The translations under genes were made by a program, and so were the position numbers. DNA of 64,000 nucleotides from an uncultured Chromatiales bacterium (GTDB taxonomy: Bacteria > Pseudomonadota > Gammaproteobacteria > DATFLL01), in the NCBI GenBank assembly GCA_964561765.1, contig CAZLQI010000006.1, forward strand, positions 3,297-67,296. Reading direction: 5' to 3'. This document shows, piece after piece, positions 1 through 64,000 of this stretch. The notes below the pieces were generated by a model, which was not told the origin of the DNA, made no database searches, and worked only from the letters and a program-made list of their open reading frames with translations. Numbering within the stretch: position 1 is the first letter of the stretch; every line of letters begins with the position of its first letter.

Positions 1-1568
1 CCCCATACCGCACGACCGTGGGAATCCTCCGAGCCTGTTTCCTCGAGCCAATGGCGATCATAGGACATGAAGTTGCGGAAGCGACCGGTCTGACCATTGA
101 AGGCATGACCCAGAAAACTCAGATAAATGGCGGCAAGGCCGCTCGGTGCTGAATCCAGAGGCTGGAGATCCTGTAGTATGACCGCGACGATCAACGCGCG
201 CGCATTATCGTCCACGCAATAGCCGTGCATCCGGTCTGGAACCGTGTACTTGGCGTGTTGCAACATACCTGTGTCATCGGTCATCCGGCGTAAATAGTCC
301 AGTTTGATCTCCGGTAGCCGTTGCTGGCGTAGTCCGAGGGTCTCCAGCCGGCGTTCGGGTACGTTCTTTCGCAACCGCTGGCGTTTGGCTTCTGCGAAGA
401 TGTCGAGATAGCGGCGGCCCACATTGCTCCAGACCATTTTTCGGCCATATTGGTAGGCTCTTTCCCGGATGGCACGGCACTCATCGGGATGATTCAGGAG
501 GTCGATGACTTCTCGTGCCAGGGCGATCTGATCCCGGAATGGGACCAGCCTGCCCCGATCATCGGCGAGCAATTCCTGAGCGTGCCAGTAGGGTGTGGAT
601 ACCACCGCTTTGCCCATCCCAAGCGCATAGGCCAGCGTACCGGAAATAATCTGTGCCTCGTTCAGGTATGGAGTGACATAAATATCCGCCGAACCAATAA
701 ACTCCAGCAGGTCTTCGTCGGTGACGAAACGGTCATGAAAAACGATGTGGTCCGAAACGCCGAGTTCTTTTGCGCGCATGTGAAGGCCGTTTCTGTAATC
801 CTCCCCCTGTTCAGCCTTGAGGTGCGGATGGGTAGCACCTACCACCATATAAATGACCTGCGGGTGAGCCTTCACAATCTCCGGCAGGGCATCGATGACC
901 ACCTCAATGCCCTTGCCCGGTGAAAGCAGACCGAAAGTCAGGATGATCTTCTTTCCGGATACGCCGAGCTTGTCCTTGTAGGCATCGGATTCGACAAACG
1001 GCACATCAAGAATACCGTGATGTATAAGGGCGATCTTCTCCTCCGGGACCTGGTAAATATCGCGCAGGAATTCGACTGAGCGTTCGCTCATCACTACCAA
1101 CCGGTCCGAGAACTCGGCAAGTTGCATCATGATGTGCCGGTCCTGAAGGTTCGGATCCTTCAAGATCGTGTGCAGAGTCGTCACCACCGGCATCTTGAGA
1201 TCACGCAACAGCTCGATGATAAAGCCGCCTCGTTTGCCACCGAAAATACCGTATTCATGCTGGAGACAGATCACATCCACCTGGTTAAGGTTGCATAAGT
1301 CGGCCGCCAGGCTGTATTCGTTCAGTTGACTCTGGTTGATCTCAAAGCGCACCTGGGACGGGTAGGGATAGCCTTCCGGGCGGTCGTTCATCGCGACCGC
1401 CCAACAGGCTTTGTCCGGCGCATTCAGTGCGATTGATTCAAGCAGGTGGGTGGTGAATGTGGCGATACCACACTGCCGGGGGAGGTGGTTGCCGATGAAG
1501 GCGATAGACTTGAGCGCCTCCCATTCCAGAGGTGAGCCTGTCGTGCCGAGATTTTCCATGGACGCCAT
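1..1568 (-). CDS. Family 4 (GT-B, RfaB-like) glycosyltransferase, N-terminal GT4 domain plus a C-terminal extension domain. It is 5'-complete but truncated at the window edge, so the C-terminus lies outside
   Basis: Reverse-strand translation from ATG at 1557-1559 or 1566-1568 gives MENLGTTGSPLEWEALKSIAFIGNHLPRQCGIATFTTHL..., continuing through GKGIEVVIDALPEIVKAHPQVIYMVVGATHPHL...ADIYVTPYLNEAQIISGTLAYALGMGKAVVSTPYWHAQELL. That is the typical GT4 EX7E region. It is followed by a further ~170 aa domain (DYLRRMTDDTGMLQHAKYTVPDRMHGYCVDDNARALIV...) that runs off position 1. Confidence 0.7.
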   Translation of the reverse strand, partial: MASMENLGTTGSPLEWEALKSIAFIGNHLPRQCGIATFTTHLLESIALNAPDKACWAVAMNDRPEGYPYPSQVRFEINQSQLNEYSLAADLCNLNQVDVICLQHEYGIFGGKRGGFIIELLRDLKMPVVTTLHTILKDPNLQDRHIMMQLAEFSDRLVVMSERSVEFLRDIYQVPEEKIALIHHGILDVPFVESDAYKDKLGVSGKKIILTFGLLSPGKGIEVVIDALPEIVKAHPQVIYMVVGATHPHLKAEQGEDYRNGLHMRAKELGVSDHIVFHDRFVTDEDLLEFIGSADIYVTPYLNEAQIISGTLAYALGMGKAVVSTPYWHAQELLADDRGRLVPFRDQIALAREVIDLLNHPDECRAIRERAYQYGRKMVWSNVGRRYLDIFAEAKRQRLRKNVPERRLETLGLRQQRLPEIKLDYLRRMTDDTGMLQHAKYTVPDRMHGYCVDDNARALIVAVILQDLQPLDSAPSGLAAIYLSFLGHAFNGQTGRFRNFMSYDRHWLEETGSEDSHGRAVW

Positions 1569-1591
1569 TTTATAACCGGTATTATTATGCA

Positions 1592-1601
1592 GGGGGGGGG
1601 G
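1592..1601. repeat. G10 homopolymer tract 24-35 nt upstream of the GT4 start codon
   Basis: aggggggggg g read directly at 1592-1601. Confidence 0.9.
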
Positions 1602-1903
1602 TGAACGATTCGATGTTGATACCCCGGTAGTCGAATGCTGCCAGCTTGAGAAGCGTACTGCCACTCGTCAGCTACCCTAGCTTACATGAATTCAAGGTGA
1701 TTGATAAGTTAAAAGCTCCCTACTCCAGGGCAAGAGCATATCAATTCCCTTGACATACCAAATCAGAGCGTAAGGTATCATTCATATTCGCAATCTTACG
1801 TTTTCATCTCATACTGGCTTTGCTGGGAAAAGGAGACGCGGCCGGGCTGTTTGTTCATTGGTGCGGGCGCGGGTCCTGCTCGGTTGAGGCAATAGCACCC
1901 CGG

Positions 1904-3304
1904 CTAATCGAGGTGGCGTGCGAGCAGGCCCCGTCGCCAATGGTCCTGCAACGTATCGATGGGTCGGGGTGCGGCACCCTGGGTGGCCGATGGGGGGAAC
2001 GCCAGTTGCAGGTGCACCCGATATCCGCCGCCGGGGACTTCCATCAGCACCCTGCCGTCTTCGGTCTCGATGTAGTCGGCGATCACGGTGAGATTGCCGG
2101 CCGGGCTGATCAGTTCGAGTCGATCGCCGACGGCGAACTTGTTTTTTGCCAGGACTGTGAGTCGATTGTGTTTCGCCTGATAGCCGGTGACTTCGCCGAC
2201 GAACTGTTGCCGGGTGTGTTCCGAGGCACCACTGAGGTAGTTCTGCGTGGCAGGGTGAGCGTGGCGCTGATAGAAGCCGTCGGTGTAGCCACGGTTGGCC
2301 AGCCCATCCAGGTGCTGGATCAATGCCGGGTCGAAGTCTCGCCCGGCCACGGCATCGTCTATGGCCTGGCGGTAAATCTGGGCGACGCGTGCAACGTAGT
2401 ACCAGGACTTGGTGCGCCCCTCGATCTTGAACGAGTCGATACCCATTGCGGTGAGTTGCCCGACATGGTGTACCGCACGCAGGTCACGCGAGTTCATGAT
2501 GTAGGTGCCGTGTTCGTCTTCGGAGATGGGCATGTATTCACCGGGACGTTCACGTTCCTCGATGAGGTAGACACGGTCGGCGCGGGGGTGGCGCGGGCTA
2601 CCGATACTGTCGGTCAACGGGTTGCGTAGCGCGCCCAATGCATCGAAGTCGATGTGTTGGGCGCCACCGGTGTCATCGGTCGCGGTGTCGTGTACCCGGT
2701 ATTCCCAGCGACAGGCATTGGTGCAGCTGCCCTGGTTCGGGTCGCGGTGGTTGAAATAACCGGATAGCAGGCACCGGCCCGAGTAGGCGATACACAACGC
2801 CCCGTGTACGAAGACCTCCAGTTCCATGTTTGGGCACCGCTGGCGGATCTCGGCGATCTCCTCAAGCGAGAGTTCGCGCGAGAGGATCACCCGCTGCAGA
2901 CCCAACGATTTCCAGAATTTCACTGCGGCATAGTTGACGGTATTGGCCTGCACCGAGAGGTGGATCGGGATCGTCGGCCAGCGCTCGCGCAGCATCATGA
3001 TCAGCCCGGGGTCCGCCATGATCAAGGCATCGGGTCCGGCCTCGATCACCGGCGCCATGTCGGCGAGGTAGGTCTTGAGTTTGGCGTTGTGCGCGATGAG
3101 GTTGCTGGTGACGTAGAATTTGCGGCCCAGGGTGTGGGCCTCGCCAATGCCCGTGCGCAGGGCGTCGAGGTCGAAGCGGTTGTTGCGTACCCGCAGACTG
3201 TAGCGGGGCTGGCCGGCATAGACCGCGTCGGCACCATAAGCGAAGGCGTAGCGCATGTGCGTGAGGCTGCCTGCGGGCAGGAGCAGTTCGGGTGTGTGGG
3301 CCAT
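1904..3304 (-). CDS. yegQ: Peptidase U32 family protein, YegQ/TrhP-type (prephenate-dependent tRNA U34 hydroxylase)
   Basis: 466 aa ORF; MAHTPELLLPAGSL...FYVTSNLIAHN...IMADPGLIM and the C-terminal region are characteristic of U32 collagenase-like YegQ; size matches E. coli YegQ (453 aa). Confidence 0.8.
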   Translation of the reverse strand: MAHTPELLLPAGSLTHMRYAFAYGADAVYAGQPRYSLRVRNNRFDLDALRTGIGEAHTLGRKFYVTSNLIAHNAKLKTYLADMAPVIEAGPDALIMADPGLIMMLRERWPTIPIHLSVQANTVNYAAVKFWKSLGLQRVILSRELSLEEIAEIRQRCPNMELEVFVHGALCIAYSGRCLLSGYFNHRDPNQGSCTNACRWEYRVHDTATDDTGGAQHIDFDALGALRNPLTDSIGSPRHPRADRVYLIEERERPGEYMPISEDEHGTYIMNSRDLRAVHHVGQLTAMGIDSFKIEGRTKSWYYVARVAQIYRQAIDDAVAGRDFDPALIQHLDGLANRGYTDGFYQRHAHPATQNYLSGASEHTRQQFVGEVTGYQAKHNRLTVLAKNKFAVGDRLELISPAGNLTVIADYIETEDGRVLMEVPGGGYRVHLQLAFPPSATQGAAPRPIDTLQDHWRRGLLARHLD

Positions 3305-3560
3305 GGTGTCGGGGTCGAGGTCCTGTGTGAGGGGTTGCGAAAGAACCTGCCGAGAACCCTGATTCGATCAGTGTGAACCCGGTCCCAGAACTGGCTATGA
3401 TCGCTCATGTCGGTGGGCAAGGATGTCGATGGCTAAGCATACCGGAGCGGGATGCCGCTGCGGAACCGCTTCGCCGATGTGAGCACGTCGACACGGTCGC
3501 CGTGTGTTGCAGGAGTGAAACGGGTCCTTTCAGACAAGGTTTCACTGAGGACACCGTATA

Positions 3561-4217
3561 ATGCCTTTGCGCCGCTTGATTGTCTTGCCTCTCGCCTTCG
3601 TGCTGGTCTTGTGTGTAGTGGGCACTGCGGCCACCGCGCAGCCTATCGCCCTGGGCACGCCCGGTGCCCTGCTGCAGCAGACGACCGTGCGTATGCTCAG
3701 CGCCCTGCAACAGCGGCGTACCCGCATCCAGCAGGTACCCCCTTATCTCTACACCCTGGTGGAGGATATCCTGGTGCCGCATGTGGATCTGACGATGGCC
3801 TCGCGCTGGGCGCTGGGACGGCACTGGCGTGAGGCCAGTCCGGCCCAGCGCGTACGGTTTCAGCACGCGTTCCACATCTTGCTGGTGCGGCTCTACGCCA
3901 CGGCACTGGCCGAATATCTGGATGGCCACGTGCTCCCCCACAATGTCATCACCTTCTTGCCGCCACGCACGCCGGTCACGGGCGATGAGGCGGTGGTGCG
4001 TACCCTGGTGCGCCCGGGGAATATGCGCCCGGTGGCCGTTGATTACCTGCTGCGCCATACCGTACAGGGCTGGCAGGTGTGTGATGTGCGTGTCGAGGGT
4101 GTGAGCATCATCGGGGTCTACCGCGCGGTCTTCAACGATGAGATCCATCACCATGGCGTCGAGGGTCTGATCACGACTTTGGTACACTACAACCAGCGGT
4201 TGAGCCTAGAGCGCTGA
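3561..4217 (+). CDS. MlaC/Ttg2D-family periplasmic phospholipid-binding protein
   Basis: 218 aa with signal peptide (LIVLPLAFVLVLCVVGTAATA); Ttg2D motif LVPHVDLTMASRWALGRHWREASPAQR. Confidence 0.7.
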   Translation: MPLRRLIVLPLAFVLVLCVVGTAATAQPIALGTPGALLQQTTVRMLSALQQRRTRIQQVPPYLYTLVEDILVPHVDLTMASRWALGRHWREASPAQRVRFQHAFHILLVRLYATALAEYLDGHVLPHNVITFLPPRTPVTGDEAVVRTLVRPGNMRPVAVDYLLRHTVQGWQVCDVRVEGVSIIGVYRAVFNDEIHHHGVEGLITTLVHYNQRLSLER

Positions 4218-4303
4218 AATCCGTTACCGACTATCGCGGCGTCACCCGTACCGGGCGTATTCATTGTTCGTGAACTGATCCATAATGGCTGCGCCCGATC
4301 GGA

Positions 4304-5026
4304 GTGCTGCGGTGTTCGTTCGGGCGGAGGCCTATACTGTTGAATCGCATCCACATTCTCTCACGGTTTTGTCGTGCCGCTTTGCCAGGGCCGCGTGTAC
4401 TCCTGGTGCTGTGGGTCGTGTTGGCCCCGGCGCTGCGACCGGTGTCGGCCCAGACCGTCGAGTCACCCGATGTGCTCATGCAGCACACCGCACAGACAAT
4501 GTTCAAGGCCATCGAGCATGACCAAGCAAACCTGAGTCGCCATCCCCAGCAGGTCTATGCCTTGGTCGAGCGGGTGCTGGTGCCGCATGTGGACTTCAAT
4601 CGCGCCGCGCACTGGGTGCTGGGGCATTATTGGCGCCAGGCATCACGGACACAGCGGGCGCGGTTTGTCGCGCAATTCCATACGCTGTTGGTACGATTTT
4701 ACTCCAATGCCCTGATGGCTCTTCTCGGTACGAACGGGTTCTCTGCGGACATGCTGCGTTTTCTGCCCTATACCCACGTGAGCGGCGCGCGCGAGGCCGT
4801 GGTGCGCTCCCTCATACGCCAGCCCAATGGCACCGAGGTCCAGGTCGACTACATCCTGCATCACGGCCGTGCGGGATGGCAGGTCTATGATGTCACGGTG
4901 GAAGGCATCAGTCTGATCATCACCTACCGCTCAAGCTTTGCCGCAGAAATCCGCAAAAACGGACTGAATGGCCTGATCTTGACCCTGGCCAGGCACAACC
5001 GTCAATTACTAGCCGTAGACAGGTAG
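4304..5026 (+). CDS. Second MlaC/Ttg2D-family paralog (true start is probably internal)
   Basis: LVPHVDFNRAAHWVLGHYWRQASRTQRARFVAQFHTLLVRFY parallels the upstream gene; hydrophobic signal-like segment VLLVLWVVLAPALRPVSA. Confidence 0.65.
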   Translation: MLRCSFGRRPILLNRIHILSRFCRAALPGPRVLLVLWVVLAPALRPVSAQTVESPDVLMQHTAQTMFKAIEHDQANLSRHPQQVYALVERVLVPHVDFNRAAHWVLGHYWRQASRTQRARFVAQFHTLLVRFYSNALMALLGTNGFSADMLRFLPYTHVSGAREAVVRSLIRQPNGTEVQVDYILHHGRAGWQVYDVTVEGISLIITYRSSFAAEIRKNGLNGLILTLARHNRQLLAVDR

Positions 5027-5156
5027 TGCCGATGGCCCCGCCCTGAACCGGACGCCGTCTTGACCTCGCTTCCAAGTCGATGTCGTCAGTCGGATATCAG
5101 GATTATTGATAACTTGTTGAAATCTATCTATTTAGAAGTCTATTTATGATTTAGTG

Positions 5157-5182
5157 GGCCGCGATTTGCGGTCTTTATTGTT
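5157..5182 (+). terminator. Candidate rho-independent terminator: 6-bp GC stem (one G-U pair), 5-nt loop, TTTATTGTT tail
   Basis: ggccgc gattt gcggtc tttattgtt, read directly; downstream of the MlaC pair. Confidence 0.35.
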
Positions 5183-5285
5183 CAAACGCGCCCGCCCTGT
5201 TACGCTTCACGATGCGCAATGGCGTTTCCCCCACGCTGATGCCCGTACAACAAAAAACTAGAAAATCCTTCAATGGCGTCCCGGC

Positions 5286-7964
5286 GTGGCCAGGGACACG
5301 GGAGCGGAATGTCGCATGCAACGCATCCTCATTATCGAGGCATCCACTACGCTGTCGCGTGTGCTGGAAGCCCAGATCACACCATACTATCCGATCGAGA
5401 TAATACGCTCGCACCGCGCCGGGCTGGCACGGCTGGCCGAGTCCACCGAGGCCTTTAGCGCTGTCGTGATGGGATGGCCGGAGGCCTCCGATCCGGTGAT
5501 CGAGGAGTGCCAGGCGTACTTGTCCGAGCGGTCCGCCTGGCAGCATCTGCCCCTCCTGGTGCTGAGCCATTCGGTGGATACACCGAGGCTGGACTGGGTT
5601 GCAGGTCGCCCGCATGGTGCGTTGCTGCACTGGGATGATTTTCGTGAGGTCGCGGCATTGCTGGACGGATTGCTGGATGCGTCCCTGGCGCTGGCGTCCA
5701 CGGTCGCCGGTCGCGATGAGCGTATTCGCGTGTTGTTTGTCGATGATTCGCGTACCGCGCGCGTGAAAATTCGTCGTCTTCTCGAAGCCGAAGGCTATGA
5801 TGTCGAGACAGCAGTCGATGCCGATGAGGCCCTGATGCGGGCCAGGCATCGGCACACGCGGGCGTTGCCTGCAGAGGAGGGCGAGGCAGGCGTGGCCGGT
5901 GATGAGACGGTGGAGCGCGCGGGCTTTGATATCGCCATCATCGATTACTTTATGCCGGGTGTCACTGGCGACAAGTTGTGTCGGCGCCTGCGCGCCGATC
6001 CGCGTACCAGCGGCATTACCACCGCCGTTTTTACCAGTACCTACCGGGACCAGATCATCACTGATTCATTGGCCGCCGGGGCGGTGGAGTGCATGTTCAA
6101 GAACGAGTCCGATGCCCTGTTTCTGGCCCGTGTTGCCGCGATGAGTCGCACGGTGCGCAGTACGCGGCGTATCGAGCATGAACGCAGTCGTTTGCAGGGC
6201 ATTCTGTCCTCGGTGGGTGATGGGGTATATGGGGTAGATCGCAACGGCATGCTCACCTTCATGAACCCGGCGGCATTGCGTATTCTGGGTTATGCACCGA
6301 AACAGGGGACGGATTTTATCGGGCGCTCGTCGAGTGTGGTGTTTCACCCCGATGCGCCGACTGTGGAGGGAAGCAGGTGTCCGTCCTGTGTCCCGCGACA
6401 GAGCGTGAAGGCGGCGCTGGCGCAGGAGTCAGTGTTCACACGCCATGATGGCACGGCGGTGCCAGTGGAACTGACTCTCTATCCGTTGTCCATCGGGGGC
6501 CGGGTTGAGGGGGCGGTCATCGCTTTTCGCGACATCCGCGTGCGCAAGCAGCTCGAAGATGAGTTGAGGTGGCAGGCCAGCCATGATCCGCTGACCCGTG
6601 TGTTCAACCGTAAGTATCTCGAAGATGCGCTCGAGCAGGAAGTCCGGCGGTTGCGTCGTGGGACTGAGGCCGGTGCATTATTGTATCTCGACCTGGACCG
6701 GTTCAAATATATCAATGACACTGCAGGCCATGCTGCGGGCGATCGCCTGTTGATCGAGATTGCCCGGCATCTGACGGGGCGGCTGCGCGAGACCGATCTG
6801 CTGGCGCGTATCGGTGGTGACGAATTTGCGCTGATTCTGCGCGGGGTGGGGCGTGAGGATGTATTCCAGGTCGCCGACGAGTTCCGGGCCTTGCTGACCG
6901 GGTATACCTTTTCGTATGAAGGGCGCAACTACAAGATCAATGGCAGCATTGGTGTCGCGCTGCTCGATCGACATATCGACAGTACGGCCCAGGCCCTGGC
7001 CAATGCCGATATCGCCTGTCACATTGCCAAGGGTCAGGGCCGCAACCAGACACACGTATTCCAGGCGGAGTGTGACGAGCGGGTTGCCATGGACCTGGAC
7101 CTCGGCTGGTCTACCCGGTTGCATACCGCCCTCGAAGAGGGTCTGTTTGAACTGTATTTTCAGCCCATCATACCGCTGGTGGCCATTGCGCGCGAGGACA
7201 TGGTGCGGCCAGGGTTGGTCGATGGGCGCTGGCAGCAATGGGCGCACGCCCATCCGGCGCAGCCGCCGGTCTATGAGGTGTTGATGCGACTGCCTGATGC
7301 ACGCGGTGAACTGATCTCGCCCAATGCCTTTATCCCCACCGCCGAGCGGTTCAATCTCATGCCGGCGATCGACCGCTGGGTGGTTGCCCGGGCCCTGAAG
7401 AAACTCACCGCATTGCATCGCCAGGGTCGGCGTGTGGTGTTCAGTATCAATCTTTCCAGCCAGAGCCTGGTCGACGCCGAACTGGCGGGGGTGTTGCGTG
7501 ATGCGCTGGCCGAGCCGGGGCTGGATGCCTCCTCGGTGGTATTGGAGATCACCGAGGAGGCATCCAGCCGTTGCCTGGACGCCGCGCAGCATTTTATCGA
7601 GGAATTCAGCGCGCTGGGTTGCCGGTTCGCTATGGATAACTTTGGCAGCGGCTCTTGTTCCTTCACGCATCTCAAGCACCTGGCAGTGGATTTCATCAAG
7701 ATCGACGCTCTGCTTACCCAAAGTATCGTCCATGATGCCACGGACCTTGCCATCATCCAGTCCATCACCGATATTGCCCACTCGCTGAACAAGCTCGTCG
7801 TCGCTGAGGCCGTAGAGTCGCCCGATATCTTGCAGGCACTCGTCGGCAGCGGAGTGGACTTCGTGCAGGGACGCCACCTGTGCCCACCTATTGCCGCCCT
7901 GCCGGGTCTTTGCGAGGGGGGGGAGATCGCTGAGGCGAAGGTTCACTATCGCCAGCGCCAATGA
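5286..7964 (+). CDS. Multidomain c-di-GMP signalling protein: pseudo-receiver + canonical receiver (REC) + PAS + GGDEF + EAL. Likely true start is MQRILII at 5316
   Basis: REC2 has DIAIIDYFMPGVTGDK (phospho-acceptor Asp). REC1 has AVVMGWPEAS with Gly at the acceptor position. PAS around SRLQGILSSVGDGVYGVDRNGMLTFMNPAA. GGDEF intact (RIGGDEFALIL). EAL domain has EVL in place of EAL, DNFGSG in place of DDFGTG, plus EITEE and KIDALL. Confidence 0.85.
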   Translation: MARDTGAECRMQRILIIEASTTLSRVLEAQITPYYPIEIIRSHRAGLARLAESTEAFSAVVMGWPEASDPVIEECQAYLSERSAWQHLPLLVLSHSVDTPRLDWVAGRPHGALLHWDDFREVAALLDGLLDASLALASTVAGRDERIRVLFVDDSRTARVKIRRLLEAEGYDVETAVDADEALMRARHRHTRALPAEEGEAGVAGDETVERAGFDIAIIDYFMPGVTGDKLCRRLRADPRTSGITTAVFTSTYRDQIITDSLAAGAVECMFKNESDALFLARVAAMSRTVRSTRRIEHERSRLQGILSSVGDGVYGVDRNGMLTFMNPAALRILGYAPKQGTDFIGRSSSVVFHPDAPTVEGSRCPSCVPRQSVKAALAQESVFTRHDGTAVPVELTLYPLSIGGRVEGAVIAFRDIRVRKQLEDELRWQASHDPLTRVFNRKYLEDALEQEVRRLRRGTEAGALLYLDLDRFKYINDTAGHAAGDRLLIEIARHLTGRLRETDLLARIGGDEFALILRGVGREDVFQVADEFRALLTGYTFSYEGRNYKINGSIGVALLDRHIDSTAQALANADIACHIAKGQGRNQTHVFQAECDERVAMDLDLGWSTRLHTALEEGLFELYFQPIIPLVAIAREDMVRPGLVDGRWQQWAHAHPAQPPVYEVLMRLPDARGELISPNAFIPTAERFNLMPAIDRWVVARALKKLTALHRQGRRVVFSINLSSQSLVDAELAGVLRDALAEPGLDASSVVLEITEEASSRCLDAAQHFIEEFSALGCRFAMDNFGSGSCSFTHLKHLAVDFIKIDALLTQSIVHDATDLAIIQSITDIAHSLNKLVVAEAVESPDILQALVGSGVDFVQGRHLCPPIAALPGLCEGGEIAEAKVHYRQRQ

Positions 7965-8116
7965 GGTATCATGCCCGCGCTCGGACCACCGTCGGGTGCA
8001 AGCTGGGATGCCATGGCAGTGGCTTCACTCCGGGCTCGCTTGGTGTACAATCAATCCCCCTTGCAAGGCCGTGACTGTACGCATGGCAGCAGGCTTCCCC
8101 AGCGAGAGGCACAGAC

Positions 8117-8659
8117 TTGGAACAGTTTCGCGGTACTACCATCATTTCCGTGCGTCGGGGCGACAAGGTCGTCATCGGTGGTGACGGCCAGGTCACCCTC
8201 GGCAATACCATCATGAAGGGCAATGCGCGCAAGGTGCGCCGACTCTACCATGATCATGTGCTGGCTGGTTTTGCTGGTGGGACGGCCGATGCCTTTACCC
8301 TGTTCGAGCGCTTTGAGGCCAAGCTGGAGAAACACCAGGGCAACATCACGCGTGCTGCCGTCGAACTGGCCAAAGACTGGCGTACCGATCGGATGTTGCG
8401 CCGCCTGGAGGCCCTGTTGGCCGTGGCTGACTCGACGGCCTCGTTGATCATCTCCGGCAACGGCGATGTCATCGAACCTGAACAGGGACTCATCGCCATT
8501 GGCTCCGGTGGCCCCTTTGCCCAGGCCGCTGCGCGTGCGCTGCTGGATAACACCGAGATGGACGCCAGCGACATCGTCGAGCGGGCGCTGGGTATCGCCG
8601 CAGACATCTGCATCTACACCAACCACCACCTCACTATTGAAGCGTTGAGTAGCCACTGA
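8117..8659 (+). CDS. hslV: ATP-dependent protease subunit HslV, TTG start with a short N-terminal propeptide before the catalytic Thr
   Basis: [44 protein letters not shown]...[15 protein letters not shown] is near-identical in pattern to HslV; the first codon in the track is ttg. Confidence 0.9.
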
Positions 8660-8661
8660 CC

Positions 8662-10005
8662 ATGTCCACGATGACGCCCCAGCAGATCGTCCATGAACTG
8701 GACAAATACATCGTCGGCCAGGCTGCCGCCAAGCGCGCCGTCGCCATTGCCCTGCGCAATCGCTGGCGTCGCAGTCAGGTAGACGAACAACTGCGCAACG
8801 AGATCACGCCGAAGAATATCCTGATGATCGGTCCCACCGGTGTGGGCAAGACCGAGATCGCCCGGCGCCTGGCACGCCTGGCCAATGCGCCCTTTATCAA
8901 GGTCGAGGCCACCAAGTTCACCGAAGTCGGTTATGTCGGGCGCGATGTGGAGTCGATCATCCGTGACCTGGCCGACCAGGCGGTGAAACTGACCCGCGAG
9001 CAGGAGATGGCCAAGGAACGCCAGCACGCCGAGGAGGCGGCCGAGGAACGCATTCTCGATATCCTGTTGCCAGCAGCGCGCAGTTTCGGTTTTGCCAATG
9101 AACCCGAGGAAGAGAAAACAGTCCCACCGAGCGCAACCCGGCAGAAATTTCGCAAGAAGCTGCGCGAGGGCGAACTCGACACAAGGGAAATCGAGGTGGA
9201 TCTGTCCAGCTCGACTCTGGGTGTGGAGATCATGGCCCCGCCGGGTATGGAGGAGATGACCGGCCAGTTGCAGAATATGTTCCAGAACCTCTCCGGCGGG
9301 CGCACGCGCAGTCGCAAGTTGCCTGTGCGCCAAGCCATGAAGTTGCTCATCGAAGAAGAGGCGGCCAAGCGGGTCAACGAGGAGGACATCAAGCTGAGTG
9401 CCATTCAGAGTGTGGAACAGGACGGCATCGTTTTTCTGGATGAGATGGACAAGATTGCCAAGCGTGGAGAGATCAGCGGCACAGATGTCTCGCGCGAAGG
9501 CGTGCAGCGCGATCTACTACCCCTGGTCGAGGGCAGCACGGTGACCACCAAGTACGGTATGGTGCGCACAGATCACATCCTGTTTATTGCCTCGGGTGCC
9601 TTCCACTTGGTCAAGCCGTCGGACCTCATCCCCGAGTTGCAGGGTCGTCTGCCTATCCGGGTGGAACTCGATGCCCTGGGCGCAGAGGACTTCGTGCGTA
9701 TCCTCACTGAGCCCGATGCCTCTCTGACTGAGCAGTACACCGCACTCCTGGCGACCGAGGGGGTGAGCGTGAGCTTTACCGAAGACGGTATCCGGCGCAT
9801 TGCCGAGGTGGCCTGTCAGGTCAATGAGCGCAGCGAGAATATCGGTGCGCGGCGTTTGCACACCGTGCTCGAACGTCTGCTCGAGGCGGTGTCGTTCGAG
9901 GCGACCGAGCGCGCTGGTCAGTCGGTGAGCGTGGACTGTGCCTATGTTGATACGCAGATCGGCGATTTGGTGCAGGATGAAGACCTGAGCCGTTATATTC
10001 TGTAA
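8662..10005 (+). CDS. hslU: ATP-dependent protease ATPase subunit HslU
   Basis: [34 protein letters not shown]...[19 protein letters not shown]; 447 aa; starts 3 nt after hslV. Confidence 0.95.
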
Positions 10006-10030
10006 TTCCTAAGGCAGAGGCGAATACATA

Positions 10031-10399
10031 ATGGACAAGACCCCGAGACCCACTGAAATCAATCTGCATCAGAAGTCGCGTATTCTGGAGCTGGCCTTCG
10101 ATGATGGCAGCCGCTTCAAACTACCCTGCGAGTACCTGCGGGTCTTCTCACCTTCCGCCGAGGTGCGCGGTCACGGCCCCGGCCAGGAAGTGCTCCAGTT
10201 CGGCAAGGAAAATGTGAATATCACCCAGATCGAGCCGGTGGGCGTCTACGCAGTGCAGTTGTATTTCGATGACGACCACAATACCGGTATCTATTCCTGG
10301 GAGACACTCTACACGCTGGGCGTACAACAGAACACACTCTGGCCGGAGTATCTGGAACGCTTGGAGAAGGCTGGTTACTCGCGTAAACAGGCAGACTGA
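10031..10399 (+). CDS. DUF971 (gamma-butyrobetaine hydroxylase-like N-terminal domain) protein
   Basis: 122 aa; [40 protein letters not shown]...[25 protein letters not shown]; conserved position between hslU and ubiE. Confidence 0.7.
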
Positions 10400-10437
10400 A
10401 CAGGGGAGAATCGTTCCCCCCCTCCCAGGAGCAACGC

Positions 10438-11187
10438 ATGAGCGACGACAAGACCACGCATTTCGGTTTTCAGCAGGTGCCGCGCGAGGAGAAGGTGCGC
10501 AAGGTCGCCGGGGTGTTCCACTCTGTCGCGGCCAGGTACGACCTCATGAACGATCTGATGTCGCTGGGTATTCATCGGATATGGAAACGGTTCACTATCG
10601 AGCAAAGTGGCGTGCGGCATGGCTATCGCGTACTCGATCTGGCCGGTGGCACGGGCGACCTCACCGCGCGCTTCTCGCACATGGTCGGTCCCGAGGGCGA
10701 GGTGGTGCTCGCCGACATCAATGACTCCATGCTCAAGGTGGGTCGCGCGCGGCTGGTCGATCGCGGGGTGGTCGGCAATCTGCGCTACGTGCAGGCCAAT
10801 GCCGAGTGTCTGCCGTTTCCCGACAACAGCTTTGACTGCATTACCATGGCCTTCGGCCTGCGCAATGTCACCGACAAGGATGGCGCACTGGCTTCGATGT
10901 ACCGGGTGCTCAAACCCGGCTCTCCGCTATTGGTGCTGGAGTTCTCCAAGCCGGTCGTCCCCGGACTGGGCCCGATCTACGATGCGTATTCGTTCAAACT
11001 CCTGCCGCTGATGGGCAAGCTCGTGGCCAACGACCCGGACAGTTACCGCTATCTGGCGGAATCAATCCGCATGCACCCCGATCAGGAAACGCTCAAGGGC
11101 ATGATGACGGCAGTGGGTTTCGAACGCTGTGACTACTTCAACCTCACTGGCGGCATCGTTGCGCTGCACCGTGGTTACAAACTCTAG
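10438..11187 (+). CDS. ubiE: Ubiquinone/menaquinone C-methyltransferase UbiE
   Basis: [45 protein letters not shown]...[11 protein letters not shown]; 249 aa. Confidence 0.9.
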
Positions 11188-11368
11188 TGTCTGGCGGATG
11201 ATGAGAGGGCGTGGCAAGTCGATATCTTTGCGAAAGCTTCATGAATGCGAGGCGGGCCGTCATCTTGTTTAATGAGAAACCAGGTCGATTCGAACGATCA
11301 TCCCTCTGTATCCCCCCATTGGCGGCGACAATGGCCCGCCGTCGTTGTGATGTGCCCGGCGAGATCGC

Positions 11369-12076
11369 ATGGCGACGCGAGGTGAACTCGTGAGCACTGC
11401 GCCCGGCGTCACCCGGGAACTCGCCCTGGTCTTGGCCGAGACCCTGGAGACCACACTCAACCACGTGTTGGCCCACGACCCGGATACGTTGGCGCGTTTC
11501 GGTATGCTTACCGGACAGGTCATCGCCATCGAGCTTGATGGTGTGGTGATTGCGGGGGAGACGCTGCGCGTGTACCTGCTGCCGCATGCGAGGGGGGTGC
11601 AGATCCTCACCCACCATCATGTGAACGCTGACACCGTCCTGCGTGGCACGCCACTGGCCCTGGCGGGTATGTCACTGGAGCGCGACGGCCTGCGCCGCCT
11701 GTTTAGCGGTGAGGTGGCGATTAGCGGGGACATCGAGCTGGGCCAGCGTTTCAAGCGTATCCTCGACGGGCTGGATATCGACTGGGAGGAATGGCTCGCG
11801 CACTACAGCGGTGACACGGTGGCCTACCGCACTGGTCGCCTGCTCCGGAGGGGGCGACAGTGGCTGGGTGAGACGGGGACGGCCCTGAGCCGGGATGTCA
11901 GCGAATATCTGCGCTACGAGGCCGCGGTGCTGGTCGATCGGGTGAGCATTGACTCGTTTTTCGATGACATCGATCGCACCCACAGTGATGTCGATCGCCT
12001 GTCTGCGCGTATCATGCGACTGGAGCGCGGCGCGAAGGCCACGGCAGATGCTCCAGAGGATCAGGCAGACTGTTAG
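11369..12076 (+). CDS. ubiJ: Ubiquinone biosynthesis accessory factor UbiJ (SCP2 domain); the start may be GTG at about 11390
   Basis: Position between ubiE and ubiB; SCP2-like N-terminal region (LALVLAETLETTLNHVLAHDPDTLARFGMLTGQVIAIEL); acidic coiled C-terminus. Confidence 0.65.
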   Translation: MATRGELVSTAPGVTRELALVLAETLETTLNHVLAHDPDTLARFGMLTGQVIAIELDGVVIAGETLRVYLLPHARGVQILTHHHVNADTVLRGTPLALAGMSLERDGLRRLFSGEVAISGDIELGQRFKRILDGLDIDWEEWLAHYSGDTVAYRTGRLLRRGRQWLGETGTALSRDVSEYLRYEAAVLVDRVSIDSFFDDIDRTHSDVDRLSARIMRLERGAKATADAPEDQADC

Positions 12077-12194
12077 AGAGTTGTCGGCCTTGGGTTGTGC
12101 TTCCAGTTTGCGTGCCATGACTCCCGAAATCAGACTGCCTTGCGCGCCACCGCGCAAGACCATTCACTGATAAACTATAAAAGGAAACTGCTGC

Positions 12195-13853
12195 GTGCTA
12201 CGTCCCGGCCATATTTTTCGCCTGCTCCATATCAGTTGGGTGCTGGTGCGCCATGGTCTCGATGATCTGATCCTCGCCACCCATCTGTTTCGCCCGGTGC
12301 GTTTCCTGCGCTATCTTACGCCCTGGCACTGGTTGCCGCATGGCCGGGTTAGCCGTGGCGCACGGATTCGCCACGCCCTTGAAGACCTCGGCCCCATCTT
12401 CGTCAAGCTCGGCCAGATCCTGTCCACGCGTCGTGACCTGTTGCCCGACGACATTGCCAATGAACTGGCCCGATTGCAGGATCGTGTACCGCCGTTTCCC
12501 GGCCAGCAGGCACGGGCCATCATCGAGCGCGCTCTGGGTGGTTCGCTCGAGAGTTTTTTTGTCGAGTTTGACGAAACGCCGCTGGCCTCAGCCTCGATCG
12601 CTCAGGTGCATGCCGCACTCCTGCCCGATGGGCGTGAGGTGGTGGTCAAGGTGTTGCGGCCCACGATTTTGCCGGTCATCCGCCGCGACCTGCAGCTCAT
12701 GTACATCGTGGCCGACAAGATAACCCGTTACTGGGGTGATGGACGGCGCCTGCGCCCGCGTGAGGTGGTCCGCGAGTTTGAAAAGACCCTGCTCGATGAG
12801 CTCGATCTCATGCGCGAGGCGGCCAATGCCAGCCAGCTGCGGCGCAACTTCGCCGATTCACCGATACTCTACGTGCCCGATGTCGACTGGACGTTGACGC
12901 GGCGCAACGTCATGGTCATGGAGCGCATCCATGGCCTCCCCATCAGTGATATCAAGGCATTGCGCGCAGCAGATATCTCTTTGTCTGAACTGGCAGAGAA
13001 GGGGGTGGAGATATTTTTTACCCAGGTCTTTCGTGACAGTTTTTTTCATGCGGACATGCATCCGGGTAATATATTCGTCTCGCCCGAGGGGCAGTATATT
13101 GCTGTAGACTTCGGCATCATGGGCACGCTCAGTCCGATCGATCAGCGCTATCTCGCGGGAAACTTTTTGGCCTTCTTCCGCCGTGACTACCGGCGGGTCG
13201 CCGAGCTGCATGTCGAGTCGGGCTGGGTCGGTGAAGACACGCGCATCGAAGAGTTTGAATCCGCTATTCGCACCGTGTGCGAACCCATCTTCGACAAGCC
13301 ACTGAAAGAAATCTCCTTTGGCCAGTTGTTGTTGCGCCTGTTCCAGACCGCACGACGTTTTGACATGCAGGTCCAGCCCCAACTCGTATTACTGCAAAAG
13401 ACGCTGCTCAATATCGAGGGTCTTGGCCGGCAGCTCTACCCCGAGCTTGATCTGTGGAAGACCGCCAAGCCGTTTCTGGAGCGCTGGATGTCCGAACAGG
13501 TCGGTGTGCGCGCGCTGTGGCGCGGTATCAAAGGCAATGCCCCGCTGTGGCTCGAACATGTGCCGCGTCTGCCCAGCCTCATGCACGATGTGCTCGCTCA
13601 GGCCCGTGATGGCACTCTCAGCATTGAGTGGACGTCAAAACAACTCACCGATCTCAAACACGAGATATACCGTGCCAACCGTCGCAGCGTTGGTGCCATT
13701 GCCGGTGGCAGTCTGATTATCGCCGCCGCGGTGCTCTTGGGTCTCAACGGCCCGACCCTTGCCCGTCTCGCTGGAGTGCCGATCTGGAGCTGGATACTCG
13801 GCGGGCTGGGTCTGCTCAGTCTGCTGTTGGCCTGGCCTCGGCGCTCAAAATAA
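12195..13853 (+). CDS. ubiB: Ubiquinone biosynthesis regulatory protein kinase UbiB (ABC1/ADCK family)
   Basis: 552 aa, GTG start; [20 protein letters not shown]...[13 protein letters not shown]...[11 protein letters not shown]; C-terminal TM helices. Confidence 0.9.
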
Positions 13854-13995
13854 GGCGTACACACAACAAGACCAGAGGGTATTCAGTGACCCGCGCACAC
13901 TGGTCAGCGAGGGGACAGACTCCGACTGCTGACCGCCACGGTGAGTGTGCCAGTGGCGTTTCACCTTGGATGTTGATTCCGATAAGGGGGAGAGG

Positions 13996-14790
13996 ATGGA
14001 GGAACACAACCCATATCACCCGCCACAGGCGCCAGTGGCGGATCAGGCGCCGCTGACCGGGGCATGGCGACTGGTCGAACCGCGCACGCTGCCCGTGGGG
14101 AGCGGCTGGGATTGGATCGCCGCGGGTTGGCGATATTTCATGATGAGTCCGGGTATTTGGGTCGTGAATGGCTTGGTGTATTTTGTCATCGCACTCATCA
14201 TCGGCGTGATGCCGTTTGTCTCCAGCATACTGAATACGCTGTTCGCCCCCGTCTTTATCGGCGGCCTTACGCTGGGTTGCCGTGACCTGGATGAGGGCCG
14301 CGAGTTGCGCGTGGAACATCTGTTTGCCGGTTTCAGACAGAACCTGGGTAGTCTGATAGGTGTTGGAGGGGGATATCTTCTGGGCATGATGGTCGTCGGT
14401 CTGTGTGTCGTCATCGTGGTCATAATGACCTTTGGCATCCCCGTTCTGTTACATCCGGAGCTGGCAGCAGCGGGGCCCGTCATGGCTGTTGGCGGGATCA
14501 TGCTGGCCGTGTTGGTAGGGGTGGTGTTGATGGCACCGTTATTGATGGCCTACTGGTTCGCTCCCTTGCTGGTGGTTCTGAACGATGTGCCGCCGTTTGA
14601 GGCCATGCGCATGAGCTTTCGTGCCAGTCTGGTCAATATGTGGCCGTTGACGATCTATGGCCTGCTCATGTTCGTATTCGGTCTGCTGGCGAGCCTGCCC
14701 GTGTTTCTCGGCCTGCTGGTCTTTTTCCCCGTGACATGGGCCTCGACCTATGCGGCCTACAAGGCCATTTTTCTTGAACCCGCTGAATGA
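13996..14790 (+). CDS. Polytopic inner-membrane protein of unknown function (start taken at MEEHNPYHPP)
   Basis: Five to six hydrophobic segments; no recognisable catalytic motif. Confidence 0.45.
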   Translation: MEEHNPYHPPQAPVADQAPLTGAWRLVEPRTLPVGSGWDWIAAGWRYFMMSPGIWVVNGLVYFVIALIIGVMPFVSSILNTLFAPVFIGGLTLGCRDLDEGRELRVEHLFAGFRQNLGSLIGVGGGYLLGMMVVGLCVVIVVIMTFGIPVLLHPELAAAGPVMAVGGIMLAVLVGVVLMAPLLMAYWFAPLLVVLNDVPPFEAMRMSFRASLVNMWPLTIYGLLMFVFGLLASLPVFLGLLVFFPVTWASTYAAYKAIFLEPAE

Positions 14791-15007
14791 TGACGACGTG
14801 TCCTCTTCATCTTCTCCGTCTGCAATCAAAGAAGACACTTAGGATTCTGACTAAAATTAATTTTACACCTTCATCGTGGATGTAACTCGTAGTTCCAGTT
14901 GCCTAATGCACCTATCGGATAGGCCATGCCGATAAATGTGGAAATGTTATTCTGACGCGAGTCCTTAGGGCCTCCTCGTTCCTGTCGGGTTACCGGGGGC
15001 CATTTCT

Positions 15008-15901
15008 TCACCTCCACGCTGGCGCGGCAGGTCGATGATGGCGACGGTGTCGAGTTTTCGCGGCCTGGAGCGAGTGGGACAAGGATGCTTGCCATAGATG
15101 TTCCCTGTGCTGGTGTTGGAGTCGAATGAGTTCAGAGACCGGCACCAGACGTATACCCGCAGCCGCAAGCCGGGGCAAAAGCAGCGCCAGTGTTTGGAGT
15201 GTAGCTGGGTGTGGGTGGCCGATACCCAGTGCCGTGCCATGGCGTCGGGCATAGAGAATCAGCGCAAGAAACTGGCGACGGATGGCCTTGGGTTGCAGGA
15301 CATTGTCGAGAAAGACATTGCGGCGTGTGTTGTTGATACCATTGTCCATGGCGACGTGCTGGGCTACGGTTTCGCTTGAGGTCCGGCTATCGACAAAGAA
15401 CAGCCGCCCGCCCCGATACATCAGTTCGTGCATCAGCCAGCGCATCTGTCGGGTGTGCTGGGTGAGCAGACTACCCATGTGGTTGTTGACGCCGGCGACA
15501 TAGGGAATGGCGGCCAAATCGGCGCGCACCGTGCGCAGGAATGCGATCTTGTCCATCGCCAGGGTCAGACCGCCAGGTCCCAGGGGATGGGGGTGTTCGG
15601 CGGCCATTGGCAGGTGCAGCATGACCTGCTTGCCCAATCGATGCGCCCGGCACGCGAGTTGGACGGCATAAGGGGTGTGCGGGAGAAAGGCGATAGTGAC
15701 AGGTCCAGGCAGATCCACGGCCTGCATACCTTCCTGCAGATTGTAGCCGACGTCATCGATGATGAGGCTGATTGCGGGACGTTGGAAGGCGAGTGACAGC
15801 GGTGCGGGTCGGATCGGATGGGTGTCCGCCATGGCGGGGGTGGCGAGAAGGCCGACCACAAGTGCCAGTACGGATAAAAAGGGTGAGTGTGTATCGTGCA
15901 T
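15008..15901 (-). CDS. yibQ: Divergent polysaccharide deacetylase family protein (YibQ-like); start taken at MHDTHSPFLSVL
   Basis: Signal peptide; LIIDDVGYN...TIAFLPHTPY...HLPMAAEH...HPHPATLQTL motifs of the YibQ family; conserved position after ctpA and envC. Confidence 0.7.
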   Translation of the reverse strand: MHDTHSPFLSVLALVVGLLATPAMADTHPIRPAPLSLAFQRPAISLIIDDVGYNLQEGMQAVDLPGPVTIAFLPHTPYAVQLACRAHRLGKQVMLHLPMAAEHPHPLGPGGLTLAMDKIAFLRTVRADLAAIPYVAGVNNHMGSLLTQHTRQMRWLMHELMYRGGRLFFVDSRTSSETVAQHVAMDNGINNTRRNVFLDNVLQPKAIRRQFLALILYARRHGTALGIGHPHPATLQTLALLLPRLAAAGIRLVPVSELIRLQHQHREHLWQASLSHSLQAAKTRHRRHHRPAAPAWR

Positions 15902-15971
15902 ACGGTGGCGAGCGTAATGCGCACCCCCGGCTGCCGGGGGGCGTGGCGCTTGCGTTCGGGACCCGTCAGGG

Positions 15972-17315
15972 CTACTTGTGCCTGACCAGATACAGACCCT
16001 TGAGTAGATCGAGTGCCGCGTAGACCGGATAATCGGTCTTGGCGAGTTCAAGCTGCTCTTGCCGGTCTTTTTTCACGGCTTTGGCGTTGGTTCGGCCAGC
16101 GTTGTTGTTGACCAGATGGCCAGTGAGGTCCTTTTCCTTCAGCGGCGTAATAGTGCCCCGATGGGTGCTGGCCAGTTTGAAGTTGTTGAGTACGATACCC
16201 GGTTCGATGCCTTTGGCCTGAATGGAGCGGCCGCTGGGCGTGTAGTAGCGCGCGGTCGTCAGCTTGACCGCCGTACCGTCACCGAGCGGCAGGATGGTTT
16301 GTACCGATCCCTTGCCGAAGGTGCGGCGTCCCATGATGATTGCACGATGATCATCTTGTAGGGCGCCAGCGACGATCTCGGAGGCGGAGGCGGAACCGCC
16401 ATTGACCAGCACCACCATGGGGGCGCCATTGAGCACATCCCCGGGGGTCGCGCGACGCACGAGATCGGCGTCGGGAGTGCGGCCCCTCACGCTGACGATG
16501 GTGCCCTTCTGGACAAAGGCATTGGCAACATCAACGGCGGCATTGAGCAGACCACCGGGGTTGTTGCGCAGGTCGAGGATCAGCCCCTTGAGCGGTCGTT
16601 TGTTTTCCTTTCTGAGTTTGGCTATCGCCTTGAGCATGTCCTCACCGGTGTGTTGCTGGAACTGCGCCAGGCGCAGATAGCCGAAGCCGGGTTCGAGCAG
16701 GTGGCTTCTGACGCTGTGCACCTGGATGCGGGCACGGGTCAAGGTGACGGTGAACGGCCTGTCGACGCCCTCGCGTACGATGGTCAGCGTGATCTTGCTG
16801 CCCGCCTTGCCGCGCATCCGCTTCACTGCGTCGTTGAGGGTCATGCCCTTCACCGGGGTGTCACCGAGGCGGATGATCAGATCACCCGGTTTGATCCCGG
16901 CGCGTTGGGCCGGCGTGTCATCAATAGGGGAGATGACCTTGATGAAACCGTTTTCCATGCCGACCTCGATACCCAGGCCACCGAATTCACCGGAGGTGCT
17001 GATGCGCATCTCCTTGAAGGTTTCCTTGTTGAGGTAGGCGGAGTGCGGATCGAGGCTGTCGACCATGCCACGGATGGCGTTTTCGAGTAGTTTCTTGTCG
17101 GAGACGGGTTCGACGTAGTCGCGCTTGATGAGGGAATAGACCTCACTGAAGTCACGTAACTCGCCAATCGGCAAAGTCGCTGCGCTAGAGTTCACAGCGG
17201 CAGCCGCGGCGTTTGCTGTGCTTCGATCCGCCAGCACGCTTTGGCCGATGACCAGAGAGACACCGAGGGTGATGCCCAGCAGCAGGATGAGAAAATAACG
17301 CGAGTACAGTTTCAT
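15972..17315 (-). CDS. ctpA: Carboxyl-terminal processing protease CtpA (S41 family, PDZ domain)
   Basis: 447 aa; signal peptide; PDZ (GIKPGDLIIRLGDTPVKGMTL); LILDLRNNPGGLL and GGSASASEIVAGALQD catalytic motifs. Confidence 0.85.
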   Translation of the reverse strand: MKLYSRYFLILLLGITLGVSLVIGQSVLADRSTANAAAAAVNSSAATLPIGELRDFSEVYSLIKRDYVEPVSDKKLLENAIRGMVDSLDPHSAYLNKETFKEMRISTSGEFGGLGIEVGMENGFIKVISPIDDTPAQRAGIKPGDLIIRLGDTPVKGMTLNDAVKRMRGKAGSKITLTIVREGVDRPFTVTLTRARIQVHSVRSHLLEPGFGYLRLAQFQQHTGEDMLKAIAKLRKENKRPLKGLILDLRNNPGGLLNAAVDVANAFVQKGTIVSVRGRTPDADLVRRATPGDVLNGAPMVVLVNGGSASASEIVAGALQDDHRAIIMGRRTFGKGSVQTILPLGDGTAVKLTTARYYTPSGRSIQAKGIEPGIVLNNFKLASTHRGTITPLKEKDLTGHLVNNNAGRTNAKAVKKDRQEQLELAKTDYPVYAALDLLKGLYLVRHK

Positions 17316-17465
17316 CAGTCAAGGCTCCCTGGGTTTTCCGCGCCCAGTTTGTGTGCAGATTGTGTTATGTCAGACTATCGGACAGGGTGATTCTTGCGCA
17401 CGATAGTACCGTAAAGCGTGCGACGGTACACCCACTAAAGCCTGGATGCGGGTGCGCGTCGATGT

Positions 17466-18665
17466 TTAGCTGCCGCGGCTGCGCCGTTGCCCGGTCTTGC
17501 GACACCAGCGGCCCGGATCGATGGGTCGGCCATTGTGGCGAATCTCAAAGTACAGGCCGGTTACGCTGGCACCGCCGCTGTCGCCCACCGTAGCAATGAC
17601 GTCACCGGGCTCGACCCAGTCGCCGGTTTCCTTGTACAAGGCCTGGTTGTGGCCGTAGAGGGTCATGTAACCGTTGCCGTGATCAATGATCATGAGCAGG
17701 CCATAGCCCCGTAGCCAGTCAGCGAAGGCGACCCGGCCGTGCGAGATGGCATGCACGGCGCGTCCCTGCGGGGCATGAATGATCGCGCCGTTCCAGTTGA
17801 TGTTGCCCAGCCGGCGGCGACCGTAGAGGTTCTGGATCGTGCCCTGTGTTGGCCAGGGGAGTCGGCCTTTGAGTTGCCAGAACGGTTGATGGTGGTCCGG
17901 CTCGGCGGGGATATCCGCCATGGCCTGGTTCAGGGCGCGCAAGAGGTGGTCCAGGCGTTTTTTATTCGCAACCAGCCGTGCGAGTTCCTGTCCCTTGGTG
18001 TCCATCTTCAGGTGTAGGTGGGCGACTACCTGGGCACGTTCGCGGTAATGTGCGTCGAGGCGGCGTTTGTCCTGTTGCTGGCGGGCCTGGAGGGTGTGTA
18101 GGTTCGTGGTCTGTTGGTGGATGTCGGCCGTGACCTGGTTAATCTGGGTCAAGGTGCCGAGGACGGCGTGGATGCGTTTGGCACGGGCGCGATTGAAATA
18201 GCCATAATAGGTCATGACCCGACCCAGCGCGGCCGGGTCCTGTTGATTGAGCAGCAGTTTGAGGTATTCCTGGTGGCCGATGGCGAACGCGGCGCGTACC
18301 TGATCTGCCAGCAGACGCCGCTGCAGGTCGAGGCGTGTGCGTAGGCGCGATGCCTTGGCCTGCAGGGTATTCAGGCGACGTTGCACGGCGGCAAGGCGCC
18401 GGGCGGAATGGTGCAGGTTGCGCGCAATTCGGCCAATCGCCAGCTCGACTCGTCGCAGCGCGCGGCGCGCGGCGTCATGCTGACCGCGCAGGTTATCGAA
18501 TTCCTTGCGTACCGTGGCGATGCGTGCGCGCAGGCGTTCGAGTTCATGCGCCTGGGTCTGGCGCTGGGCGCGGGTCAGTGCGGGCGTGCCATTGCCGAAG
18601 GCGAACGTGGCGGGATAGCCGGTGGTGAGCAGGGCGATGAACAGCCAGGCGATGAGTTTGAGCAA
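17466..18665 (-). CDS. envC: Murein hydrolase activator EnvC-like (coiled coil plus M23/LytM domain)
   Basis: Long coiled-coil N-terminal region; C-terminal HGNGYMTLYGHNQALYKETGDWVEPGDVIATVGDSGG. Confidence 0.8.
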   Translation of the reverse strand: MLKLIAWLFIALLTTGYPATFAFGNGTPALTRAQRQTQAHELERLRARIATVRKEFDNLRGQHDAARRALRRVELAIGRIARNLHHSARRLAAVQRRLNTLQAKASRLRTRLDLQRRLLADQVRAAFAIGHQEYLKLLLNQQDPAALGRVMTYYGYFNRARAKRIHAVLGTLTQINQVTADIHQQTTNLHTLQARQQQDKRRLDAHYRERAQVVAHLHLKMDTKGQELARLVANKKRLDHLLRALNQAMADIPAEPDHHQPFWQLKGRLPWPTQGTIQNLYGRRRLGNINWNGAIIHAPQGRAVHAISHGRVAFADWLRGYGLLMIIDHGNGYMTLYGHNQALYKETGDWVEPGDVIATVGDSGGASVTGLYFEIRHNGRPIDPGRWCRKTGQRRSRGS

Positions 18666-18794
18666 GGCGTGAGGTTTCTTCAGCGCAGAGGGCTCCTCTT
18701 GTGTCCTGAGTACGGCGTGGAGGCGATGTCCGGGAAGCGACCTGAATGTGGTGCCAGCTTACTACAGGGTGCAGGTGAATGCAGGACGGGTATT

Positions 18795-18803
18795 CCCCCC
18801 CCC
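18795..18803. repeat. C9 homopolymer tract in the envC upstream region
   Basis: tattccccccccc g read directly. Confidence 0.85.
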
Positions 18804-18816
18804 GCCCGGCGAGGTG

Positions 18817-20388
18817 TCAGGTGCAGGCGTCTTGCCGTGTATCGTCGTTGAGCACGATGAGTGAGCGGCCGTTCATTTCTGTCGGTTGCGCAAGCCCCAT
18901 GAGGTAGAGCAGAGTGGGAGCAACGTCGGACAGAGCCCCATTTTCGGTCATGCGGGCGGGACGTCCGACATAGATGCAGGGCACAGGATTGCTGGTGTGC
19001 GCGGTGTGCGCCTGGCCGGTATCGCGGTTGCTCATCTGTTCGGCATTGCCATGGTCGGCGGTAATCAATGCCTCACCACCGACCTCCCGTACGGCTCCAA
19101 TGACACGTTCCAGCATACAGTCCATGACCTCGATGGCCTTGAGTGTCGCGGCAAAGTTGCCCGTATGCCCGACCATGTCGGGGTTGGCATAATTGCAAAT
19201 GATGGTGTCGTATCTGTCACTCTTGATGGCTTCGACCAGTTTGTCGGTCAGCGCGGGGGCACTCATCTCGGGCTGTTGGTCGTAGGTGGCGACGTTCGGT
19301 GAGGGGATCAGTATTCGATCTTCGCCGTCGAAGGGGGCCTCGCGCCCGCCATTGAAGAAGAACGTGACGTGAGCGTATTTCTCGGTCTCGGCAATACGTA
19401 ATTGGCGCAGACCCAGGCTGGAGATATAGGCGCCCAGTACGTTGACTATGCGATCGGGTGGATAGGCGACCGGGATATCGAAGTCGGCGCTGTATTCGGT
19501 GAGGCTGACAAAGGCGCCGAGCCGGGGTACGGCCGCACGCTCGAAGTTGTCAAAGTCTGACTCGATGAAGGCACGGGTGATCTGGCGGGCGCGGTCCGAG
19601 CGGTAATTCATGAAAATGATGACATCACCGTCTTCCACCTGCACCGGCTGTTCACCCGCGGGCACGATGGCGGTGGCCTTGACGAACTCATCGGTTTCGC
19701 CACGCGCATAGGCCATGCCGAGCCCGGTTAGCGCATCCGTTGCCTGAAAGTCGGCAGCGCCCCGGGTAATGAGGTCATAGGCGGACTGGATGCGCGGCCA
19801 GCGGTGGTCGCGGTCCATGGCGTAGTAACGCCCGATGAGGGAGGCGAAGCGGCCTTGGCCGAGCGCCGCAAACTTGGCTTGCATGGCCTTGATAGACGCG
19901 ATCGCACTCTTGGGTGCGGTGTCGCGCCCGTCGAGGAAGGCATGCAGGTACACCTGCGGGGCGTGCAGGTGGGTGGTCAGTTCAACCATGGCGTGGATGT
20001 GTTCTTCGTGACTGTGGACCCCACCGGGGGAGAGCAGGCCGAGGATATGCACCGCCTTGTTAGCATGCCTGGCCTGTTCCACCGCGTTGATCAGAGTCTG
20101 GTTGGAGAAGAATGAGCCGGTTCTGATGGCACGACTGACGCGCGTGTATTCCTGGTAGACCACACGTCCGGCCCCCAAGTTGAGATGCCCCACCTCTGAA
20201 TTGCCCATTTGCCCGGTGGGCAGCCCGACTTCGGCGCCAGAGCCGCGGATCAGCGTGTGCGGGCAGGCCTGCCATAATTGCGCCCAGAAGGGCGTATTGG
20301 CGGCGATAATGGCGTTGCCTTCCCGGGATTCACTGTAACCCCAGCCGTCGAGGATGATCAGGGTCATGGGACGGAATTTTAAGGACAT
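18817..20388 (-). CDS. gpmI: 2,3-bisphosphoglycerate-independent phosphoglycerate mutase
   Basis: 523 aa; [13 protein letters not shown]...; typical GpmI length and motifs. Confidence 0.9.
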
Positions 20389-20677
20389 GGGTACTCTGCA
20401 GGTATGAATTAACAGATTTTCAGTGGTGTTTGGACTGGATCTAGATCCATTCTAATGTCGACTTTAACGTAAAGCCAATCCGATTGCACATGCTGTGGTC
20501 TTTTCTGCCATTGCACAAAAATACCATAAATAAAGTGTTTATTGCCTGTTAAAACGTTAGATTATTGTATAATGTTTCGATTATAAACTAAGTCGCTTGC
20601 TGCCAAGTATTATAAAGGATGATTCTCCATCATCACATAGCGGCTTGAATTGTGTGTACCAGAACGGGGCCATATTT
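20389..20677. promoter_or_regulatory. AT-rich intergenic regulatory region upstream of the arsR-family gene, with several palindromes
   Basis: ggatctagatcc (20437-20448). aataaa gtg tttatt (20529-20543). Repeated attgcaca. tataat at 20578-20583. Confidence 0.4.
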
Positions 20678-21013
20678 ATGGAAGCAATACTGGAATTTCA
20701 CACCGATACCCTTATTACCCGCGATGAGGATATCGACCGGGCATCGCGTTCATTGAAGGCGATGTCGCATCCGCTACGATTGAAAATACTCTGTACCCTG
20801 GGCGATCGCGAGATCAGTGTTCAGGATATTGTGGGACATGTTGGCACCTCGCAGAGCAATATTTCCCAGCATCTTGCCATCCTGCGCGACAAGGGTATCC
20901 TGGCCTCGCGCAAGGATGCCAACCGCGTTTATTACCGGGTGGGTGATGCGCGTACTTTGCGTCTCATCAGCATGATGCGAGAGGTATTTTGCACCATGGC
21001 ACCGGATAACTGA
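20678..21013 (+). CDS. ArsR/SmtB-family transcriptional regulator (YgaV/BigR-like)
   Basis: MSHPLRLKILCTLGDREISVQDIVGHVGTSQSNISQHLAILRDKGILASRKDANRVYYRV; gene GC is clearly lower than its neighbours. Confidence 0.8.
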   Translation: MEAILEFHTDTLITRDEDIDRASRSLKAMSHPLRLKILCTLGDREISVQDIVGHVGTSQSNISQHLAILRDKGILASRKDANRVYYRVGDARTLRLISMMREVFCTMAPDN

Positions 21014-21246
21014 GTACGCCATTAACGACATGGCGGCGGGTGTTGACCCGCAAACCATGAACAGGGCATGAGAACCGGTGTCCGGGGCACGGATCATCGG
21101 TGGTCGTGTTTACCGGTATTCCTATTTCGAGCTGTTTCCGTTATCTTAGGCGACCGGATTCCGGCGCGCCACGCGGCCTTGCGTGGCGTGTGGCGTCATC
21201 ACTGTGCAACGCATACGATTTGTTGTCTACCCGAGGTGTGTCCGTC

Positions 21247-21471
21247 ATGAATTGCGAACGTATGGTTCGCATCATCGCGGGCTTCTTTATCCCCCTAGCG
21301 CTGGGCGTCAAAGGCAGTGCGCTGTTCCAGAACGTCAACTGACTGTGGTTTACCGGTTTTGTCGGATTGAATCTGTTCCCGAGCGGTTTTACCCGTTTCT
21401 GCCCATGGGAGACGACGCGCCACAAGATGGGCCTTAAACGCGCTACCGAGTCTTGTATACGAGTTGAATGA
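21247..21471 (+). pseudogene. DUF2892 (YgaP-like membrane domain) gene interrupted by an in-frame TGA at 21340-21342
   Basis: [59 protein letters not shown]... Both halves are in the same frame and together match the DUF2892 pattern (N.DRIxRIxxG...GLxPLxTGxxxFCP). The stop sits where a Trp is common. Confidence 0.5.
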
Positions 21472-21484
21472 GCCAGGATACAGT

Positions 21485-21913
21485 ATGAGTCAATATATTA
21501 CTTTCGTGACCCAGAATTGGGAGTTGTTCCTGGCCCTGGTGGTGATCGTGGGCCTGTTGGCTGGTCACTCTTTCAGCAGCAGTCTGCGGGGTTACCGGAC
21601 GGTGACGCCACAAGAGGCCACACGGCTGATGAATCATGAAAACGCAGTGGTGATCGATGTCCGCGAGGCCAATGAATACCATAGTGGGCACATCATTAAT
21701 GCGCAGCATATCCCCCAGGGTCATGTGCGTGATCGCCTCGGCGAGCTGGAGAGGCACAAAGACAAACCCATCATCGTGGGGTGTCGGTCAGGACAGCGCT
21801 CGGGGCGGGTCTGTGGCCAATTGAAAAAGGCCGGTTTCGAGAAAGTGTATAACCTGGGCGGGGGCGTTCTCGCCTGGCAGAATGCAGGTTTGCCGTTGAG
21901 TAAAAAAAAGTAA
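21485..21913 (+). CDS. yibN: Membrane-anchored single-domain rhodanese (YibN-like)
   Basis: N-terminal TM helix (QNWELFLALVVIVGLLAGHSF); rhodanese fold with active-site loop IIVGCRSGQRSG; followed by grxC-secB-gpsA as in E. coli. Confidence 0.8.
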   Translation: MSQYITFVTQNWELFLALVVIVGLLAGHSFSSSLRGYRTVTPQEATRLMNHENAVVIDVREANEYHSGHIINAQHIPQGHVRDRLGELERHKDKPIIVGCRSGQRSGRVCGQLKKAGFEKVYNLGGGVLAWQNAGLPLSKKK

Positions 21914-21929
21914 GAACGGGGGAAATACC

Positions 21930-22196
21930 ATGAGTGAAGTCGTGATATATGCCACCGGTATGTGTCCATACTGCATACGTGCGAAGATGCTGCTGGATGA
22001 TAAAGGCGTAGCCTACACCGAGATACGCCTTGATCTTGAACCTGGGCGGCGCGCCGAGATGGAGCAGCGTAGCGGGCATACGAGCGTGCCACAGATATTT
22101 GTTGGTGCGCGCCATGTGGGTGGCTGTGATGATCTGTATGCCCTGGAGCGCCTGGACGAACTGAACGGGCTGCTGGGGGAAACCGCCGCGCTGTAA
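21930..22196 (+). CDS. grxC: Glutaredoxin 3
   Basis: 88 aa, VVIYATGMCPYCIRAKMLLDDKGV...; CPYC active site. Confidence 0.85.
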   Translation: MSEVVIYATGMCPYCIRAKMLLDDKGVAYTEIRLDLEPGRRAEMEQRSGHTSVPQIFVGARHVGGCDDLYALERLDELNGLLGETAAL

Positions 22197-22332
22197 GCGG
22201 GGCGCCGCGTTTTGTGTTGCCCCCAGGCATGATGTCACTGCCAAGCGTGGATCAATCTGGTAAAATGCCACAGTCCGCCACTGCGTGGGCGGAAAACCGA
22301 ATTTTTCCATGTATCTTTCCCAGGAACCGACG

Positions 22333-22797
22333 ATGGCTGACAATGCGCGAGACCAAGATGCTGAACAACAGTTCGGCATTCAGAAGATCTATGTCAAGGA
22401 TATTTCCTTTGAATCCCCCAATGCACCGAGCTGCTTCACCGAGCAGTGGGAACCCGAGGTCAAGCTGGAGCTGAATACGGCTGGAAACGGTATCGGCGAC
22501 GACCTCTACGAGGTCGTGCTGTCGTTGACCGTAACGGCAGACAATGCCGACAAACCGGCCTTTCTGGCCGAGGTGCAGCAGGCCGGTATCTTCGTGCTCA
22601 ACGGTTTCAGCGAAGAGGACATCAGCGGCATGTTGGGCAGCTTTTGCCCGAACATCCTCTTCCCCTATGCCCGCGAGACGGTCTCCGATCTGGTGATTCG
22701 GGGTGGTTTCCCACAGTTGTTGTTGGCGCCGGTCAACTTCGACGCGCTCTATGCCCAGCATCTTCAGGAACAACAGGGTAGCCAGGTGCTCAATTGA
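22333..22797 (+). CDS. secB: Protein-export chaperone SecB
   Basis: MADNARDQDAEQQFGIQKIYVKDISFESPNAP...; AGGA SD 7 nt upstream of ATG 22333. Confidence 0.85.
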   Translation: MADNARDQDAEQQFGIQKIYVKDISFESPNAPSCFTEQWEPEVKLELNTAGNGIGDDLYEVVLSLTVTADNADKPAFLAEVQQAGIFVLNGFSEEDISGMLGSFCPNILFPYARETVSDLVIRGGFPQLLLAPVNFDALYAQHLQEQQGSQVLN

Positions 22798-22830
22798 GTC
22801 TGGCCGTCGCCTGAGTGGTCTCCCGGTAGA

Positions 22831-22838
22831 CCCCCCCC
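22831..22838. repeat. C8 homopolymer abutting the gpsA start codon
   Basis: taga cccccccc atg read directly; no Shine-Dalgarno purine run. Confidence 0.85.
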
Positions 22839-23852
22839 ATGTCTGCGACACCTACAGGTCCCATCGCCGTCCTCGGTGCCGGTTCCTGGGGCACGGCTCT
22901 GGCCATCCTTCTGGCGCGCAATGGTCACGATGTTGTGCTCTGGCATCACCGTGCCGAGGCGCTGGCGGCCATGGCGGCGGCGCGGTGCAATACACGCTAT
23001 CTGCCCGCAGTCGTTTTTCCCGATGCGGTTCGATTGGAAGCGGATCTGGGTGCGGTGGCCGAGTGCGCTCGCGACCTGCTCATCGTCGTGCCCAGCGGCG
23101 CATTTCGGAGCATGATGGAGGCGCTGGCACCGCATCTGCGATCGGGGCAGCGCTTGTGCTGGGGCACCAAGGGGCTGGAACATGGCTCCCGCAAGCTACT
23201 TCACACGGTTGCGGCCGAGATCGTTGGCACGGCATACCCTCTGGCAGTCATTTCGGGACCCACCTTTGCGGGTGAGGTGGCACGCGGCCTGCCGACGGCG
23301 ATCACCGTGGCCTCCGAGGATGCAGCCTTTGCACAGGACATCGCGCTTTGGCTGCATGGTGAGTGCCTGCGCGTCTATACCAGTGCAGATATCGTCGGTG
23401 TACAACTTGGCGGTGCAACCAAGAATGTGCTGGCGCTGGCCGCGGGTATTGCCGATGGCCTGGGTTTTGGCGCCAATACCCGTGCGGCATTGATCACCCG
23501 TGGCCTGGTTGAACTCACCCGCCTGGGAGTGGCCTGCGGGGGACGCAGGGAGACCTTCATGGGGCTGGCAGGATTGGGCGATCTGGTGCTGACCTGCACC
23601 GATGATCAATCGCGCAATCGTCGCGCCGGGCTGGCCCTGGGCCACGGCGAAGCGCTCGAAGACGTGTTGTCCGGCATTGGCCAGGTGGTCGAGGGCGTGC
23701 GTGCGGCGCGAGAGGTCCGTGCCCTGGCCAGGGAGCATGGCGTTGAGATGCCGATCGCCGAACAGGTCTACCGGGTCCTCTACGAGGGCTATGCACCACG
23801 CACTGCGGTCGATGCCCTGCTGGAGCGATCCCCGAAACCGGAAGGACCCTGA
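22839..23852 (+). CDS. gpsA: NAD(P)H-dependent glycerol-3-phosphate dehydrogenase
   Basis: IAVLGAGSWGTALAILLARNGHDVVLW...; 337 aa. Confidence 0.9.
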   Translation: MSATPTGPIAVLGAGSWGTALAILLARNGHDVVLWHHRAEALAAMAAARCNTRYLPAVVFPDAVRLEADLGAVAECARDLLIVVPSGAFRSMMEALAPHLRSGQRLCWGTKGLEHGSRKLLHTVAAEIVGTAYPLAVISGPTFAGEVARGLPTAITVASEDAAFAQDIALWLHGECLRVYTSADIVGVQLGGATKNVLALAAGIADGLGFGANTRAALITRGLVELTRLGVACGGRRETFMGLAGLGDLVLTCTDDQSRNRRAGLALGHGEALEDVLSGIGQVVEGVRAAREVRALAREHGVEMPIAEQVYRVLYEGYAPRTAVDALLERSPKPEGP

Positions 23853-24094
23853 CACGCTCGGCTGCACTCCCTCCCTGGCAGGGACATCCCGCCCGTTCAG
23901 CACACATTCAGTCGCTTCCCCCTAGTTTGGGTACCCACAGGACACACCGTGTGTGCCGCATGCTATGGCGCCCCGACAGGGCAGGGGGTTTGGTCCCCCG
24001 GTGCCAGGGCGTGTATCCTTGATACTGTCAGCACGGCCCGGACGGCGTGGCGCACGCGCCCGACCTGTAGACCCGATAGAAACGAGGCGTCGGT

Positions 24095-24385
24095 ATGTCC
24101 ATAAAAACACTGTTGTTCTGTCTGTGCGGCCTGTTCCTGTTCGGGGCAGGCTCGTCGGTGGCAGCACCGACGGCAAGGGTGGCATGGCGCCTGGCGGACG
24201 TGGGCCTGCGTATCAGCGCCAGCGAGGCTGCCGCCAGGGTGCAACGACGTGTGGGTGGGCGCATCCTGGCGGTGGAGACCGTTCAGGCGCGCGGGGGGCG
24301 GTATTATTATCGTATCAAGATCCTCACGCGCCGCGGTGAGGTGCGTGTCTACCGCGTCGATGCCGGCAGCGGGCGCATGCAATAA
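24095..24385 (+). CDS. Small secreted PepSY-domain protein
   Basis: 96 aa; signal peptide; PepSY-like GGRILAVETVQARGGRYYYRIKILTRRGEVRVYRVDAGSG. Confidence 0.6.
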   Translation: MSIKTLLFCLCGLFLFGAGSSVAAPTARVAWRLADVGLRISASEAAARVQRRVGGRILAVETVQARGGRYYYRIKILTRRGEVRVYRVDAGSGRMQ

Positions 24386-24399
24386 GGAAACGGGCGACT

Positions 24400-25086
24400 G
24401 TGCGTGTACTGGTGATAGAAGACGAACCGGCCCTGCAGGCGCAGATCAGCGCTTATCTCCGGACCGAAGGGCATCGGGTCGATGGCAGTGGCGATGGTGA
24501 GGAGGGACTGTATTTCGCCGAGGAATACCCACTTGATGCGGCTGTTGTCGACCTGGGTCTGCCGGGCATATCGGGGCTCGAAGTCATCCGCACCCTGCGC
24601 GCACGCGGCGAGATCCTGCCTATTCTGATCCTCACCGCCCGTGGCCGCTGGCAGGACAAGGTCGAGGGGCTCGATGCTGGCGCCGACGATTATCTGGTCA
24701 AGCCGTTTCACATGGAAGAACTCCTGGCGCGGCTCAAAGCCCTAGTCCGCCGCGCTGCCGGCACCGCCCGCACTGTACTTGAGTGCGGCCCTCTGCGCCT
24801 GGACCTCGACACACAACAGATCTATCTCCACGATGAGCCAGTGGTACTCACCACCTACGAATACCGTCTGCTGGAATACCTGGTCACGCATCGCGATCAG
24901 GTGGTGTCCAAACAAACCCTGGCGGATTATCTCTACGCGCACGATGATGAGCGCGACAGCAATGTCATCGAAGTGCTCATCGGCCGGTTGCGCCGCAAGC
25001 TCAGCCCGGATGAGAGGCATCGTGCCATTACCACCCTGCGCGGGCGTGGCTACCGCTTCACTCTGGGGGATGAACCCGGCGCATGA
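24400..25086 (+). CDS. phoP: OmpR-family response regulator, PhoP-like
   Basis: GTG start; MRVLVIEDEPAL...AAVVDLGLPGISGLEVIRTL...LPILILTARGRWQDKVEGLDAGADDYLVKPFHMEEL aligns closely with PhoP. Confidence 0.8.
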   Translation: MRVLVIEDEPALQAQISAYLRTEGHRVDGSGDGEEGLYFAEEYPLDAAVVDLGLPGISGLEVIRTLRARGEILPILILTARGRWQDKVEGLDAGADDYLVKPFHMEELLARLKALVRRAAGTARTVLECGPLRLDLDTQQIYLHDEPVVLTTYEYRLLEYLVTHRDQVVSKQTLADYLYAHDDERDSNVIEVLIGRLRRKLSPDERHRAITTLRGRGYRFTLGDEPGA

Positions 25087-26426
25087 ACCTGCGTGTGCGC
25101 CTCGCCCGCTGGTCGCTCAGTCGCCGTATGGTGCTCAGCGTCTCGCTGGTGTTGGCCGTGTTTATCGTTATTACCGCACTGGCCCTGGAGCAGGCCTTTC
25201 GCGAGAGTGCGCGCTCGGCCATGCACGGCAAATTGCTGGCCCAGGTGTATCTGCTCATTGCCGCGGCGGAGGTCGATGTCGGCGGCAAGGTACACATGCC
25301 CAGGACCCTGGCCGAGGCGCGTTTCGATGTGCCAGGTTCGGGCTTGTATGCCGAGATCAGTAATGCACGAGGTCGAGTGGTGTGGCGTTCGTCTTCCACC
25401 CTGGGTCAGGCCTTCCCGTCGCTGGCCCGCCTGGGTGTTGGGCGCGAACGCTTCACGACACGGCGCCAGGCGGGTCGGGCCTTCTTTGTGCTGGGTTACG
25501 GTGTGCGCTGGAACACCGCAGGGAGATCCTACCCGCTGACCTTCGCCGTGACTCAGAATCAGACCGATTATCGGGCTCAGCTCAACCGGTACCGCAACAG
25601 TCTGTGGGGCTGGCTGGGGGGGATGGCGGTGTTGTTGCTCATCGTCCAGGGGGGGGTGTTGCGCTGGGGGTTGACCCCCTTGCGTGATGTGGCGCGGGCG
25701 GTGGCCGACATCGAGGCCGGTCGTACGGCGCGTATTACCGGCGTGTATCCGCGTGAGCTCAAGGGCCTGACGGACAGCCTCAATGCACTGCTCAAGCACG
25801 AACATGCACAGCAGACCCGCTACCGCCATGCGCTGGCCGATCTGGCTCACAGTCTGAAGACGCCGTTGGCCGTGCTGCGCGGTGCGCCGAACGTGGCCGA
25901 GACGGCGTTGATCGAACAGATCGATCAGATGGACCGCCTGGTGGCCTACCAGTTGCAAAGGGCGGCAACGGCGGGGCGCAGCGGCTTGCGACCACCGATA
26001 GCGCTTGCTCCTCTGCTCCAGCGCCTGTTCGACTCGCTCGACAAGGTCTACCGTGACAAGGGTGTGCGTGCCGAGTTGGATATGGAAGATGCACTGTGCG
26101 TGCGGGTCGACGAGGGCGATCTCATGGAGTTGTGCGGCAACCTGTTCGACAACGCCTACAAGTGGTGTCGCACACAGGTTCAGGTCGGTGTTGCCCTGCA
26201 GGGCGGGACGCTGGATATCGCTGTGGAAGACGATGGTCCGGGCATTGCCGAGGTGGATGCCGGGCGCCTGCTGGGCCGGGGGGTGCGCGCCGATGCCTCT
26301 GTGGCAGGCCATGGTATCGGACTGGCCGTGGTGCGCGACATCGTGCAGGCCTATGGCGGTCAGTTGCGTATTGAACGCACCCCGCAGGGCGGGGCCCGTT
26401 TTCATATCACCCTACCACTGGGTTAA
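25083..26426 (+). CDS. phoQ: Sensor histidine kinase, PhoQ-like (periplasmic sensor + HAMP + HisKA + HATPase)
   Basis: Two TM helices flank a roughly 140 aa periplasmic domain; H-box HALADLAHSLKTPLAVL resembles PhoQ; HATPase G-boxes; 4-nt overlap with the RR gene. Confidence 0.75.
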   Translation: MNLRVRLARWSLSRRMVLSVSLVLAVFIVITALALEQAFRESARSAMHGKLLAQVYLLIAAAEVDVGGKVHMPRTLAEARFDVPGSGLYAEISNARGRVVWRSSSTLGQAFPSLARLGVGRERFTTRRQAGRAFFVLGYGVRWNTAGRSYPLTFAVTQNQTDYRAQLNRYRNSLWGWLGGMAVLLLIVQGGVLRWGLTPLRDVARAVADIEAGRTARITGVYPRELKGLTDSLNALLKHEHAQQTRYRHALADLAHSLKTPLAVLRGAPNVAETALIEQIDQMDRLVAYQLQRAATAGRSGLRPPIALAPLLQRLFDSLDKVYRDKGVRAELDMEDALCVRVDEGDLMELCGNLFDNAYKWCRTQVQVGVALQGGTLDIAVEDDGPGIAEVDAGRLLGRGVRADASVAGHGIGLAVVRDIVQAYGGQLRIERTPQGGARFHITLPLG

Positions 26427-26488
26427 GTGTCGGTCTTGGCGGCGGCGCTGAATTGCGTGGGCCTGAGTCGATGCGTGTATTGTCGTCA

Positions 26489-27331
26489 TCAGTGCGTGGC
26501 GCCGAAGTACATGGTGGACCAATAGCCGGTCAATCCCTGTGCCATTGGCGCGTACTGTGAGAGCCGGGCGGGTACCAAATGGGCCGAAAAAGTGTCGGTG
26601 CGCAGTGCCTTGGTGGCGGCTTGTCCGGCGGGGCTTAATAGTGCCTTGCGGATCTGTGCCACCATCGTGCCCGGTAGGCGGTGGCTGAACGTGAACACGG
26701 GACCAGGGAAAGTACTGCTGACCAGAAAGGCCTGCAAGTGGTGGTGTGGGTCCATCTTCTCAATGGCTGTTCGGGTCGCGACGCCGTAATCACACGTCTT
26801 GTCCTCTACGGCTTGAATAATCTGTTTTTGACTGTTCATCAATACATAGGCGGGCAGTCGTGCCGGATCGGTGTAGTAGCCATCCGCCCACAGCCCGGAC
26901 AAGGCGGGTGCGGGCGTGTTACAAAAGCGCCTGCCATAGGTGGTCTCAATGGAGGTAATACCGCTACCCCGGCGTGAGAACATGACCAGTGATTTCCCGT
27001 TGGCTACGCGCGGACCCAGCACGGCTCCCTGATTGCGTATCCGCCAGGCAGCGAATTGCGCGCCATCGAAATACACATCCCCCTTGTTTGTGCGGGTCCA
27101 TTGTTCGTAGCGGACCCAGTTGAGCGGGCTGAGAAACACGAACTTTTTCCCCGTCACCTTCGAGAGGAAATGTGTGATTGGCGCATAGACGCGCTGCGCC
27201 TCAGCGGCACTGGCCATCGGCGGGGCGGTAAAAATATAGGGGGATGCCGACAGGGCAGGTACGGCATACAGGCCCAGTACGAGCATGGATGCAAGGACCC
27301 TATTTTTGCAGCTGCGGGAATAAATACGCAT
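26489..27331 (-). CDS. Periplasmic PhnD/SsuA-fold (type 2 substrate-binding-like) protein
   Basis: 280 aa with signal peptide; no adjacent ABC permease or ATPase; immediately downstream of the ArnT-like gene on the same strand. Confidence 0.55.
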   Translation of the reverse strand: MRIYSRSCKNRVLASMLVLGLYAVPALSASPYIFTAPPMASAAEAQRVYAPITHFLSKVTGKKFVFLSPLNWVRYEQWTRTNKGDVYFDGAQFAAWRIRNQGAVLGPRVANGKSLVMFSRRGSGITSIETTYGRRFCNTPAPALSGLWADGYYTDPARLPAYVLMNSQKQIIQAVEDKTCDYGVATRTAIEKMDPHHHLQAFLVSSTFPGPVFTFSHRLPGTMVAQIRKALLSPAGQAATKALRTDTFSAHLVPARLSQYAPMAQGLTGYWSTMYFGATH

Positions 27332-27708
27332 TCATTTTCTCCAATACAATAACAGCAGTGATATCGTTCATCGGTCGTTTTCCCCCACGTCCATTGTGCT
27401 CCCATAAATCGGGTGCTGGTGGCTGATGCGTATCCTGACCGGACTGACTCGAGACGAAGATGCCCGCGTCGCATCGGGTGCCATCATGTGCACCCAATCG
27501 TTTACCCCGGTTTGAGGGCAGTCAACGATCAGTGATTCCGTTTTAAGCTTGCTGAACGAGGGCGCTACTATCGCCCTATGTGGTGCGGTGAGCGATCAAC
27601 AGTAGTGATCTCGCACAGATACTTCAATCTCTGATTTTGAGGTATCCCCGCAGATGACGCCGTTGCGTTGAACGACACTACGTGCATAGCGGAAAAAAGC
27701 GGCCAGAG

Positions 27709-29376
27709 TCAGGGCTGCATGCCGATGGGTACCAATGCGACCCAGCGGGGGGTCTCGCCAACGATACGGTAATGCAGGCCCAGTGCATCGAGATGGGGCA
27801 GCAGCGTGCGGGGCGCAAATCCCAACGCCTGGTGCAGGTGGTGCCACTGTGCGACAAATTCCCGCAGGGTCGGGATATAGCGTCCCTGCAGCGGGTGGCG
27901 TGCGTGGCGGATCCCGAAGCGCAGTTCGCCCTGATAGGCGACGAGCGTCATGGTGCGTTGCAGATAGACCGGCAGGGTTTGCTGGTAGCCTCCAATGGAG
28001 TAGACCGGCACCCGTGGCTGATTATAACCGGCCACCTCCGCCACCAGTGCCCGGGTCGAGTACAGCGGTCCCAGCACTGCCGTTCCGAGCAGAAACAAAC
28101 GGGTGGCGATGATCCAGCTCACTGCCACCAGGAGCAACGCCGGAAACCGTCGGTGGCGCAGAATCCAGGCCGCCGTGGCGGCGATGATCACCACCCCACC
28201 GGCGGCGTACAGCCAGGGCGACAAACTGGGCATATAGGCCGCGGCCGGCGTGCCGGCAGACAAGCGCGGACCCCATACCCCGGCCAGTACCAGCACCCCG
28301 CCGGCCAGCAGGCTCAGCACCGGGACGGAGCGCAAGGCGCGGTGTTCGACGTCCATTGCCTGGGCGATCAACACCGCAAGAGCCGGCATGATCGGCAGGA
28401 TATAGCTCGGCAGCTTGGAATGGGAGACCGAGAAGAACACAAAGATGAAGACTACCCACAGCCAGAGTACCAGGTCGGTGTCGAATCCCTGCCTGGCGCC
28501 CTTCCCGAACTGCCTGTGCAGCGGGTGCCACAGACCGCGTGCCGTGCCGCTCAGCCAGGGCATGACGGCGATCAGCAACAGCGGAATGAAATACCAGATT
28601 GGCCCCGCACGATGCGATACGGAGGTTAAAAAGCGCAAAAACTGCTGCGCCATGAAAAACTCCCAGAGAAAATCTCGGTTTTGAATCGATACCGCAATAA
28701 ACCAGGGCAACACCAGCGCGAAAAATACCATGAGACCCGGAAACAGTCGCAAACGGCGTACCAGCCCCCAGTCACGTCGGATCAGCAGATACAGCCCCAA
28801 CACCGCGCCGGGTAACAACACGCCAACGAGGCCCTTCGACAGTACGGCGAGTGCGGCGCCGGCGTAGGCGGCCAACATCCACAGCAATGCATCGCGGGAA
28901 CCCGGTGGTGCGCGAATCGCCAGTAGAAAACCGAACAGGGTCAGACTCATCGAGAAGGTGAGACCGGCATCGAGTGTAATGAAATGACCGAAAGTGCCGA
29001 AATAAAAACTGCCGCCAAGGAGGGCACCGGCGAGCCATCCGGTGGCGGGTTTGTACAGTCGCGCCGTCGCCCAGCCTACCAACAGCACGGTCAGGAAGGA
29101 GGCCAGCACCGGATACAGGCGTGCGACCCAATCGTGAATGCCGAAGATCCGGTATCCCAGCGCAACGCCCCAGTATTGCAGCGGGGGTTTCTCGAAATAT
29201 CTAAAACCGTCCAGTCGGGGTGTGACCCAATTGCCGCTAACCAGCATTTCCCGGGGGATTTCGGCATAGCGCCCTTCGTCGGTGTTGAACAACGGGCGGT
29301 GGCCCAGGCCCCAAAACCAGATCAGGGTAAAGGCTGCCAGCATGAGCAGGGTACGATGGCGTGAACCGTGTCGCAT
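27709..29376 (-). CDS. arnT: ArnT-like GT83/PMT_2-family undecaprenyl-phosphate-sugar:lipid A (or protein) glycosyltransferase
   Basis: Start taken at MRHGSRHRTLLMLAAF. YAEIPREMLVSGNWVTPRLDGFRYFEKPPLQYW parallels ArnT (ARYAEISREMLASGDW...KYFEKPIAGYW). About 12 TM helices. Confidence 0.75.
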   Translation of the reverse strand: MRHGSRHRTLLMLAAFTLIWFWGLGHRPLFNTDEGRYAEIPREMLVSGNWVTPRLDGFRYFEKPPLQYWGVALGYRIFGIHDWVARLYPVLASFLTVLLVGWATARLYKPATGWLAGALLGGSFYFGTFGHFITLDAGLTFSMSLTLFGFLLAIRAPPGSRDALLWMLAAYAGAALAVLSKGLVGVLLPGAVLGLYLLIRRDWGLVRRLRLFPGLMVFFALVLPWFIAVSIQNRDFLWEFFMAQQFLRFLTSVSHRAGPIWYFIPLLLIAVMPWLSGTARGLWHPLHRQFGKGARQGFDTDLVLWLWVVFIFVFFSVSHSKLPSYILPIMPALAVLIAQAMDVEHRALRSVPVLSLLAGGVLVLAGVWGPRLSAGTPAAAYMPSLSPWLYAAGGVVIIAATAAWILRHRRFPALLLVAVSWIIATRLFLLGTAVLGPLYSTRALVAEVAGYNQPRVPVYSIGGYQQTLPVYLQRTMTLVAYQGELRFGIRHARHPLQGRYIPTLREFVAQWHHLHQALGFAPRTLLPHLDALGLHYRIVGETPRWVALVPIGMQP

Positions 29377-29552
29377 AGGTGTCCCGGTTTCCCACTTCGT
29401 AATTGGCGCGAGTATAGCAGGCATCCTGCCCCGGTCCAGGCTGTGCCATGGGCGCCAAGGGCGTGTTTCGGGGTACTGAACAGCGCCGTGGCGGGCCGTG
29501 AAGGCCGGGTGGGTGAAGACCGGGTCTGGCGCGCGAGTAAGGCGGGGCGGAG

Positions 29553-30230
29553 TTAGCGGGTCATCAGATAGACTCTTTCATGCAGTGCGCTCAGCCCACG
29601 GGCACGAAAGGGGGCATTTTTCGCCAAAACATCCGCCTCGGCGATGCACTCGATGGTGTGCCAGTCCTTGAAGATTGCGCGGACTTCCTCTGCGGATACC
29701 GCAAAGGGTGGACCGTCCATTTCTGCCTGCAGGTATTCCATGGTGATGAGCAGGGTCGGGGTGCCGGCGGGCTGCAAATGCTGCATCTGTCTTGCGTAGT
29801 CGAAACGCATGGCCGGTGGCAGGGCAATGAGCGCGGCACGGTCGTAGACGGCACACACGCCGTCGAGGTCCTCGGGGCGCAGTGCGAAGAGATCGCCACA
29901 GACAATAATGATGCCCTCGGCCTCCCAGCGTTCGAACTGACCCTGTCGGGTCATACGGGGGTGGAGTGCGTTTTCGTCGAAGAAGTCATGTACGGCGCGC
30001 GGACTCAGTTCCACGCCGAGCACCTCCAGTCCCTGGGCACGTAGCCAGAGCATGTCGCCGCTCTTGCCGCACAGTGGCACGAATACGCGTGGCACTGTGG
30101 CGCTGGTAGCGGCGCGGGAACCGGGCAGCTTTAGTTTTGGCCAGTAGGCCTCCAGGTGGGTGTTGGTGGTGTCTTGGTGAAAGCCGATTTGCTGCGCCTC
30201 CCAGCGTGATAACCAGAATGCGGGTTCCAT
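29553..30230 (-). CDS. tpm: Thiopurine S-methyltransferase (Tpm; Se/Te methylation)
   Basis: Start MEPAFWLSRWEAQQIGFHQ; VFVPLCGKSGDMLWLRAQGLEVLGVELS; the upstream in-frame extension in the track is unlikely to be coding. Confidence 0.8.
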   Translation of the reverse strand: MEPAFWLSRWEAQQIGFHQDTTNTHLEAYWPKLKLPGSRAATSATVPRVFVPLCGKSGDMLWLRAQGLEVLGVELSPRAVHDFFDENALHPRMTRQGQFERWEAEGIIIVCGDLFALRPEDLDGVCAVYDRAALIALPPAMRFDYARQMQHLQPAGTPTLLITMEYLQAEMDGPPFAVSAEEVRAIFKDWHTIECIAEADVLAKNAPFRARGLSALHERVYLMTR

Positions 30231-30375
30231 GTTGGCGTGTCTCCTGTTATGCATGAAGGGGCCATAGTGTGCCACGTGCGGGCGGGGGTGTGTAGCAAGC
30301 CGGTATGGGCCGGGCGGCGGGCCTGGCGTATCATGTGCGTATGTACGAGGGTGAATGTGGCGGCAAGACTGACCG

Positions 30376-31281
30376 ATGAAGGCAACGCAGGACATGTGGG
30401 CGACGATCTGCCGTGATATCAGTGTGGCGAGCACTACCGTGTTCGCGCTCGCCAGCGAGCAGGTGGTGGGTGGTGGGTGCATCAACGAGGCGGTGACGGT
30501 GACCGGGCGCGATGGCCGTGCCTTTTTCGTCAAGCTCAACGTCGGCGGCGGTGAGGCGATGTTCGCGGCCGAGGCCGAGGGGCTGGCTGAGTTGGCGGCG
30601 ACCGGGGCGATACGGGTGCCAGCGCCGGTGTGCCGGGGCGTGGCGGCGGGGCGGGCCTACCTGGTGTTGGAACAATTGCCACTGGACGGGCGGGTTGGCG
30701 ATGCACTCCCGGCGGCGGCGTTGGGTGAACAGCTCGCGGTGTTGCACCACCACACGGCTGACCGGTTTGGCTGGCACCGCGACAATACTATCGGCTCAAC
30801 GCCGCAGATCAACACCCAGGACAGCAACTGGATCGCGTTCTGGCGCGCGCAACGGCTTGGTTTTCAGTTGCAACTTGCCGCGCGCAATGGTCATCGTGGC
30901 AAGTTGCTCGACAAGGGGGAGCGTCTGTTGGCCGATCTGGAACCGCTGTTCAGTGATGTTACGCCAGTGGCCTCGCTGTTACACGGCGATCTCTGGTCGG
31001 GCAATTGGGCGGTGACACGCGCGGGTGAGCCGGTGGTCTTCGACCCGGCGGTTTACTACGGCGACCGTGAGACGGACCTGGCCATGACCGAATTGTTTGG
31101 GGGCTTTGTCGCAGATTTCTATGCTGCCTACCGGGCGGCTTGGCCGCTTGACCCAGGGTATCGTGTGCGCAGAACCTTCTATAATCTGTACCCTATTCTC
31201 AATCATCTGAATCTGTTCGGGGGCAGCTATGGCGCACAGGCCGAGCGCATGATCGATCAGATCCTCAGCGAGCTGCGCTGA
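30376..31281 (+). CDS. Fructosamine/ketosamine-3-kinase family protein (YniA-like)
   Basis: LLHGDLWSGNWAV...FDPAVYYGDRETDLAM...FGGSYG matches the FN3K family. Confidence 0.8.
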   Translation: MKATQDMWATICRDISVASTTVFALASEQVVGGGCINEAVTVTGRDGRAFFVKLNVGGGEAMFAAEAEGLAELAATGAIRVPAPVCRGVAAGRAYLVLEQLPLDGRVGDALPAAALGEQLAVLHHHTADRFGWHRDNTIGSTPQINTQDSNWIAFWRAQRLGFQLQLAARNGHRGKLLDKGERLLADLEPLFSDVTPVASLLHGDLWSGNWAVTRAGEPVVFDPAVYYGDRETDLAMTELFGGFVADFYAAYRAAWPLDPGYRVRRTFYNLYPILNHLNLFGGSYGAQAERMIDQILSELR

Positions 31282-31291
31282 GGCCTTGCGC

Positions 31292-32254
31292 ATGGGTGAC
31301 AGGATTTCTGCATCACACGCCGGGGATTACCGGACGCGTTTTCATGTCGGACTGCTCGCCCCGCGGTACTGGCCGACCTGGCTGGGGGTCGGGGCCTTGT
31401 GGGTGTTGACGCAGTTGCCGCGTGGGCTGCGCCGGGGTCTGGGGGCGTGGGTCGGACACCGGATGGCGCACGGTACTGGCAAGCGCCAGCGCTTTGTGGC
31501 GGTGAATCTAGCGTGGTGCTTCCCGATGCTGTCAGCGGCTGAGCGCAAGGCACTGGCGCAGCGCTATTTTGTCCGCATGGCCCAGACTCTGCTCGATTAT
31601 GGCCTGTTGTGGTGGGCGGGTCGTCGGCGTTTGGACGCAACGATCACCCTGGAGGGACGAGAGCATATCGATACCTGTCGGGCGGTGGGCCAAGCGGTGA
31701 TCCTGCTGACCGGACACGGTGTATCGCTGGATATGGGGGCCCTGGCGATTACCCGGCATTATCCATCGGTGGGGCTGATCAAGCCGATGCGCAATCCGGT
31801 CAGCGAGTGGTTGATGACGCGCGGGCGCACCCGCTTTCGTGGCCGGCTGTTTCTGCGCGAAGCCGGCATCCGGCCCGTTATGCGCGCCCTGCGTGAGGGG
31901 ACGATGTTCTACTACCTGCCCGACGAAGACCTCGGCGCTACCCAGACCAGCTTGTTCGCCCCGTTCTTCGGGGTGCCCACCGCGACGCTGACTGCCCTCG
32001 GGCGCATGGCGCGGATGACCGGGGCGGCCGTCCTGCCGTGCATGACCTATTACTTGCCCGAGAGCGGTCACTATGTGGTGCGCATCCATCCGCCCCTGGC
32101 AGGGTTTCCGGTCGACGATGCGCGGGTCGATGCCAGGCACATGAATGAGGCGCTGGAACGGCTCATTCGCGTCGCCCCGGACCAATATATGTGGTCCATG
32201 CGCCTGTTCCAGACCCGCCCGGCGGGCGAACACTCGCCGTATGAACCGCAGTGA
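31292..32254 (+). CDS. LpxL/LpxM (HtrB)-family lipid A late acyltransferase
   Basis: LLTGHGVSLD (HX4D motif); FYYLPDEDLG; size about 320 aa. Confidence 0.75.
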   Translation: MGDRISASHAGDYRTRFHVGLLAPRYWPTWLGVGALWVLTQLPRGLRRGLGAWVGHRMAHGTGKRQRFVAVNLAWCFPMLSAAERKALAQRYFVRMAQTLLDYGLLWWAGRRRLDATITLEGREHIDTCRAVGQAVILLTGHGVSLDMGALAITRHYPSVGLIKPMRNPVSEWLMTRGRTRFRGRLFLREAGIRPVMRALREGTMFYYLPDEDLGATQTSLFAPFFGVPTATLTALGRMARMTGAAVLPCMTYYLPESGHYVVRIHPPLAGFPVDDARVDARHMNEALERLIRVAPDQYMWSMRLFQTRPAGEHSPYEPQ

Positions 32255-32374
32255 TGCGCAGGCGCCCGGCGTGGTGCGCGAGGGAGCGTCACAGGAGCGG
32301 ACAATTTATGCCTGTTGACTGGCACCCTCCTCCCGGTTTCAAATACATTGTCTGCCAACCGCCGATTTTAAATT

Positions 32375-32788
32375 ATGAACCTTCACATTGAAATCTCCGC
32401 GGGTGAATTGCTCGACAAGCTCACCATCCTTGATATCAAGTCCGAACGCATTGCCGACCCTGACAAACTGGTCAATGTGCGCAAGGAACGCTCCATGTTG
32501 CATGAAATCTGGTGCGCTGCCGACCCCGAGACCCTGCCAGCGGTCGCCGAACAGGCGCGACGCCTGAAGGCCATCAACGAACAGCTGTGGGACATCGAGG
32601 ACGCGATTCGGGCCAAGGAAGCAGCGGGCGCGTTCGATGACGCCTTCATCCAACTGGCGCGTGCGGTCTACATCACCAACGATGAGCGCGCCGCAGTCAA
32701 AAGGGCTGTCAATCTGGCGTTGGGTTCGGATCTGATCGAAGAGAAGTCGTATCAGCCTTATCATGCAGGCGGGCCGGGCGCGTCCTGA
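32375..32788 (+). CDS. Hypothetical small acidic protein, function unknown
   Basis: 137 aa ORF with good coding look; no recognised motif. Confidence 0.45.
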   Translation: MNLHIEISAGELLDKLTILDIKSERIADPDKLVNVRKERSMLHEIWCAADPETLPAVAEQARRLKAINEQLWDIEDAIRAKEAAGAFDDAFIQLARAVYITNDERAAVKRAVNLALGSDLIEEKSYQPYHAGGPGAS

Positions 32789-33159
32789 TTTCGCACCATC
32801 TGCCCGCCGTTTACCCGGTCACGCTGCGGGACCATTTTCCCAATGCCGAATTGACGCTCAGCGTTATCAGCCACTATCAACGCGGCACTCCGGAAGACCG
32901 GGTGGATCGGGTGCATGTCGTGCCCGGTCGCAAGGAAAAATCGAAGGTACGGGCGACACTGGCGGCGTATCGGGACCTGGGTGAGCAGGATGTATTGTTT
33001 GATCTGACGAGTACCGGCGCGATAGCGGTGTGTCAGAAGTCGAGGGGGTTGAGGCCGTAGTCGTGCGCCTGCTATCGGTGTGATGTCTCTTGCATGAGCT
33101 GGCTGGGACGTACCAGCGGTGGTGTCACCGCAAGGGAGGCCAGGGGGGGGCGTTTATCC

Positions 33160-33420
33160 GACTAACTGACAACTTCACGCCACTAATGGGGAGTAATATC
33201 GTATATATTCATATTTTTACACCAAATACACATATAAAGTCACTGATTGAGTTGTTTTATCTCACCATTGCGAGGCTGTCCGTGGGGTAATACGTATAAT
33301 ATTGATTATTTATAATAATGTGGATGATCGATCGATTTATTCTGGAATAAGAGGCCACATTATTGTAAGTGAATGCGTAAAAATACCCACATTGTGGGCT
33401 TTCTGTTAGGAAAGAAGGCG
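33160..33420. other. AT-rich (roughly 30% GC) island with nested inverted repeats and a G9 tract, upstream of the SPFH gene
   Basis: G9 at 33142-33150. 10-nt IR arms aataatgtgg (33314-33323) and ccacattatt (33355-33364) around atcgatcgat. cccaca t tgtggg at 33386-33398. Confidence 0.6.
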
Positions 33421-33536
33421 TTTTGTCTGTCTGCGCTCGGTGGGTCTGTCGAAGCAGGCAGGGCAATGGTCCTTCATCGTGCGCATCGATCACACCTAAT
33501 TACATCAACCATCGCTCATTGCTGAGGAGTTGCATT

Positions 33537-34484
33537 ATGCTGAATCTTGGGTTATCGGGTTTTCAAGGCTTTGTCATCCTGTTGCTGGTACTGGCCGTCG
33601 TACTGCTGATCATGGGCGTCAAATCGGTGCCGCAGGGCATGGAGTATACGGTGGAACGCTTTGGCCGCTACATGAGTACGCTCTCACCGGGGCTGAACAT
33701 CATCGTGCCGGTCATCGATCGCATCGGTGTGAGGCTCAACATGATGGAGACCGTGCTGGACGTGCCTTCGCAGGATGTCATTACCAAGGACAACGCCATG
33801 GTCACGGTCGATGGCGTCATCTTCTTCCAGGTGTTGGATGCCGCCAAGGCGGCCTACGAGGTCAACCAGCTGGAGCGGGCCATCCTCAATCTCGTTATAA
33901 CCAATATCCGCACGGTCATGGGCTCAATGGACCTCGACGAACTGCTCTCACAGCGCGACAAGATCAATATCAAGCTGCTGCACGTGGTCGATGATGCGAC
34001 CACGCCCTGGGGGGTGAAGGTCACGCGTATCGAGATCAAGGACATCACCCCGCCGCGCGACCTGATCGAGTCCATGGGACGTCAGATGAAGGCCGAGCGT
34101 GACAAGCGCGCCTCGATTCTGGTCGCCGAGGGCGCACGGCAGTCAGAAATTCTGCAGGCTGAAGGCAGAAAGCAGGCCGTTATCCTGGATGCCGAGGGTC
34201 GCAGAGAGGCGGCCTTTCGTGAGGCTGAGGCACGTGAGCGCCAGGCCGAGGCCGAGGCACGTGCCACGCAGATGGTCTCACAGGCCATCGAGAAGGGTGA
34301 TGTCAATGCCATCAATTACTTTGTCGCGCTGAAGTATATTGATGCCCTGCAGAATATCGCCATGGCGCCGAACGAAAAACTCGTGTTCATGCCATTGGAT
34401 GCCTCCGGTGTCATCGGTGCCCTGGGAGGGATTGGTGAGTTGGCCAAGCAGGCCATGGCCGGTAATAAAGGGGGTGCGGGGTAA
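33537..34484 (+). CDS. qmcA: SPFH/band-7 (stomatin-like, QmcA-type) membrane protein
   Basis: N-terminal TM, SPFH core (VPQGMEYTVERFGRY...ITKDNAMVTVDGVIFFQV), charged coiled C-terminus; GAGGAG SD 6 nt before ATG 33537. Confidence 0.85.
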   Translation: MLNLGLSGFQGFVILLLVLAVVLLIMGVKSVPQGMEYTVERFGRYMSTLSPGLNIIVPVIDRIGVRLNMMETVLDVPSQDVITKDNAMVTVDGVIFFQVLDAAKAAYEVNQLERAILNLVITNIRTVMGSMDLDELLSQRDKINIKLLHVVDDATTPWGVKVTRIEIKDITPPRDLIESMGRQMKAERDKRASILVAEGARQSEILQAEGRKQAVILDAEGRREAAFREAEARERQAEAEARATQMVSQAIEKGDVNAINYFVALKYIDALQNIAMAPNEKLVFMPLDASGVIGALGGIGELAKQAMAGNKGGAG

Positions 34485-34921
34485 TGAGCCACGTCACCTT
34501 CTGGCACTGGTGGATCGCCGCCCTGGTCCTGTTCGTGCTGGAGGCGCTCGCCCCAGGTGCCATCTTCCTATGGATGGGTGTGGCCGCCGGGGTGAGCGGT
34601 CTGGCACTGTACCTGATCCCGACCATGGGGTGGGACTATCAGGTATTGCTGTTCGCCCTCTTGTCGGTGGCCAGCATTATTGTGTGGCGAGCCTATCTGC
34701 ACCGCCACCCAACGGCCACTGATCGACCCACCCTGAATCGCCGGGGCGAGCAGTATGTCGGGCGGGTGTTCACGCTGGAGGAGCCCATTGTCAATGGCGA
34801 GGGTCAGATCCGCGTCGATGATTCCACCTGGAAGGTCCGGGGACAGGACTGCCCCCGTGGCAGTCGGGTGCGGGTGGTGGGTATCGATGGCGCGGTGCTG
34901 AGCATCAAGCCCGAGCCCTGA
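34484..34921 (+). CDS. NfeD-family membrane protein (YbbJ-like partner of SPFH)
   Basis: Two TM helices then OB-fold C-terminal region; start overlaps the qmcA stop. Confidence 0.8.
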   Translation: MSHVTFWHWWIAALVLFVLEALAPGAIFLWMGVAAGVSGLALYLIPTMGWDYQVLLFALLSVASIIVWRAYLHRHPTATDRPTLNRRGEQYVGRVFTLEEPIVNGEGQIRVDDSTWKVRGQDCPRGSRVRVVGIDGAVLSIKPEP

Positions 34922-35085
34922 ACTGGCAGAGCCCCGGCGACATGGTGCGCAAGGGGACGGTACGCGCACAGGTGTTATACTTTCAAGGTGGGTACGGTGC
35001 CCGGTGGGGCGGATTCACGAACTTGAATTTTACCGACAGTCGCGGGTCTGGCGACGGGTGTTCGTCTCTAACGGCGGGAACGGCC

Positions 35086-35511
35086 ATGGCTGATACACCG
35101 ATCAGGACTATCACACCTCACGAGGCGTGGGATATCATGGAGCACAATCCGCGAGCCCTGCTCATTGATGTGCGCTCGACCATGGAGTTTCTCTTCGTTG
35201 GTCACCCCAAGGGTGCCATTCATGTGCCCTGGATCGATGCCCCGGAGTGGACGATCAACCCCGAGTTCGTCGCCCAGGTACGCCAGATTATCCTGGGCGG
35301 GGTCGCCTACCACGGCGAGGGGGGTGTCCCTATCATTCTGATCTGCCGCAGTGGTCGCCGTTCCCTGGAGGCCGGAGCCCTGCTCGCAGACGAGGATTTT
35401 ACGGATATCTACAATGTCGAACACGGTTTCGAGGGGACGCTCGACGACACCCATCATCGCAGTTCCCTGGAGGGTTGGCGCAAGGAGGGTCTGCCCTGGG
35501 AGCAGTGTTAG
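35086..35511 (+). CDS. Single-domain rhodanese (sulfurtransferase), Rhd of the Rhd-TusA-DsrE2 type
   Basis: Start MADTPIRTITPHEAW; active-site loop ILICRSGRRS; C-terminal extension. Confidence 0.8.
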   Translation: MADTPIRTITPHEAWDIMEHNPRALLIDVRSTMEFLFVGHPKGAIHVPWIDAPEWTINPEFVAQVRQIILGGVAYHGEGGVPIILICRSGRRSLEAGALLADEDFTDIYNVEHGFEGTLDDTHHRSSLEGWRKEGLPWEQC

Positions 35512-35543
35512 CTTATTTAATTCCTTATTGATTTTCAATACGA

Positions 35544-35562
35544 TAGCCTGATTATCAGGCTA
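35544..35562. promoter_or_regulatory. Perfect 9-1-9 palindrome TAGCCTGAT-T-ATCAGGCTA, about 20 nt upstream of a TTGACA -35 (35580-35585)
   Basis: Read directly; lies in the AT-rich gap before the DsrE2-like gene. Confidence 0.45.
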
Positions 35563-35641
35563 AATTTAAAGTGGCTCACTTGACAAGTCATACGTATGTC
35601 TTACTTTTGAGATATCCCTCCCTCTTGAAGGAGATCATACG

Positions 35642-36106
35642 ATGGACAAGAAACTCGGTATTATTGCCACCAAAGGCACACTCGACTGGGCCTATCCCCC
35701 CTTCATCCTGGCCTCCACGGCCGCTGCCCTCGGTTATGAGGTGCGCATGTTTTGTACCTTTTACGGCCTTGAATTGTTGAAGAAGAAGCTCGATCTCAAG
35801 GTCACCTCGGTAGGCAATCCCGGTATGCCCATGCCGATGCCCATGCCGGTGATGCTACAGGCCCTGCCGGGCATGCAGGGCATGATGACCGTGATGATGA
35901 AAAAGAGGATGAAGGGCAAAGGTGTGGCCAGCATTGAAGAACTGCGCAGTCTGTGTATCGAGGCCGATGTGAAACTACTGGCGTGCCAGATGACGGTGGA
36001 CCTGTTTGATATGCCGCGTGAGGCGTTCATCGATGGGCTGGACTATGTGGGGGCGGCGAGCTTCCTGGAATTTGCTGGCGAATCCGACGTGTGCCTGTTT
36101 ATTTGA
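35642..36106 (+). CDS. DsrE/DsrF-like family protein, DsrE2-type (sulfur relay)
   Basis: 154 aa; GIIATKGTLDWAYPPFILASTAAALGYEVRMFCTFYGL... with conserved Cys; Met/Pro-rich insert (PGMPMPMPMPVML). Confidence 0.65.
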   Translation: MDKKLGIIATKGTLDWAYPPFILASTAAALGYEVRMFCTFYGLELLKKKLDLKVTSVGNPGMPMPMPMPVMLQALPGMQGMMTVMMKKRMKGKGVASIEELRSLCIEADVKLLACQMTVDLFDMPREAFIDGLDYVGAASFLEFAGESDVCLFI

Positions 36107-36234
36107 GGCCGGCTAGAGGGTGCAGCGGCCCCCTCCCAGTGTGGCGTAACCACCGTGATGCGTTCAGGGGGGGGCGGATCTGCGCGTTATCTCCACGGCG
36201 AAGTGGGTAAATGCCGGATGAGCTGCGCCCTCGG

Positions 36235-36288
36235 CGTGTCATGGTTGTCTGCGAGTTCTTCGTGTCATCGCCGTGTCATGCAGTGACA
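36235..36288. promoter_or_regulatory. Three direct CGTGTCAT repeats (36235, 36261, 36272) ending in palindrome TGTCA-TGCAG-TGACA; candidate TetR operator
   Basis: Read directly, about 100 nt upstream of the tetR-family gene. Confidence 0.4.
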
Positions 36289-36394
36289 GGGTGCTGCCCG
36301 ACGCCAAAGGGTTCAGTCGATGCGTGGCCTGGGATACACTGTGGCTGTTAGCGTAAACGGGCCCCTGGGGCGGCAGTGCCGCGGATGAACGCCG

Positions 36395-37003
36395 ATGACC
36401 GAGACTGGCAGAAGACAGACACCGCGTGCCGTGCGCGGGCAGCAATGCCGCCAGCGTATTGTCGAGGCCGCCGATACGCTGTTCTATCAGCGTGGTTATA
36501 ACCAGAGCAGCTTTAGCGAGGTCGCCGAGGCCGCAGCGGTGCCACGGGGCAACTTCTACTACTACTTCAAGAGCAAGGACGCGCTGCTGGGTGCCGTCAT
36601 CGACTACCGAATCGAGGGCATCCGCAGCATGCTTGATGAATGGGAACACACTATTTCTACTCCCCTGGATCGGCTCAAACGCTATGTGCATATCCTGCTC
36701 AATGCCGAGGGCGACATCCTGCGCTACGGCTGTCCGATGGGCTCGCTCAACGTCGAGCTGTCCAAGACCCAGCAGGTGCAGCAATCCCGGGCGCGGGACA
36801 TGTTTGAGGTGTTTCGTGACTTTATCACCCGCCAGTTCCGCACCCTGGCACCCACGCGTATCGATGCGGCAAGGGCCGATGAGTACGCCTTGCACTTACT
36901 GGCGGTGAGCCAGGGCGTGAGTCTTATCACCAACGTCTATATCGACCCCGGATTTCTGCGCCAGGAGGTGCAGCGGCTTTGCGACTGGCTGGACAGCCTC
37001 TAG
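36395..37003 (+). CDS. TetR/AcrR-family transcriptional regulator
   Basis: N-terminal HTH (RIVEAADTLFYQRGYNQSSFSEVAEAAAVPRGNFYYYFKSKDALL). Confidence 0.85.
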   Translation: MTETGRRQTPRAVRGQQCRQRIVEAADTLFYQRGYNQSSFSEVAEAAAVPRGNFYYYFKSKDALLGAVIDYRIEGIRSMLDEWEHTISTPLDRLKRYVHILLNAEGDILRYGCPMGSLNVELSKTQQVQQSRARDMFEVFRDFITRQFRTLAPTRIDAARADEYALHLLAVSQGVSLITNVYIDPGFLRQEVQRLCDWLDSL

Positions 37004-37150
37004 ACGAGGTCAGTGTGCAGGTTACGTGTGGCACAGGAAAAGGTCCGTCCTCCGCGCGAGCACGGCGTGGTACACTTGGCACCCAGGCCGGCTTGGTCTG
37101 TGCATCCATTTTCCTCACACATCCCGACAACTTCCGGTACAGAAACCACG

Positions 37151-40837
<3,687 letters not shown>

Positions 40838-40917
40838 GGACAACACGGCGCAGTGTCCGTATTGTCCCCGACATGAACACTCACTGAGGGCGTGATTGCT
40901 GCTGCCCGGGAGGCGTT

Positions 40918-41280
40918 GTGAACAAACTTGTTTTCATCCTGGTATTTTCAAGCATGCTCGTGCTGACGGGGTGTGCCTCGCGCCGCTCGGGGGTGATCAT
41001 TGATCCGGCGGGTGTCAATATGGCTCGGTATCAGCAGGACCTGGCGCAATGTCAGCAGATCGCGCGACAGGTCGGGCAAAAAGCCGGGGCCGGTGCGCTG
41101 GGTGGGGCCATCATGGGTGGTCTGGTCGGGGCCGTGGTAGGCAATAGGCGTACGGTAGAAAGGGCTGCCGGCGCGGGTGCGGTCATAGGCGGTGCCAGGG
41201 GGCTCGGGGCGACACACCGTGAGCGGCAGAAGGTGATTAAGAACTGTCTGCGCCAACGCGGTTATGCGGTTCTGAACTGA
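40918..41280 (+). CDS. Glycine-zipper (YMGG/SlyB-like) lipoprotein
   Basis: Lipobox LVLTGC; GAGALGGAIMGGLVGAVVGN glycine zipper. Confidence 0.6.
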   Translation: MNKLVFILVFSSMLVLTGCASRRSGVIIDPAGVNMARYQQDLAQCQQIARQVGQKAGAGALGGAIMGGLVGAVVGNRRTVERAAGAGAVIGGARGLGATHRERQKVIKNCLRQRGYAVLN

Positions 41281-41363
41281 ACCTGATCACCCGGTTGCAT
41301 ACACTATCGAAGCGGATACACTGTGTCGGTGATTTACCGTTAATCCAGCAGTAGGGTTGTTGC

Positions 41364-41759
41364 ATGGCGTCGCTTATACAGTTGAAAGATGGAGGGGCGG
41401 GCATACGGCTGGCGATCGAGAAGACCGAAGTCCGGATAGGTCGTGAACCTGATAACGATATCTGTATCGACGATGAACTGGTCAGCAAGGTCCATGCCCT
41501 GATTCAGAAGATCGATAGTCCCGATGGCGATGGGCAGATTGCCTATTACCTGCAGGATCTCGACAGCACCAATTGCACCTATGTCAATGATGCCGCGGTA
41601 GCGCTATATCGACTCAAGAATGATGATGTCATCCGCATCGGTCGGCATTACTTTCGTTTTGTCGACGAACTGCAAGCCAATCTGGACGATACCATCAAAC
41701 TGCATAAGTCCTGGATCCCAGGCGTTTATTATACTAAAAGTAAAAAGAAGACCCGCTAG
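41364..41759 (+). CDS. Standalone FHA-domain protein
   Basis: VRIGREPDNDICIDDELVSKVHALIQ...YYLQDLDSTNCTYVNDAAV...DDVIRIGRHYFRF. Confidence 0.8.
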   Translation: MASLIQLKDGGAGIRLAIEKTEVRIGREPDNDICIDDELVSKVHALIQKIDSPDGDGQIAYYLQDLDSTNCTYVNDAAVALYRLKNDDVIRIGRHYFRFVDELQANLDDTIKLHKSWIPGVYYTKSKKKTR

Positions 41760-41859
41760 ACAACCAGCGGCACCGTGCCGTTAAGGCATGCAGCTTGGAT
41801 TCTGTGTGTCTGTCGCCGTGGTGTCGTATGTACCTATTTGCATGCGTATCGAGAAAATT

Positions 41860-42261
41860 ATGAGTGACGACAAAAAGACGTTGGCCCGAGACAAGCTTGA
41901 CCAGACGGTAGCTCGGGCCAGACAAAACCGCGAGGCCCGTGAGCTTGGGTATCGTGAACAGGCATTGAAGCTTTATCCCTGGATATGTGGGCGTTGTGCA
42001 CGTGAGTTCAATCGCAAAAATCTCCATGAATTGACCGTGCACCACCGCGACCACAATCACGATAACAATCCATCCGATGGCAGCAACTGGGAATTGTTAT
42101 GTCTGTATTGCCATGACAATGAGCATGCACGTTATGTCGATCAAGGTGGTGCGATCGACGCACCGGGTGCAATGGAAAGTGAAGCGGCCACCCATAAACC
42201 ATTCGCCGCGCTGGAGGCCTTGTTGAAAGGCCGCACGGAGGGTGATGACAGCGGGCGGTGA
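41860..42261 (+). CDS. yajD: HNH nuclease family protein YajD
   Basis: GYREQALKLYPWICGRCAREFNRKNLHELTVHHRDHNHDNNPSDGSNWELLCLYCHDNEH closely parallels E. coli YajD. Confidence 0.8.
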   Translation: MSDDKKTLARDKLDQTVARARQNREARELGYREQALKLYPWICGRCAREFNRKNLHELTVHHRDHNHDNNPSDGSNWELLCLYCHDNEHARYVDQGGAIDAPGAMESEAATHKPFAALEALLKGRTEGDDSGR

Positions 42262-42367
42262 GTGGTTTTGTGCCTGGCCCTCGGATGTACCGTGGCAGGC
42301 GTGAAGACACAATATACACATAAAATGAAAGTGAATGATACCGTATCGGCAGGGAGTGAAATTCACC

Positions 42368-42397
42368 TTGAAGTAGACTATCGGGTAGACATGAATA
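42368..42397 (+). promoter_or_regulatory. Sigma70-like promoter TTGAAG-18-TATAAT, flanked by three AGTGAA(T/A)T motifs (42330, 42356 palindromic gtgaa a ttcac, 42447)
   Basis: Read directly upstream of the rhodanese at 42456. Confidence 0.35.
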
Positions 42398-42455
42398 TTA
42401 GTATAATCTAATACACCAAACAGCTATCTCAGTGACTATCGAAGAGAGTGAATTT

Positions 42456-42794
42456 ATGTCTGTAGCGATTAAAGAAATAATGCCCAACGAATTGTATGCG
42501 CTGAAGAAAGCGCAGCCCGGTGCCCTGCGGGTGATCGATGTCCGTGAGTTTTCGGAAATGGCAAGTGGTGTCATCCCGGGTGCGGAACCGATGCCATTGG
42601 CGACTGTGCCACTGCGATTGAGTGAGCTGGCCCAGGACGAGCAGTTGGTGTTTGTCTGTCGCAGCGGTGCGCGCTCTGCGCAGGCCTGTGTGTTTTTGCA
42701 ACAACGTGGTTATGAGCAGGTATACAACCTGAGTGGTGGCATCATGGGTTGGGTTTCATCGGGGTTGCCCCGCGTGCAGTCCAGGGCGATCTAG
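42456..42794 (+). CDS. Single-domain rhodanese (GlpE-like)
   Basis: LVFVCRSGARSAQA active-site loop; 112 aa. Confidence 0.8.
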   Translation: MSVAIKEIMPNELYALKKAQPGALRVIDVREFSEMASGVIPGAEPMPLATVPLRLSELAQDEQLVFVCRSGARSAQACVFLQQRGYEQVYNLSGGIMGWVSSGLPRVQSRAI

Positions 42795-43044
42795 CGCGGT
42801 TGCCTGCCGGATGGGGGCAACCGGCTGGTGAGACATGCCAGGGTGTCGGCGTTGCGATCGATTGGGTTTCCTCAGGGTGTTTATATTATCTAAGTGGTGG
42901 AAATCCGACGCATTGGTGACTGGCGAGGTGACTGGCGATGTTGTAAGGTAAAAATAGACCCCGCCGGAGGGTGCAGGTGGGCAGGACACACCGGGCATGC
43001 GGTGTCGGCATGGACAGACAGAATCTACACAGGATGTCCTGGCG

Positions 43045-44343
43045 ATGTACCTTGAGTTCTTCAAACTTGCAGACCGACCGTTTCGCTTGACGGCGGATCC
43101 AAAATATATCTACAAGGCCGACTCGCATGTGCGGGCGGAGGCCTATCTGCGCTATGTCCTGCATATCAGGGACAGCATTGCAGTAGTGATTGGGGATCCC
43201 GGTACCGGCAAGACCATGATCATTGAGGATGTGCTGGGCGCGTTGAAAGACCGTCCGCTGATTGTCCGTATCCACCAGACCCAGCTCAACCCCAGCGAAT
43301 TTCTTGTCGCCGTACTTATGCAACTCGAGGGCGGGGTGTCGGTCACCGGCAAGGCGGAAGTGTTGCATCGCCTCAACCGCGTGCTGATAGCCCGCCATCG
43401 GGAGGGGCGACGCGTGGTGTTGATCGTCGATGAGGCACAGAATCTCGGTCCGGCCGTGCTGGAGGAGATTCGTCTGCTCTCGGCCACGGAGGCCGACGCC
43501 CGCAAGGTGATCAGTGTGGTGCTCAGCGGACATCCCGCGCTCGAACGCACCCTTGCGGTGCGGGGTGGTGAGGCGCTGGTCCAGCGCGTGCAGTTGCGTT
43601 GTCACATCGACCCTCTTGGCGAGGAAGATATTCCGCTTTATATTGCCCAGCGCCTCAGGGTGGCAGGACGCGATTGCCCAGTCGAGTTTCTGGCGGACAC
43701 CGCACCACTCATTTACCGCTACACGGGTGGTATTCCCCGCTTGATCAATGCCCTGTGTGATTTGTCATTGGTGGCTGCATTCATGCGTCGGATCACCGAG
43801 ATATCCGAGCCGGTCGTGTTCTCGGCCATCGAGAAACTGCAATGGAGTCCCTATGTGGTGCGCATGGCTGGGGATAATCGGTCGACGTTGCCCGCTGCGG
43901 GTAAAAAGGATGCCCGCCACTGCGCCAAGCTTATTTTACGTAGCCACGGACGGGTATTGGGCGAATATCCGCTTGACCGCGCCAGTGTTCTCATCGGCCG
44001 TGGACGCCATGATGACATTCAACTCGATGATCGCCGCGTAAGTCGCTCGCATGCGCGTATCGTCAATCTGTACGGCGAGTTCTATGTTCAGGACCTGGGC
44101 AGCACCAATGGAACCTTCGTCAACGAGCGCTCTGTAAAGCGTCACCGTCTGCAGGATGGCGATATGCTGTGTATAGGTGGCCATGACCTGGTCTTTATTG
44201 ACGAGTTCTGGATACCTGCCCTGGATGAGGCCCCCGCGCTACCCGCGTCCGGCGAGCGGCGCCAATTCGTGCCAGTCAGGAATGAAACCCCGGGGGGGAA
44301 AGACATGCCACGTCTCTACGTAGTGGGCGATAATCCTGTCTGA
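43045..44343 (+). CDS. ExeA/GspA-type AAA+ ATPase fused to a C-terminal FHA domain
   Basis: N-terminus MYLEFFKLADRPFRLTADPKYIY is typical of GspA/ExeA. Walker A GDPGTGKT, Walker B VLIVDEAQNL. C-terminal VLIGRGRHDDIQLDDRRVSRSHARIV...VQDLGSTNGTFVN FHA. Confidence 0.75.
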   Translation: MYLEFFKLADRPFRLTADPKYIYKADSHVRAEAYLRYVLHIRDSIAVVIGDPGTGKTMIIEDVLGALKDRPLIVRIHQTQLNPSEFLVAVLMQLEGGVSVTGKAEVLHRLNRVLIARHREGRRVVLIVDEAQNLGPAVLEEIRLLSATEADARKVISVVLSGHPALERTLAVRGGEALVQRVQLRCHIDPLGEEDIPLYIAQRLRVAGRDCPVEFLADTAPLIYRYTGGIPRLINALCDLSLVAAFMRRITEISEPVVFSAIEKLQWSPYVVRMAGDNRSTLPAAGKKDARHCAKLILRSHGRVLGEYPLDRASVLIGRGRHDDIQLDDRRVSRSHARIVNLYGEFYVQDLGSTNGTFVNERSVKRHRLQDGDMLCIGGHDLVFIDEFWIPALDEAPALPASGERRQFVPVRNETPGGKDMPRLYVVGDNPV

Positions 44344-44381
44344 GGCGACACACGCTATATATCCGTGGTATTTGTGTCGCC
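44344..44381 (+). other. 9-bp stem (ggcgacaca/tgtgtcgcc) with 20-nt loop, immediately after the ATPase-FHA stop; no U-tail
   Basis: Read directly. Confidence 0.3.
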
Positions 44382-44610
44382 TACCCGTGCAGGATGATAC
44401 TGCGACTACTAGGAAACGTTGGACAGGTCGGCGATATCGCGCGTTTTAGCCGCTCACCGGGCCGTGCATGACGATGCAGCAGCAGCATCTTGGGTCCGAA
44501 TTTCCTGGACATGGGTCCGGTCATCTCCCCTGTATTCCAGCGACTGGCCGCATGGATGGCGTGCAGCTCGGCGTACATCATAGCGTGAATTCATCGCAAC
44601 GGAGGGTAGT

Positions 44611-45513
44611 GTGACCCCGATCCAGATCACGGTGCTGCGCCACTCGGCGTTTTACAGTCCACTCATCTGCACGATGACCGGGGGGTTCTTGCGTGAAGAG
44701 GGGTTGCAGGCCAGCTATACGTTGGCAACGCCCCAAGACCCGGTCGAGGGCAGTCTTGTCGCTGGTAAGGTGCAGGTGGTGCAGTCGGCGGTGGCAACCA
44801 GTTTTGCCGCGCTCGAACGCGGCGAAGTGCCGGCACTGGTGCATTTCGCTCAGATTAATGAACGCGATGGTTTCTTTCTTGCCAGGCGGGAGACAGAAGC
44901 CGGGTTTGACTGGTCCCAGTTGGTTGGACGGCGTGTGCTGGTCGATCATTTTTTCCAGCCCATGGCGATGTTCCGCTACGCCCTGAAGTGCAAGGGGGTG
45001 GATGCCGGGGCGATTACGATCATCGATGCGGGAGAGCCTGCGGCCATGGAGGCCGCTTTCAGGGCAGGTGAGGGCGATTATGTCCACTTGCAGGGTCCGT
45101 CAGCACAGCAGTTGGAACATGAAGGGATCGCGCGGGTGGTTGCCTCGGTGGGCGCTGCGGTGGGACCGGTGGCATTCAGTAGTCTGTGCGCAACGCGAGA
45201 GTGGCTGGAGACGGAGAGGGCTATTGCCTTTATACGGGCCTACCGCAAGGCGAGTCGGTATGTCGTCGAGAGCTCGGCTGCGGAGATTGCCGAGGTCGAG
45301 GAGGAGTACTTTCCGGGTATCGAGCGCAGCGTACTGGCGCAGACCATTGCTGTATACCAGCGCCTGGGATGTTGGACCCCGGATCCCGTCATCAACCAGA
45401 GCGCCTATGAGTGCCTGCTCGATGTGTTCGACTACGCCGGTGGTATCAGTCGTCGTCATCCCTACGAGGCTGCCATCGTCCTGCCACCGGATATGACACC
45501 GAAACCGCAGTGA
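44611..45513 (+). CDS. Cytoplasmic NMT1/THI5-like (SsuA/TauA-fold) domain protein
   Basis: 300 aa, no signal peptide; fold-family resemblance only. Confidence 0.5.
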   Translation: MTPIQITVLRHSAFYSPLICTMTGGFLREEGLQASYTLATPQDPVEGSLVAGKVQVVQSAVATSFAALERGEVPALVHFAQINERDGFFLARRETEAGFDWSQLVGRRVLVDHFFQPMAMFRYALKCKGVDAGAITIIDAGEPAAMEAAFRAGEGDYVHLQGPSAQQLEHEGIARVVASVGAAVGPVAFSSLCATREWLETERAIAFIRAYRKASRYVVESSAAEIAEVEEEYFPGIERSVLAQTIAVYQRLGCWTPDPVINQSAYECLLDVFDYAGGISRRHPYEAAIVLPPDMTPKPQ

Positions 45514-45556
45514 GGCGGGAGTTACGCCGTGCGGCCAACAAGCCATGGGTGTTACG

Positions 45557-46141
45557 TCAGATCTTTTGCAGCGAGTCGCGCCAGTCGGGATCGGGGGGCT
45601 CCTGCTTGAGCCGGATCTGGTGTCCGTGTACGGCATCGGCCCAGCCGCTGTCGTTTGGCTGTGGCTGGAATTCGAAACCCCACCAGACACCTTCCTTGTC
45701 CTGGGCGATCCAGTTCAGGGTCTTGGGCCGTTGCGGTTGTTGACCGGCGCTACGGCCATGGTAGCCCAGCGATGCGAGTAGCTTGTCAAGCGCGTGGCGG
45801 CTGAGTTGTTCGGTGGGTACGCGGTCCTCTTCGCCCTGCCCGGTGCGCCCTGGTAGGTAGGCCAGTTTGTGCTGACCGATGATGATGACATCCTCCGGCC
45901 GGAGGGCGCGACGGCTAATGCGCTCGCCGTTGACGTAGGTACCATTGGTGCTGTCGAGATCCTGCACGTAGCGGGTGTCGCCAGCGCGCAGGATCTTGGC
46001 GTGATGGGTGCTGACAGTGGTGTCCTCCTTGAGGCAAAGATCGTTATCCTGTTTTCGCCCTATGGTCACAACATCCTGGCGGATGACCAACTCGTTGGCC
46101 TTGCTGCCGTCGCGTGTAATCGAGAGTCTGAACATGTACAT
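45557..46141 (-). CDS. FHA-domain protein with a roughly 80 aa Trp-rich C-terminal domain of unknown function
   Basis: Start MYMFRLSI; VTIGRKQDNDLCLKEDTTVSTHHAKIL...VQDLDSTNGTYVN is paralogous to the 41364 FHA; C-terminal LNWIAQDKEGVWWGFEFQPQPNDSGWADAVHGH. Confidence 0.7.
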   Translation of the reverse strand: MYMFRLSITRDGSKANELVIRQDVVTIGRKQDNDLCLKEDTTVSTHHAKILRAGDTRYVQDLDSTNGTYVNGERISRRALRPEDVIIIGQHKLAYLPGRTGQGEEDRVPTEQLSRHALDKLLASLGYHGRSAGQQPQRPKTLNWIAQDKEGVWWGFEFQPQPNDSGWADAVHGHQIRLKQEPPDPDWRDSLQKI

Positions 46142-46412
46142 GGTTCCGCGGTATGTGGTGCCCGCATATCCGGGCACAAATCCTGGCTGAGCCCTGAAGG
46201 GGCGTGTCATGCTAAAGCTAATTATATATGCCCCGATGGTGTTTGTGGTGGGAGATTGTGCCTGGAGTGAGAGAGAAAATGCGAACGGAATCAACTTTTA
46301 TTACATAAGCCGGTGCATTCAGGGTTTTGGCTGCCGACGAGCGCGTGGCCTGGGCCGGGGACATGCGGTACACTAGGCCGCTTGTTGTCATATCCCCGAA
46401 AAGTGACCCACA

Positions 46413-47987
46413 TTGCGTCAATCTGTTGCATACTGCCTGTCTTATCTGCGTGCGGAAAACCAGGCACATGTCCTGCGTAACAGCCTGATCGGTATAGAAA
46501 AAGAATGTTTGCGTGTGAATGTCTCAGGTGGAATTGCACAGACACCACACCCCCACAGCATGGGCGCGGCCCTGACTCACCCCTACATCACCACCGACTA
46601 TTCCGAGGCCTTGCTCGAATTCATAACCCCCCCCTCCCCGGAGGCGTCAGCGCCACTGGACTTTCTGCGTGATGTCGAGAAGTTCGTCTATGCACGGCTC
46701 GATAATGAGATCCTCTGGGCATCGAGTATGCCCTGCGTACTGGCTGGCGGAGAGAGTATTCCTGTTGCCAGGTACGGACGTTCAAATGCTGGCATGATGA
46801 AGATGGTCTATCGTCGCGGGCTGGGTTATCGCTACGGCAAGATGATGCAGGTTATCGCTGGAGTGCATTTCAATTTTTCTGTGCCGGAGGCCTTCTGGCC
46901 CGTCTTGCAGCAGATGGAGCAGGACCCTGGCGACCTGCAGGCGTTTATCAATGCTCGCTACCTCGCCATGATCCGTAACCTCCAGCGTGTCGGCTGGTTG
47001 ATCACCTATCTGTTCGGTTGCTCCCCCACGGTATGCAAATCGTTCATGGATGGCCTGCACACCGCCCTGCCCGAGTTTAATGCCAATACCTTCTATGAAC
47101 CCTATGCCACCTCCCTGCGCATGGGGGACATTGGTTATCAGAACAATCGCGAGGGTGAGGTTGGCATCAAGGCCTGCTATGACGACCTAGACAGCTATAT
47201 CGCCAGTCTGCGCTGTGCTATCCAGACGCCTTGCGAGGAGTATGCCCGCATCGGGGTCAAAGTCGATGGTGAATATCGTCAGCTCAATGCCAATATCCTG
47301 CAGATCGAAAACGAGTACTACACGACAGTGCGTCCCAAACAGATACTCGACGACAATGAGAAGCCGACTCTGGCGCTCAAGCGGCGCGGCATCCGCTATG
47401 TGGAACTGCGATCGCTCGACCTCAACGCCTTTGAGCCCCTGGGTATCAACGAAGATCAAGTGTATTTCCTCGAAGCCTTCATGCTTTACTGTCTGCTGGC
47501 GGACAGTCCGCCGATCGGGCGCGCGGAGGCCGACGAGATCGACGCCAACCAGAATGCTGTCGCCCACCGTGGGCGTGCGCCAGGCATGCGGTTGCGCCGC
47601 AACGGGGCCGAGTTGGCACTGCGCAACTGGGCGGTGGAGGTGGCCGAGGCCATGGTGGATATCTGTGCCTTGCTTGACGAGGGGCAGGCGCAGATGCCGT
47701 ATACCCAGGCGTTGGGTGTACAGCGGGCGGCGATCGAGGACCCGGAGTTGACCCCCTCGGCACGCATGCTCCAGCAGATGCGGGAAAACCGCGAGGGCTT
47801 CTATCACTTCACCATGCGTATGTCGCAAAAACACAAACGCTATTTCGATACACTGACGTTGTCGCCTGAACGCGAGGCCTTTTTCCAGACCGAAGCCATG
47901 GCCTCCGTGCAGCGACAGCGCGCGATGGAAGATGCCGACTCCGAGAATTTTGACGATTACCTTGCACACTATCTGGACCAGCCCTGA
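46413..47987 (+). CDS. gshA: Glutamate--cysteine ligase (E. coli type)
   Basis: 524 aa; ...ALTHPYITTDYSEALLEFITPP... aligns with the GshA N-terminus; TTG start. Confidence 0.85.
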   Translation: MRQSVAYCLSYLRAENQAHVLRNSLIGIEKECLRVNVSGGIAQTPHPHSMGAALTHPYITTDYSEALLEFITPPSPEASAPLDFLRDVEKFVYARLDNEILWASSMPCVLAGGESIPVARYGRSNAGMMKMVYRRGLGYRYGKMMQVIAGVHFNFSVPEAFWPVLQQMEQDPGDLQAFINARYLAMIRNLQRVGWLITYLFGCSPTVCKSFMDGLHTALPEFNANTFYEPYATSLRMGDIGYQNNREGEVGIKACYDDLDSYIASLRCAIQTPCEEYARIGVKVDGEYRQLNANILQIENEYYTTVRPKQILDDNEKPTLALKRRGIRYVELRSLDLNAFEPLGINEDQVYFLEAFMLYCLLADSPPIGRAEADEIDANQNAVAHRGRAPGMRLRRNGAELALRNWAVEVAEAMVDICALLDEGQAQMPYTQALGVQRAAIEDPELTPSARMLQQMRENREGFYHFTMRMSQKHKRYFDTLTLSPEREAFFQTEAMASVQRQRAMEDADSENFDDYLAHYLDQP

Positions 47988-48204
47988 TGGGCGCATAGGC
48001 GAATGTATCGCTACTCATTGCCCCGGTGAAAACCGCGCTGGCATAATGAGTGACCAGTGAATGTCTGTGTCAGTAGGGTGTCGGAGTTGCGCGGTGGGCA
48101 TCGGGCTCGGGCGCGCCCCCTATCGGGTTCGGTCGATGTGGTGTAAAGGGCCAACATGCAGGCAATGGCCGGCAGGAGGTATTGGCGATGTATTATGGTG
48201 AACG

Positions 48205-48808
48205 GCTCAACAGTTATACCCACTTGCTGGGGGTGCTGGCAGCCATCGGTGGACTGGTGGTGCTGGTGGTGATCGCTGGCATGCGGGGAGACCCCTGGCG
48301 GGTGGTGAGTTTCAGCCTGTATGGCACCACATTGTTGTTGCTGTATGCCTTTTCCACGCTGTATCACAGTCTGCGTGGACGCGCGAAGGCGGTCTTTCGC
48401 AGACTCGATCATGCCGCTATTTATCTTCTCATCGCTGGGACCTACACTCCGTTTACCCTGGTGACCCTGCGCGGGGGCTGGGGTTGGTCACTGTTCGGGG
48501 TAATCTGGGGTCTGGCACTGTTGGGCATTGTGCTTGAGTGGTTACAGCGCCGGGGTCCACGCACCCTGTCACTCGTGCTCTATCTGATCATGGGCTGGCT
48601 GGTGGTGATCGCCATGGTGCCGTTGTGGCATGCCCTGCCGCTGGCCGGTCTGCTGTGGTTGCTTGCTGGTGGCGTGTGCTACACCGGTGGCGTGGTGTTC
48701 TATGTCTTCGATGAGCGCTGGGCGCATGCGCACGGGATCTGGCATCTGTTCGTGCTGGCGGGTAGTGCGTGTCATTACATTGCCGTGTTGCGCTATGTCG
48801 CCTATTGA
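48205..48808 (+). CDS. Hemolysin III / PAQR-family membrane protein (YqfA-like)
   Basis: Seven TM helices, HxxxH-containing motifs (LYHSLRG, HAHGIWHLFV). Confidence 0.8.
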
Positions 48809-48844
48809 CTTGCAGGGTGGTGTCGCCGGATTATGCGGTGACTG

Positions 48845-50317
48845 GTGACGACGAGCGCTGGGCACGGTGGTGAGGCAACCGGCTTATGTCGTGCACCTTC
48901 CCGATCATGGATTAAAGAGCAGGTGGTGAAGCGGGTGCCAAACAGCGAAACACTGGACGCTGCTTACAGGGTGTTGGAACAGGCCAAGGTCTTCTATCAG
49001 GGCGAGCCGGTCGGCAATATCGCCAGCAACGATCCCAAAGCACCGGCGGAGAATTACGCGGACTGTTTTGTCCGTGATTTTGTGCCCTCGGCCTTTGTCT
49101 ACCTCCTCGATGGCGACCCCGGTATTGTGCGCAATTTCCTCTCGCTTACACTCAAGTTGCGCGATCAGCAAGAGGAGCAGGAGGGTCACCAGCTGTTACC
49201 CCGGGTCATGCCGGCCAGTTTCAAGGTGTTGTTTCGTGACAACGGTGAGCAGGAGGTGCATGCCGACTTTGGTGACCTGGCCATCGGGCGGGTGGCACCG
49301 GTCGACTCGATGATGTGGTGGGTGCTATTGCTACATGCCTATGTGCGTATCACCGGCGACACCGCCTTCAGTCACTCACCCGAGGTGCAACGTGGTGTGC
49401 GCCTCATCGTCAGCATTTGTCTGCGTGATCACTTTGAGGTCTTCCCGACACTGATGGTGCCGGATGGCTCGTTCATGATTGACCGCCGCATGGGGGTCTA
49501 TGGACATCCCCTGGAGATCCAGTCGCTGTTCTACGGCGTACTCAGTGTTGCACGAGGCCTGCTGGTGGCGGGTGCCCAGGAATGCCGGTTCGTGCTGGGG
49601 CAGATGGAGAAGCGTCTCACGCTGCTCACTGAATATGTGCGTGATCATTACTGGCTGGACATACAACGACTCAACGAGATTCACCGCTACGAGACCGAGA
49701 TGTTCGGCAGCAAAAACAGAAATCAGCTCAACATCTATCCCGAGAGTATACCGGACTGGGTGTTGGACTGGTTGCCGGACAATGCCGGTTATCTGGTGGG
49801 TAATCTCGGTCCGGGGCGCATGGATTTCCGGTTTTTCTCCCAGGGCAATTTACTGGCTGTGGTGTTCGGTCTGGCCGATGCCACCCAGTCCGAACTCATT
49901 ATGAAGGTGTTCGCGCGACGCTGGAAGGACTTGATTGGCGAGATGCCGGTGAAACTCTGTTATCCCGCGATGCAGGGGCTGGAATGGCGCATCAATACCG
50001 GCAGCGACCCGAAGAACTCCGCCTGGTCCTATCATAATGGTGGTAACTGGCCGGTCCTGCTCTGGTCGTTTGTCGCGGCGGCGCTGAACAGTGGTCAGCG
50101 CGATCTCGCTGAACGTGCCATGGATATTGCCATCCGCCGCTTGCCTGTTGATGGCTGGCCCGAGTATTACGACGGCCGTTCCGGCCGCCTCGTTGGTCGG
50201 CGCGCCAACTTCAATCAGACCTGGTCGGCCGCGACGGTGATCCTGGCACACAAATTCCTCGAAGATCCGGCGTGTATCGCCAGACTCGGCTTGTGCCGAA
50301 ATGCACCCGTCGACTAG
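48845..50317 (+). CDS. GH100 alkaline/neutral invertase-like protein (start may be internal, about 48926)
   Basis: NYADCFVRDFVPSAFVYLLDGDPGIVRNFL...; WSYHNGGNWPVLLW; resembles plant/cyanobacterial neutral invertases. Confidence 0.7.
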   Translation: MTTSAGHGGEATGLCRAPSRSWIKEQVVKRVPNSETLDAAYRVLEQAKVFYQGEPVGNIASNDPKAPAENYADCFVRDFVPSAFVYLLDGDPGIVRNFLSLTLKLRDQQEEQEGHQLLPRVMPASFKVLFRDNGEQEVHADFGDLAIGRVAPVDSMMWWVLLLHAYVRITGDTAFSHSPEVQRGVRLIVSICLRDHFEVFPTLMVPDGSFMIDRRMGVYGHPLEIQSLFYGVLSVARGLLVAGAQECRFVLGQMEKRLTLLTEYVRDHYWLDIQRLNEIHRYETEMFGSKNRNQLNIYPESIPDWVLDWLPDNAGYLVGNLGPGRMDFRFFSQGNLLAVVFGLADATQSELIMKVFARRWKDLIGEMPVKLCYPAMQGLEWRINTGSDPKNSAWSYHNGGNWPVLLWSFVAAALNSGQRDLAERAMDIAIRRLPVDGWPEYYDGRSGRLVGRRANFNQTWSAATVILAHKFLEDPACIARLGLCRNAPVD

Positions 50318-50460
50318 CCGACAGCCGGAAAATACCCGACTGGCGTCCACAGTGCTGTGGTAACGGTGTGTGTCTTACCGGGCCTGCAGCGAACGCGCCG
50401 CCGTTCCCCCTGTTCTGTAGATACGCTGGGTCGACCTGTATCCCAGTGTCTCCCCGTGCG

Positions 50461-53190
50461 TCACGCCTCGCCAAGACTCTTGTCGACGATCTCGAACACG
50501 TCCCGAGACAATCCCTCATGGTCCCGAATGCGTTGTAACTGGGCACGCATAAAGGCGCCGCGTTCGCTGTCATAGCGTTGCCACCGGCTCAAGGCGCCGC
50601 ACAAGCGGGCAGCACCCTGCGGGTTGAGGCTGTTCAGCGCCAGCACCTGCTGCGCAAGGAAGGCATAGCCACTACCGTCGGCGGCGTGAAAACGGACCGG
50701 ATTGCCCATGCAGAAACGGCCAATAAGTGCCCGTACTTTGTTGGGGTTGGTCAGGCGGAAGGCGGGGTGGTGCATGAGTGTCTGCACCCGAACCAGGGTG
50801 TCCGGCAGGCGGGAACCGGCTTGCAGGGCGAACCACTTGTCGACCACCTGGGCATCGTGTTGCCAGCGCACATAGAAGTCATGCAGGGCCGTTTCACGTT
50901 CGGGACTTGCCTGTTGCACCAATGCACTCAGTGCACCCAGGGCGTCGGTCATATTGCCAGCCTGTTCGAATTGTGTCATGCACAGTGTGCGTGACGCCGT
51001 GGTGTCCTGCTCCTCCATGAGGTAGCTCAGACACAAGTTTTTTAGTGCACGCCGGGCGCTGTCCCCGGGCGTGAATCGGTAAGGCCCACTGTTCTGGCAC
51101 ATGCTATAGGTGTGTAGCAGCTCATCATGCAGGGCCATGGCCAGATGCTGGTGCATGAAGACGCGCACGGCGTGAATGGCATCGACATCGACGCTCGCGC
51201 ACTGATCTGCCAGATAGCTCTCGCCCGGCAAGGTGAGTATCTGGGCGACCAGGGCCGGATCAGTAATCGGGTTGGCCGCGGTGTACTGGTCCGTATCGCC
51301 ACGCGGGTCGGCATCGGTGAGGGCGCGCCGGTAAGCCTCGATCACCGTGGAGTCGAGTTCGAGGGTAGCCCCTGCCTGCCAGCGCGGGATCAGGCGCAGC
51401 AGGGTGTTGAGGGCAAGCTGTTGTCCGGCATCCCAGCGGTTGAAGGCATCGGTCTCATGCGCCAGCAGAAAGGCCAGGGTGGCATCATCGCGCGGCAGAT
51501 CGAGCTTGACCGGGGCCGAGAAGCCGCGTAGCAGCGAAGGGATAGGGGGCTGTGCCACGTCCTGGAAACAGAAGTGCTGTTCAGTCGCGCTCAGGGCCAG
51601 GACCCGCTCGTTACCGGTGGCGGTCTCCTCCGTGTCCAGGCGCAGCGGCACGGGCTTGCCCTCGGGGTCAAGCAACGCCATGGCGATGGGGATGTGAAAG
51701 GGTTGCTTGTCAGTCTGTCCCGGCGTCGGCGGGCAGCTCTGGCGCAGATGCAGGGTGTAGCAGCGTGTGGCGGCGTTGTAGTCATCACTGACATGCACCA
51801 CGGGGGTGCCAGCCTGTTCGTACCAGCGGCGAAACTGTCCCAGATCGATCGCGTTGGCATCTTCCATCGCACAGACGAAATCATCAGTGGTGACCGCCTG
51901 AGCGTCATGACGGGTAAAATACAGGTCTGTGCCGTGACGAAAACCGCTCGGGCCGAGCAGTTGATAGAGCATACGCACCACCTCGGCGCCCTTGTTATAG
52001 ACCGTGACCGTATAGAAATTGCTGATCTCGATATAATGGGTGGGGCGCACGGGGTGGGCCATGGGGCCTGCATCCTGAGCGAACTGGTGGGTGCGCAGGA
52101 TATCGACATCCTGGATGCGTTTAACCGCAGCGGAGTTCATGTCGGCGCTGAACTGCTGATCGCGAAAGACGGTGAAGCCCTCCTTGAGACTGAGCTGGAA
52201 CCAGTCGCGGCAGGTCACCCGGTTGCCCGACCAGTTGTGAAAATATTCATGACCGATGATGCCCTGCACGCTGGCATGGTCAGCGTCGGTGGCCGTCTCG
52301 GGGCTGGCCAGAACGCAGGCAGAATTGAAGATGTTCAAGCCCTTGTTTTCCATCGCCCCCATGTTGAAGTCGCCTACGGCGACGATGTTGAATACGTCGA
52401 GGTCGTATTCACGATCATAGCTCAACTCATCCCAGCGCATGGCTTGCTTGAGCGAGGTCATGGCGTGCGCGCACTGGCCGAGATGTTGCTCGTCGACGTA
52501 AATGCGCAGCTGCACGTCACGCCCGCTGGCGGTGGTGAAGTGATCTTCGGTGTGCGCGAGGCGCCCCGCGACCAGAGCGAACAGATAACTGGGTTTTGGA
52601 CAGGGGTCGTGCCAGCGTGCCAGATGGCGTCCGTTGCCCAGTTCGCGCTGCTCGATCGGATTGCCATTGGAGAGCAGGACGGGATAGCGCTCACGGTCAG
52701 CGACCAGTGTGATGGTATAGATGGCCATCACGTCGGGCCGGTCAGGGAAGTAGGTGATGCGCCGAAAACCCTGTGCCTCGCACTGGGTGCACAGCATGTC
52801 ACTCGAGGCATACAGGCCTTCCAGTGCCGTGTTGGCACCAGGATGGATGCGGGTATGGATAGCAAGTTCGAAGCCGTTACGTGCGGCGGTCTCCGGCACG
52901 TCATGCAAGGTCAGTGATTCATCGTCCACCGTGTAGGCATCGGGAGATACGCGCTCGCCGTCAAGGCTCAGTGCGATCAACTCGAGTTGGCAGCCGTTGA
53001 GCACCAACGGTGCGGGGTGTGACGCCTGCTCGGGATGGCGGCGCAGCCACAGTTTTGTACGTACCTCGGTGGTGTCGGCGTCGAGTTCAAAATGCAGATC
53101 GATGTGTTCAACCCGATAAGTGGGCGGGCGATAGTCGGCGAGATGGATCGCGCGCGGGCCGGTGTGTCCGGGGAGGATAGTACTGCTCAT
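50461..53190 (-). CDS. pepN: Aminopeptidase N
   Basis: 909 aa; GAMENKGLNIFN; HEYFHNWSGNRVTCRDWFQLSLKEGFTVF zinc motif. Confidence 0.9.
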   Translation of the reverse strand: MSSTILPGHTGPRAIHLADYRPPTYRVEHIDLHFELDADTTEVRTKLWLRRHPEQASHPAPLVLNGCQLELIALSLDGERVSPDAYTVDDESLTLHDVPETAARNGFELAIHTRIHPGANTALEGLYASSDMLCTQCEAQGFRRITYFPDRPDVMAIYTITLVADRERYPVLLSNGNPIEQRELGNGRHLARWHDPCPKPSYLFALVAGRLAHTEDHFTTASGRDVQLRIYVDEQHLGQCAHAMTSLKQAMRWDELSYDREYDLDVFNIVAVGDFNMGAMENKGLNIFNSACVLASPETATDADHASVQGIIGHEYFHNWSGNRVTCRDWFQLSLKEGFTVFRDQQFSADMNSAAVKRIQDVDILRTHQFAQDAGPMAHPVRPTHYIEISNFYTVTVYNKGAEVVRMLYQLLGPSGFRHGTDLYFTRHDAQAVTTDDFVCAMEDANAIDLGQFRRWYEQAGTPVVHVSDDYNAATRCYTLHLRQSCPPTPGQTDKQPFHIPIAMALLDPEGKPVPLRLDTEETATGNERVLALSATEQHFCFQDVAQPPIPSLLRGFSAPVKLDLPRDDATLAFLLAHETDAFNRWDAGQQLALNTLLRLIPRWQAGATLELDSTVIEAYRRALTDADPRGDTDQYTAANPITDPALVAQILTLPGESYLADQCASVDVDAIHAVRVFMHQHLAMALHDELLHTYSMCQNSGPYRFTPGDSARRALKNLCLSYLMEEQDTTASRTLCMTQFEQAGNMTDALGALSALVQQASPERETALHDFYVRWQHDAQVVDKWFALQAGSRLPDTLVRVQTLMHHPAFRLTNPNKVRALIGRFCMGNPVRFHAADGSGYAFLAQQVLALNSLNPQGAARLCGALSRWQRYDSERGAFMRAQLQRIRDHEGLSRDVFEIVDKSLGEA

Positions 53191-53519
53191 GGCGGGTTAT
53201 TACTCTTGGTCCGGGATGTGGATGCAGGGTGTCAAGAATGACAAGAATCCGTCACGCTGTACAGCCATCAGTGTTCAGAGTGATGCCTGACGGGGTTTGG
53301 TCCGGGGCGCACGGATATGGGCTAACAGGCGCACGGATATGGGCTTACGCCCATTCCAGCAAGATGTTAATCTGATCCACCCCTGTGCGTTCAGGTGGAT
53401 TCTGCCCGCACTGCGTCCCGGTTTTTGGTCTCCGTCGTCTCAGGCAGCAGCGTTATTCAAATCGGCCCGTGTGTTCTGACGCTATACGCGGGCACCCCGG
53501 CTATAACCCCAGGAATCTT

Positions 53520-54443
53520 ATGAAAGCGCTGTCCATACGCAATCTGACCAAGGTGTACGCCAACGGAGTGAGTGCCCTGGAGGGTATTGATCTGGATGTG
53601 GCTCCCGGTGATTTTTTTGCCCTGCTGGGTCCCAATGGGGCCGGCAAGTCCACCGTCATCGGTATCATCAGCTCGTTGGTGAACAAGACCGGTGGTCAAG
53701 TGGCGGTGTTTGGCCACGACATTGACACGGATTTCCCGGCCGCCAAGACGTGCATCGGACTGGTGCCGCAGGAGTTCAATTTCAACACCTTCGAGCCGGT
53801 CGTGGAGATCGTGGTCAACCAGGCGGGGTATTATGGCATCGAGCGCGCTCTGGCCTATCAGCGTGCCGAGACCTACCTGCGCCAGCTCGGGCTGTGGGAA
53901 AAGCGCCGGGAGATGGCGCGTAATCTGTCCGGCGGCATGAAACGCCGGCTGATGATCGCCCGCGCCCTGGTGCATGAACCGACACTGCTAATCCTCGATG
54001 AACCGACTGCCGGGGTGGATATCGAGGTACGCCGCACGATGTGGCGTTTCTTGCGCGAGATCAATGAACGTGGCACGACCATCATTCTGACGACACACTA
54101 TCTGGAAGAGGCGGAAAGCCTGTGTCGCACCATCGGTATCATCGACCATGGTGTCCTGATAGAGAATACCACCCTGCGTGCCCTGCTTAACCAATTGCAG
54201 ACCGAAACCTTTGTCCTCGATCTGGCAAAGCCGCTGGGTGAAGTGCCGGCGATTGAGGGACATACAGTGCGCCTCGTCGATGAGTTGTCACTGGAGGTGG
54301 ACATTGACAGGGCGCAGGGCGTCAATCCGGTGTTCAGTGCGTTGACCCGCCAAGGCATCGACGTGTTGAGCATGCGTAACAAGACCAATCGTCTCGAACA
54401 GTTATTTATCGAAATCATCGACAGCGGACGTGTAGCACCATGA
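53520..54443 (+). CDS. yadG: ABC transporter ATP-binding protein (YadG-like, ABC-2 subfamily)
   Basis: GPNGAGKST Walker A, LSGGMKRRL signature, ILDEPTAGVD Walker B. Confidence 0.85.
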   Translation: MKALSIRNLTKVYANGVSALEGIDLDVAPGDFFALLGPNGAGKSTVIGIISSLVNKTGGQVAVFGHDIDTDFPAAKTCIGLVPQEFNFNTFEPVVEIVVNQAGYYGIERALAYQRAETYLRQLGLWEKRREMARNLSGGMKRRLMIARALVHEPTLLILDEPTAGVDIEVRRTMWRFLREINERGTTIILTTHYLEEAESLCRTIGIIDHGVLIENTTLRALLNQLQTETFVLDLAKPLGEVPAIEGHTVRLVDELSLEVDIDRAQGVNPVFSALTRQGIDVLSMRNKTNRLEQLFIEIIDSGRVAP

Positions 54444-55213
54444 CGCCACGGGAACAGTACATCGCCTTCAAGACCATTATCCTCAAGGAGATTCTGCGCT
54501 TTTCGCGTATCTGGGTGCAGACCATTCTGCCGCCGATGATTACCACTTCGTTGTATTTCGTGATTTTCGGTCAACTTATCGGCGCGCGGATCGGTGACAT
54601 GGATGGTTTTCGCTACATGGAATACATCGTCCCTGGCCTTATCATGATGGCGGTCATCACCAGCTCGTATTCTAATGTTGTTTCATCGTTTTACAGTGCA
54701 AAGTTTCAACACCACATCGAAGAAATGCTGGTCTCACCGACACCGAATTACCTTATCCTGCTCGGTTTTGTCGGCGGCGGCATGGCGCGCGGCATGATTG
54801 TGGGATTGGGCGTGACCGTGGTGTCGTTGTTTTTCAGCCATCTGCAGGTGCACAATGTCCTGGTGAGCATCTCGGTGGTGGTCCTAACCTCGATGTTGTT
54901 CTCACTTGCGGGTCTCATCAACGCCGTGTTCGCCAAGAATTTTGACGATATCACCATTGTGCCCACCTTCGTGCTGACGCCGCTGACCTACCTGGGCGGG
55001 GTGTTTTATTCCATAAAGATGTTGCCGATATTCTGGCAACATGCCTCGTTGGCCAACCCCATTCTCTACATGGTCAATGCCTTTCGCTACGGTTTTCTCG
55101 GTGTGAGCGATATCAGCTTATTCGCCTCCTACGGCATTATCCTGGGTTTTATCGTGGTCTTGTTTGTCGCCAGTCTGTATATGCTCCACCGTGGTTACGG
55201 TATTCGCACCTGA
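54440..55213 (+). CDS. yadH: ABC-2 type transporter permease (YadH-like)
   Basis: Six TM helices; overlaps the ATPase stop by 4 nt. Confidence 0.8.
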   Translation: MTPREQYIAFKTIILKEILRFSRIWVQTILPPMITTSLYFVIFGQLIGARIGDMDGFRYMEYIVPGLIMMAVITSSYSNVVSSFYSAKFQHHIEEMLVSPTPNYLILLGFVGGGMARGMIVGLGVTVVSLFFSHLQVHNVLVSISVVVLTSMLFSLAGLINAVFAKNFDDITIVPTFVLTPLTYLGGVFYSIKMLPIFWQHASLANPILYMVNAFRYGFLGVSDISLFASYGIILGFIVVLFVASLYMLHRGYGIRT

Positions 55214-55258
55214 GGGTGTGCCAAACGGTATAGGGTCTGCCCCCTCGCTGGGGGCGCA

Positions 55259-56602
55259 TCAGCGAGCGAGGTGTTCAAAGATGCGAAAGCCCGCTAAATA
55301 GGTGCCGACGGCCGAACCGAGGGTGCTGAACATGAACACCAGCAGTGTGCGACTGACGCGGTTGTGCCACCAGCCTGCGGGATGACGGGTGTCACTGCGC
55401 AGTCGGCTGAAGTCGCCGACACTGGGTCGGCGCAGGAAAATCTCCACGCCGGCAGTAACCATGCCCGCGCCGATCATCGGGTTGAGTGAGGTCAGCGGGG
55501 CGGCGAGAAAAGCGGTCAGTATGGTCAATGGGTGGGCACCGGCCAGCAGGGCACCGAAGGCGGCGAGTCCACCGTTGATTACCACCCACTCGAATACCAG
55601 CTTCCAGCCCAAGGCCGCACTGTGCGAAAAGCCCAGCGCGAAGCCGATGAGGATCACGACCACGATAAGCCAGGGCAGGCGCCGCGGCCAGCGGCTGGCG
55701 GACGGGACCTGTTCGAGCCGGGCCAGTTCTTCATGCAGCGCAGGGGCATCAGGCAGCGGACGGGCCTCCAGCGCGCTCTGGATACCCTTGAGATGACCCG
55801 CACCGACCACGGCCAGCAGATGGCGCCCGGTCCGGGCCGAGGTGCTGGCCGCGTGCGTATCGTCGTCCCTGGCGCTCACCGTGCTGGCAGTCGCACCGGT
55901 CTCCCCGGATTGAGTGTCGTCCAGATCCGCCAGCAGGCGCAGGGCCATGTAGCGATCACGCTCGGCAATCAGCGGCTCATAGAGTTCGCGGGCCTCGCTG
56001 GCAAACTGGGCAAAGGTCGATTCCAGCATATCGCCGTCCTTGAGGCGCTCGATCTCCTCTTCACTGACCTGCTCGCGCGAGACCACGCTGGCCAGCAGGC
56101 CGGAGAGCAGGTAGGCGCGTCGCCACCAGGGGACAGCGCGATAGATGCGCCGTAGGGTGATCCCCACATCGCGGTCAATGAGCAGTAGGCCCAGGTCGTG
56201 GGCCTCGGCGTAGGTGACGGCGGCGCGCATCTCCTCACCGGGCTGGATGCCGAACTGCTCGGCCATGCGTTGCTGATAGGCGCCCAGCGCCAGGCTGGCG
56301 GCAACCATGGCGGTCTTGCCTTCGCGCATCATGCGAAACAGATCCATACGCGCCAGCGCGTCCGGGTTGATGAGGGCGTGGTAGCGGCTCGGACACAGCT
56401 CGACGGCGACGGTGTCGTAGTCGCCAGTGGCCAGCAGTTCACGGACCTTGTCTGCGCTGGCCCGGGAGACATGGGCGGTGCCGAGCAGGGTCAAGCGGTC
56501 TGGGCCGAAGGTCAGTGAGACCATAGGTTGCGGTGTGGCAGGGGCGGTATCGGTGGCGGGAATACTGTCAGGGGCGGACATGGACAATACCTCGGGCAGC
56601 AA
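55259..56602 (-). CDS. TraB/GumN-family protein with C-terminal TM segments
   Basis: LTLLGTAHVSRASADKVRELL...DTVAVELCPSRY... matches the TraB family. Confidence 0.65.
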   Translation of the reverse strand: MLPEVLSMSAPDSIPATDTAPATPQPMVSLTFGPDRLTLLGTAHVSRASADKVRELLATGDYDTVAVELCPSRYHALINPDALARMDLFRMMREGKTAMVAASLALGAYQQRMAEQFGIQPGEEMRAAVTYAEAHDLGLLLIDRDVGITLRRIYRAVPWWRRAYLLSGLLASVVSREQVSEEEIERLKDGDMLESTFAQFASEARELYEPLIAERDRYMALRLLADLDDTQSGETGATASTVSARDDDTHAASTSARTGRHLLAVVGAGHLKGIQSALEARPLPDAPALHEELARLEQVPSASRWPRRLPWLIVVVILIGFALGFSHSAALGWKLVFEWVVINGGLAAFGALLAGAHPLTILTAFLAAPLTSLNPMIGAGMVTAGVEIFLRRPSVGDFSRLRSDTRHPAGWWHNRVSRTLLVFMFSTLGSAVGTYLAGFRIFEHLAR

Positions 56603-56933
56603 GTGAACTCAGGCGATAGGGGCTGGCGATGAATCCCGGTGTGGACCCTGGCCGTACTTTACCCTATAAGTGCCGGTATCGGCGGCGTGTCATCAACGAC
56701 ATTGTACCCCGTAATCGTTCGCGGTGTTGTCTGGGCCCGGATAGCGGGTGAAGAAGATCGGCGCGACCTTATCAGCGCCCTTGGGCCGGACGGGGTCCAT
56801 GGCGGAGTCGGGAGGCCGTAGCTATGAGTACATAGTGGCAAACGCACCATGATGCTCGACGCCCCGTAGGTTCCGTGCTACACCCAAAAGGGGTACGTAT
56901 TGTGTCCCGATTTTAACCAGAAATTAAAAGGGT

Positions 56934-57713
56934 ATGTCTATGGATGGGAGGAGACACAGGGTACAGCGCTTGATACTGATCATAGTGCTGGGTTGCCTGC
57001 CCGCGTCGGGCGTCGCGGGCGAAGAACCCCATGGTGTACGAGCCGAAGGTCTGGCCATCACCGCACTGACCGCACGGGCGAAACAGGGGGATGTCGTGGC
57101 GCAGACCCGTCTGGGCATGGCCTATCTGGCGGGGCGTGGCGTCAAACAGGATATTGGCCGGGGTATGATCTGGTTGCGCCAGGCGGCAAAATCGGGCCAT
57201 CCTTCCGCGCAATTTGTGGTGGGAGTGATGATCCTCGGGGGGCAGTTTCCCGGTGCCCATGGACCCCGCCCGGCACAGGCAGTGGGTTGGCTGACGCGGG
57301 CGGCGGACCAAGGGTGCCCCGGTGCGGCTGGGGTGCTCAGTGGTTTGTATCTGGCGGGCGCGACAGGGTTGGCGCGCAATATTGCGCTGGGCATGCAGTG
57401 GTTGCGCAAGGCCGCGCAGGGTGGGGATGTACTGTCGCAGGCGGTGCTGGGGAACAGCTATCGGGAAGGGCGCGATGGCTTGGCACGCAACCCGGTCGAG
57501 GCCTATGCGTGGTTCGATGTCGCGTTGATGGGTAAAAAGGTTTCCCCTATGTTGTTCCCGGTTGCGCGGATGCGCCAGCAATTGGCGCAGAAGATGGGTA
57601 CGACGACGCGTGCGCAGGCGCAGGCCCGGGCGAAGGACCACCGTGCCCAGTATGGTCGCCATGACACTGGTCTGTGCGGGCAGTCTATGCCGGGGGATGC
57701 CAGTCACCCCTGA
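56934..57713 (+). CDS. Secreted Sel1-repeat (TPR-like) protein
   Basis: Signal peptide; repeated AQxxLGxxYxxGxGVxxD-like units. Confidence 0.7.
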   Translation: MSMDGRRHRVQRLILIIVLGCLPASGVAGEEPHGVRAEGLAITALTARAKQGDVVAQTRLGMAYLAGRGVKQDIGRGMIWLRQAAKSGHPSAQFVVGVMILGGQFPGAHGPRPAQAVGWLTRAADQGCPGAAGVLSGLYLAGATGLARNIALGMQWLRKAAQGGDVLSQAVLGNSYREGRDGLARNPVEAYAWFDVALMGKKVSPMLFPVARMRQQLAQKMGTTTRAQAQARAKDHRAQYGRHDTGLCGQSMPGDASHP

Positions 57714-57746
57714 GTGAGGTGTTCTGCGTGGTTATCATGAACCCGT

Positions 57747-59009
57747 TTAGTGTCGCTGCGAGTCGGGTTTGCCCGTTGTCGGGGGAGGCAGACTGGTGGC
57801 GCGGTGCAGGGAATCATGTCCGAATCGTGCCCGGATGTGATCGGCGATCCGATCCAGGGCCTCCTGGCCGTGGTGTGCAGCCGCGGTGACCGGCGTGCTC
57901 GCACTCGCATCGGTATCGGCGAACAGTTCCCCCTGTCGCGAGGGGGCGAGCGGCGTGTCCTCATCGAAGCCGCTCACGCCCATACCGATGAGGCGCAGCG
58001 GCGGATGTGACGGGGGCAGCCGGGTGTCGAAGAGCCCGCGCACGGTCTGCCAGAGGGTGTCCGTGGTGTGGGTTGGGCTGGGCAGGGTGTGGCTGCGGGT
58101 CAGGGTGTGGAAGTCGGGGAAGCGGACCTTGAGATGGACCGTGCGGCCGCGTAGCCCGAGTTGACGCAGGCGCCAGGCCACCTGTTCGGTGAGCTGGAAC
58201 AGCACGGCACGCAGGGCGTCACGATCGGCGATATCGACCTCGAAGGTGGTTTCACGAGAGACCGATTTGGCCTCCGCGTTCGCGATGACGGGGCGCGGAT
58301 CGATGCCGCGGGCAAGGTCCAGAAACCGTAGACCCTGCTTGCCGAAATGATGGGTCAGGGTGGCCGGGTCCAGGCGCCGGAGCTGACCCATGCGCTGGAC
58401 GCCGAGACGTTGGAATACGCCCTGTGCCACCTTGCCCGCGCCCCAGAGGCGGCTGATGGGCAGCGGGTCGAGAAAGGAGTGCACCTGCGTCGCCATGACC
58501 TCGACAAAGCCGTCGGGTTTGTCGAGATCGGAGGCCAGTTTGGCCAGGAATTTGTTCGGTGCCACACCGACCGAGGCGATGAGGCGCAGTTCTGTGCGGA
58601 TGTCTTGCTTGATGCGCCGACCGATCACGGTGGCGGACCCGAACAGGAGATGGCTGGCGCTGACATCAAGGAAGGCCTCGTCGAGTGACAGGGGTTCGAT
58701 GATCGGTGTGTAGCGGGTGAAGATGGCCTGGATCTGCCGAGAGACCTCGGCATAGAGCGCAAGGCGCGGTGCCAGTATCACCAGTTCCGGACACAGGCGC
58801 CGGGCCGCGACCATCGGCATGGCGCTGTGGATGCCGAAGCGGCGCGCCGCATAGCTGGCGGCGGCGACGACTCCGCGGCCTTCCGGGCGCCCGCCCACCA
58901 CCACCGGTTTGTCCGCCAGCGCGGGCTGCGCGCGGATTTCCACCGAGGCGAAAAACGCATCCATATCGATATGGAGGATCATCGCTAGGAATCGGGCATC
59001 ATGGGACAA
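57747..59009 (-). CDS. dinB: DNA polymerase IV
   Basis: ILHIDMDAFFASVEIRAQPAL...PVVVGG; full Y-family architecture plus an acidic tail; alternative start at 58982. Confidence 0.85.
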   Translation of the reverse strand: MSHDARFLAMILHIDMDAFFASVEIRAQPALADKPVVVGGRPEGRGVVAAASYAARRFGIHSAMPMVAARRLCPELVILAPRLALYAEVSRQIQAIFTRYTPIIEPLSLDEAFLDVSASHLLFGSATVIGRRIKQDIRTELRLIASVGVAPNKFLAKLASDLDKPDGFVEVMATQVHSFLDPLPISRLWGAGKVAQGVFQRLGVQRMGQLRRLDPATLTHHFGKQGLRFLDLARGIDPRPVIANAEAKSVSRETTFEVDIADRDALRAVLFQLTEQVAWRLRQLGLRGRTVHLKVRFPDFHTLTRSHTLPSPTHTTDTLWQTVRGLFDTRLPPSHPPLRLIGMGVSGFDEDTPLAPSRQGELFADTDASASTPVTAAAHHGQEALDRIADHIRARFGHDSLHRATSLPPPTTGKPDSQRH

Positions 59010-59269
59010 TCACAGCGTCAGGTACGGGCCGGCAAGGCCGGGTGATGGGGAGACAGGGCAGCGTGTCGCCGTCCCTCCGGTGCAGTCTGTGAATTGTACG
59101 TCGTTGACGTGCGAAGGGGAATGCGGGCTGGCGCCAGGGTCTTGCCTCCACACCTTGCACCAACATGACGTTTCTATCTGCACCAACGCGGCTTCTGTGA
59201 GGAGTGCAGCGGCGAGTGGAACTTTGCGCCACCTCTTTGAGGCGAGCATCGAGACATTGACGCCGTGTC

Positions 59270-59710
59270 GTGGGGTGTTGCATGCTGCCTGTGTGGGCAG
59301 CATGGAGGGGGGCGATCACCGATGGAGGATTAAGGAGCGTGGGGAAAAACGAAAAGGGCGCACCCAATCAAGACAAGCGGCCGATCGCGCGAGACTATTT
59401 TCTTGAGCAGCAGTTGTGTCGAGCGATACGCGAGCGCAAGGCGGTGCGTTTCCTCTATGATAACGAGCAGACCTATCGGATACTCAATCCCTATATTGTC
59501 TACAAAGAGGCGCAAGGCCGGGTTCTGGTGGGTGGGGTGCGTGTCTATGACGAATCGGAAATCTTCAAGCCGGCGGCGCCACGCCGCTATGAGGTGGGAC
59601 GCATTGCCCGGCTGGAACTCACCGACGAGCACTTTAGCATCGATCACCGCTTCAGCTCCGATCGCGATGAATTCAGTAACGAGATGATCTGCGCCATAGA
59701 TCGGCACTGA
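59270..59710 (+). CDS. Small standalone WYL-like domain protein (likely start GTG 59339 after GGAGGA)
   Basis: KAVRFLYDNEQTYRILNPYIVYKEAQGRVLVGGVRVYDES...RRYEVGRIARLELTDEHF fits the WYL pattern (VxFxY...PY...YLVG...RxFxLxRIxxLExxxxxF). Confidence 0.5.
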   Translation: MGCCMLPVWAAWRGAITDGGLRSVGKNEKGAPNQDKRPIARDYFLEQQLCRAIRERKAVRFLYDNEQTYRILNPYIVYKEAQGRVLVGGVRVYDESEIFKPAAPRRYEVGRIARLELTDEHFSIDHRFSSDRDEFSNEMICAIDRH

Positions 59711-59889
59711 GCCGGCGCCTGTACGCACCCTGCTGACAGGGAATTAGCGCTACGATCGTGTTGACTCTCCTCACTTAAACCATCATTTGAATCCGGGATC
59801 CGCGTTAGTACGCCATGGATCGCGAAAGTCATGTGAAAACCGTCCCTGCCCAGAAGGGATCATCGCTAATGCGGTTGTGGACTCCGGGC

Positions 59890-60040
59890 CTGCACCGGAA
59901 GGTACGCCAATAACGGCAAAGTGCTGATGAGGTAATGCATTGCTAATAAATTGATGAATGCAAAGATAGCGTTGTTATTGGGGGCGTATTGAATCGAATA
60001 TTGATATCAATCGACTGATTGTCTAAAGTCGGGAGCGTGT
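59890..60040. promoter_or_regulatory. AT-rich region with perfect 12-nt palindrome ATTGATATCAAT and repeated ATTGAT half-sites; gggatt-N9-aatccc follows just inside the ORF
   Basis: Read directly. Confidence 0.35.
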
Positions 60041-60788
60041 GGCGTCGATATATGTGATGCGCGTCACGAAAATAGGGATTTTATGGAATAATCCCGTGCC
60101 AAGGATGTGCGACTGTACGGATAGAATTCAATGGGTTTGGCGACCGGCGTCACTAACCTGGATCCGGATGAGAGGACACGCTGTGACTTGTACACACGCT
60201 GAGAGCTGCGACCTTTATGTCCAGTTTGCTATGGAACCCTCGCTGAGGCTGTGGAAGCAGCACTTCTGTGAGGCCAAATTCGAACGCTGCGCCCGATTTC
60301 AAATTGCTATTTCGGGCCATGCTGTGCCCCTCGGTCTTCTGCCTAACGGCAAAGAGCTTCAGGTTGCGGGTCGTTCGCAAGATGAAATTAATGCCACTGC
60401 CCTCTTCAATGCCATTCTCAAGGGCCGTGCGGGTATGGTGAAATCCTTTATCCGCACCCGTTCCCCTTCAACACATGTGGCCAGCAGCGATGGCACCACT
60501 CCGGTGATGGTTGCCGCCAGCGTCGGGCGGGTGGAGATCATGGGCCTGTTGTTGGAGGCGGGCTGCAGCCCGCATGCAAGAAATCAGGCAAGCCAATCAG
60601 CCCTGGAAATTGCCGAAGCGGGCGGATATGCAGAGTGTGCCACACTGTTGCGTGAATACCTCGTCAAGACCCCGATGCGGGTCGAGGCGGATGTCGCCGT
60701 CTCCGCCAGCAGTCTGGACTCGACCCGCGGTGGTGGCATGGCCGACGTGTTGCGCTTTTTGCGTCACCTCAATCCTCTGTCGCACTGA
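60039..60788 (+). CDS. Ankyrin-repeat protein with Cys/His-rich N-terminal module (start uncertain: 60039, 60057 or 60165)
   Basis: N-terminus HAVTCTHAESCDLY...WKQHFCEAKFERC (C-x5-C...C-x6-C); ANK repeats (GTTPVMVAASVGRVEIMGLLLEAGCSPHARN..SALEIAEAGGYAECATLL). Confidence 0.6.
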   Translation: MASIYVMRVTKIGILWNNPVPRMCDCTDRIQWVWRPASLTWIRMRGHAVTCTHAESCDLYVQFAMEPSLRLWKQHFCEAKFERCARFQIAISGHAVPLGLLPNGKELQVAGRSQDEINATALFNAILKGRAGMVKSFIRTRSPSTHVASSDGTTPVMVAASVGRVEIMGLLLEAGCSPHARNQASQSALEIAEAGGYAECATLLREYLVKTPMRVEADVAVSASSLDSTRGGGMADVLRFLRHLNPLSH

Positions 60789-60852
60789 GTGGGGTGCGAT
60801 GTGTTTATCTGTGACACACACAGAACCCGAGTCATTGTGAGGTACGATTGAG

Positions 60853-61470
60853 ATGGAATTGGTGAGTGCATATTGGCCCTGGTGGATCGGTGCCCTGGCA
60901 CTGGGTGGCATCACCATCGGATTTACCCTCAGCATTGGCCGCCCTCTGGGTGTCTCAGGCAGTTGGGCCAAGGTCGTTGGCTGGCGTGAGGAGCGCAAGC
61001 TGGGCAAGGCTGCAGAGGGTTTGCAGCCAGGTTCGCAGATGGCCCACGATGCCTTTCTCGAAGCCACCCTGGCCGAGTTTGGTGAAGGCGCTGATAACGC
61101 TGGCACCGCTGCACAGACACCTGCCCGGAACACGACAGCGCTCAACATCCCCTGGACGGTGCATCTCGTGTTCCTGTTCTGCACGTTTCTGGGTGCCTTT
61201 TTGGCCACCTATTATGTGGGCAACTTCCATGTGCATTTCGAGCTCAGCGCGCTTTTCACTCGCTTTGCCGGTGGCCAATGGCAGAGTTTGGTGGCCTTGT
61301 TGCTCGGTGGCATGATGGTCGGTTTTGGTACGCAGATGGCGGGGGGATGCACCTCCGGGCATGGCCTGAGTGGGTGTTCGCGCTTGGTGCCGGCCAGTTT
61401 GTTGGCTACCCTCAGTTTCTTTGGTATGGCCGTTGCCGTGTCATTCTTTGTGGAGGTGCTGGCGAGATGA
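60853..61470 (+). CDS. YeeE/YedE-family sulfur-transport membrane protein, N-terminal half
   Basis: FGTQMAGGCTSGHGLSG motif; TM-rich. Confidence 0.75.
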   Translation: MELVSAYWPWWIGALALGGITIGFTLSIGRPLGVSGSWAKVVGWREERKLGKAAEGLQPGSQMAHDAFLEATLAEFGEGADNAGTAAQTPARNTTALNIPWTVHLVFLFCTFLGAFLATYYVGNFHVHFELSALFTRFAGGQWQSLVALLLGGMMVGFGTQMAGGCTSGHGLSGCSRLVPASLLATLSFFGMAVAVSFFVEVLAR

Positions 61471-61892
61471 AGAGCAACGTGCTGAGATTCTATCTGCTCT
61501 ACGGCCTGTTCGGTCTGCTCATGGGCGCGACCCTTGCACGCACCGGTTTTGGTAGCTATGACCAGGTCCACCGCATGTTTATCTTCACCAATCTGCGACT
61601 GCTCTACACGTTCGGCGGTGCAGTGTTATTTGCCGGCGCAGCGTTTGCCGTGTTGCGCAAACACCTGCCCCACCAGAACAAGATACTGCAGCCGGGCACA
61701 GTGCCTGGCAGCATGTTGTTTGGCGCCGGCTGGGCTATTTGCGGGGCCTGTCCCAGCATCGTCTTCGTACAACTCGGCCAGGGCCGCCTGCCTGCGGTGA
61801 TGACGCTGTTCGGTATCGTTCTCGGTATCATTTTGCATAAGTGGGCGCATGCGCGGTTTTTCCACTGGGATACTGGTACCTGCGGTGTCTAG
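61467..61892 (+). CDS. YeeE/YedE-family membrane protein, C-terminal half
   Basis: GAGWAICGACPS motif; overlaps the previous gene by ATGA. Confidence 0.75.
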   Translation: MKSNVLRFYLLYGLFGLLMGATLARTGFGSYDQVHRMFIFTNLRLLYTFGGAVLFAGAAFAVLRKHLPHQNKILQPGTVPGSMLFGAGWAICGACPSIVFVQLGQGRLPAVMTLFGIVLGIILHKWAHARFFHWDTGTCGV

Positions 61893-61928
61893 GATGATGG
61901 GCCGCTGTATGCTTTAGACTCCGGGTGA

Positions 61929-61954
61929 CTGTTTCGCGGTCACCCGTTGCGATT
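61929..61954. terminator. 7-bp GC-rich hairpin (gggtgac/gtcaccc) between convergent yeeE-like and prk genes; T-run follows on the plus strand
   Basis: cgggtgac tgtttcgcg gtcacccg then ...ttttttg at 61972-61980. Confidence 0.35.
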
Positions 61955-61958
61955 CGCA

Positions 61959-62852
61959 CTATTTTGTCCGGTGTTTTTTGTCCAGCATCTCCTCGATGAG
62001 GGGACCGAGAATGATCTCCATGGCGAACCCCATCTTGCCACCGGGTACCACCAGGATGTTGGGGCGCGACATGAACGAGTCCTGGATCATGCTTTGCATA
62101 TAGGGGAAATCGACGCCCTTGGGGTCGCGGAAGCGGATGACCACAAAACTTTCGTCCGGCGTGGGGATGTCGCGGGCGATGAACGGGTTGGAGGTGTCGA
62201 CGGTGGGTACGCGCTGGAAGTTGATGTCGGCGAGAGAGAACTGCGGGGTGATGTAGTTCACATAGTCAGGCATGCGGCGCAGGATGGTATCGACGGTGGC
62301 CGCGGCGGAGTAGCCGCGTTCGGAGGCATCGCGGTGGATCTTCTGGATCCATTCGAGATTGACAATCGGTACGACACCGACGAGTAGGTCAGTGTGTCTG
62401 GCCGCGTTCACCTTGCCATCGACTACACCACCATGCAGACCTTCATAAAAGAGCAGATCAGTGTCTTTGGGAATGTCTTCCCAGGGTGTGAATTCGCCGG
62501 GTGCGAGGGTGGTACCCAGACGGGCATTATGTTCATCGGCCTCTTCTTCGCTGTGCAGATAATAGCGACGTTGACACAGACCGTTCTTGCCATAGGCCTT
62601 GAAGGTCTCTTCGAGGGCCTCGAACAGATTGGCCTCGGGACCGAAGTGGCTGTAAAAATTATTGCCTGCGTCAGAGGCCTTTTTCATCGCTGCCTTCATC
62701 TCGACGCGATTGTAGCGATGGTAGCTGTCACCCTCGATGATGGCAGGGGTGATGCCCTCGCGGCGAAAGATGTGTTCGAAGGCGCGCTTGACCGTTGTGG
62801 TACCGGCCCCGGAGGAACCGGTGACGACGACGATAGGATATCTTTTTGACAT
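61959..62852 (-). CDS. prk: Phosphoribulokinase (Calvin cycle)
   Basis: MSKRYPIVVVTGSSGAGTTTV...; 297 aa; classic bacterial PRK. Confidence 0.9.
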   Translation of the reverse strand: MSKRYPIVVVTGSSGAGTTTVKRAFEHIFRREGITPAIIEGDSYHRYNRVEMKAAMKKASDAGNNFYSHFGPEANLFEALEETFKAYGKNGLCQRRYYLHSEEEADEHNARLGTTLAPGEFTPWEDIPKDTDLLFYEGLHGGVVDGKVNAARHTDLLVGVVPIVNLEWIQKIHRDASERGYSAAATVDTILRRMPDYVNYITPQFSLADINFQRVPTVDTSNPFIARDIPTPDESFVVIRFRDPKGVDFPYMQSMIQDSFMSRPNILVVPGGKMGFAMEIILGPLIEEMLDKKHRTK

Positions 62853-63007
62853 GTGTGCTCCTTACATCAACAAGGCAAGAAAGGCGTTCTGATTCATGAG
62901 GTTAAGAAATTTTGTGAGGCTATTTTAGCCGAAACTGTTCTTGCAAGTCTCTATAAGAAAGAGAGCAAGGGAGGTATATGTATCTAACGCCATGTTTCTT
63001 AAGAAGA

Positions 63008-64000
63008 TTATTTTGATGCTGTGGCATGGATGTGGTGATGTTCCCGGGTGACGGCCCGGTGACCGATGTCCCGACGGTAATAGACCCCCTCCCAGTGGAT
63101 CCGCCCGACCAGCTCATAGGCCCGTTGCCGGGCATCGCTGACCCGTTCGCCGAGGCCAACGGCGCACAATACGCGCCCACCATTGGTGACCGTTTCGGGG
63201 CCGCACTCAGCGGTGCCGGCATGGAATACCTTGGCGCCAGCAATGGTGGTGGTATCGGGCAGGCCGTGGATGACATCGCCCTTGCGGTAGTGGCCAGGAT
63301 AGCCACCGGCGGCCAGTACCACGCCGAGGGCGGCACGCGGATCCCATTCAGCGGTGAGCCGATCGAGGCGGTGGTCGAGCCCAGCCTGAATCAGTTCCAC
63401 CAGATCAGAGCGCAGGCGCATCATGATGGGCTGGGTCTCGGGATCGCCGAAGCGGCAGTTGTACTCCAGTGCCCTGGGCGTGCCGTCGTCGCCGATCATG
63501 ACTCCGGCGTAGAGAAAACCGGTATAGGGATGGCCTTCTATAGCCATGCCGCGCACGGTGGGCGCGATGATCTCGGCCATGATGCGCTCGTGGATGGCGG
63601 GGGTGACCACCGGGGCCGGCGAGTAGGCCCCCATGCCGCCAGTGTTGGGGCCGGTGTCGCCGTCGTCGCGGGCCTTGTGGTCCTGCGAGGTGGCCAGAGG
63701 CAGGATGTGCTCGCCGTCGACCATGACAATGAAGCTGGCCTCCTCGCCGGTGAGATATTCCTCGATGACCACACGGTGGCCGGCGTCACCGAAGCGATTG
63801 CCGGCGAGCATGTCACGGACCGCGGCAATGGCGTCGTCTTCGGTCTGGGCGAGGATCACCCCCTTGCCCGCCGCCAGACCATCGGCCTTGACCACGATGG
63901 GGGCACCCTGGGCGCGGATGTAGGCGATACCCGCCCCAACCTCGGTGAAGTTGGCGTAGGCCGCAGTGGGGATGTGATGACGGGCGAGAAAATCCTTGGT
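63008..64000 (-). CDS. purD: Phosphoribosylamine--glycine ligase (3' portion; 5' end beyond the window)
   Basis: VKADGLAAGKGV...ATP-grasp and C-terminal PurD motifs; no start codon inside the window. Confidence 0.9.
   Translation of the reverse strand, partial: TKDFLARHHIPTAAYANFTEVGAGIAYIRAQGAPIVVKADGLAAGKGVILAQTEDDAIAAVRDMLAGNRFGDAGHRVVIEEYLTGEEASFIVMVDGEHILPLATSQDHKARDDGDTGPNTGGMGAYSPAPVVTPAIHERIMAEIIAPTVRGMAIEGHPYTGFLYAGVMIGDDGTPRALEYNCRFGDPETQPIMMRLRSDLVELIQAGLDHRLDRLTAEWDPRAALGVVLAAGGYPGHYRKGDVIHGLPDTTTIAGAKVFHAGTAECGPETVTNGGRVLCAVGLGERVSDARQRAYELVGRIHWEGVYYRRDIGHRAVTREHHHIHATASK

Follow-up and report, generated by a model that had tools for sequence, protein, structure and literature searches.

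The 64-kb stretch of DNA analysed in this study (hereafter the window) begins with the 5' part of a gene for a GT4-family glycosyltransferase (GT), which lies on the minus strand and is cut off by the window start after 522 codons, and which is preceded on the same strand by a gene for a U32 peptidase (Table 1). Upstream of the GT gene, the plus strand carries ten consecutive G residues bordered by A (1591) and T (1602), that is, C10 on the sense strand of GT. The preliminary description of this DNA had reported a ten-G run here, and direct reading finds it to the base. An uninterrupted G/C run of about 8 nt or more is capable of slippage, and the tract, at ten, is long enough for slipped-strand mutation, as had been claimed. 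The distance of 24 nt to the start codon given in that description is right for the ATG at 1568, which lies 23–24 nt from the tract edge. However, the codon at this position is AAG in most relatives, and the next in-frame ATG (1559), which is common to them and lies 32 nt beyond the tract, is the conserved start. An N-terminal extension of GT or a small upstream ORF spanning the tract was considered and rejected, because an in-frame TAG stands between the site and the ATG in the closest relatives L085, L086 and L090, and the four-base expansion described below would also shift the frame; the tract is therefore non-coding. Two orthologs, L010 and L015, have ATA at the position where the conserved ATG aligns in all the others; a GGGAG-like Shine-Dalgarno sequence closely precedes this ATA, which could be a non-canonical start or point to a shifted one.

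Table 1. Positions in the window of the C10 tract, of the genes and promoter-like elements around it, and of the other G/C runs of at least 8 nt.
Feature	Position	Strand	Basis and remarks
5' part (522 codons) of the gene for a 792-aa GT4-family glycosyltransferase; candidate starts ATG 1568 and 1559	1-1568	-	Pfam; identity to P0001
Upstream leader/promoter region, homologous to other GT loci	1569-1705	-	blastn; alignment A1
AATAAT, -10 candidate in relatives, overlapping CATAAT	1581-1586	-	PWM
CATAAT, candidate -10 hexamer, 18 nt from TCGAAT owing to C10	1584-1589	-	PWM
Homopolymer, C10 on the GT sense strand, G10 on the plus strand	1592-1601	-	Direct reading; same in L001-L004
TCGAAT, candidate -35 hexamer, 3/6 to TTGACA	1608-1613	-	PWM scan; weak
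TTATCA-N17-TAAGCT, alternative promoter-like element	1679-1707	-	PWM, 6.2 bits; TAnnnT conserved
U32 peptidase gene, upstream of GT and on the same strand	1904-3304	-	Pfam
G8, coding, last 16 codons of GGDEF-EAL gene	7916-7923	+	Direct reading; Pfam
C9, intergenic, 14 nt after iPGM stop, about 130 nt upstream of envC	18795-18803	+	Direct reading
C8 abutting the gpsA ATG, polymorphic, lineage-specific	22831-22838	+	C7 in L091 and L096
G8, coding, histidine kinase gene	25649-25656	+	Direct reading
G8, intergenic, about 270 nt upstream of SPFH/Band-7 gene	33143-33150	+	Direct reading
G8, intergenic, between DsrE-like and TetR-family genes	36167-36174	+	Direct reading
C8, coding, gshA (codons for ..FITPPSP..)	46627-46634	+	Direct reading

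In the visible part of GT, Pfam recognises Glycos_transf_1 (PF00534, 71 bits), Glyco_trans_1_4 (PF13692, 64.8 bits) and Glyco_transf_4 (PF13439, 35.3 bits), with both GT-B Rossmann halves above the gathering thresholds, which assigns the protein to GT4. The full-length protein P0001 is 100% identical across these 522 residues, and its ~400 C-terminal residues match no Pfam family; a profile search relates this C-terminal domain to the uncharacterised Yersinia protein YPO2471 (PDB 7tem, E=1.3e-14). A GT4 gene with an extra C-terminal domain directly 3' of the tract, as the preliminary description had it, is thus what lies there. The closest solved structures of the catalytic half are GDP-mannose-dependent transferases of the PimA/PimB type. 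A signal peptide and a hydrophobic or membrane segment were looked for in GT, and neither was found. In MAGs classified in several gammaproteobacterial families the protein has 85–96% identity, which falls to ~55% in Desulfobacterota, Planctomycetota, Verrucomicrobiota, Acidobacteriota and even an archaeal MAG. In 65 of the 84 loci GT is followed by a gene for a GH130 phosphorylase, and in 38 by a second GT4 gene with a fused ManC/cupin domain; GH130 mannoside phosphorylases belong to intracellular mannoside metabolism (PMC7660257). GT is a cytoplasmic, conserved enzyme, and the missing signal peptide and membrane segment, the high conservation and the link to GH130 make it look unlike a strain-variable surface-glycan gene; a variable surface or interaction function, as expected of a gene under phase control, was not found for it. 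The 'surface glycosyltransferase' of the preliminary description is not supported on these grounds.

The GT gene together with its 137-nt leader shows 91–96% DNA identity to MAGs labelled Thiolapillus and others, whereas the housekeeping proteins of the window organism have only distant relatives (best identities 83% for GpsA and 78% for iPGM, none higher), and the genes upstream of GT differ among close GT relatives. This suggests that the module of GT4, GH130 and GT4-ManC genes, with the leader, has apparently been shared horizontally among marine gammaproteobacteria.

The upstream regions were compared among 80 orthologous GT loci from species-representative genomes, to which look-ups and a pattern scan added another six. 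The ~137 nt upstream of ATG 1568 are kept in relatives, and the homology ends at window 1705; blastn alignments of L085, L086, L089 and L090 with the window stop at 1704–1705. In 13 of the 14 alignable leaders the tract site is a 6-nt interrupted C-rich motif with collinear flanks, and the 14th leader (L017), more divergent at this site, reads CCTACG. Most orthologs have CCCACC; CCCTCC, CCTACC, CCCATC, CTCACC, CGTACC and CCCCTT/CCCCTA also occur. The ortholog sites are thus 4 nt shorter than C10, and the 6-nt motif is present also in L085 and L090, of which the DNA is 95–96% identical to that of the window. C10 is therefore a derived state. It came about by loss of the interrupting base and an expansion by four bases, at less than about 5% nucleotide divergence. 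A non-exhaustive pattern scan of metagenome contigs returned 6-nt versions of the site only. The contig VAOX01035587.1, which is known to bear the pattern with a 10-nt gap, was missed although another contig of the same assembly was returned, and either the collection or the scan is therefore non-exhaustive.

A structured leader RNA or riboswitch was rejected, as no conserved structure was found in the leader (RNAalifold -1.5 kcal/mol, 8 pairs), its folding does not surpass that of shuffled sequences (single-sequence z-score +0.5), and Rfam gave no match at the gathering threshold or at E<=1. The conserved block TTGAATTCATGTAAGAT (window 1679–1700 on the minus strand; columns 5–20 of alignment A1) contains a TAnnnT hexamer and an ATG-TAA 'start-stop' pair. 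In the Woeseiaceae MAG L028 (about 1104–1113), the GT ortholog starts with ATG CCC CCC CCA, i.e. with C8 in codons 2–4, and its sister MAGs have the same prolines in mixed codons. One single C8 is found among the 79 orthologous upstream regions against about 0.4 expected, which is within chance.

The preliminary description had placed the tract between the likely promoter and the start codon. It does lie 5' of the start, but the best conserved candidate promoter, itself a weak one, has the tract inside the spacer between its -35 and -10 hexamers. In the PWM scan, TCGAAT-N17-AAYAAT was found in L006, L008, L016, L085, L086, L089 and L090, and TCGACT-N17-AACAAT in L011. Although a weak match, it is the sole promoter-like arrangement found recurring among relatives, in which the 17-nt spacer contains the C-rich motif and AAYAAT lies about 20 nt before the ATG. 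After the four-base expansion, AATAAT in the window is 21 nt away from TCGAAT and overlaps with CATAAT at 18 nt, the two hexamers being 3 nt apart. The window version, TCGAAT-N18-CATAAT with C10 in the spacer, scores a weak 5.4 bits; scores like this are common by chance, and the candidate promoter is only weakly predicted. The consensus promoter scan reported nothing on the minus strand, where TCGAAT fails its 4-of-6 rule. When tract lengths of C3–C15 were modelled, the PWM score was 4.4–6.4 bits for C3–C11, with 6.4 bits both at C9 and at C6, and dropped at C12 and above. The promoter response predicted by this model would be graded, with no OFF state until C12 or more.

Two other promoters were considered. 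A sigma-54 promoter, suggested by TGGCAG motifs in the leader, was rejected, as inspection by eye found the GG-N10-GC spacing to be absent, and the GG is not kept in L006. The plus-strand element TGGACG-N18-TATTAT, which ends at 1588 and from which transcripts would begin within the G-run, was set aside: such sites are no more frequent than chance (1 vs 0.6 expected), no gene on the plus strand follows it, and its sequence shares the AT-rich hexamers named above. Around the other G/C tracts, the promoter scan found none that is overlapped by a site, and the counts were at chance.

A different reading, which is possible although we do not consider it probable, is that the tract is a neutral homopolymer in the transcribed 5' UTR, the length of which has no meaningful effect. 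In this case, transcription would start from the upstream element TTATCA-N17-TAAGCT, putting the tract about 80–85 nt into the 5' UTR, or would come from the U32 peptidase gene; read-through into GT is possible, since the terminator scan found no minus-strand terminator-like site between the two genes. The PWM score of the upstream element (Table 1), the conservation of its TAnnnT hexamer (TAAGAT, TAGGAT, TACAAT and TAAACT in alignment A1), the extension of the conserved unit to 1705 and the tolerance of a 4-nt insertion before a highly conserved gene would all fit with this. However, the upstream homology is lost at different points in L005, L007, L009 and L014, and yet a hexamer whose second base is A and whose sixth is T is retained in these loci, or replaced by another such hexamer, 20–24 nt before the ATG. 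Because a -10-like hexamer persists there despite the loss of the upstream block, we argue that the proximal site is the core promoter.

Exact-protein look-ups gave four other assemblies of the GT region (L001–L004), two of them NCBI metagenome assemblies and two Logan single-run assemblies, which are 99.97–100% identical to the window; further look-ups with P0001, P0361, SecB and MlaC gave no new assemblies or variants of this region. The heterogeneity of tract length, by which the preliminary description proposed to recognise a switch, was not seen among these five assemblies and two haplotypes: all have C10, a comparison of consensus assemblies that has low power and would miss a minority of other lengths, and the Logan contigs run straight through the tract. 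The second haplotype, seen in VAOX01035587.1 and in one of the Logan contigs of SRR6439355, is ~99.9% identical to the window, with 11 SNPs in 12.5 kb. The only indel in these 12.5 kb is at gpsA, where the tract is C8 in the window and in L087, and C7 in L091 (7950–7956, reverse complement) and in L096 (VAOX01035587.1; 1581–1587), i.e. in two independent assemblies. Thus, homopolymers in this lineage change length on very short time scales. The C10 at GT, the C9 at 18795, the G7 at 25616 and the G8 at 25649 are unchanged in the second haplotype. Moreover, the C9 at 18795–18803 is unchanged in L087 and L091, the G8 at 7916–7923 in L001–L004, and the coding tracts show no variation in the two haplotypes compared. 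The gpsA site in the nearest relative L088 (80% identical DNA) reads gcctgccctcATG, and its C8 is therefore likewise derived; for the intergenic tracts, the non-coding comparison is limited to gpsA, since the best iPGM relative, at 78% identity, is too distant. Gene callers extend gpsA to 366 aa in the C7 haplotype.

All the other assemblies break inside the GT gene, where the contigs of L001–L004 end at window positions 751, 1027, 1461 and 1469. The contig VAOX01046850.1 (L090), from a second organism in the same metagenome, encodes a GT with 96% identity and likewise stops at 751, so that the breaks are ascribed to collisions in the assembly graph and not to instability of the tract.

That the run is an artefact of sequencing or assembly, or a product of pure chance, is hardly tenable. 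The artefact is rejected because the window and the four other assemblies, from at least two pipelines, agree on C10 with collinear conserved flanks. As to chance, at least one G/C run of 10 or more is expected 0.09–0.25 times in the window under Markov models of order 1–5 (P about 0.1–0.2), and a single such run in 64 kb of 59% GC DNA, taken alone, is not significant. However, runs of 8 or more occur in excess and mostly between genes. There are eight of them in the window, compared with 1.6–3.4 expected (Markov order 1–5; P 0 to 0.013). Five are intergenic, compared with 0.64 expected from the intergenic base composition (~10 kb of intergenic DNA). The comparable loci of relatives (451 kb) have 1.3 such runs per 64 kb. 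The run-length spectrum declines steadily as far as length 7, with 15 runs of length 6 and 4 of length 7, and then rises to 6 of length 8. Within this 64-kb window, long simple repeats are therefore in excess over composition.

Of the other tracts listed in the preliminary description, the C9 at 18795–18803, the C8 at 22831–22838 and the G8 at 36167–36174 were found as given, and the 'G9 at 33142–33150' is in fact a G8 at 33143–33150; three more runs of 8 or more, at 7916–7923, 25649–25656 and 46627–46634, are all coding. The tracts adjoin or lie in gpsA, envC and gshA, the genes for a histidine kinase and for GGDEF-EAL and SPFH proteins, and that for a TetR-family regulator, and no concentration in genes for surface or environment interaction was found. 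Evenly common tracts had been named in advance as evidence against a switch, and this is partly what the window shows, for similar runs are frequent in its 64 kb beside and inside housekeeping genes. In the N-terminal part of the histidine-kinase gene, a G7 (25616–25622) and the G8 (25649–25656) lie 27 nt apart and encode Gly-Gly pairs; the contig VAOZ01109580.1 reaches as far as window 25613, 3 nt short of the G7. A frameshift at the G8 of 7916–7923 would alter only the C-terminal tail of the response-regulator/PAS/GGDEF/EAL protein. A long slippage-prone C8 inside a core gene such as gshA (glutamate-cysteine ligase) is unusual.

Considering these results together, we assume, at a probability of roughly one half, that C10 is a young slippage-prone repeat that arose within a lineage-wide accumulation of G/C homopolymers and that would at most tune the GT promoter in a graded manner. 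A 6-nt motif of the CCCACC type would have lost its interrupting base and grown by four bases in this lineage, inside the conserved promoter-proximal leader of a horizontally shared GT4 gene. The tract would most likely lie in the spacer between the weak -35 TCGAAT and the overlapping -10 hexamers CATAAT and AATAAT, where replication slippage could change the spacer length and thereby tune GT transcription stepwise; the position of the promoter, the effect on expression and the rate of slippage are what we infer here from the alignments and the promoter model. Since the promoter, as predicted, would work at any length between about C5 and C11, a graded effect is to be expected and not an ON/OFF one, and the excess of recent G/C homopolymers points to a lineage that tends to form such runs or to put up with them, and not to a gene-specific switch.

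The original proposal was that of a dedicated contingency switch, in which slippage of G10 at high frequency would turn GT transcription ON and OFF and produce subpopulations differing in their glycans. We regard this as unlikely. The tract length is within the hypermutable range of known systems, the tract lies 5' of GT and plausibly in a promoter spacer as in Treponema pallidum tp0126 (see below), its expansion is recent, a sister tract at gpsA is polymorphic, and the Woeseiaceae ortholog has independently acquired a C8 in codons 2–4 of the same gene. Against these points stand the invariance of C10 in five assemblies and both haplotypes with Logan contigs passing straight through it, and the nature of GT as a cytoplasmic, extremely conserved enzyme tied across phyla to GH130 and GT4-ManC genes, the GH130 phosphorylases being part of intracellular mannoside metabolism (PMC7660257). 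In addition, the promoter model shows no abrupt OFF state around C10, comparable tracts stand beside housekeeping genes, and the lone C8 among the orthologous upstream regions is at chance level. The effect of the tract on expression is thus probably graded at most, and a dedicated phase switch is not supported.

It could also be assumed that the ten bases are a fixed-length element, selected and maintained, for instance because it brings the -35 back into phase with the stronger CATAAT once the gene had been acquired horizontally, or because it serves as an unstructured leader rich in C. C10 sets TCGAAT 18 nt from CATAAT, and it is invariant while a shorter sister tract varies; this invariance of the longest tract means that its length could be under selection, which would imply a function. 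However, there is no obvious gain in such a length, since the optimal 17-nt spacing would be reached at C9 and had been provided by C6 with AATAAT, and the comparison covers two haplotypes. We therefore hold selection for a fixed length to be very improbable.

Tracts of this kind are known from several bacteria. In Campylobacter and Helicobacter, intragenic poly-G tracts control glycosyltransferases of strain-variable surface glycans by frameshift. The window shares with them a G/C run of at least 8 associated with a glycosyltransferase gene, but here the tract is outside the ORF, as the in-frame TAG in relatives indicates. In the fim genes of Bordetella pertussis and in opc and porA of Neisseria meningitidis, a poly-C/G stretch lies in the promoter spacer and slipped-strand mispairing steps the promoter strength; these genes encode surface antigens of host-restricted pathogens, and their tracts vary between isolates. 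The homopolymer of the window would likewise lie in a -35/-10 spacer, here a candidate one, whereas the window comes from an uncultured gammaproteobacterium of marine or vent type and no tract variation was seen at C10. The poly-G promoter tracts of T. pallidum are the closest known systems. In tp0126 of this species, a poly-G between -35 and -10 sets the 17-nt spacing; for the T. pallidum tracts, transcription starts have been mapped, 7–11 G occur within isolates and length-dependent promoter activity has been shown (PMC7864442). Its tp0126, tprE/G/J and tprL resemble the window in having a G/C run of ~8–11 nt in or near the promoter, upstream of the start, and many such tracts are scattered through the one genome (PMC7864442). 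However, the T. pallidum genes encode putative outer-membrane proteins and the window gene a cytoplasmic conserved enzyme, and heterogeneity has been measured in T. pallidum, while in the window the promoter is predicted and no length variation was seen at C10. The window tract is real and of a known kind.

Reversible homopolymer frameshifts also occur outside the classical contingency genes, such as the glpK 7C tract of M. tuberculosis and the inlA poly-A of L. monocytogenes (bioRxiv 10.1101/717272, PMC11898584, PMC2831843); glpK 7C is reported as a true reversible switch in a metabolic gene (bioRxiv 10.1101/717272). These precedents bear on the coding C8 in gshA and the coding G8 in the kinase gene of the window, although they are coding tracts with demonstrated variants and those of the window are invariant in the two haplotypes compared. 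Since a metabolic gene, too, may carry a homopolymer that acts as a genuine reversible switch, the housekeeping context of the sister tracts is compatible with a function. In an extended form, one might assume that recent, length-polymorphic G/C homopolymers are distributed genome-wide, at promoters, at start codons and at the ends of genes, as a contingency-locus-like architecture and that G10, in the promoter spacer of the horizontally acquired GT4/GH130 mannoside module, stochastically tunes this module across the population, which we find doubtful. If true, such an architecture would exist in a free-living or vent-associated chemotroph, beyond the host-restricted pathogens where it is known.

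In the preferred reading, that of a young repeat with a graded effect, modulation of the promoter by the tract would add a non-pathogenic lineage from the environment, and a carbohydrate module of the cytoplasm, to the known cases of homopolymer tuning of expression, and the excess of young runs, one of them polymorphic, would suggest relaxed repair or selection for mutable sites. If there is no such modulation, the locus is a caution that a G10 beside a glycosyltransferase is insufficient to call phase variation. In either case, calls of phase variation need the gene family, its conservation, the tract density of the genome and population data to be checked first. Furthermore, between the G8 at 33143 and the SPFH/Band-7 gene, the ~220 nt at 33180–33400 are strongly AT-rich in a window that otherwise has 59% GC.

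Follow-up and report, generated by a model that had tools for sequence, protein, structure and literature searches.

The segment between gpmI and the rhodanese gene in the window, the 64,000-nucleotide stretch of DNA analyzed here, is the native regulatory head of a rhodanese-grxC-secB-gpsA cluster and not an insertion. Its central gene (20678-21013, forward strand) codes for a regulator of the ArsR family that is ancient, has been inherited vertically, and is under very strong constraint; it is present at the same junction in related Gammaproteobacteria and Betaproteobacteria. We consider it probable that this native head is governed by a repressor that carries a Cys pair, sits at a promoter block in the leader, and would be released by persulfides, and that the DUF2892 frame that follows the regulator is decaying.

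The regulator and its gene neighborhood

The leftward block, gpmI-envC-ctpA-yibQ, opens with gpmI (18817-20388, reverse strand), which encodes a 2,3-bisphosphoglycerate-independent phosphoglycerate mutase with Pfam matches to Metalloenzyme and iPGM_N and is syntenic in relatives. The rightward set, all on the forward strand, comprises the ArsR gene, the DUF2892 frame (21247-21471), a membrane-anchored rhodanese (21485-21913; Pfam Rhodanese), the glutaredoxin gene grxC (21930-22196; Pfam Glutaredoxin), secB (22333-22797; Pfam SecB), and gpsA (22839-23852; Pfam NAD_Gly3P_dh_N and NAD_Gly3P_dh_C). Open reading frames and Pfam matches thus place the genes in the order and at the coordinates given by an earlier reading made from the letters alone (the sequence-only reading). 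That reading also proposed that a segment carrying the regulator had been acquired horizontally and inserted at this junction. We find no insertion, because the same regulator sits at the same junction in both close and distant relatives. Of 37 informative related genomes, 36 have it there, as do at least 58 of 72 metagenome contigs and some additional contigs. The lineages that carry it at this position include Ectothiorhodospiraceae, Thioalkalispiraceae, Chromatiaceae, Sedimenticola, Solemya symbionts, Methylomarinum, Thauera, and Azoarcus, most of which are sulfur oxidizers or are exposed to sulfide. The regulator is also the most conserved protein of the neighborhood (69-91% identity vs. 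57-79% for GpmI).

The regulator is a protein of 111 amino acids that Pfam (HTH_5) and a PDB sequence search assign to the ArsR/SmtB family and to its BigR/YgaV/HlyU/SqrR clade. It matched PF01022 (2.6e-12; 46.8 bits, cut-off 22) and NCBIfam NF033788 (84 bits, cut-off 55) and fell below the cut-off of the BigR equivalog, NCBIfam NF040642 (77 bits vs. 155). The best match in the PDB sequence search was BigR (3pqj; E = 1.2e-17), and YgaV (3cuo), HlyU, and SqrR each matched at about 1e-14. The recognition helix, SQSNISQHL, is nearest to that of HlyU (SQSALSQHL). Metagenomic homologs of the regulator numbered in the thousands at E <= 1e-10, and the best 120 of these were 85-97% identical and bore generic names only.

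The pair of sensing cysteines that the sequence-only reading proposed to look for is present. In the printed alignments, which cover BigR, YgaV, and HlyU, both C39 (codon at 20792-20794) and C105 (codon at 20990-20992) align with cysteines of these three proteins. C39 lies in helix alpha2 (KILCTLG, aligned with LVCTL, LILCML, and QILCML) and C105 at the C-terminal end of helix alpha5 (EVFC, aligned with TIFC, NVYC, and SLYC), and both are invariant across 36 orthologs. At the level of sequence, the regulator is therefore shown to be an ArsR protein of the BigR/YgaV/HlyU/SqrR clade that keeps the two cysteines with which the clade senses persulfides. At the metal-site positions, helix alpha3 (EISVQDIV) and helix alpha5 (TLRLISMMREVFC) have neither a CXC motif nor His. 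Among the gammaproteobacterial orthologs there was no CXC motif and no cluster of His in alpha5; the betaproteobacterial orthologs carry a single extra Cys in alpha3 (EVCVQDIV).

The next intact gene after the regulator in the window encodes a YibN-type rhodanese of 142 amino acids with an N-terminal membrane anchor. Its catalytic loop reads C100-RSGQRS, and residue 110 is another Cys. A comparison of loops showed that the catalytic Cys is kept in the window rhodanese and in 44 of 44 orthologs, whereas E. coli YibN has Asp in its place. We considered whether presence of the regulator goes with presence of this Cys and rejected the idea; there is no correlation, since loci that lack the regulator also keep the Cys and only E. 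coli YibN lacks it. A Zn-ribbon thioredoxin (trx2) follows grxC in many relatives, which makes rhodanese, glutaredoxin, and thioredoxin the conserved cargo.

That persulfide, rather than another oxidant, would be the signal is inferred from homology only. If the cysteines instead sensed peroxide, disulfide stress, hypoxia, or a metal, the link to sulfur would be circumstantial. We regard this as unlikely. BigR was originally reported to form a disulfide, and a cargo of glutaredoxin, thioredoxin, and rhodanese would also fit a general thiol-oxidative stress. However, SqrR, BigR, YgaV, and HlyU, which have the alpha2/alpha5 Cys pair, respond to persulfides and not to H2O2 (PMC10509353, PMC9774250), the regulator is without metal-site residues, and the lineages that carry it are those named above, mostly sulfur oxidizers or exposed to sulfide.

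The AT-rich leader, the candidate promoter block, and the spacer

The divergent leader between gpmI and the regulator (20389-20677; 289 bp, GC 0.377) is the stretch of lowest GC of its length within the 64 kb window, in keeping with its original description as AT-rich. This property is common to all 23 relatives examined, in which the leader is 0.10-0.19 below the GC of its own locus. The palindromes that had been noticed in the leader are likewise real and lie at 20430-20455, 20453-20466, and 20562-20591. The first of these, recovered by a palindrome search of the leader, spans 26 bp (TTGGACTGGATCT/AGATCCATTCTAA) and overlaps TAGAAT (20454-20449), a -10-like hexamer directed toward gpmI. Its outer arms are those of a palindrome of relatives, TTAGAC-N3-GTCTAA, with 11 extra bases in the center. 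Relatives that have TTAGAC-N3-GTCTAA all belong to one sub-clade, and each of their loci carries a single copy, in the leader. Because the palindrome is restricted in this way while the recognition helix is invariant everywhere, it is not clearly the site of the regulator. It was also rejected as a marker of a regulon, its matches in the window being degenerate and at chance frequency.

Conservation in relatives points instead to the block AGATTATTGTATAATGTTT (20559-20577, forward strand) as a candidate promoter of the regulator and a candidate binding site. The block encloses a perfect TATAAT (20568-20573), is identical in the window and in the relatives L002-L010, and is near-identical in L011 and L030. 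It is unique within the window, and the number of matches expected there by chance is zero. The 20-mer that corresponds to it in relatives was found in 72 metagenome contigs, and 63 of these matches represent the orthologous leader. All matches elsewhere were inside genes of genomes with 28-38% GC; they were at chance level in the metagenome-wide scan, and the exact 20-mer was therefore set aside as a pointer to other regulated genes. An expectation-maximization motif search of 28 leaders returned only the block at the -10 region and no clear dyad common to gamma- and betaproteobacterial orthologs. The SqrR/YgaV box, ATTC-N8-GAAT, was absent at up to one mismatch from the leader of the window and from those of 22 of 23 relatives; the single match (one mismatch, in L013) was not at a conserved position. 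An Rfam scan of 20300-21600 gave no match at E <= 1. A strong promoter alone could account for the conservation of the TATAAT block.

The leader also bears on how the regulator acts. By analogy with HlyU, the regulator could be an activator or anti-silencer that binds the AT-rich leader and displaces a nucleoid-associated silencer, in which case persulfide would switch expression off. The resemblance of the recognition helices, the sensitivity of HlyU to persulfide (PMC10509353), and the length and unusual AT-richness of the leader in all relatives, features of DNA to which H-NS-like proteins bind, would accord with this mode of action. However, the block with the highest conservation lies across the -10 box, where repressors classically bind, as for YgaV (PMC9774250). 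The block also has no match to the hlyA operator TAATTCAGACTAAATTA; only the heptamer AGACTAA recurs, and this is in the other palindrome of relatives. We consider this mode of action improbable, and we think it most likely that the regulator is a repressor at 20559-20577 that persulfides release.

The spacing between the regulator and the rhodanese differs among loci. Measured from the stop codon of the regulator to the start of the tblastn match of the rhodanese, the distance comes to 3-4 nt for four relatives; eleven others have 22-43 nt. The corresponding gap in the window is 471 nt and holds the broken DUF2892 gene and a candidate internal promoter. The latter (TTCCTA-N17-TATCTT; 21119-21147, forward strand) is a sigma-70-like sequence inferred in the spacer between the regulator and DUF2892, of which no other block is conserved when the window, L002, and L112 are compared; a consensus promoter scan did not pick it up. 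The 233-nt spacer had no significant predicted fold (z = -1.1). Co-transcription of the regulator and the rhodanese in the window is uncertain given the length of the gap, the broken gene within it, and the possible separate promoter.

The DUF2892 frame and the composition of the segment

The DUF2892 frame (21247-21471, forward strand), for a YgaP-like, two-helix membrane domain, had been read as a gene but is not an intact one. Codon 32 of the frame is TGA (21340-21342), so the frame yields an open reading frame of only 31 codons unless the stop is read through. The frame matched PF11127 (YgaP-like_TM; 42.4 bits, cut-off 25.3) only with the TGA replaced by Trp, and codon 32 is TGG (Trp) in 24 of 24 intact orthologs. 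The same TGA was found in L001, a second, non-identical, and independent assembly of the species. In addition, the window frame has a unique deletion of two residues in helix 1, has Pro in place of an invariant Gln, and is altered at a near-invariant Ser and a near-invariant Pro. Collectively, the TGA, the deletion, and the Gln-to-Pro change identify the frame as a decaying gene, one that is being lost in this organism via a Trp-to-stop mutation. The broken gene thus represents the loss of an accessory gene caught in progress.

DUF2892 is a sporadic accessory gene at this locus and is present in about one-third of the clade. When mapped on the tree, it occurs in L011, L030, L002, and the window and is absent from the branch comprising L003-L010 and from the outgroups. 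The gene probably dates back to the base of the sub-clade, with a single later loss in one branch; an old gain at that base, rather than a recent one, is possible. A profile search at E <= 1 detected no remnants of DUF2892 in relatives that lack the gene.

The frame might still be functional if the UGA were read through by tRNA-Trp or recoded as selenocysteine. It is open to 21471 without frameshifts, retains a Shine-Dalgarno sequence (GAGGTG) and the FTRFCP motif, and has its stop in the context TGAC; in E. coli, UGA followed by C is known as the leakiest context for a stop codon. These features are outweighed by the unique deletion in helix 1 and the changes at the invariant Gln and the near-invariant Ser and Pro, as well as by the lack of a significant hairpin after the UGA, and we consider a functional frame very unlikely. 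Selenocysteine in particular was rejected, since the intact orthologs have Trp and not Cys at this codon, which leaves no basis for it, and since the region 21330-21420 folds no better than shuffled sequences (z = +0.69). TGA also serves as the stop codon of other genes in the window, indicating that the standard code applies.

Low GC had been ascribed to the whole of the roughly 1.1 kb segment, and this does not hold, as only the leader is markedly AT-rich. The GC contents of the ArsR gene (0.524) and the DUF2892 frame (0.529) match those of the neighboring rhodanese (0.548) and grxC (0.573); the values for the spacer (21014-21246) and for secB are 0.584 and 0.560. Nor is the composition of the coding parts foreign; the GC3 of the ArsR gene varies from 0.38 to 0.92 across relatives and tracks that of the host, and its identity at four-fold sites (0.12-0.55) is saturated and as low as that of gpmI, ctpA, and gpsA. 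A low-GC cassette of leader, ArsR, and DUF2892, acquired horizontally as a foreign persulfide switch over a yibN-grxC operon, is accordingly extremely unlikely, for although the yibN-gpmM gap of E. coli contains no gene, no other stretch of the window is as AT-rich as the leader, and the GC3 of the ArsR gene in the window (0.59) falls toward the bottom of the range seen there, the regulator occupies the junction in two proteobacterial classes, its composition follows the host with synonymous sites as saturated as those of flanking genes, the AT-richness of the leader is shared by relatives, and neither mobility genes nor flanking direct repeats were seen at the segment.

Proposed mechanism and comparison with known systems

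Under the repressor reading that we favor, a reduced dimer of the regulator would bind the block around the TATAAT (20559-20577, possibly extending to 20591) and repress its own promoter. It may also control the downstream rhodanese and glutaredoxin, either by transcriptional read-through or from the candidate promoter at 21119-21147. Persulfides or polysulfides would join C39 to C105 by a di- to tetrasulfide bridge, and the bridged regulator would leave the DNA, inducing the sulfurtransferase and thiol-reductase genes. Their products would in turn consume the signal and reset the switch. We suggest only tentatively that the regulator is a dedicated sulfane-sulfur switch for the YibN-Grx-(Trx2)-SecB-GpsA cluster in sulfur-oxidizing Gamma- and Betaproteobacteria.

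These results remove a false lead, in that there was no recent gene transfer at this locus, and they define a large, uncharacterized orthologous group of BigR/SqrR-type regulators. The fixed genomic partner of this group is a YibN-type rhodanese accompanied by glutaredoxin and, in many cases, thioredoxin-2, with secB and gpsA next in line. A literature search for a linkage between such a regulator and yibN found nothing. A recent study tied YibN to the YidC insertase (PMC11997395). A persulfide-sensing regulator ahead of a catalytically competent form of YibN offers a testable hypothesis for the ancestral function of the operon. If the sulfane-sulfur switch is real, it would tie YibN to the handling of persulfides at the inner membrane and would link sulfur stress to protein export and phospholipid synthesis.

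The yibN-grxC-secB-gpsA operon of E. coli has the same gene order and the same divergent neighbor, gpmM-envC-yibQ (PMC11997395). The K-12 counterpart that had been cited for this junction was checked and reads gpsA-secB-grxC-yibN, a gap of 244 bp, and gpmM-envC-yibQ; the block is without ctpA. It differs from the window in that the gap contains no regulator and in the Asp that replaces the catalytic Cys of YibN. HlyU of Vibrio shares with the window regulator the clade, the Cys pair, the responsiveness to persulfide, and the most similar recognition helix, but it is an activator or anti-silencer of toxin genes rather than a repressor (PMC10509353) and has no linkage to yibN-grxC-secB. A Photobacterium locus (L034) has no regulator at the junction.

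SqrR of Rhodobacter capsulatus is a persulfide-sensing repressor with the alpha2/alpha5 Cys pair that regulates rhodaneses among other genes (PMC9995734), whereas it differs from the window protein in its operator (ATTC-N8-GAAT) and genomic context and has a comparably low similarity to it (E ~2e-14). BigR of Xylella fastidiosa and Agrobacterium (3pqj) matches the window regulator in its winged-helix ArsR fold and in its Cys pair in alpha2 and alpha5 and is encoded beside sulfurtransferase genes (PMC5823870). Its own cargo is blh and a sulfite exporter, in contrast to the YibN-type rhodanese, grxC, (trx2), secB, and gpsA of the window, and the two proteins differ in their recognition helices, the window protein not being an equivalog.

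In the YgaV-YgaP system of E. coli, a Cys-pair ArsR repressor likewise precedes a membrane-anchored rhodanese and a DUF2892 domain takes part. The site of YgaV lies over its own promoter, and sulfide releases the protein from it (PMC9774250). The ATTC-N8-GAAT box is absent from the window leader. The DUF2892 helices of YgaP are fused to the C-terminus of the rhodanese, whereas DUF2892 in the window is a separate, upstream, and broken frame; the window rhodanese has no C-terminal DUF2892, and its hydrophobic anchor is N-terminal. The suggestion that the locus recreates a split YgaP must therefore be abandoned, given that DUF2892 is sporadic and inactivated by a nonsense codon and that the rhodanese is of the YibN type and not a piece of YgaP. 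The broader analogy with ygaV-ygaP is reasonable, since a regulator of the BigR/SqrR type stands directly ahead of a membrane-anchored rhodanese (PMC9774250).

Gene layout and base composition of the junction

Open reading frame and Pfam assignments place an ArsR-family gene of 111 codons (20678-21013, + strand, ATG at 20678; Pfam HTH_5, 2.6e-12) between a leftward block of iPGM (gpmI; 18817-20388, - strand), M23 peptidase (EnvC), S41 peptidase (CtpA), and YibQ, and a rightward block of rhodanese (21485-21913, + strand), Glutaredoxin, SecB, and GpsA. A 289-bp leader (20389-20677) separates the gpmI start from the regulator, and a 233-bp spacer (21014-21246) separates the regulator from a DUF2892/YgaP-like_TM frame of 74 codons (21247-21471, + strand). 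This frame is interrupted by an in-frame TGA (21340-21342), and its Pfam match (42 bits) was obtained only when the stop was replaced by Trp. In E. coli K-12, gpsA-secB-grxC-yibN lies opposite gpmM-envC-yibQ, 244 bp apart and with no gene between; the layout described in the sequence-only reading is therefore correct. The longest yibQ frame begins at a TTG (16051) and shares 80 nt (15972-16051) with the end of ctpA; translation of yibQ probably starts farther downstream.

Elsewhere the window comprises ordinary core genes, including ubiE/ubiB, metH, gshA, pepN, phosphoribulokinase, and purD, of a gammaproteobacterium that is probably autotrophic. A survey of the window's gene content revealed no mobility genes close to the junction. 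A short ORF (34484-34921), itself after an SPFH/Band-7 gene (33423-34484), directly precedes a second gene with a rhodanese domain (34942-35511, 189 aa).

The low GC content attributed to a segment of roughly 1.1 kb holds for the leader, whose value of 0.377 is the lowest of any 289-bp stretch in the window, but not for the remainder. The regulator (0.524; GC3 0.59), spacer (0.584), and DUF2892 frame (0.529) are not unusual next to the rhodanese (0.548), grxC (0.573), secB (0.560), and the window mean (0.595). Because equivalent leaders in 23 related genomes also fall 0.10-0.19 below local GC, AT-richness is a trait that this divergent promoter region has conserved and not a mark of foreign DNA.

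Conservation of the regulator among related genomes

One genome per species was scanned with the rhodanese as query, and ten window proteins were then mapped onto the loci found. In 36 of the 37 loci that include the region, a regulator orthologue occupies the position between divergent gpmI or envC and the rhodanese, which it directly precedes; the one exception is a Photobacterium locus, and more distant loci of Legionellaceae and Thiotrichales also lack the gene. Gammaproteobacterial carriers include metagenome-assembled genomes of Ectothiorhodospiraceae, Thioalkalispiraceae, Chromatiaceae, Sedimenticola, and Methylomarinum, as well as Solemya gill symbionts, and betaproteobacterial carriers include Thauera, Azoarcus, and other Rhodocyclaceae. 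In eight betaproteobacterial loci (L026, L027, L029, L031, L033, L035, L037, and L039) the regulator adjoins envC, not gpmI, and has a third Cys in the alpha3 region (EVCVQDIV, or EACVQEIV in L035).

No other gene of the neighborhood is as conserved as the regulator. Its identity to the window protein is 69-91%, compared with 57-79% for GpmI, 42-67% for the rhodanese, and 49-69% for GpsA in the same genomes, and it also exceeds CtpA and SecB (window versus related loci L002-L040). Recent transfer does not account for this similarity, given a GC3 that tracks each host (0.38-0.92) together with low identity at four-fold degenerate sites (0.12-0.55, equal to or below gpmI, ctpA, and gpsA). Synonymous sites are thus saturated, and constraint on the regulator is unusually strong for a transcription factor. 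Since relatives share the junction and the gene has native composition there, the proposal that the regulator was horizontally acquired is refuted.

Candidate promoter elements, probable transcription units, and the DUF2892 frame

Alignment of leaders revealed that one block, AGATTATTGTATAATGTTT (20559-20577), is shared without change by the window and L002-L010 and is almost unchanged in L011 and L030; it is present once only in the window and includes a perfect TATAAT (20568-20573). The relatives' 20-mer version was found in 72 metagenome contigs, with the regulator 85-224 nt downstream in 58 and gpmI on the other side in five that end before the regulator. The remaining nine were rejected as further sites, being chance matches within genes of low-GC genomes. 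Conservation of these nucleotides where synonymous sites are saturated suggests a promoter that overlaps a binding site, for which the regulator is the candidate protein. The SqrR/YgaV box ATTC-N8-GAAT was not found in the leader. Closer to gpmI, one sub-clade of relatives has a 15-bp palindrome, TTAGAC-N3-GTCTAA. In the window, this position is occupied by a 26-bp near-perfect palindrome (TTGGACTGGATCT/AGATCCATTCTAA; 20430-20455) with 11 extra central bases, apparently the result of an 11-bp central insertion that kept the symmetry. This palindrome overlaps a -10-like hexamer facing gpmI.

The regulator stop lies 3-4 nt from the start of the rhodanese match in four relatives and 22-43 nt from it in eleven others, which argues for a single transcript in those fifteen. 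The gap is 471 nt in the window. The sole conserved block in the spacer, TTCCTA-N17-TATCTT (21119-21147), is common to the window, L002, and L112 and may be a separate promoter. The spacer also contains a GC-rich hairpin, CGCCACGC-GGCCTT-GCGTGGCG (21167-21188), with no T-run after it; neither L002 nor L112 conserves this hairpin, and the whole spacer folds no better than shuffles.

Of the 72 metagenome contigs, 20 carry a DUF2892 orthologue; four more orthologues come from related loci, three placed between regulator and rhodanese (L002, L011, and L030) and one preceding the rhodanese (L007). Each of these 24 copies is intact, with Trp (TGG) at the position of the window TGA, and the window frame is accordingly not an intact gene. 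It is further missing two first-helix residues, has Pro for an invariant Gln, and is changed at near-invariant Ser and Pro residues, while most intact copies break none of the invariant columns. The TGA is not a single-assembly error, because it recurs in contig VAOX01035587, a second assembly of the species with 12 substitutions and one gap relative to the window across 14.7 kb. Low-level read-through by tRNA-Trp may occur; selenocysteine recoding is unlikely given Trp in homologues and no significant hairpin. In a neighbor-joining tree of GpmI, CtpA, GpsA, and SecB, the window and the DUF2892-bearing L002, L011, and L030 surround a sub-branch (L003-L010) without DUF2892, and all outgroups lack it. 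Remnants were looked for elsewhere and none were found. The simplest history is presence at the base of the sub-clade, a single loss, and ongoing decay in the window lineage.

Relationship to characterized regulators and rhodaneses

The best solved-structure matches to the regulator are BigR (3pqj; 1.2e-17), followed by YgaV (3cuo), HlyU (3jth, 4k2e), and SqrR (6o8k), each at ~1e-14. The cysteine pair found in BigR, YgaV, and HlyU has aligned counterparts in the regulator, C39 and C105, which are invariant in 36/36 orthologues; the gammaproteobacterial sequences contain neither a CXC motif nor an alpha5 histidine site. With the NCBI BigR equivalog model the protein reaches 77 bits, short of the cut-off of 155, and it is therefore assigned by sequence to a separate orthologous group within the BigR/YgaV/HlyU/SqrR clade. 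A search of a large protein collection returned about 8000 matches at E <= 1e-10, the best 120 of which are 85-97% identical and carry generic names only; a literature search for an ArsR regulator linked to the yibN operon found no such paper. In clade members that have been studied, persulfide bridging of the two cysteines leads to DNA release or lost activation (PMC9774250, PMC10509353). Homology thus makes the suggested persulfide-sensing switch ahead of the rhodanese a reasonable prediction.

In many relatives a Trx2-like thioredoxin with a Zn ribbon is encoded between grxC and secB or replaces grxC (e.g., L083-L087, about 4960-5640); in the window, just 136 nt (22197-22332) separate grxC from secB. 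The conserved cargo in thioredoxin-bearing relatives is rhodanese, glutaredoxin, and thioredoxin, then secB and gpsA, and the first three plausibly form a persulfide-processing set.

The catalytic Cys of the rhodanese (CRSGQRS-type loop) is kept in the window protein and in 44/44 relatives. The window loop, C100-RSGQRS, is followed by a second Cys at residue 110, and most relatives likewise have one 10 residues on. In contrast, E. coli YibN (L082, 4585-5016) has Asp at the catalytic position (VVDGSGMQ). The comparison with a split YgaV-YgaP pair fails, since the window rhodanese, unlike YgaP, is of YibN type and anchored at its N-terminus, and DUF2892 is an optional element. The regulator at this junction is a new member of a clade already known; it is very conserved and has a fixed partner operon.

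Follow-up and report, generated by a model that had tools for sequence, protein, structure and literature searches.

DsrE2 sulfur carriers are known from the genes Rhd_2599-TusA-DsrE2 (Alvin_2599-2601) of Allochromatium vinosum and from syntenic copies in other sulfur oxidisers, Alvin_2601 being the prototype of the family. DsrE2A proteins contain two strictly conserved cysteines (PMC4175335) and belong to organisms that oxidise sulfur by Dsr or sHdr systems. They are encoded in 87% of sHdr-containing assemblies; nearly all sulfur oxidisers have TusA, which is present in 387 of 397 such assemblies (PMC11094781). Two transmembrane helices have been claimed for DsrE2A in part of the literature, a claim disputed in PMC11094781, and the role of the protein is described there as unclear. 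Furthermore, DsrE-fold carriers are encoded together with other sulfur transferases in the dsrE3A-dsrE2B-tusA cluster of Metallosphaera cuprina and the Sulfolobales; this cluster differs from the locus described here in being archaeal, in lying beside hdr genes and in including TusA, and its DsrE2B has one conserved cysteine and showed no reactivity in vitro.

Two other described systems are relevant. Rhodaneses of the Rv0390/Ab-RLD group are characterized by a CRSG/AxR active-site loop, an extended alpha4 loop and a C-terminal loop; Ab-RLD is a thiosulfate sulfurtransferase carrying persulfide and thiosulfate, and the genetic partners of characterised members are O-succinylhomoserine sulfhydrylase, cysteine synthase or a desulfurase encapsulin (PMC10925157). 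The stomatin-like protein QmcA of Escherichia coli forms a cage with the NfeD protein YbbJ (PDB 8Z5G). In the stretch of DNA analysed here (64 kb, hereafter the window), relatives of all three systems are encoded side by side (Table 1). The four genes of the preliminary description are genuine, and their ORFs are situated at the positions given there. The protein families are all known; what is novel is the gene arrangement, which is a modest variant.

Table 1. Features of the locus and of the related rhodanese gene downstream
Feature	Coordinates	Strand	Remarks
SPFH/stomatin gene, QmcA orthologue	33537..34484	+	315 aa, N-terminal transmembrane anchor; PF01145 E=2.4e-33
Short NfeD gene, YbbJ orthologue	34484..34921	+	145 aa; PF01957 E=5e-14
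Single-domain rhodanese "Rhd141", Rv0390/Ab-RLD type	35086..35511	+	141 aa from the most likely start; PF00581
Perfect 8+1+8 palindrome AGCCTGAT-T-ATCAGGCT	35545..35561		read from the sequence; 34 nt past the rhodanese stop
Candidate dsrE2 promoter TTGACA-N16-TACTTT	35580..35607	+	conserved with locus L088
DsrE2A-type sulfur carrier	35642..36106	+	154 aa; PF13686 and NF047629
TetR-family regulator	36395..37003	+	202 aa; PF00440 E=1e-15; RYGCPMG motif
Second rhodanese, likely Rhd_2599-type orthologue	42456..42794	+	112 aa; PF00581 E=4e-17

The QmcA-YbbJ pair

The SPFH and NfeD genes form a real pair, as the preliminary description had stated. In addition to the Pfam matches, the two proteins match chain A ("Protein QmcA", E=7e-121) and chain B ("YbbJ", E=7e-25) of PDB 8Z5G and are orthologous to the two E. 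coli proteins. Both have hydrophobic segments of transmembrane grade: the hydropathy of the SPFH protein peaks at 2.93 within residues 1-35, and the NfeD protein has three hydrophobic segments followed by a C-terminal NfeD/OB domain. A GAGGAG ribosome-binding site lies 5' of the ATG of the SPFH gene, and the stop codon of this gene overlaps the ATG of the NfeD gene in the sequence TAATG, which couples the two genes translationally. The domain layout and the coupling are shared with the E. coli cage, and the proteins have no differing features; only the downstream neighbour, a rhodanese gene, is unusual. We read the pair as an unremarkable operon for a stomatin cage, with translational coupling of its two genes, and as a unit separate from the sulfur-carrier set beside it.

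The DsrE2 protein and the absence of tusA

The 154-aa protein is a true carrier of the DsrE2A type. Its score against the NCBIfam equivalog NF047629 "sulfur carrier protein DsrE2", the curated cutoff of which is 210 bits, is 273.7 bits, with residues 2-154 aligned on profile positions 3-159, and PF13686 covers its full length (E=9.6e-52). Its assignment as DsrE2-like in the preliminary description, which was to fall if no DsrE-family profile matched, is consequently upheld. Cys115 is conserved in all 115 aligned DsrE2 sequences and Cys105 in 113 of them, and Cys115 is aligned with a cysteine of 2QS7 and 3PNX; the nearest solved structure is the DsrE2B homologue 2QS7 (E=6e-16). The Met/Pro-rich segment GNPGMPMPMPMPV (PGMPMPMPMPV) was at first taken for an unusual insert, but it turns out to be a family hallmark, since it is invariant in the family alignment and is present also in tusA-linked DsrE2, to which the window protein is 82% identical. 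An AlphaFold2 model built from a 13-sequence alignment has a mean pLDDT of 59, with residues 40-82 below 50, so it is too poor for fold searches or for conclusions on the insert.

While tusA is located directly upstream of dsrE2 in 62 of 80 genomic dsrE2 loci, the dsrE2 of the window has no genetic linkage to tusA. The absence of tusA between and beside the rhodanese and dsrE2 genes, already noticed in the preliminary description, proved to extend much further. The intergenic gaps flanking dsrE2 measure 130 nt (35512-35641) and 288 nt (36107-36394), and neither contains a TusA-like ORF; a six-frame scan for C[PA]xP over the whole 64-kb window found nothing TusA-like, and the best matches of three TusA queries in tblastn were no stronger than E about 0.1. 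With neither a CPxP ORF nor a tblastn signal in the two gaps, the possibilities that tusA was mis-called there or survives as a remnant are rejected. Moreover, genes of the dsr, shdr and sox systems are lacking, like tusA, from about 73 kb of the metagenome assembly, that is, the window and about 9 kb past its right end (on the left side, contigs end about 1.1 kb past the window's edge). The genes to the right are housekeeping genes (purH, fis, dusB, prmA and accBC). The window differs in this respect from the close DsrE2 relatives in L089 and L092, which lie beside soxXYZA, in having no sox or dsr genes nearby. The organism, an uncultured gammaproteobacterium, looks like an autotrophic sulfur oxidiser: it has genes for phosphoribulokinase and YeeE-type transporters, and its UbiB is 69-70% identical to that of Inmirania and Thiohalobacter, the best identity to any named organism.

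The rhodanese Rhd141

The rhodanese ORF was first called at 34942-35511 (PF00581, E=8e-13), giving 189 aa. Judged from the alignment of relatives, this start is too early, and that of the public 124-aa gene call is too late; the true start is most likely the ATG at 35086, because all relatives are 139-145 aa long and align from this Met. The resulting protein, Rhd141, has the active-site loop CRSGRRS beginning at Cys87, an HHRS motif and the C-terminus LPWEQC, and both the CRSGxRS loop and the ending LPWxQC-stop are found in 82 of 82 relatives. [quoted passage not shown] The biochemistry of the group, namely activity as a thiosulfate sulfurtransferase and formation of a stable persulfide, is known from Ab-RLD, to which Rhd141 is likened by sequence. 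The two differ in that the Rhd141 subfamily has the invariant LPWEQC end and no Ab-RLD N-terminal helix. In 45% of assessable loci the Rhd141 gene is linked to dsrE2; lpxL-like and ttcA-like genes, and occasionally nfeD, are its further neighbours, whereas the partners of the Rv0390/Ab-RLD group are encapsulin, MetZ or glutamine synthetase. The Rv0390/Ab-RLD group also adjoins sulfur-assimilation or methionine genes, and Rhd141 lies here near metH.

Rhd141 as an orthologue of Rhd_2599 is rejected, its identity to the rhodaneses upstream of tusA being 26-30% (E 1e-6 to 1e-10). The likely Rhd_2599-type orthologue is the second rhodanese of the window, which shares 41-53% identity (top 13 matches, E 1e-29 to 1e-37) with the rhodaneses of about 105 aa encoded upstream of tusA-dsrE2 in other genomes and is detached from dsrE2, 6.3 kb downstream. 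Of the similarity to the Rhd-TusA-DsrE2 unit of purple sulfur bacteria that had been proposed for this locus, the DsrE2 part stands and the rhodanese part does not. The window shares with Alvin_2599-2601 the DsrE2 family, both cysteines, the Met/Pro-rich segment and a rhodanese gene preceding dsrE2 in the same orientation; it differs in the missing tusA, in the family of the adjoining rhodanese, in the putative promoter of dsrE2 and in the TetR gene downstream. It is not a contiguous three-gene module.

Recurrence of the rhodanese-dsrE2 pair

The pair is not confined to the window. A dsrE2 gene is situated directly downstream of Rhd141 in the same orientation in 29 of 65 assessable Rhd141 loci, and no TusA match was found in any of the 29 (sequence fetched); the other 36 Rhd141 loci have no dsrE2. 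L180 has the same gene order on a 1.3-Mb contig. The slot is filled by DsrE2 of two subfamilies. That of the window and of L088 has a short insert and nests among sequences of which most are tusA-linked, and the other loci carry a long-insert DsrE2 with an N-terminal extension. Co-transcription of the two genes is unlikely, because they are 130 nt apart in the window and about 235 nt (median) elsewhere, and because dsrE2 appears to have its own promoter.

The neighbourhood otherwise consists of housekeeping genes (lpxL-like, ttcA-like, trkAH, pip, dtd and metH), so the two genes may be adjacent through inherited synteny. The relay proposed below thus has a strong rival in synteny by chance: Rhd141 would be an assimilatory or housekeeping rhodanese that provides sulfide or persulfide for making methionine or thio-cofactors, and a self-contained TetR-regulated dsrE2 module would have been inserted between rhd141 and metH in this lineage without any shared function. 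This is a real possibility, if not a probable one. The backbone of a lpxL-like gene (reverse), rhd141 and metH exists bare, without dsrE2, tetR or SPFH-NfeD, in four loci (L174, L100, L121 and L163), and the dsrE2-tetR module exists without any rhodanese in three (L009, L057 and L173). A PP-loop (TtcA-like) gene lies divergently upstream of Rhd141 in many loci, and the assimilatory partners of the characterised relatives, as well as the apparent separate dsrE2 promoter, point the same way. However, dsrE2 genes from two different subfamilies stand next to Rhd141 at one and the same place and in one orientation, and within two large clades of Rhd141 all assessable members retain the pairing, which is more than a single random insertion predicts, although general synteny is equally conserved in these clades.

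The proximity of QmcA-YbbJ had suggested a membrane-scaffolded relay, in which the cage would hold rhodanese and DsrE2 at the membrane. Linkage of the rhodanese to NfeD does recur, but sporadically (about 6-7 of 80 related Rhd141 loci). In L106, where SPFH, NfeD and rhodanese genes abut, NfeD is the immediate upstream neighbour of Rhd141, and it is upstream also in L114 and L124; 90-aa remnants of NfeD, consisting of the transmembrane part only, are found 25-55 nt upstream of Rhd141 in L095, L128 and L163; L094 has the order SPFH-NfeD-DsrE2-TetR with Rhd141 3.9 kb upstream, and the NfeD-linked loci are dispersed over the Rhd141 tree. Moreover, a role as membrane anchor has been suggested for DsrE2A (PMC11094781), and the nearest characterised rhodanese works with another protein cage, an encapsulin. 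On the other hand, SPFH/NfeD genes accompany none of the 29 other Rhd141-dsrE2 pairs (sequence fetched) and lie within 6 kb of none of 80 genomic dsrE2 loci, the gap from NfeD to the rhodanese gene in the window is 164 nt, and QmcA-YbbJ is a ubiquitous housekeeping pair. The Kyte-Doolittle maxima of DsrE2 (1.26, 19-residue window, against a threshold of 1.6) and Rhd141 (1.51) are below transmembrane level. The scaffold is thus very unlikely. A literature search on NfeD, stomatin and rhodanese together found nothing relevant.

The dsrE2 promoter and the TetR gene

The view that dsrE2 has its own promoter comes from the block 35580-35607, which alone is conserved when the intergenic region, diverged elsewhere, is aligned with that of L088. 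The spacer of this candidate promoter is occupied by the near-perfect palindrome AGTCATACGTATGTCT (35586-35601), the single site of its type in the window and a candidate TetR operator. A GTCAKAC-type half-site is present upstream of dsrE2 in all six TetR-linked loci and in none of 27 controls. A promoter and terminator scan of 32700-37200, in which the counts were near those for shuffled sequence, gave nothing decisive, and the candidate promoter was not among its calls. The other palindrome, at 35545-35561, is possibly a transcript-end hairpin, but no T-run follows it, it is absent from the alignment with the close relative L088 and it was not called by the terminator scan.

The adjacency of dsrE2 and tetR is seen in six loci across all three insert classes. 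TetR genes 40-75% identical to that of the window follow dsrE2 in L088, L009, L057 and L094; in L173, too, this place is taken by a TetR gene. The nearest solved structure to the TetR protein is only the uncharacterised 3DPJ.

A possible rhodanese-to-DsrE2 relay

Beside the stomatin-cage operon, the second unit of the locus is tentatively read as a cytoplasmic sulfur-carrier set made up of the Rv0390/Ab-RLD-type rhodanese, the canonical DsrE2A-type carrier and the downstream TetR gene, a reading to which we give somewhat less than an even chance. The best explanation of this set, held with similar reserve, is a persulfide relay from rhodanese to DsrE2 under TetR control, feeding machinery encoded elsewhere. 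Cys87 of the rhodanese would take up sulfane sulfur as a persulfide from thiosulfate, glutathione persulfide or polysulfide and would hand it, possibly via the invariant C-terminal Cys141, to Cys115/Cys105 of DsrE2; DsrE2 would then pass it on to TusA and to the Dsr or sHdr proteins that oxidise sulfur, and TetR would repress dsrE2 by binding the palindrome between -35 and -10. The transfer steps and their direction, the regulation and the presence of tusA and dsr or shdr genes elsewhere in the genome are what we infer, whereas the identities of the genes, their conserved residues, the local lack of tusA, the recurring rhodanese-dsrE2 and dsrE2-tetR neighbourhoods and the conserved block with promoter and palindrome are observations. 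In favour of the proposal stand these recurring neighbourhoods, the activity of the related Ab-RLD and the sulfur-oxidiser traits of the organism; against it count the unclear role ascribed to DsrE2A, the lack of dsr, shdr and sox genes in the 73 kb, the 36 Rhd141 loci that have no dsrE2 and the dsrE2-tetR loci that have no rhodanese.

A complete relay independent of TusA may also be conceived, in which the flexible C-terminus of Rhd141 with Cys141 would do the shuttle job of TusA. All 82 family members indeed end in a cysteine, and TusA matches are lacking both in the Rhd141-dsrE2 loci and in the 73 kb here. The terminal cysteine, however, is equally invariant in members unlinked to dsrE2, the local absence of tusA concerns these 73 kb of the genome, and TusA, so frequent in sHdr-containing assemblies, is able to act in trans. 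Such a route is very unlikely. Extended to the family, the proposal would be that Cys-ended Rv0390/Ab-RLD-type rhodaneses are dedicated DsrE2 donors giving a TusA-independent entry to dissimilatory sulfur oxidation, docked to QmcA/YbbJ in some lineages and switched by a sulfane-sensing TetR, and this we likewise consider very unlikely.

Significance

If the adjacency of rhd141 and dsrE2 is mere synteny, the locus is ordinary. To our knowledge, no specific donor or regulator of DsrE2A is known. The second rhodanese family recurrently paired with DsrE2 in loci without TusA would provide a concrete donor candidate, and the conserved TetR gene with its operator-like palindrome would give a handle on the regulation of dsrE2. 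In addition, the sporadic linkage to NfeD bears on the long-standing suggestion that the membrane is where DsrE2 acts.

Gene content of the locus

The SPFH and NfeD genes, correctly placed in the preliminary description and matching PF01145 and PF01957, constitute an ordinary QmcA-YbbJ stomatin-cage operon. The SPFH protein carries a strong N-terminal membrane anchor and is orthologous to E. coli QmcA (PDB 8Z5G chain A, E = 7e-121), the NfeD protein matches YbbJ (8Z5G chain B, E = 7e-25), and the SPFH stop codon overlaps the NfeD start (TAATG). All parts of the locus belong to known families.

Features of the locus and other sulfur-related genes (window positions)
Feature	Position	Strand	Family or match	Remarks
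SPFH/Band-7 gene, QmcA orthologue	33537-34484		PF01145, E = 2.4e-33	
Short NfeD gene, YbbJ orthologue	34484-34921		PF01957, E = 5e-14	
Rhodanese (Rhd141)	35086-35511		PF00581	141 aa; start ATG 35086 by homologue alignment
DsrE2	35642-36106		PF13686	154 aa; downstream of rhodanese, before TetR gene
TetR regulator	36395-37003			after dsrE2, before metH
Second rhodanese	42456-42794	+	41-53% identical to tusA-dsrE2-linked rhodaneses	112 aa
Third rhodanese	~21485-21913	+		142 aa; hydrophobic N-terminus
Split YeeE/YedE-type membrane protein pair	60853-61470, 61467-61892	+	PF04143 (Sulf_transp)	

The rhodaneses

Rhd141 is taken as 141 aa long because its homologues (139-145 aa) align from the ATG at 35086; the maximal ORF would yield 189 aa, and in the public annotation (124 aa, start at 35137) the gene begins 17 codons too late relative to all homologues. 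Its closest solved structures are M. tuberculosis Rv0390 (2FSX, E = 9e-25) and Ab-RLD (8W14, E = 3e-21), which is associated with an encapsulin in Acinetobacter baumannii. Members of this group have a CRSG/AxR loop with extra α4 and C-terminal loops, their genes usually neighbour those for O-succinylhomoserine sulfhydrylase, cysteine synthase, glutamine synthetase or a desulfurase encapsulin, and Ab-RLD is a thiosulfate sulfurtransferase and a carrier of persulfide and thiosulfate (PMC10925157). In the Rhd141 subfamily (the window protein and those of loci L093-L172), CRSG[KR]RS is found in nearly all members and an LPWxQC-stop terminus in 82/82, Cys being the very last residue whether dsrE2 is adjacent or not. 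The Rhd141 type also repeatedly adjoins metH, the cobalamin-dependent methionine synthase gene (window 37151-40837; loci L100, L121, L163 and L174 from other genomes or metagenomes), echoing the sulfhydrylase linkage of the M. tuberculosis relative.

The proposed likeness to the Rhd-TusA-DsrE2 unit (Alvin_2599-2601 of Allochromatium vinosum) does not extend to this rhodanese, which is of a different kind and shares just 26-30% identity with the ~105-aa rhodaneses whose genes precede tusA-dsrE2. Judged by sequence identity, the Rhd_2599 orthologue is likely the second rhodanese, 6.3 kb downstream, a solitary gene between an HNH gene and FHA/AAA genes, enclosed by an FHA-domain gene cluster (~40.9-46.3 kb). 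The third rhodanese has glutaredoxin, secB and gpsA downstream and an ArsR/HTH_5 regulator upstream.

DsrE2 and its Met/Pro-rich segment

The 154-aa protein matches the DsrE family, as its profile score, homologues and conserved cysteines attest, so the earlier assignment is upheld. Against the NCBIfam equivalog model for the "sulfur carrier protein DsrE2" it reaches 273.7 bits (cutoff 210), and it shares 78-82% identity with numerous gammaproteobacterial proteins, including copies directly 3' of tusA beside soxXYZA (L089, L092). Cys105 is kept in 113/115 and Cys115 in 115/115 aligned family members, which fits the published definition of subgroup DsrE2A by "two strictly conserved cysteines", with Alvin_2601 as prototype (PMC4175335). 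Two homologues (P0058 and P0074, 79-80% identical) bear the NCBI organism name "Kaarinaea lacus", a cyanobacterium (Nostocales); their contigs probably derive from a gammaproteobacterium that accompanied it, the assembly being non-axenic.

The Met/Pro-rich insert, previously called unusual, is not peculiar to this gene: the 13 closest homologues all have the segment GNPGMPMPMPMPV...ALPGMQ unchanged, and it is common to tusA-linked DsrE2 of Ectothiorhodospira, Thioalkalivibrio and Thiohalomonas. Among 115 sequences the region falls into three length classes, short (as in the window), extended by ~4 residues and extended by 13, and on this alignment it is a length-variable hallmark of the family. 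It is a transmembrane hairpin according to some papers (PMC12998232), which others doubt (PMC11094781); in the window protein the best 19-residue hydropathy is 1.26, under the transmembrane level, and residues 40-82 are unresolved in the AlphaFold model.

Local absence of tusA

The absence of tusA noted earlier holds for the gaps around dsrE2 (130 and 288 nt) and for the whole 64 kb: a six-frame C[PA]xP scan gave no TusA-like ORF, and tblastn queries with TusA of E. coli and with two TusA proteins linked to dsrE2 gave nothing better than E ~0.1. The search is sensitive enough, since the E. coli query detects tusA immediately upstream of dsrE2 in 62/80 genomic dsrE2 loci. The ~9 kb past the right window edge hold housekeeping genes only and no tusA; the assemblies end at the left edge. 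That the relay itself is independent of TusA is improbable.

Recurrence of the rhodanese-DsrE2 pair

The sole close relative, L088 (92% identity in DsrE2, 89% in UbiB), has the same order, SPFH (partial)-NfeD-Rhd-DsrE2-TetR. Among 80 metagenomic loci with Rhd141 relatives 56-67% identical, 65 had enough downstream sequence, and dsrE2 lies directly downstream in the same orientation in 29 of these; no Rhd141 locus containing dsrE2 gave a TusA match. The linked proteins form a distinct DsrE2 subfamily (~197-202 aa, 59-65% identical to the window protein; L097-L171, for example L109 5665-6270 and L180 8671-9279) with the 13-residue longer segment and a conserved N-terminal extension of ~38 aa (..QLDAWLDKKLDELLPKKLEEI..). 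The window protein, by contrast, falls within the short-insert clade, where most of the other sequences are linked to tusA. The slot next to Rhd141 is thus filled by two DsrE2 subfamilies, and this speaks most strongly for a functional pairing. The main rival, that the genes adjoin through synteny or insertion without direct hand-off, is a real if lesser possibility: the surroundings are otherwise syntenic housekeeping genes (ntrYX, trkAH, lpxL-like, PP-loop/TtcA-like, pip, dtd, cco), 36/65 assessable loci lack dsrE2, in some relatives (L174) the backbone stands bare as lpxL-like< rhd> metH>, and the rhd-dsrE2 gaps are 130-270 nt; the filling of one slot by two subfamilies speaks against it. 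The TusA-less recurrent adjacency of DsrE2 and an Rv0390/Ab-RLD-type rhodanese is new relative to the literature searched.

SPFH-NfeD is associated with the rhodanese, not with DsrE2, and this linkage is real but sporadic. The three genes abut in L106, with NfeD directly upstream of Rhd141; NfeD lies farther upstream in L124 (~385 nt) and L114 (~1 kb); 90-aa genes for the NfeD membrane part, lacking both the OB domain and an SPFH partner, occur 25-55 nt upstream in L095 (1648-1905), L128 (921-1193) and L163 (269-541); and L094 has the order Rhd141, MCP gene, SPFH-NfeD-DsrE2-TetR. These cases are dispersed over the Rhd141 tree. SPFH/NfeD genes were found neither in the sequence fetched around the 29 pairs nor within 6 kb of the 80 genomic dsrE2 loci. 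Thus, of the membrane-scaffolded relay suggested earlier, the NfeD-Rhd141 linkage stands, sporadically, but this does not establish the scaffold, which is improbable.

The dsrE2-tetR module

In the window, L088, L094, L009, L057 and L173, all three insert classes being represented, dsrE2 is followed by a homologous TetR gene; the last three loci have no rhodanese. The rhd-dsrE2 spacers of the window and L088 have diverged except for a block, TTGACA + AGTCA[T/G]ACGTAT.. + TAC[T/A]TT, which reads as a putative -35 element, 16-nt spacer and weak -10 element; a near-perfect palindrome (35586-35601) fills that spacer. A generic promoter scan did not call this candidate. In the 160 nt preceding dsrE2, a GTCAKAC-type half-site occurs in 6/6 TetR-linked loci and in 0/27 Rhd141-linked dsrE2 loci without TetR, a contrast that is a lead rather than proof because the pattern was drawn up after inspecting the data. 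It may be inferred that dsrE2 is separately transcribed and repressed by TetR. The five TetR sequences read (window, L009, L057, L094, L173) all contain [RT][YW]GCPxG, whose Cys might, speculatively, sense sulfane sulfur. The conserved module with its candidate operator is likewise new relative to the literature searched. A conserved 143-145-aa protein without Pfam match follows the TetR gene in L009 (7325-7762), L057 (~7479-7898) and L173 (4044-4475); L005 has a 46%-identical copy (~8729-9166) and the window none.

Proposed role and organism

Contigs of metagenome assembly GCA_006240815.1 and of several SRA runs match the window sequence. For UbiB, identity to any named organism does not exceed 69-70%, the nearest being Inmirania thermothiophila and Thiohalobacter, which are sulfur-oxidising autotrophs. 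The window encodes the split YeeE/YedE-type pair, without a TusA/YeeD-like partner there, and phosphoribulokinase; the pair adjoins an ankyrin-repeat protein and the latter, a minus-strand gene at 61959-62852 being part of this group, and the arrangement hints at autotrophy and at uptake of sulfur compounds. The organism may plausibly live by sulfur oxidation. As the most likely mechanism, though with a little less than even confidence, we propose a short relay in which persulfide would pass from rhodanese Cys87, possibly also Cys141, to DsrE2 Cys115/Cys105; DsrE2 would then feed TusA and Dsr or sHdr, whose genes would lie elsewhere, and TetR would exert control.

Follow-up and report, generated by a model that had tools for sequence, protein, structure and literature searches.

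The small plus-strand gene that stands head-to-head with dinB in the window, the term used here for the whole stretch of 64,000 nt that was analyzed, encodes a free-standing protein of the WYL superfamily that folds as an Sm-like SH3 barrel. On balance the protein is likely to be a binder of single-stranded nucleic acid whose position beside dinB is the product of a rearrangement or deletion and does not constitute a regulatory unit. WYL domains currently are seen as ssDNA-sensing switches within helix-turn-helix (HTH) regulators of DNA-damage and phage-defense genes. In the family described here the barrel stands by itself, accompanied by a helix, a C-terminal strand and two cysteines that are conserved among members, and if ssDNA binding holds true the family would show a role for the WYL domain without a DNA-binding output. 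The adjacency to dinB and the absent SOS box provide no evidence of WYL control at the locus.

The two genes are divergent and their preferred start codons are separated by 356 nt (Table 1). The sequence-only reading had placed the small gene head-to-head with dinB across a control region of roughly 330 nt. Both the minus-strand polymerase gene and the plus-strand ORF indeed are present in this arrangement, and the length agrees with the 329 nt that separate the genes when the alternative dinB start, TTG 59009, is used. The minus-strand ORF (57747–59009) matched the Pfam profiles IMS (1.7e-49) and IMS_C (1.1e-29), and its product scored 396 bits with the NCBIfam polymerase IV (Pol IV) equivalog PRK02406 (cutoff 256) versus 89 bits with the UmuC model (cutoff 431). 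With an IMS core, an IMS_C little-finger domain and an equivalog-level match, the polymerase encoded beside the WYL gene is a DinB-type Pol IV. Gene calls and alignment with relatives identified ATG 58982 as the start codon. The PRK02794 model aligned to residues 3–407 of DinB, ordinary Pol IV models thereby extend over the C-terminus, and a β-clamp-type motif, QGELF, was read from the translation in the C-terminal part of the protein.

Table 1. Features of the dinB–WYL locus, in positions of the window.
Feature	Position	Strand	Basis
dinB, DNA polymerase IV, 411 aa	57747..58982	-	Pfam, NCBIfam, gene calls, alignment with relatives
Divergent intergenic region, 356 nt	58983..59338	.	LexA scans, Rfam, alignment of upstream regions
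Half-site-like CTGTgaattgtaCGTC of the sequence-only reading	59087..59102	+	Read from sequence
Perfect 9-6-9 inverted repeat	59281..59304	.	Repeat scan
Stand-alone WYL-fold protein, 123 aa	59339..59710	+	Profiles, AlphaFold2 model, fold matches, family conservation

The small plus-strand ORF spans 59270–59710 and comprises 146 codons when read from an in-frame GTG at 59270. The GTG at 59339 was favored by gene callers and by the closest homologue (P0002), which also is 123 residues in length, and a GGAGG sequence is located 10 nt upstream of this codon. The 23-residue N-terminal extension of the longer reading is not conserved in homologues and is too short for a domain. The comparison with PF13280 that had been proposed in the sequence-only reading was performed as a Pfam profile search: the match (E = 0.0025) covered the whole WYL profile (positions 4–69 of 70), but the score of 18.2 bits, and of 18.2–18.8 bits across searches of the window protein, was below the gathering score of 21.8. 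The PADLOC WYL model matched the window protein with E = 3.8e-6. This model also matched 48 of 94 family members, and Pfam WYL matched 22 of the 94 at E ≤ 0.01 with a best value of 1.3e-6. No other Pfam or NCBIfam domain was detected in the window protein, leaving no competing family.

A search of PDB sequences with the family profile returned chance matches to UshA (E about 0.009) and non-significant matches to CapW and BrxR (E 1–1.6). As this search was uninformative, a fold search was used. The AlphaFold2 model of the window protein (pLDDT 92.4, pTM 0.82) consists of a basic N-terminal tail, a helix (residues 20–31), a five-stranded Sm-like barrel (residues 34–98) and a C-terminal strand (residues 115–119), with residues 1–19 being of lower confidence and lacking secondary structure. 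The top 20 PDB matches in Foldseek all were WYL regulators, namely DriD, PafBC, BrxR and CapW (probability 1.0, TM 0.51–0.60), followed in the list by Sm/LSm proteins. The profile, model and fold matches together bear out the assignment of a WYL ligand-binding fold that initially was made by eye. The accompanying statement that no HTH was recognizable also was accurate: the model includes one helix only, and no HTH family in Pfam or NCBIfam was matched. A WCX domain, which is about 100 residues in length, similarly is absent as the barrel is followed by no more than about 25 residues.

These absences set the window protein apart from characterized WYL regulators. An N-terminal (winged) HTH is required in PafBC, DriD, CapW and BrxR, as is a WCX domain (PMC6789036; PMC11662680). 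The WYL domains of DriD (C. crescentus), PafBC (Actinobacteria), SiwR, CapW and BrxR share with the window protein the order of a helix followed by an Sm-like barrel. However, these regulators possess about 290–330 residues per chain (about 640 in fused PafBC) and include a winged HTH, a linker and a WCX domain, whereas the 123-residue window protein possesses neither domain. Moreover, HTH-WYL-WCX regulators are dimeric transcription factors that adjoin their targets, in contrast to the window-protein family which has no conserved neighbor. As the window protein is devoid of a DNA-binding domain it is unable to bind an operator alone, and probably is not a transcription factor by itself.

The window protein belongs to an unnamed family of barrel-only proteins of roughly 100–135 residues. 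The family comprises 208 clusters at 50% identity (E ≤ 1e-3), or 78 at E ≤ 1e-10, nearly all members being 95–150 residues in length, and those that are named all are annotated either as 'hypothetical protein' or as 'WYL domain-containing protein'. An orthologue, WP_155989686.1, is encoded by the cultured species Thermithiobacillus tepidarius. Conserved basic residues line the ligand groove of WYL domains (PMC4012209), and ssDNA is contacted by Y168, R176/R178 and R204 in DriD and by S144, R164 and R184 in CapW (PMC9186387; PMC11662680). In the family, Y40 is retained in 87 of 94 members (93%) and R47 in 91 of 94 (97%), position 61 (Lys/Arg) is basic in 67% of members, and position 82 (Arg/His) is basic in 87%. 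Judged from spacing and secondary structure, these four residues may be counterparts of the DriD and CapW contact residues, in which case the family would resemble both regulators in presenting a tyrosine and basic residues at the ssDNA-contact positions. The stretch R82-x-Y/F84-x-x-x-(R/K)88-I89 follows the canonical WYL pattern RxFxxxRI. The N-terminal tail in the family is basic and proline-rich with a mean net charge of +3.7; the pI of the window protein is 7.8 versus a family median of 9.3.

By analogy with DriD and CapW, the most likely function of the window protein would be binding of short single-stranded nucleic acid, with contacts provided by the family-conserved Tyr40, Arg47, Lys/Arg61 and Arg/His82 and with additional unspecific affinity contributed by the basic, proline-rich tail. 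As there is no effector domain, the output would be exerted by occupying the nucleic acid, by Sm-like oligomerization or by touching a partner protein. Points against this function are that the window protein is less basic than its family and that WYL domains can bind other ligands, including c-di-GMP (PMC11880434). WYL barrels that serve as binding modules for single-stranded nucleic acid, without a classical HTH and not as sensors of transcription factors, are reported for Pif1 of Thermotoga elfii and for the Cas13d accessory protein WYL1 (bioRxiv 10.1101/163188; PMC6547453). The Pif1 WYL domain is fused to a helicase and that of WYL1 to an RHH domain, each with a defined partner system, whereas the window protein is free-standing and without a fixed partner.

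The spacer between the genes had been judged by eye to lack a canonical SOS box, and both pattern and matrix scans concurred. The motif CTGT-N8-ACAG was not detected in 58983–59338 when up to one mismatch was allowed, and 13 lineage-specific LexA consensus patterns produced no good match in the spacer. In the matrix scan that the sequence-only reading had suggested no strong box emerged: the best score was –3.0 bits compared to 19–31 bits for the training sites, with the qualification that the matrix was built from 13 E. coli sites and may differ from the organism's own motif. This score was equaled or exceeded in 71% of random 356-nt windows taken from the same sequence. A lexA homologue was not found in the window with E. 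coli LexA as query, and when 20 other genes of the window were annotated with NCBIfam, housekeeping functions only and no SOS genes were revealed.

Two further sequences in the spacer were assessed. The element CTGTgaattgtaCGTC, noted previously as a half-site only and not as a canonical SOS box, is not a LexA box: its right half fits ACAG at 0 of 4 positions and it was not among the best matches in the LexA scans. A TACAAT hexamer that overlaps the element on the dinB strand could act as a –10 element. The perfect inverted repeat CATGCTGCC-tgtgtg-GGCAGCATG ends 35 nt upstream of the start codon of the WYL gene and could be a 5′-UTR hairpin or an operator. Three 9-6-9 repeats were observed in the window versus 2.9 expected, and the repeat sequence is not conserved upstream of WYL homologues, where other palindromes are present. 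Due to this chance-rate occurrence and lack of conservation, the repeat was set aside as an unproven operator. There was no match to Rfam in 58900–60250, and the regions upstream of dinB in relatives neither aligned outside the coding start nor shared a conserved motif. Promoter-like or terminator-like sites were not detected inside the spacer. The sole promoter-like match, which does not exceed chance expectation, falls within the WYL coding sequence.

Outside the strain of the window (L001 and L002), the pairing of dinB with the WYL gene was not seen. The genes for DinB relatives at 73%, 72% and 63% identity instead are divergent from an operon of ABC_tran, FtsX and RND-adaptor genes, and WYL homologues at 77%, 59–65%, 46%, 38% and 24% identity are found in five other contexts. 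The close WYL homologues are surrounded by housekeeping chromosomal genes, and one 88-kb contig includes dinB and a WYL gene that are about 20 kb apart. The diversity of the broad alignments A2 and A3 precluded their use in locus scans, and narrower scans recovered only close relatives. Downstream of dinB, the gene order Sel1, TraB, ABC2 and ABC_tran is repeated in the relative L016, and synteny with L016 stops exactly at the dinB start. GC content also falls here, from about 65% in dinB to 49–58% over the WYL gene and the spacer that follows it. As the pairing is not kept in relatives, the junction between dinB and the WYL gene is a lineage-specific synteny breakpoint, and the place of the WYL gene beside dinB would be attributable to rearrangement or deletion at this point. 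Moreover, the closest dinB relatives (L016 and L017) have neither a LexA box nor a WYL neighbor, and thus the missing box in the window needs no explanation that involves WYL. A loss of the LexA box within the clade is suggested by L023/L024, a dinB relative at greater distance in which a LexA-like site, CACCGTTGTATTAAACAGTA, is retained with a score of 11.5 bits. Across this gammaproteobacterial clade, dinB seems not to be under recognizable LexA control regardless of whether a WYL gene is nearby.

The alternative that the WYL protein senses damage as ssDNA and controls dinB through the spacer in place of LexA, acting as the sensor of a split regulator with its DNA-binding partner encoded elsewhere, accords with the head-to-head genes, the spacer without a LexA box, the apparent loss of the box in the clade, the perfect inverted repeat, and the sensing of ssDNA after damage by the WYL domains of DriD, PafBC, SiwR and CapW (PMC9186387; PMC11804915; PMC10693628; PMC11662680). 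Nevertheless, this arrangement is quite unlikely as the protein lacks both HTH and WCX domains, a search with the family profile uncovered no second WYL or partner gene in the window, none of the relatives examined has the adjacency, L016 and L017 are box-less without a WYL neighbor, and the repeat is neither above chance nor conserved. The LexA-independent control of dinB on the model of PafBC or DriD that the sequence-only reading had implied is not supported for the same reasons. SiwR also was considered as a precedent for control of dinB and was rejected: its 'DinB' targets are DinB/YfiT-like metalloenzymes and not Pol IV. The divergent pairing with a damage-tolerance polymerase gene that has no SOS box is a suggestive coincidence, and the WYL gene may have been recruited beside dinB in a lineage-specific manner. 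A different link to the polymerase is offered by YolD/YqjX, which are proposed UmuD analogues that would act with YqjW/UvrX in Gram-positive bacteria (PMC4012209; PMC6511836). Like YolD (PF08863), a member of the WYL superfamily with genes beside those of Y-family polymerases, the window protein is a small stand-alone WYL-fold protein of about 120 residues whose gene adjoins that of a Y-family polymerase, and it might bind the polymerase as an accessory subunit that modulates translesion synthesis. That role is very unlikely. Pfam YolD was matched by none of the 94 family members at E ≤ 0.01 and was not matched by the window protein at E ≤ 1. Furthermore, YolD genes are co-directional with those for UmuC-like polymerases in the same LexA-controlled operon (PMC6511836) and are not enriched near the DinB-type YqjH, whereas at the present locus the polymerase is DinB-type with a C-terminus that ordinary Pol IV models account for, the genes are divergent without a LexA box, and the adjacency is not conserved.

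The synteny breakpoint and the GC content, which in the WYL gene is lower than in the flanking genes, also are compatible with horizontal arrival of, for example, a phage or insertion sequence passenger that sequesters ssDNA or some other signal and blunts WYL-controlled defense or damage responses. In two unrelated contigs, distant family members are immediate neighbors of IS1595-family transposases; in one contig the member is within a phage-like region (capsid protein, SU10 adaptor), and in the other a KilA-N gene is nearby. Phage proteomes also include uncharacterized WYL-like proteins of 90–154 residues with the same fold (BFVD A0A8S5VTW8, A0A6M3T968 and A0A6J5RNM4; TM up to 0.64). However, sequence identity with these proteins is only 14–18%, no family member matched PHROG or other phage database sequences, scans of IMG/VR (queries A4, P0092 and P0046) and GenBank phages revealed no relatives, and plasmids yielded one marginal archaeal match only. 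As the close homologues are embedded among housekeeping genes and the examined surroundings of the gene contain no flanking integrase, repeats or tRNA, a mobile origin is unlikely. The most unusual feature of the family is a pair of co-varying cysteines: 80 of 94 members have C27, which is in the helix, and 84 of 94 have C118, which is in the last strand. Across 154 scored sequences both cysteines occurred in 125, neither in 17 and one only in 12 (Fisher p = 1.7e-13, a value that is inflated because the sequences are related and not independent), and the two residues repeatedly are replaced in pairs, for example by Gly/Tyr or Arg/Tyr. Gating of ligand binding or oligomerization by Cys27 and Cys118, through a disulfide that forms reversibly or a metal site that both share, would explain this pattern but is doubtful, as the covariation may denote a plain packing contact and other metal ligands are not conserved. 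It is highly improbable that these properties combine in a new class of free-standing sensors of single-stranded nucleic acid, gated by the redox state of Cys27-Cys118 and recruited beside a box-less dinB to act in trans on translesion synthesis; the trans action would entail binding to Pol IV or to ssDNA gaps in the manner of YolD/UmuD, or provision of the sensor for a WYL regulator that is split. The explanation that is retained is a rearrangement or deletion that placed a free-standing, probable nucleic acid binder next to dinB.

One idea for the origin of the junction is that a macAB-like operon once was situated between dinB and the WYL gene and was lost in this lineage, since the gene for P0002 is positioned directly after that of an RND adaptor. 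A point against the retained explanation is that three of the homologue contexts loosely share a common chromosomal neighborhood: one follows an RND adaptor, another adjoins TraB and the third is 20 kb from dinB.

The product of dinB, DNA polymerase IV, scored 396 bits with the NCBIfam equivalog PRK02406 (cutoff 256) and just 89 bits with the UmuC model (cutoff 431). The dinB start is at ATG 58982, according both to an alignment with relatives and to public gene calls for the same contig (GCA_006240815.1, VAOX01041761.1), yielding a protein of 411 aa. The preferred reading of the divergent small ORF is that of the gene callers and is supported by the closest homologue, P0002, which also comprises 123 aa; a GGAGG sequence lies ten bases 5' of the GTG codon. 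The head-to-head arrangement with a control region of ~330 nt that was described in the sequence-only reading was confirmed: the preferred starts leave a spacer of 356 nt, and the longer version of dinB used there reduces it to 329 nt. This spacer and the 457-nt one 3' of the WYL gene are both of unusual length, and neither has an Rfam match.

Features of the dinB/WYL region and of related loci
Feature	Coordinates	Strand	Description
dinB, DNA polymerase IV	57747-59009 (ORF)	-	Pfam IMS 1.7e-49, IMS_C 1.1e-29
WYL gene, preferred reading	59339-59710	+	GTG start; 123 aa; gene callers and P0002
Small ORF, long reading	59270-59710	+	146 aa
Perfect 9-6-9 inverted repeat	59281-59304		CATGCTGCC-tgtgtg-GGCAGCATG; ends 35 nt 5' of WYL start codon
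Ankyrin-repeat protein	60039/60168-60788	+	same strand as WYL gene, downstream; Ank_2 1.9e-15; cysteine-rich N-terminal part
LexA-like site CACCGTTGTATTAAACAGTA	L023 3862-3881; L024 50-69		upstream of 63% dinB; AT-rich, one core mismatch, GC-rich spacer

The Pfam WYL profile was covered entirely by the window protein at a sub-threshold score (E=0.0025, 18.2 bits vs 21.8). However, the PADLOC WYL model matched the protein with E=3.8e-6 and recognized 48 of the 94 aligned family members, and Pfam WYL itself matched 22 of these (best 1.3e-6), whereas other Pfam families matched none. An AlphaFold2 model built on the family alignment (pLDDT 92.4, pTM 0.82) comprises a helix (residues 20-31), five strands (34-40, 46-56, 62-71, 80-85 and 89-98) and, C-terminal to these, a sixth (115-119). 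The 20 best Foldseek matches of the model in the PDB were all WYL regulators (DriD, PafBC, BrxR and CapW; probability 1.0, TM 0.51-0.60, ~95 residues aligned), followed by Sm/LSm proteins. As the family matches, the PADLOC model and the predicted structure all back the sub-threshold Pfam score, the assignment of the small ORF product as a WYL protein is settled at the level of profiles and modeling, in agreement with the fold proposed at the outset. Also as noted then, the protein has no recognizable HTH: Pfam, NCBIfam and the AlphaFold2 model revealed no HTH, no WCX and no further domain.

Tyr-40 and Arg-47 are conserved in 87 and 91 of the 94 aligned members, respectively, and a basic residue is found at position 61 in 67% of the family and at position 82 in 87%. 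The arrangement R82-x-Y/F84-x-x-x-(K/R)88-I89 matches the pattern of the canonical WYL 'RxFxxxRI' motif. In DriD, ssDNA is contacted by Y168, R176/R178 and R204 (PMC9186387), and in CapW by S144, R164 and R184 (PMC11662680). The conserved family residues appear to correspond to these contacts by spacing and strand position, rather than by superposition, which points to a ligand site resembling those of characterized WYL domains. The family also possesses a basic, proline-rich N-terminal tail (mean net charge +3.7) that ends in a conserved 'PAPR' motif, and has a median pI of 9.3. In view of the site-like residues, the basic tail and the high pI, binding of short single-stranded nucleic acid is the most likely activity. 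Because the protein lacks both an effector and a DNA-binding domain, such binding would have to act through occupancy, Sm-like oligomerization or a protein partner.

Cys-27 in the helix and Cys-118 in the last strand are family-specific, occurring in 80 and 84 of the 94 members, respectively. Among 154 sequences scored in a broader family alignment, 125 possess both cysteines, 17 neither and 12 only one (Fisher p=1.7e-13, a value inflated by relatedness), and the paired substitutes Gly/Tyr and Arg/Tyr recur. This covariation argues that the helix and the last strand touch directly, possibly through a disulfide or shared metal site, and suggests that the pair might act as a redox switch.

The absence of a canonical SOS box from the shared region was borne out by three types of scan. 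CTGT-N8-ACAG with ≤1 mismatch does not occur in the spacer (58983-59338); across the window there are 20 such sites vs 20.1 expected by chance. Thirteen LexA consensus patterns (two gamma/beta, 11 from other lineages) gave no convincing match in the spacer. A LexA position matrix, assembled from 13 E. coli sites (own scores 19-31 bits) and perhaps not the motif of the host, peaked at -3.0 bits in the spacer, a value equaled or exceeded by 71% of random 356-nt windows of the same sequence. No lexA gene was found in the window from which the host motif could be derived. The half-site remarked on previously, CTGTgaattgtaCGTC (59087-59102), is without a right half. The inverted repeat near the WYL start has the core CTGC-N8-GCAG, the LexA core with two symmetric mismatches. 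Perfect 9-6-9 repeats occur in the window at the chance rate (3 vs 2.9 expected), and the sequence of this repeat is not kept 5' of homologues. The sole perfect CTGT-N8-ACAG in the window, CTGTGTCCCGCGACAG (6386-6401), lies within a GGDEF/EAL gene (5286-7964), has a GC-rich spacer and is almost certainly a chance match. Upstream of dinB in L016 and L017 (72-73% identity) no LexA box was present (best score -9.8 bits). In contrast, the dinB genes of L023 and L024 (63% identity) carry CACCGTTGTATTAAACAGTA (11.5 bits) ~130 nt upstream of the start, which suggests that the group uses a canonical box that was lost in the clade of the window, with distant relatives retaining SOS control of dinB.

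Relatives of dinB in L016 (73%), L017/L018 (72%) and L023/L024 (63%) maintain the downstream order Sel1, TraB, ABC2_membrane and ABC_tran, but their divergent neighbor is an ABC_tran-FtsX-RND-adaptor operon and not a WYL gene. The dinB/WYL junction therefore is a synteny breakpoint, as judged from gene order. The 77% homologue P0002 is situated after an RND adaptor; in a clade at 59-65% the WYL gene has an alpha/beta hydrolase gene on one side and a yajD-like HNH gene on the other; the 46% homologue (L022 759-2361) is convergent with a TraB/PrgY/GumN-family gene, a family that in the window is represented two genes away from WYL (55259-56602); and the 38% homologue is surrounded by unrelated metabolic genes. 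On contig Ga0209918_1000052 (88.6 kb), dinB (63%) and a WYL homologue (61%) are ~20 kb apart. The RND-adaptor and TraB contexts hint at a WYL gene that drifts inside a single chromosomal neighborhood, and perhaps loss of a macAB-like operon brought it beside dinB. In the 59-65% clade, the yajD-like gene begins 20 nt after the WYL gene or overlaps its end by 4 nt (L003-L009, L019-L021; e.g., L003 8001-8785), as if in one operon, with a conserved promoter-like element, TTCGGCTAGAATA, 5' of the WYL gene. The yajD-like gene of the window (41788-42261) is 17 kb from the WYL gene; it is preceded by an ORF that is FHA-like by eye only (41364-42261 for both). The ankyrin-repeat protein encoded downstream of the WYL gene is of a kind infrequent among free-living Gammaproteobacteria.

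The implication that the WYL protein regulates dinB thus was not supported, as the adjacency is not conserved: the evidence from gene order speaks against a meaningful pairing, and the gene happens to sit beside an SOS-box-less dinB in this genome. A split regulator, in which the WYL protein acts with a DNA-binding partner, requires a partner that is not seen, and the lack of conserved adjacency speaks against it as well. An accessory of a Y-family polymerase akin to YolD or UmuD has an attractive precedent, as YolD is a WYL-superfamily member encoded with these polymerases (PMC4012209, PMC6511836). However, the YolD profile matched no family member, YolD is co-directional with UmuC-like rather than DinB-type polymerases, and the C-terminus of the window DinB is ordinary.

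A mobile origin of the WYL gene is hinted at by base composition. GC content falls from ~65% in dinB to 49-58% across the WYL gene plus its 457-nt 3' spacer; it is 49-55% from the 3' half of the gene through this spacer to the start of the ankyrin-repeat gene (59400-60400), compared to 60-69% in flanking genes. Distant family members also adjoin IS1595-family transposases in two unrelated contigs (L014 3530-6315; L025/L026 3455-4883): one lies 112 nt 3' of the transposase in a phage-like region that also encodes a capsid protein and an SU10 adaptor, and in the other KilA-N and a hypothetical gene intervene, placing the transposase ~1.5 kb upstream. The WYL gene may be an IS passenger. Small phage proteins share a similar fold, but phage resources gave no sequence match.

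An exhaustive HMMER search recovered 208 clusters (50% identity) with a threshold of E<=1e-3, or 78 with the stricter E<=1e-10; the proteins are nearly all of 95-150 aa. These HTH-less WYL proteins are an unnamed, rare family, new within a known superfamily and almost confined to metagenomes; the sole cultured member found was WP_155989686.1 of Thermithiobacillus tepidarius. The family is of modest interest for WYL specialists, and its interest for the control of dinB is low. Three uncharacterized phage proteins of 90-154 aa in BFVD (A0A8S5VTW8, A0A6M3T968 and A0A6J5RNM4) likewise adopt a WYL-like fold on its own (TM up to 0.64) at 14-18% identity, so that WYL barrels lacking an HTH may be more widespread, as an unstudied theme.
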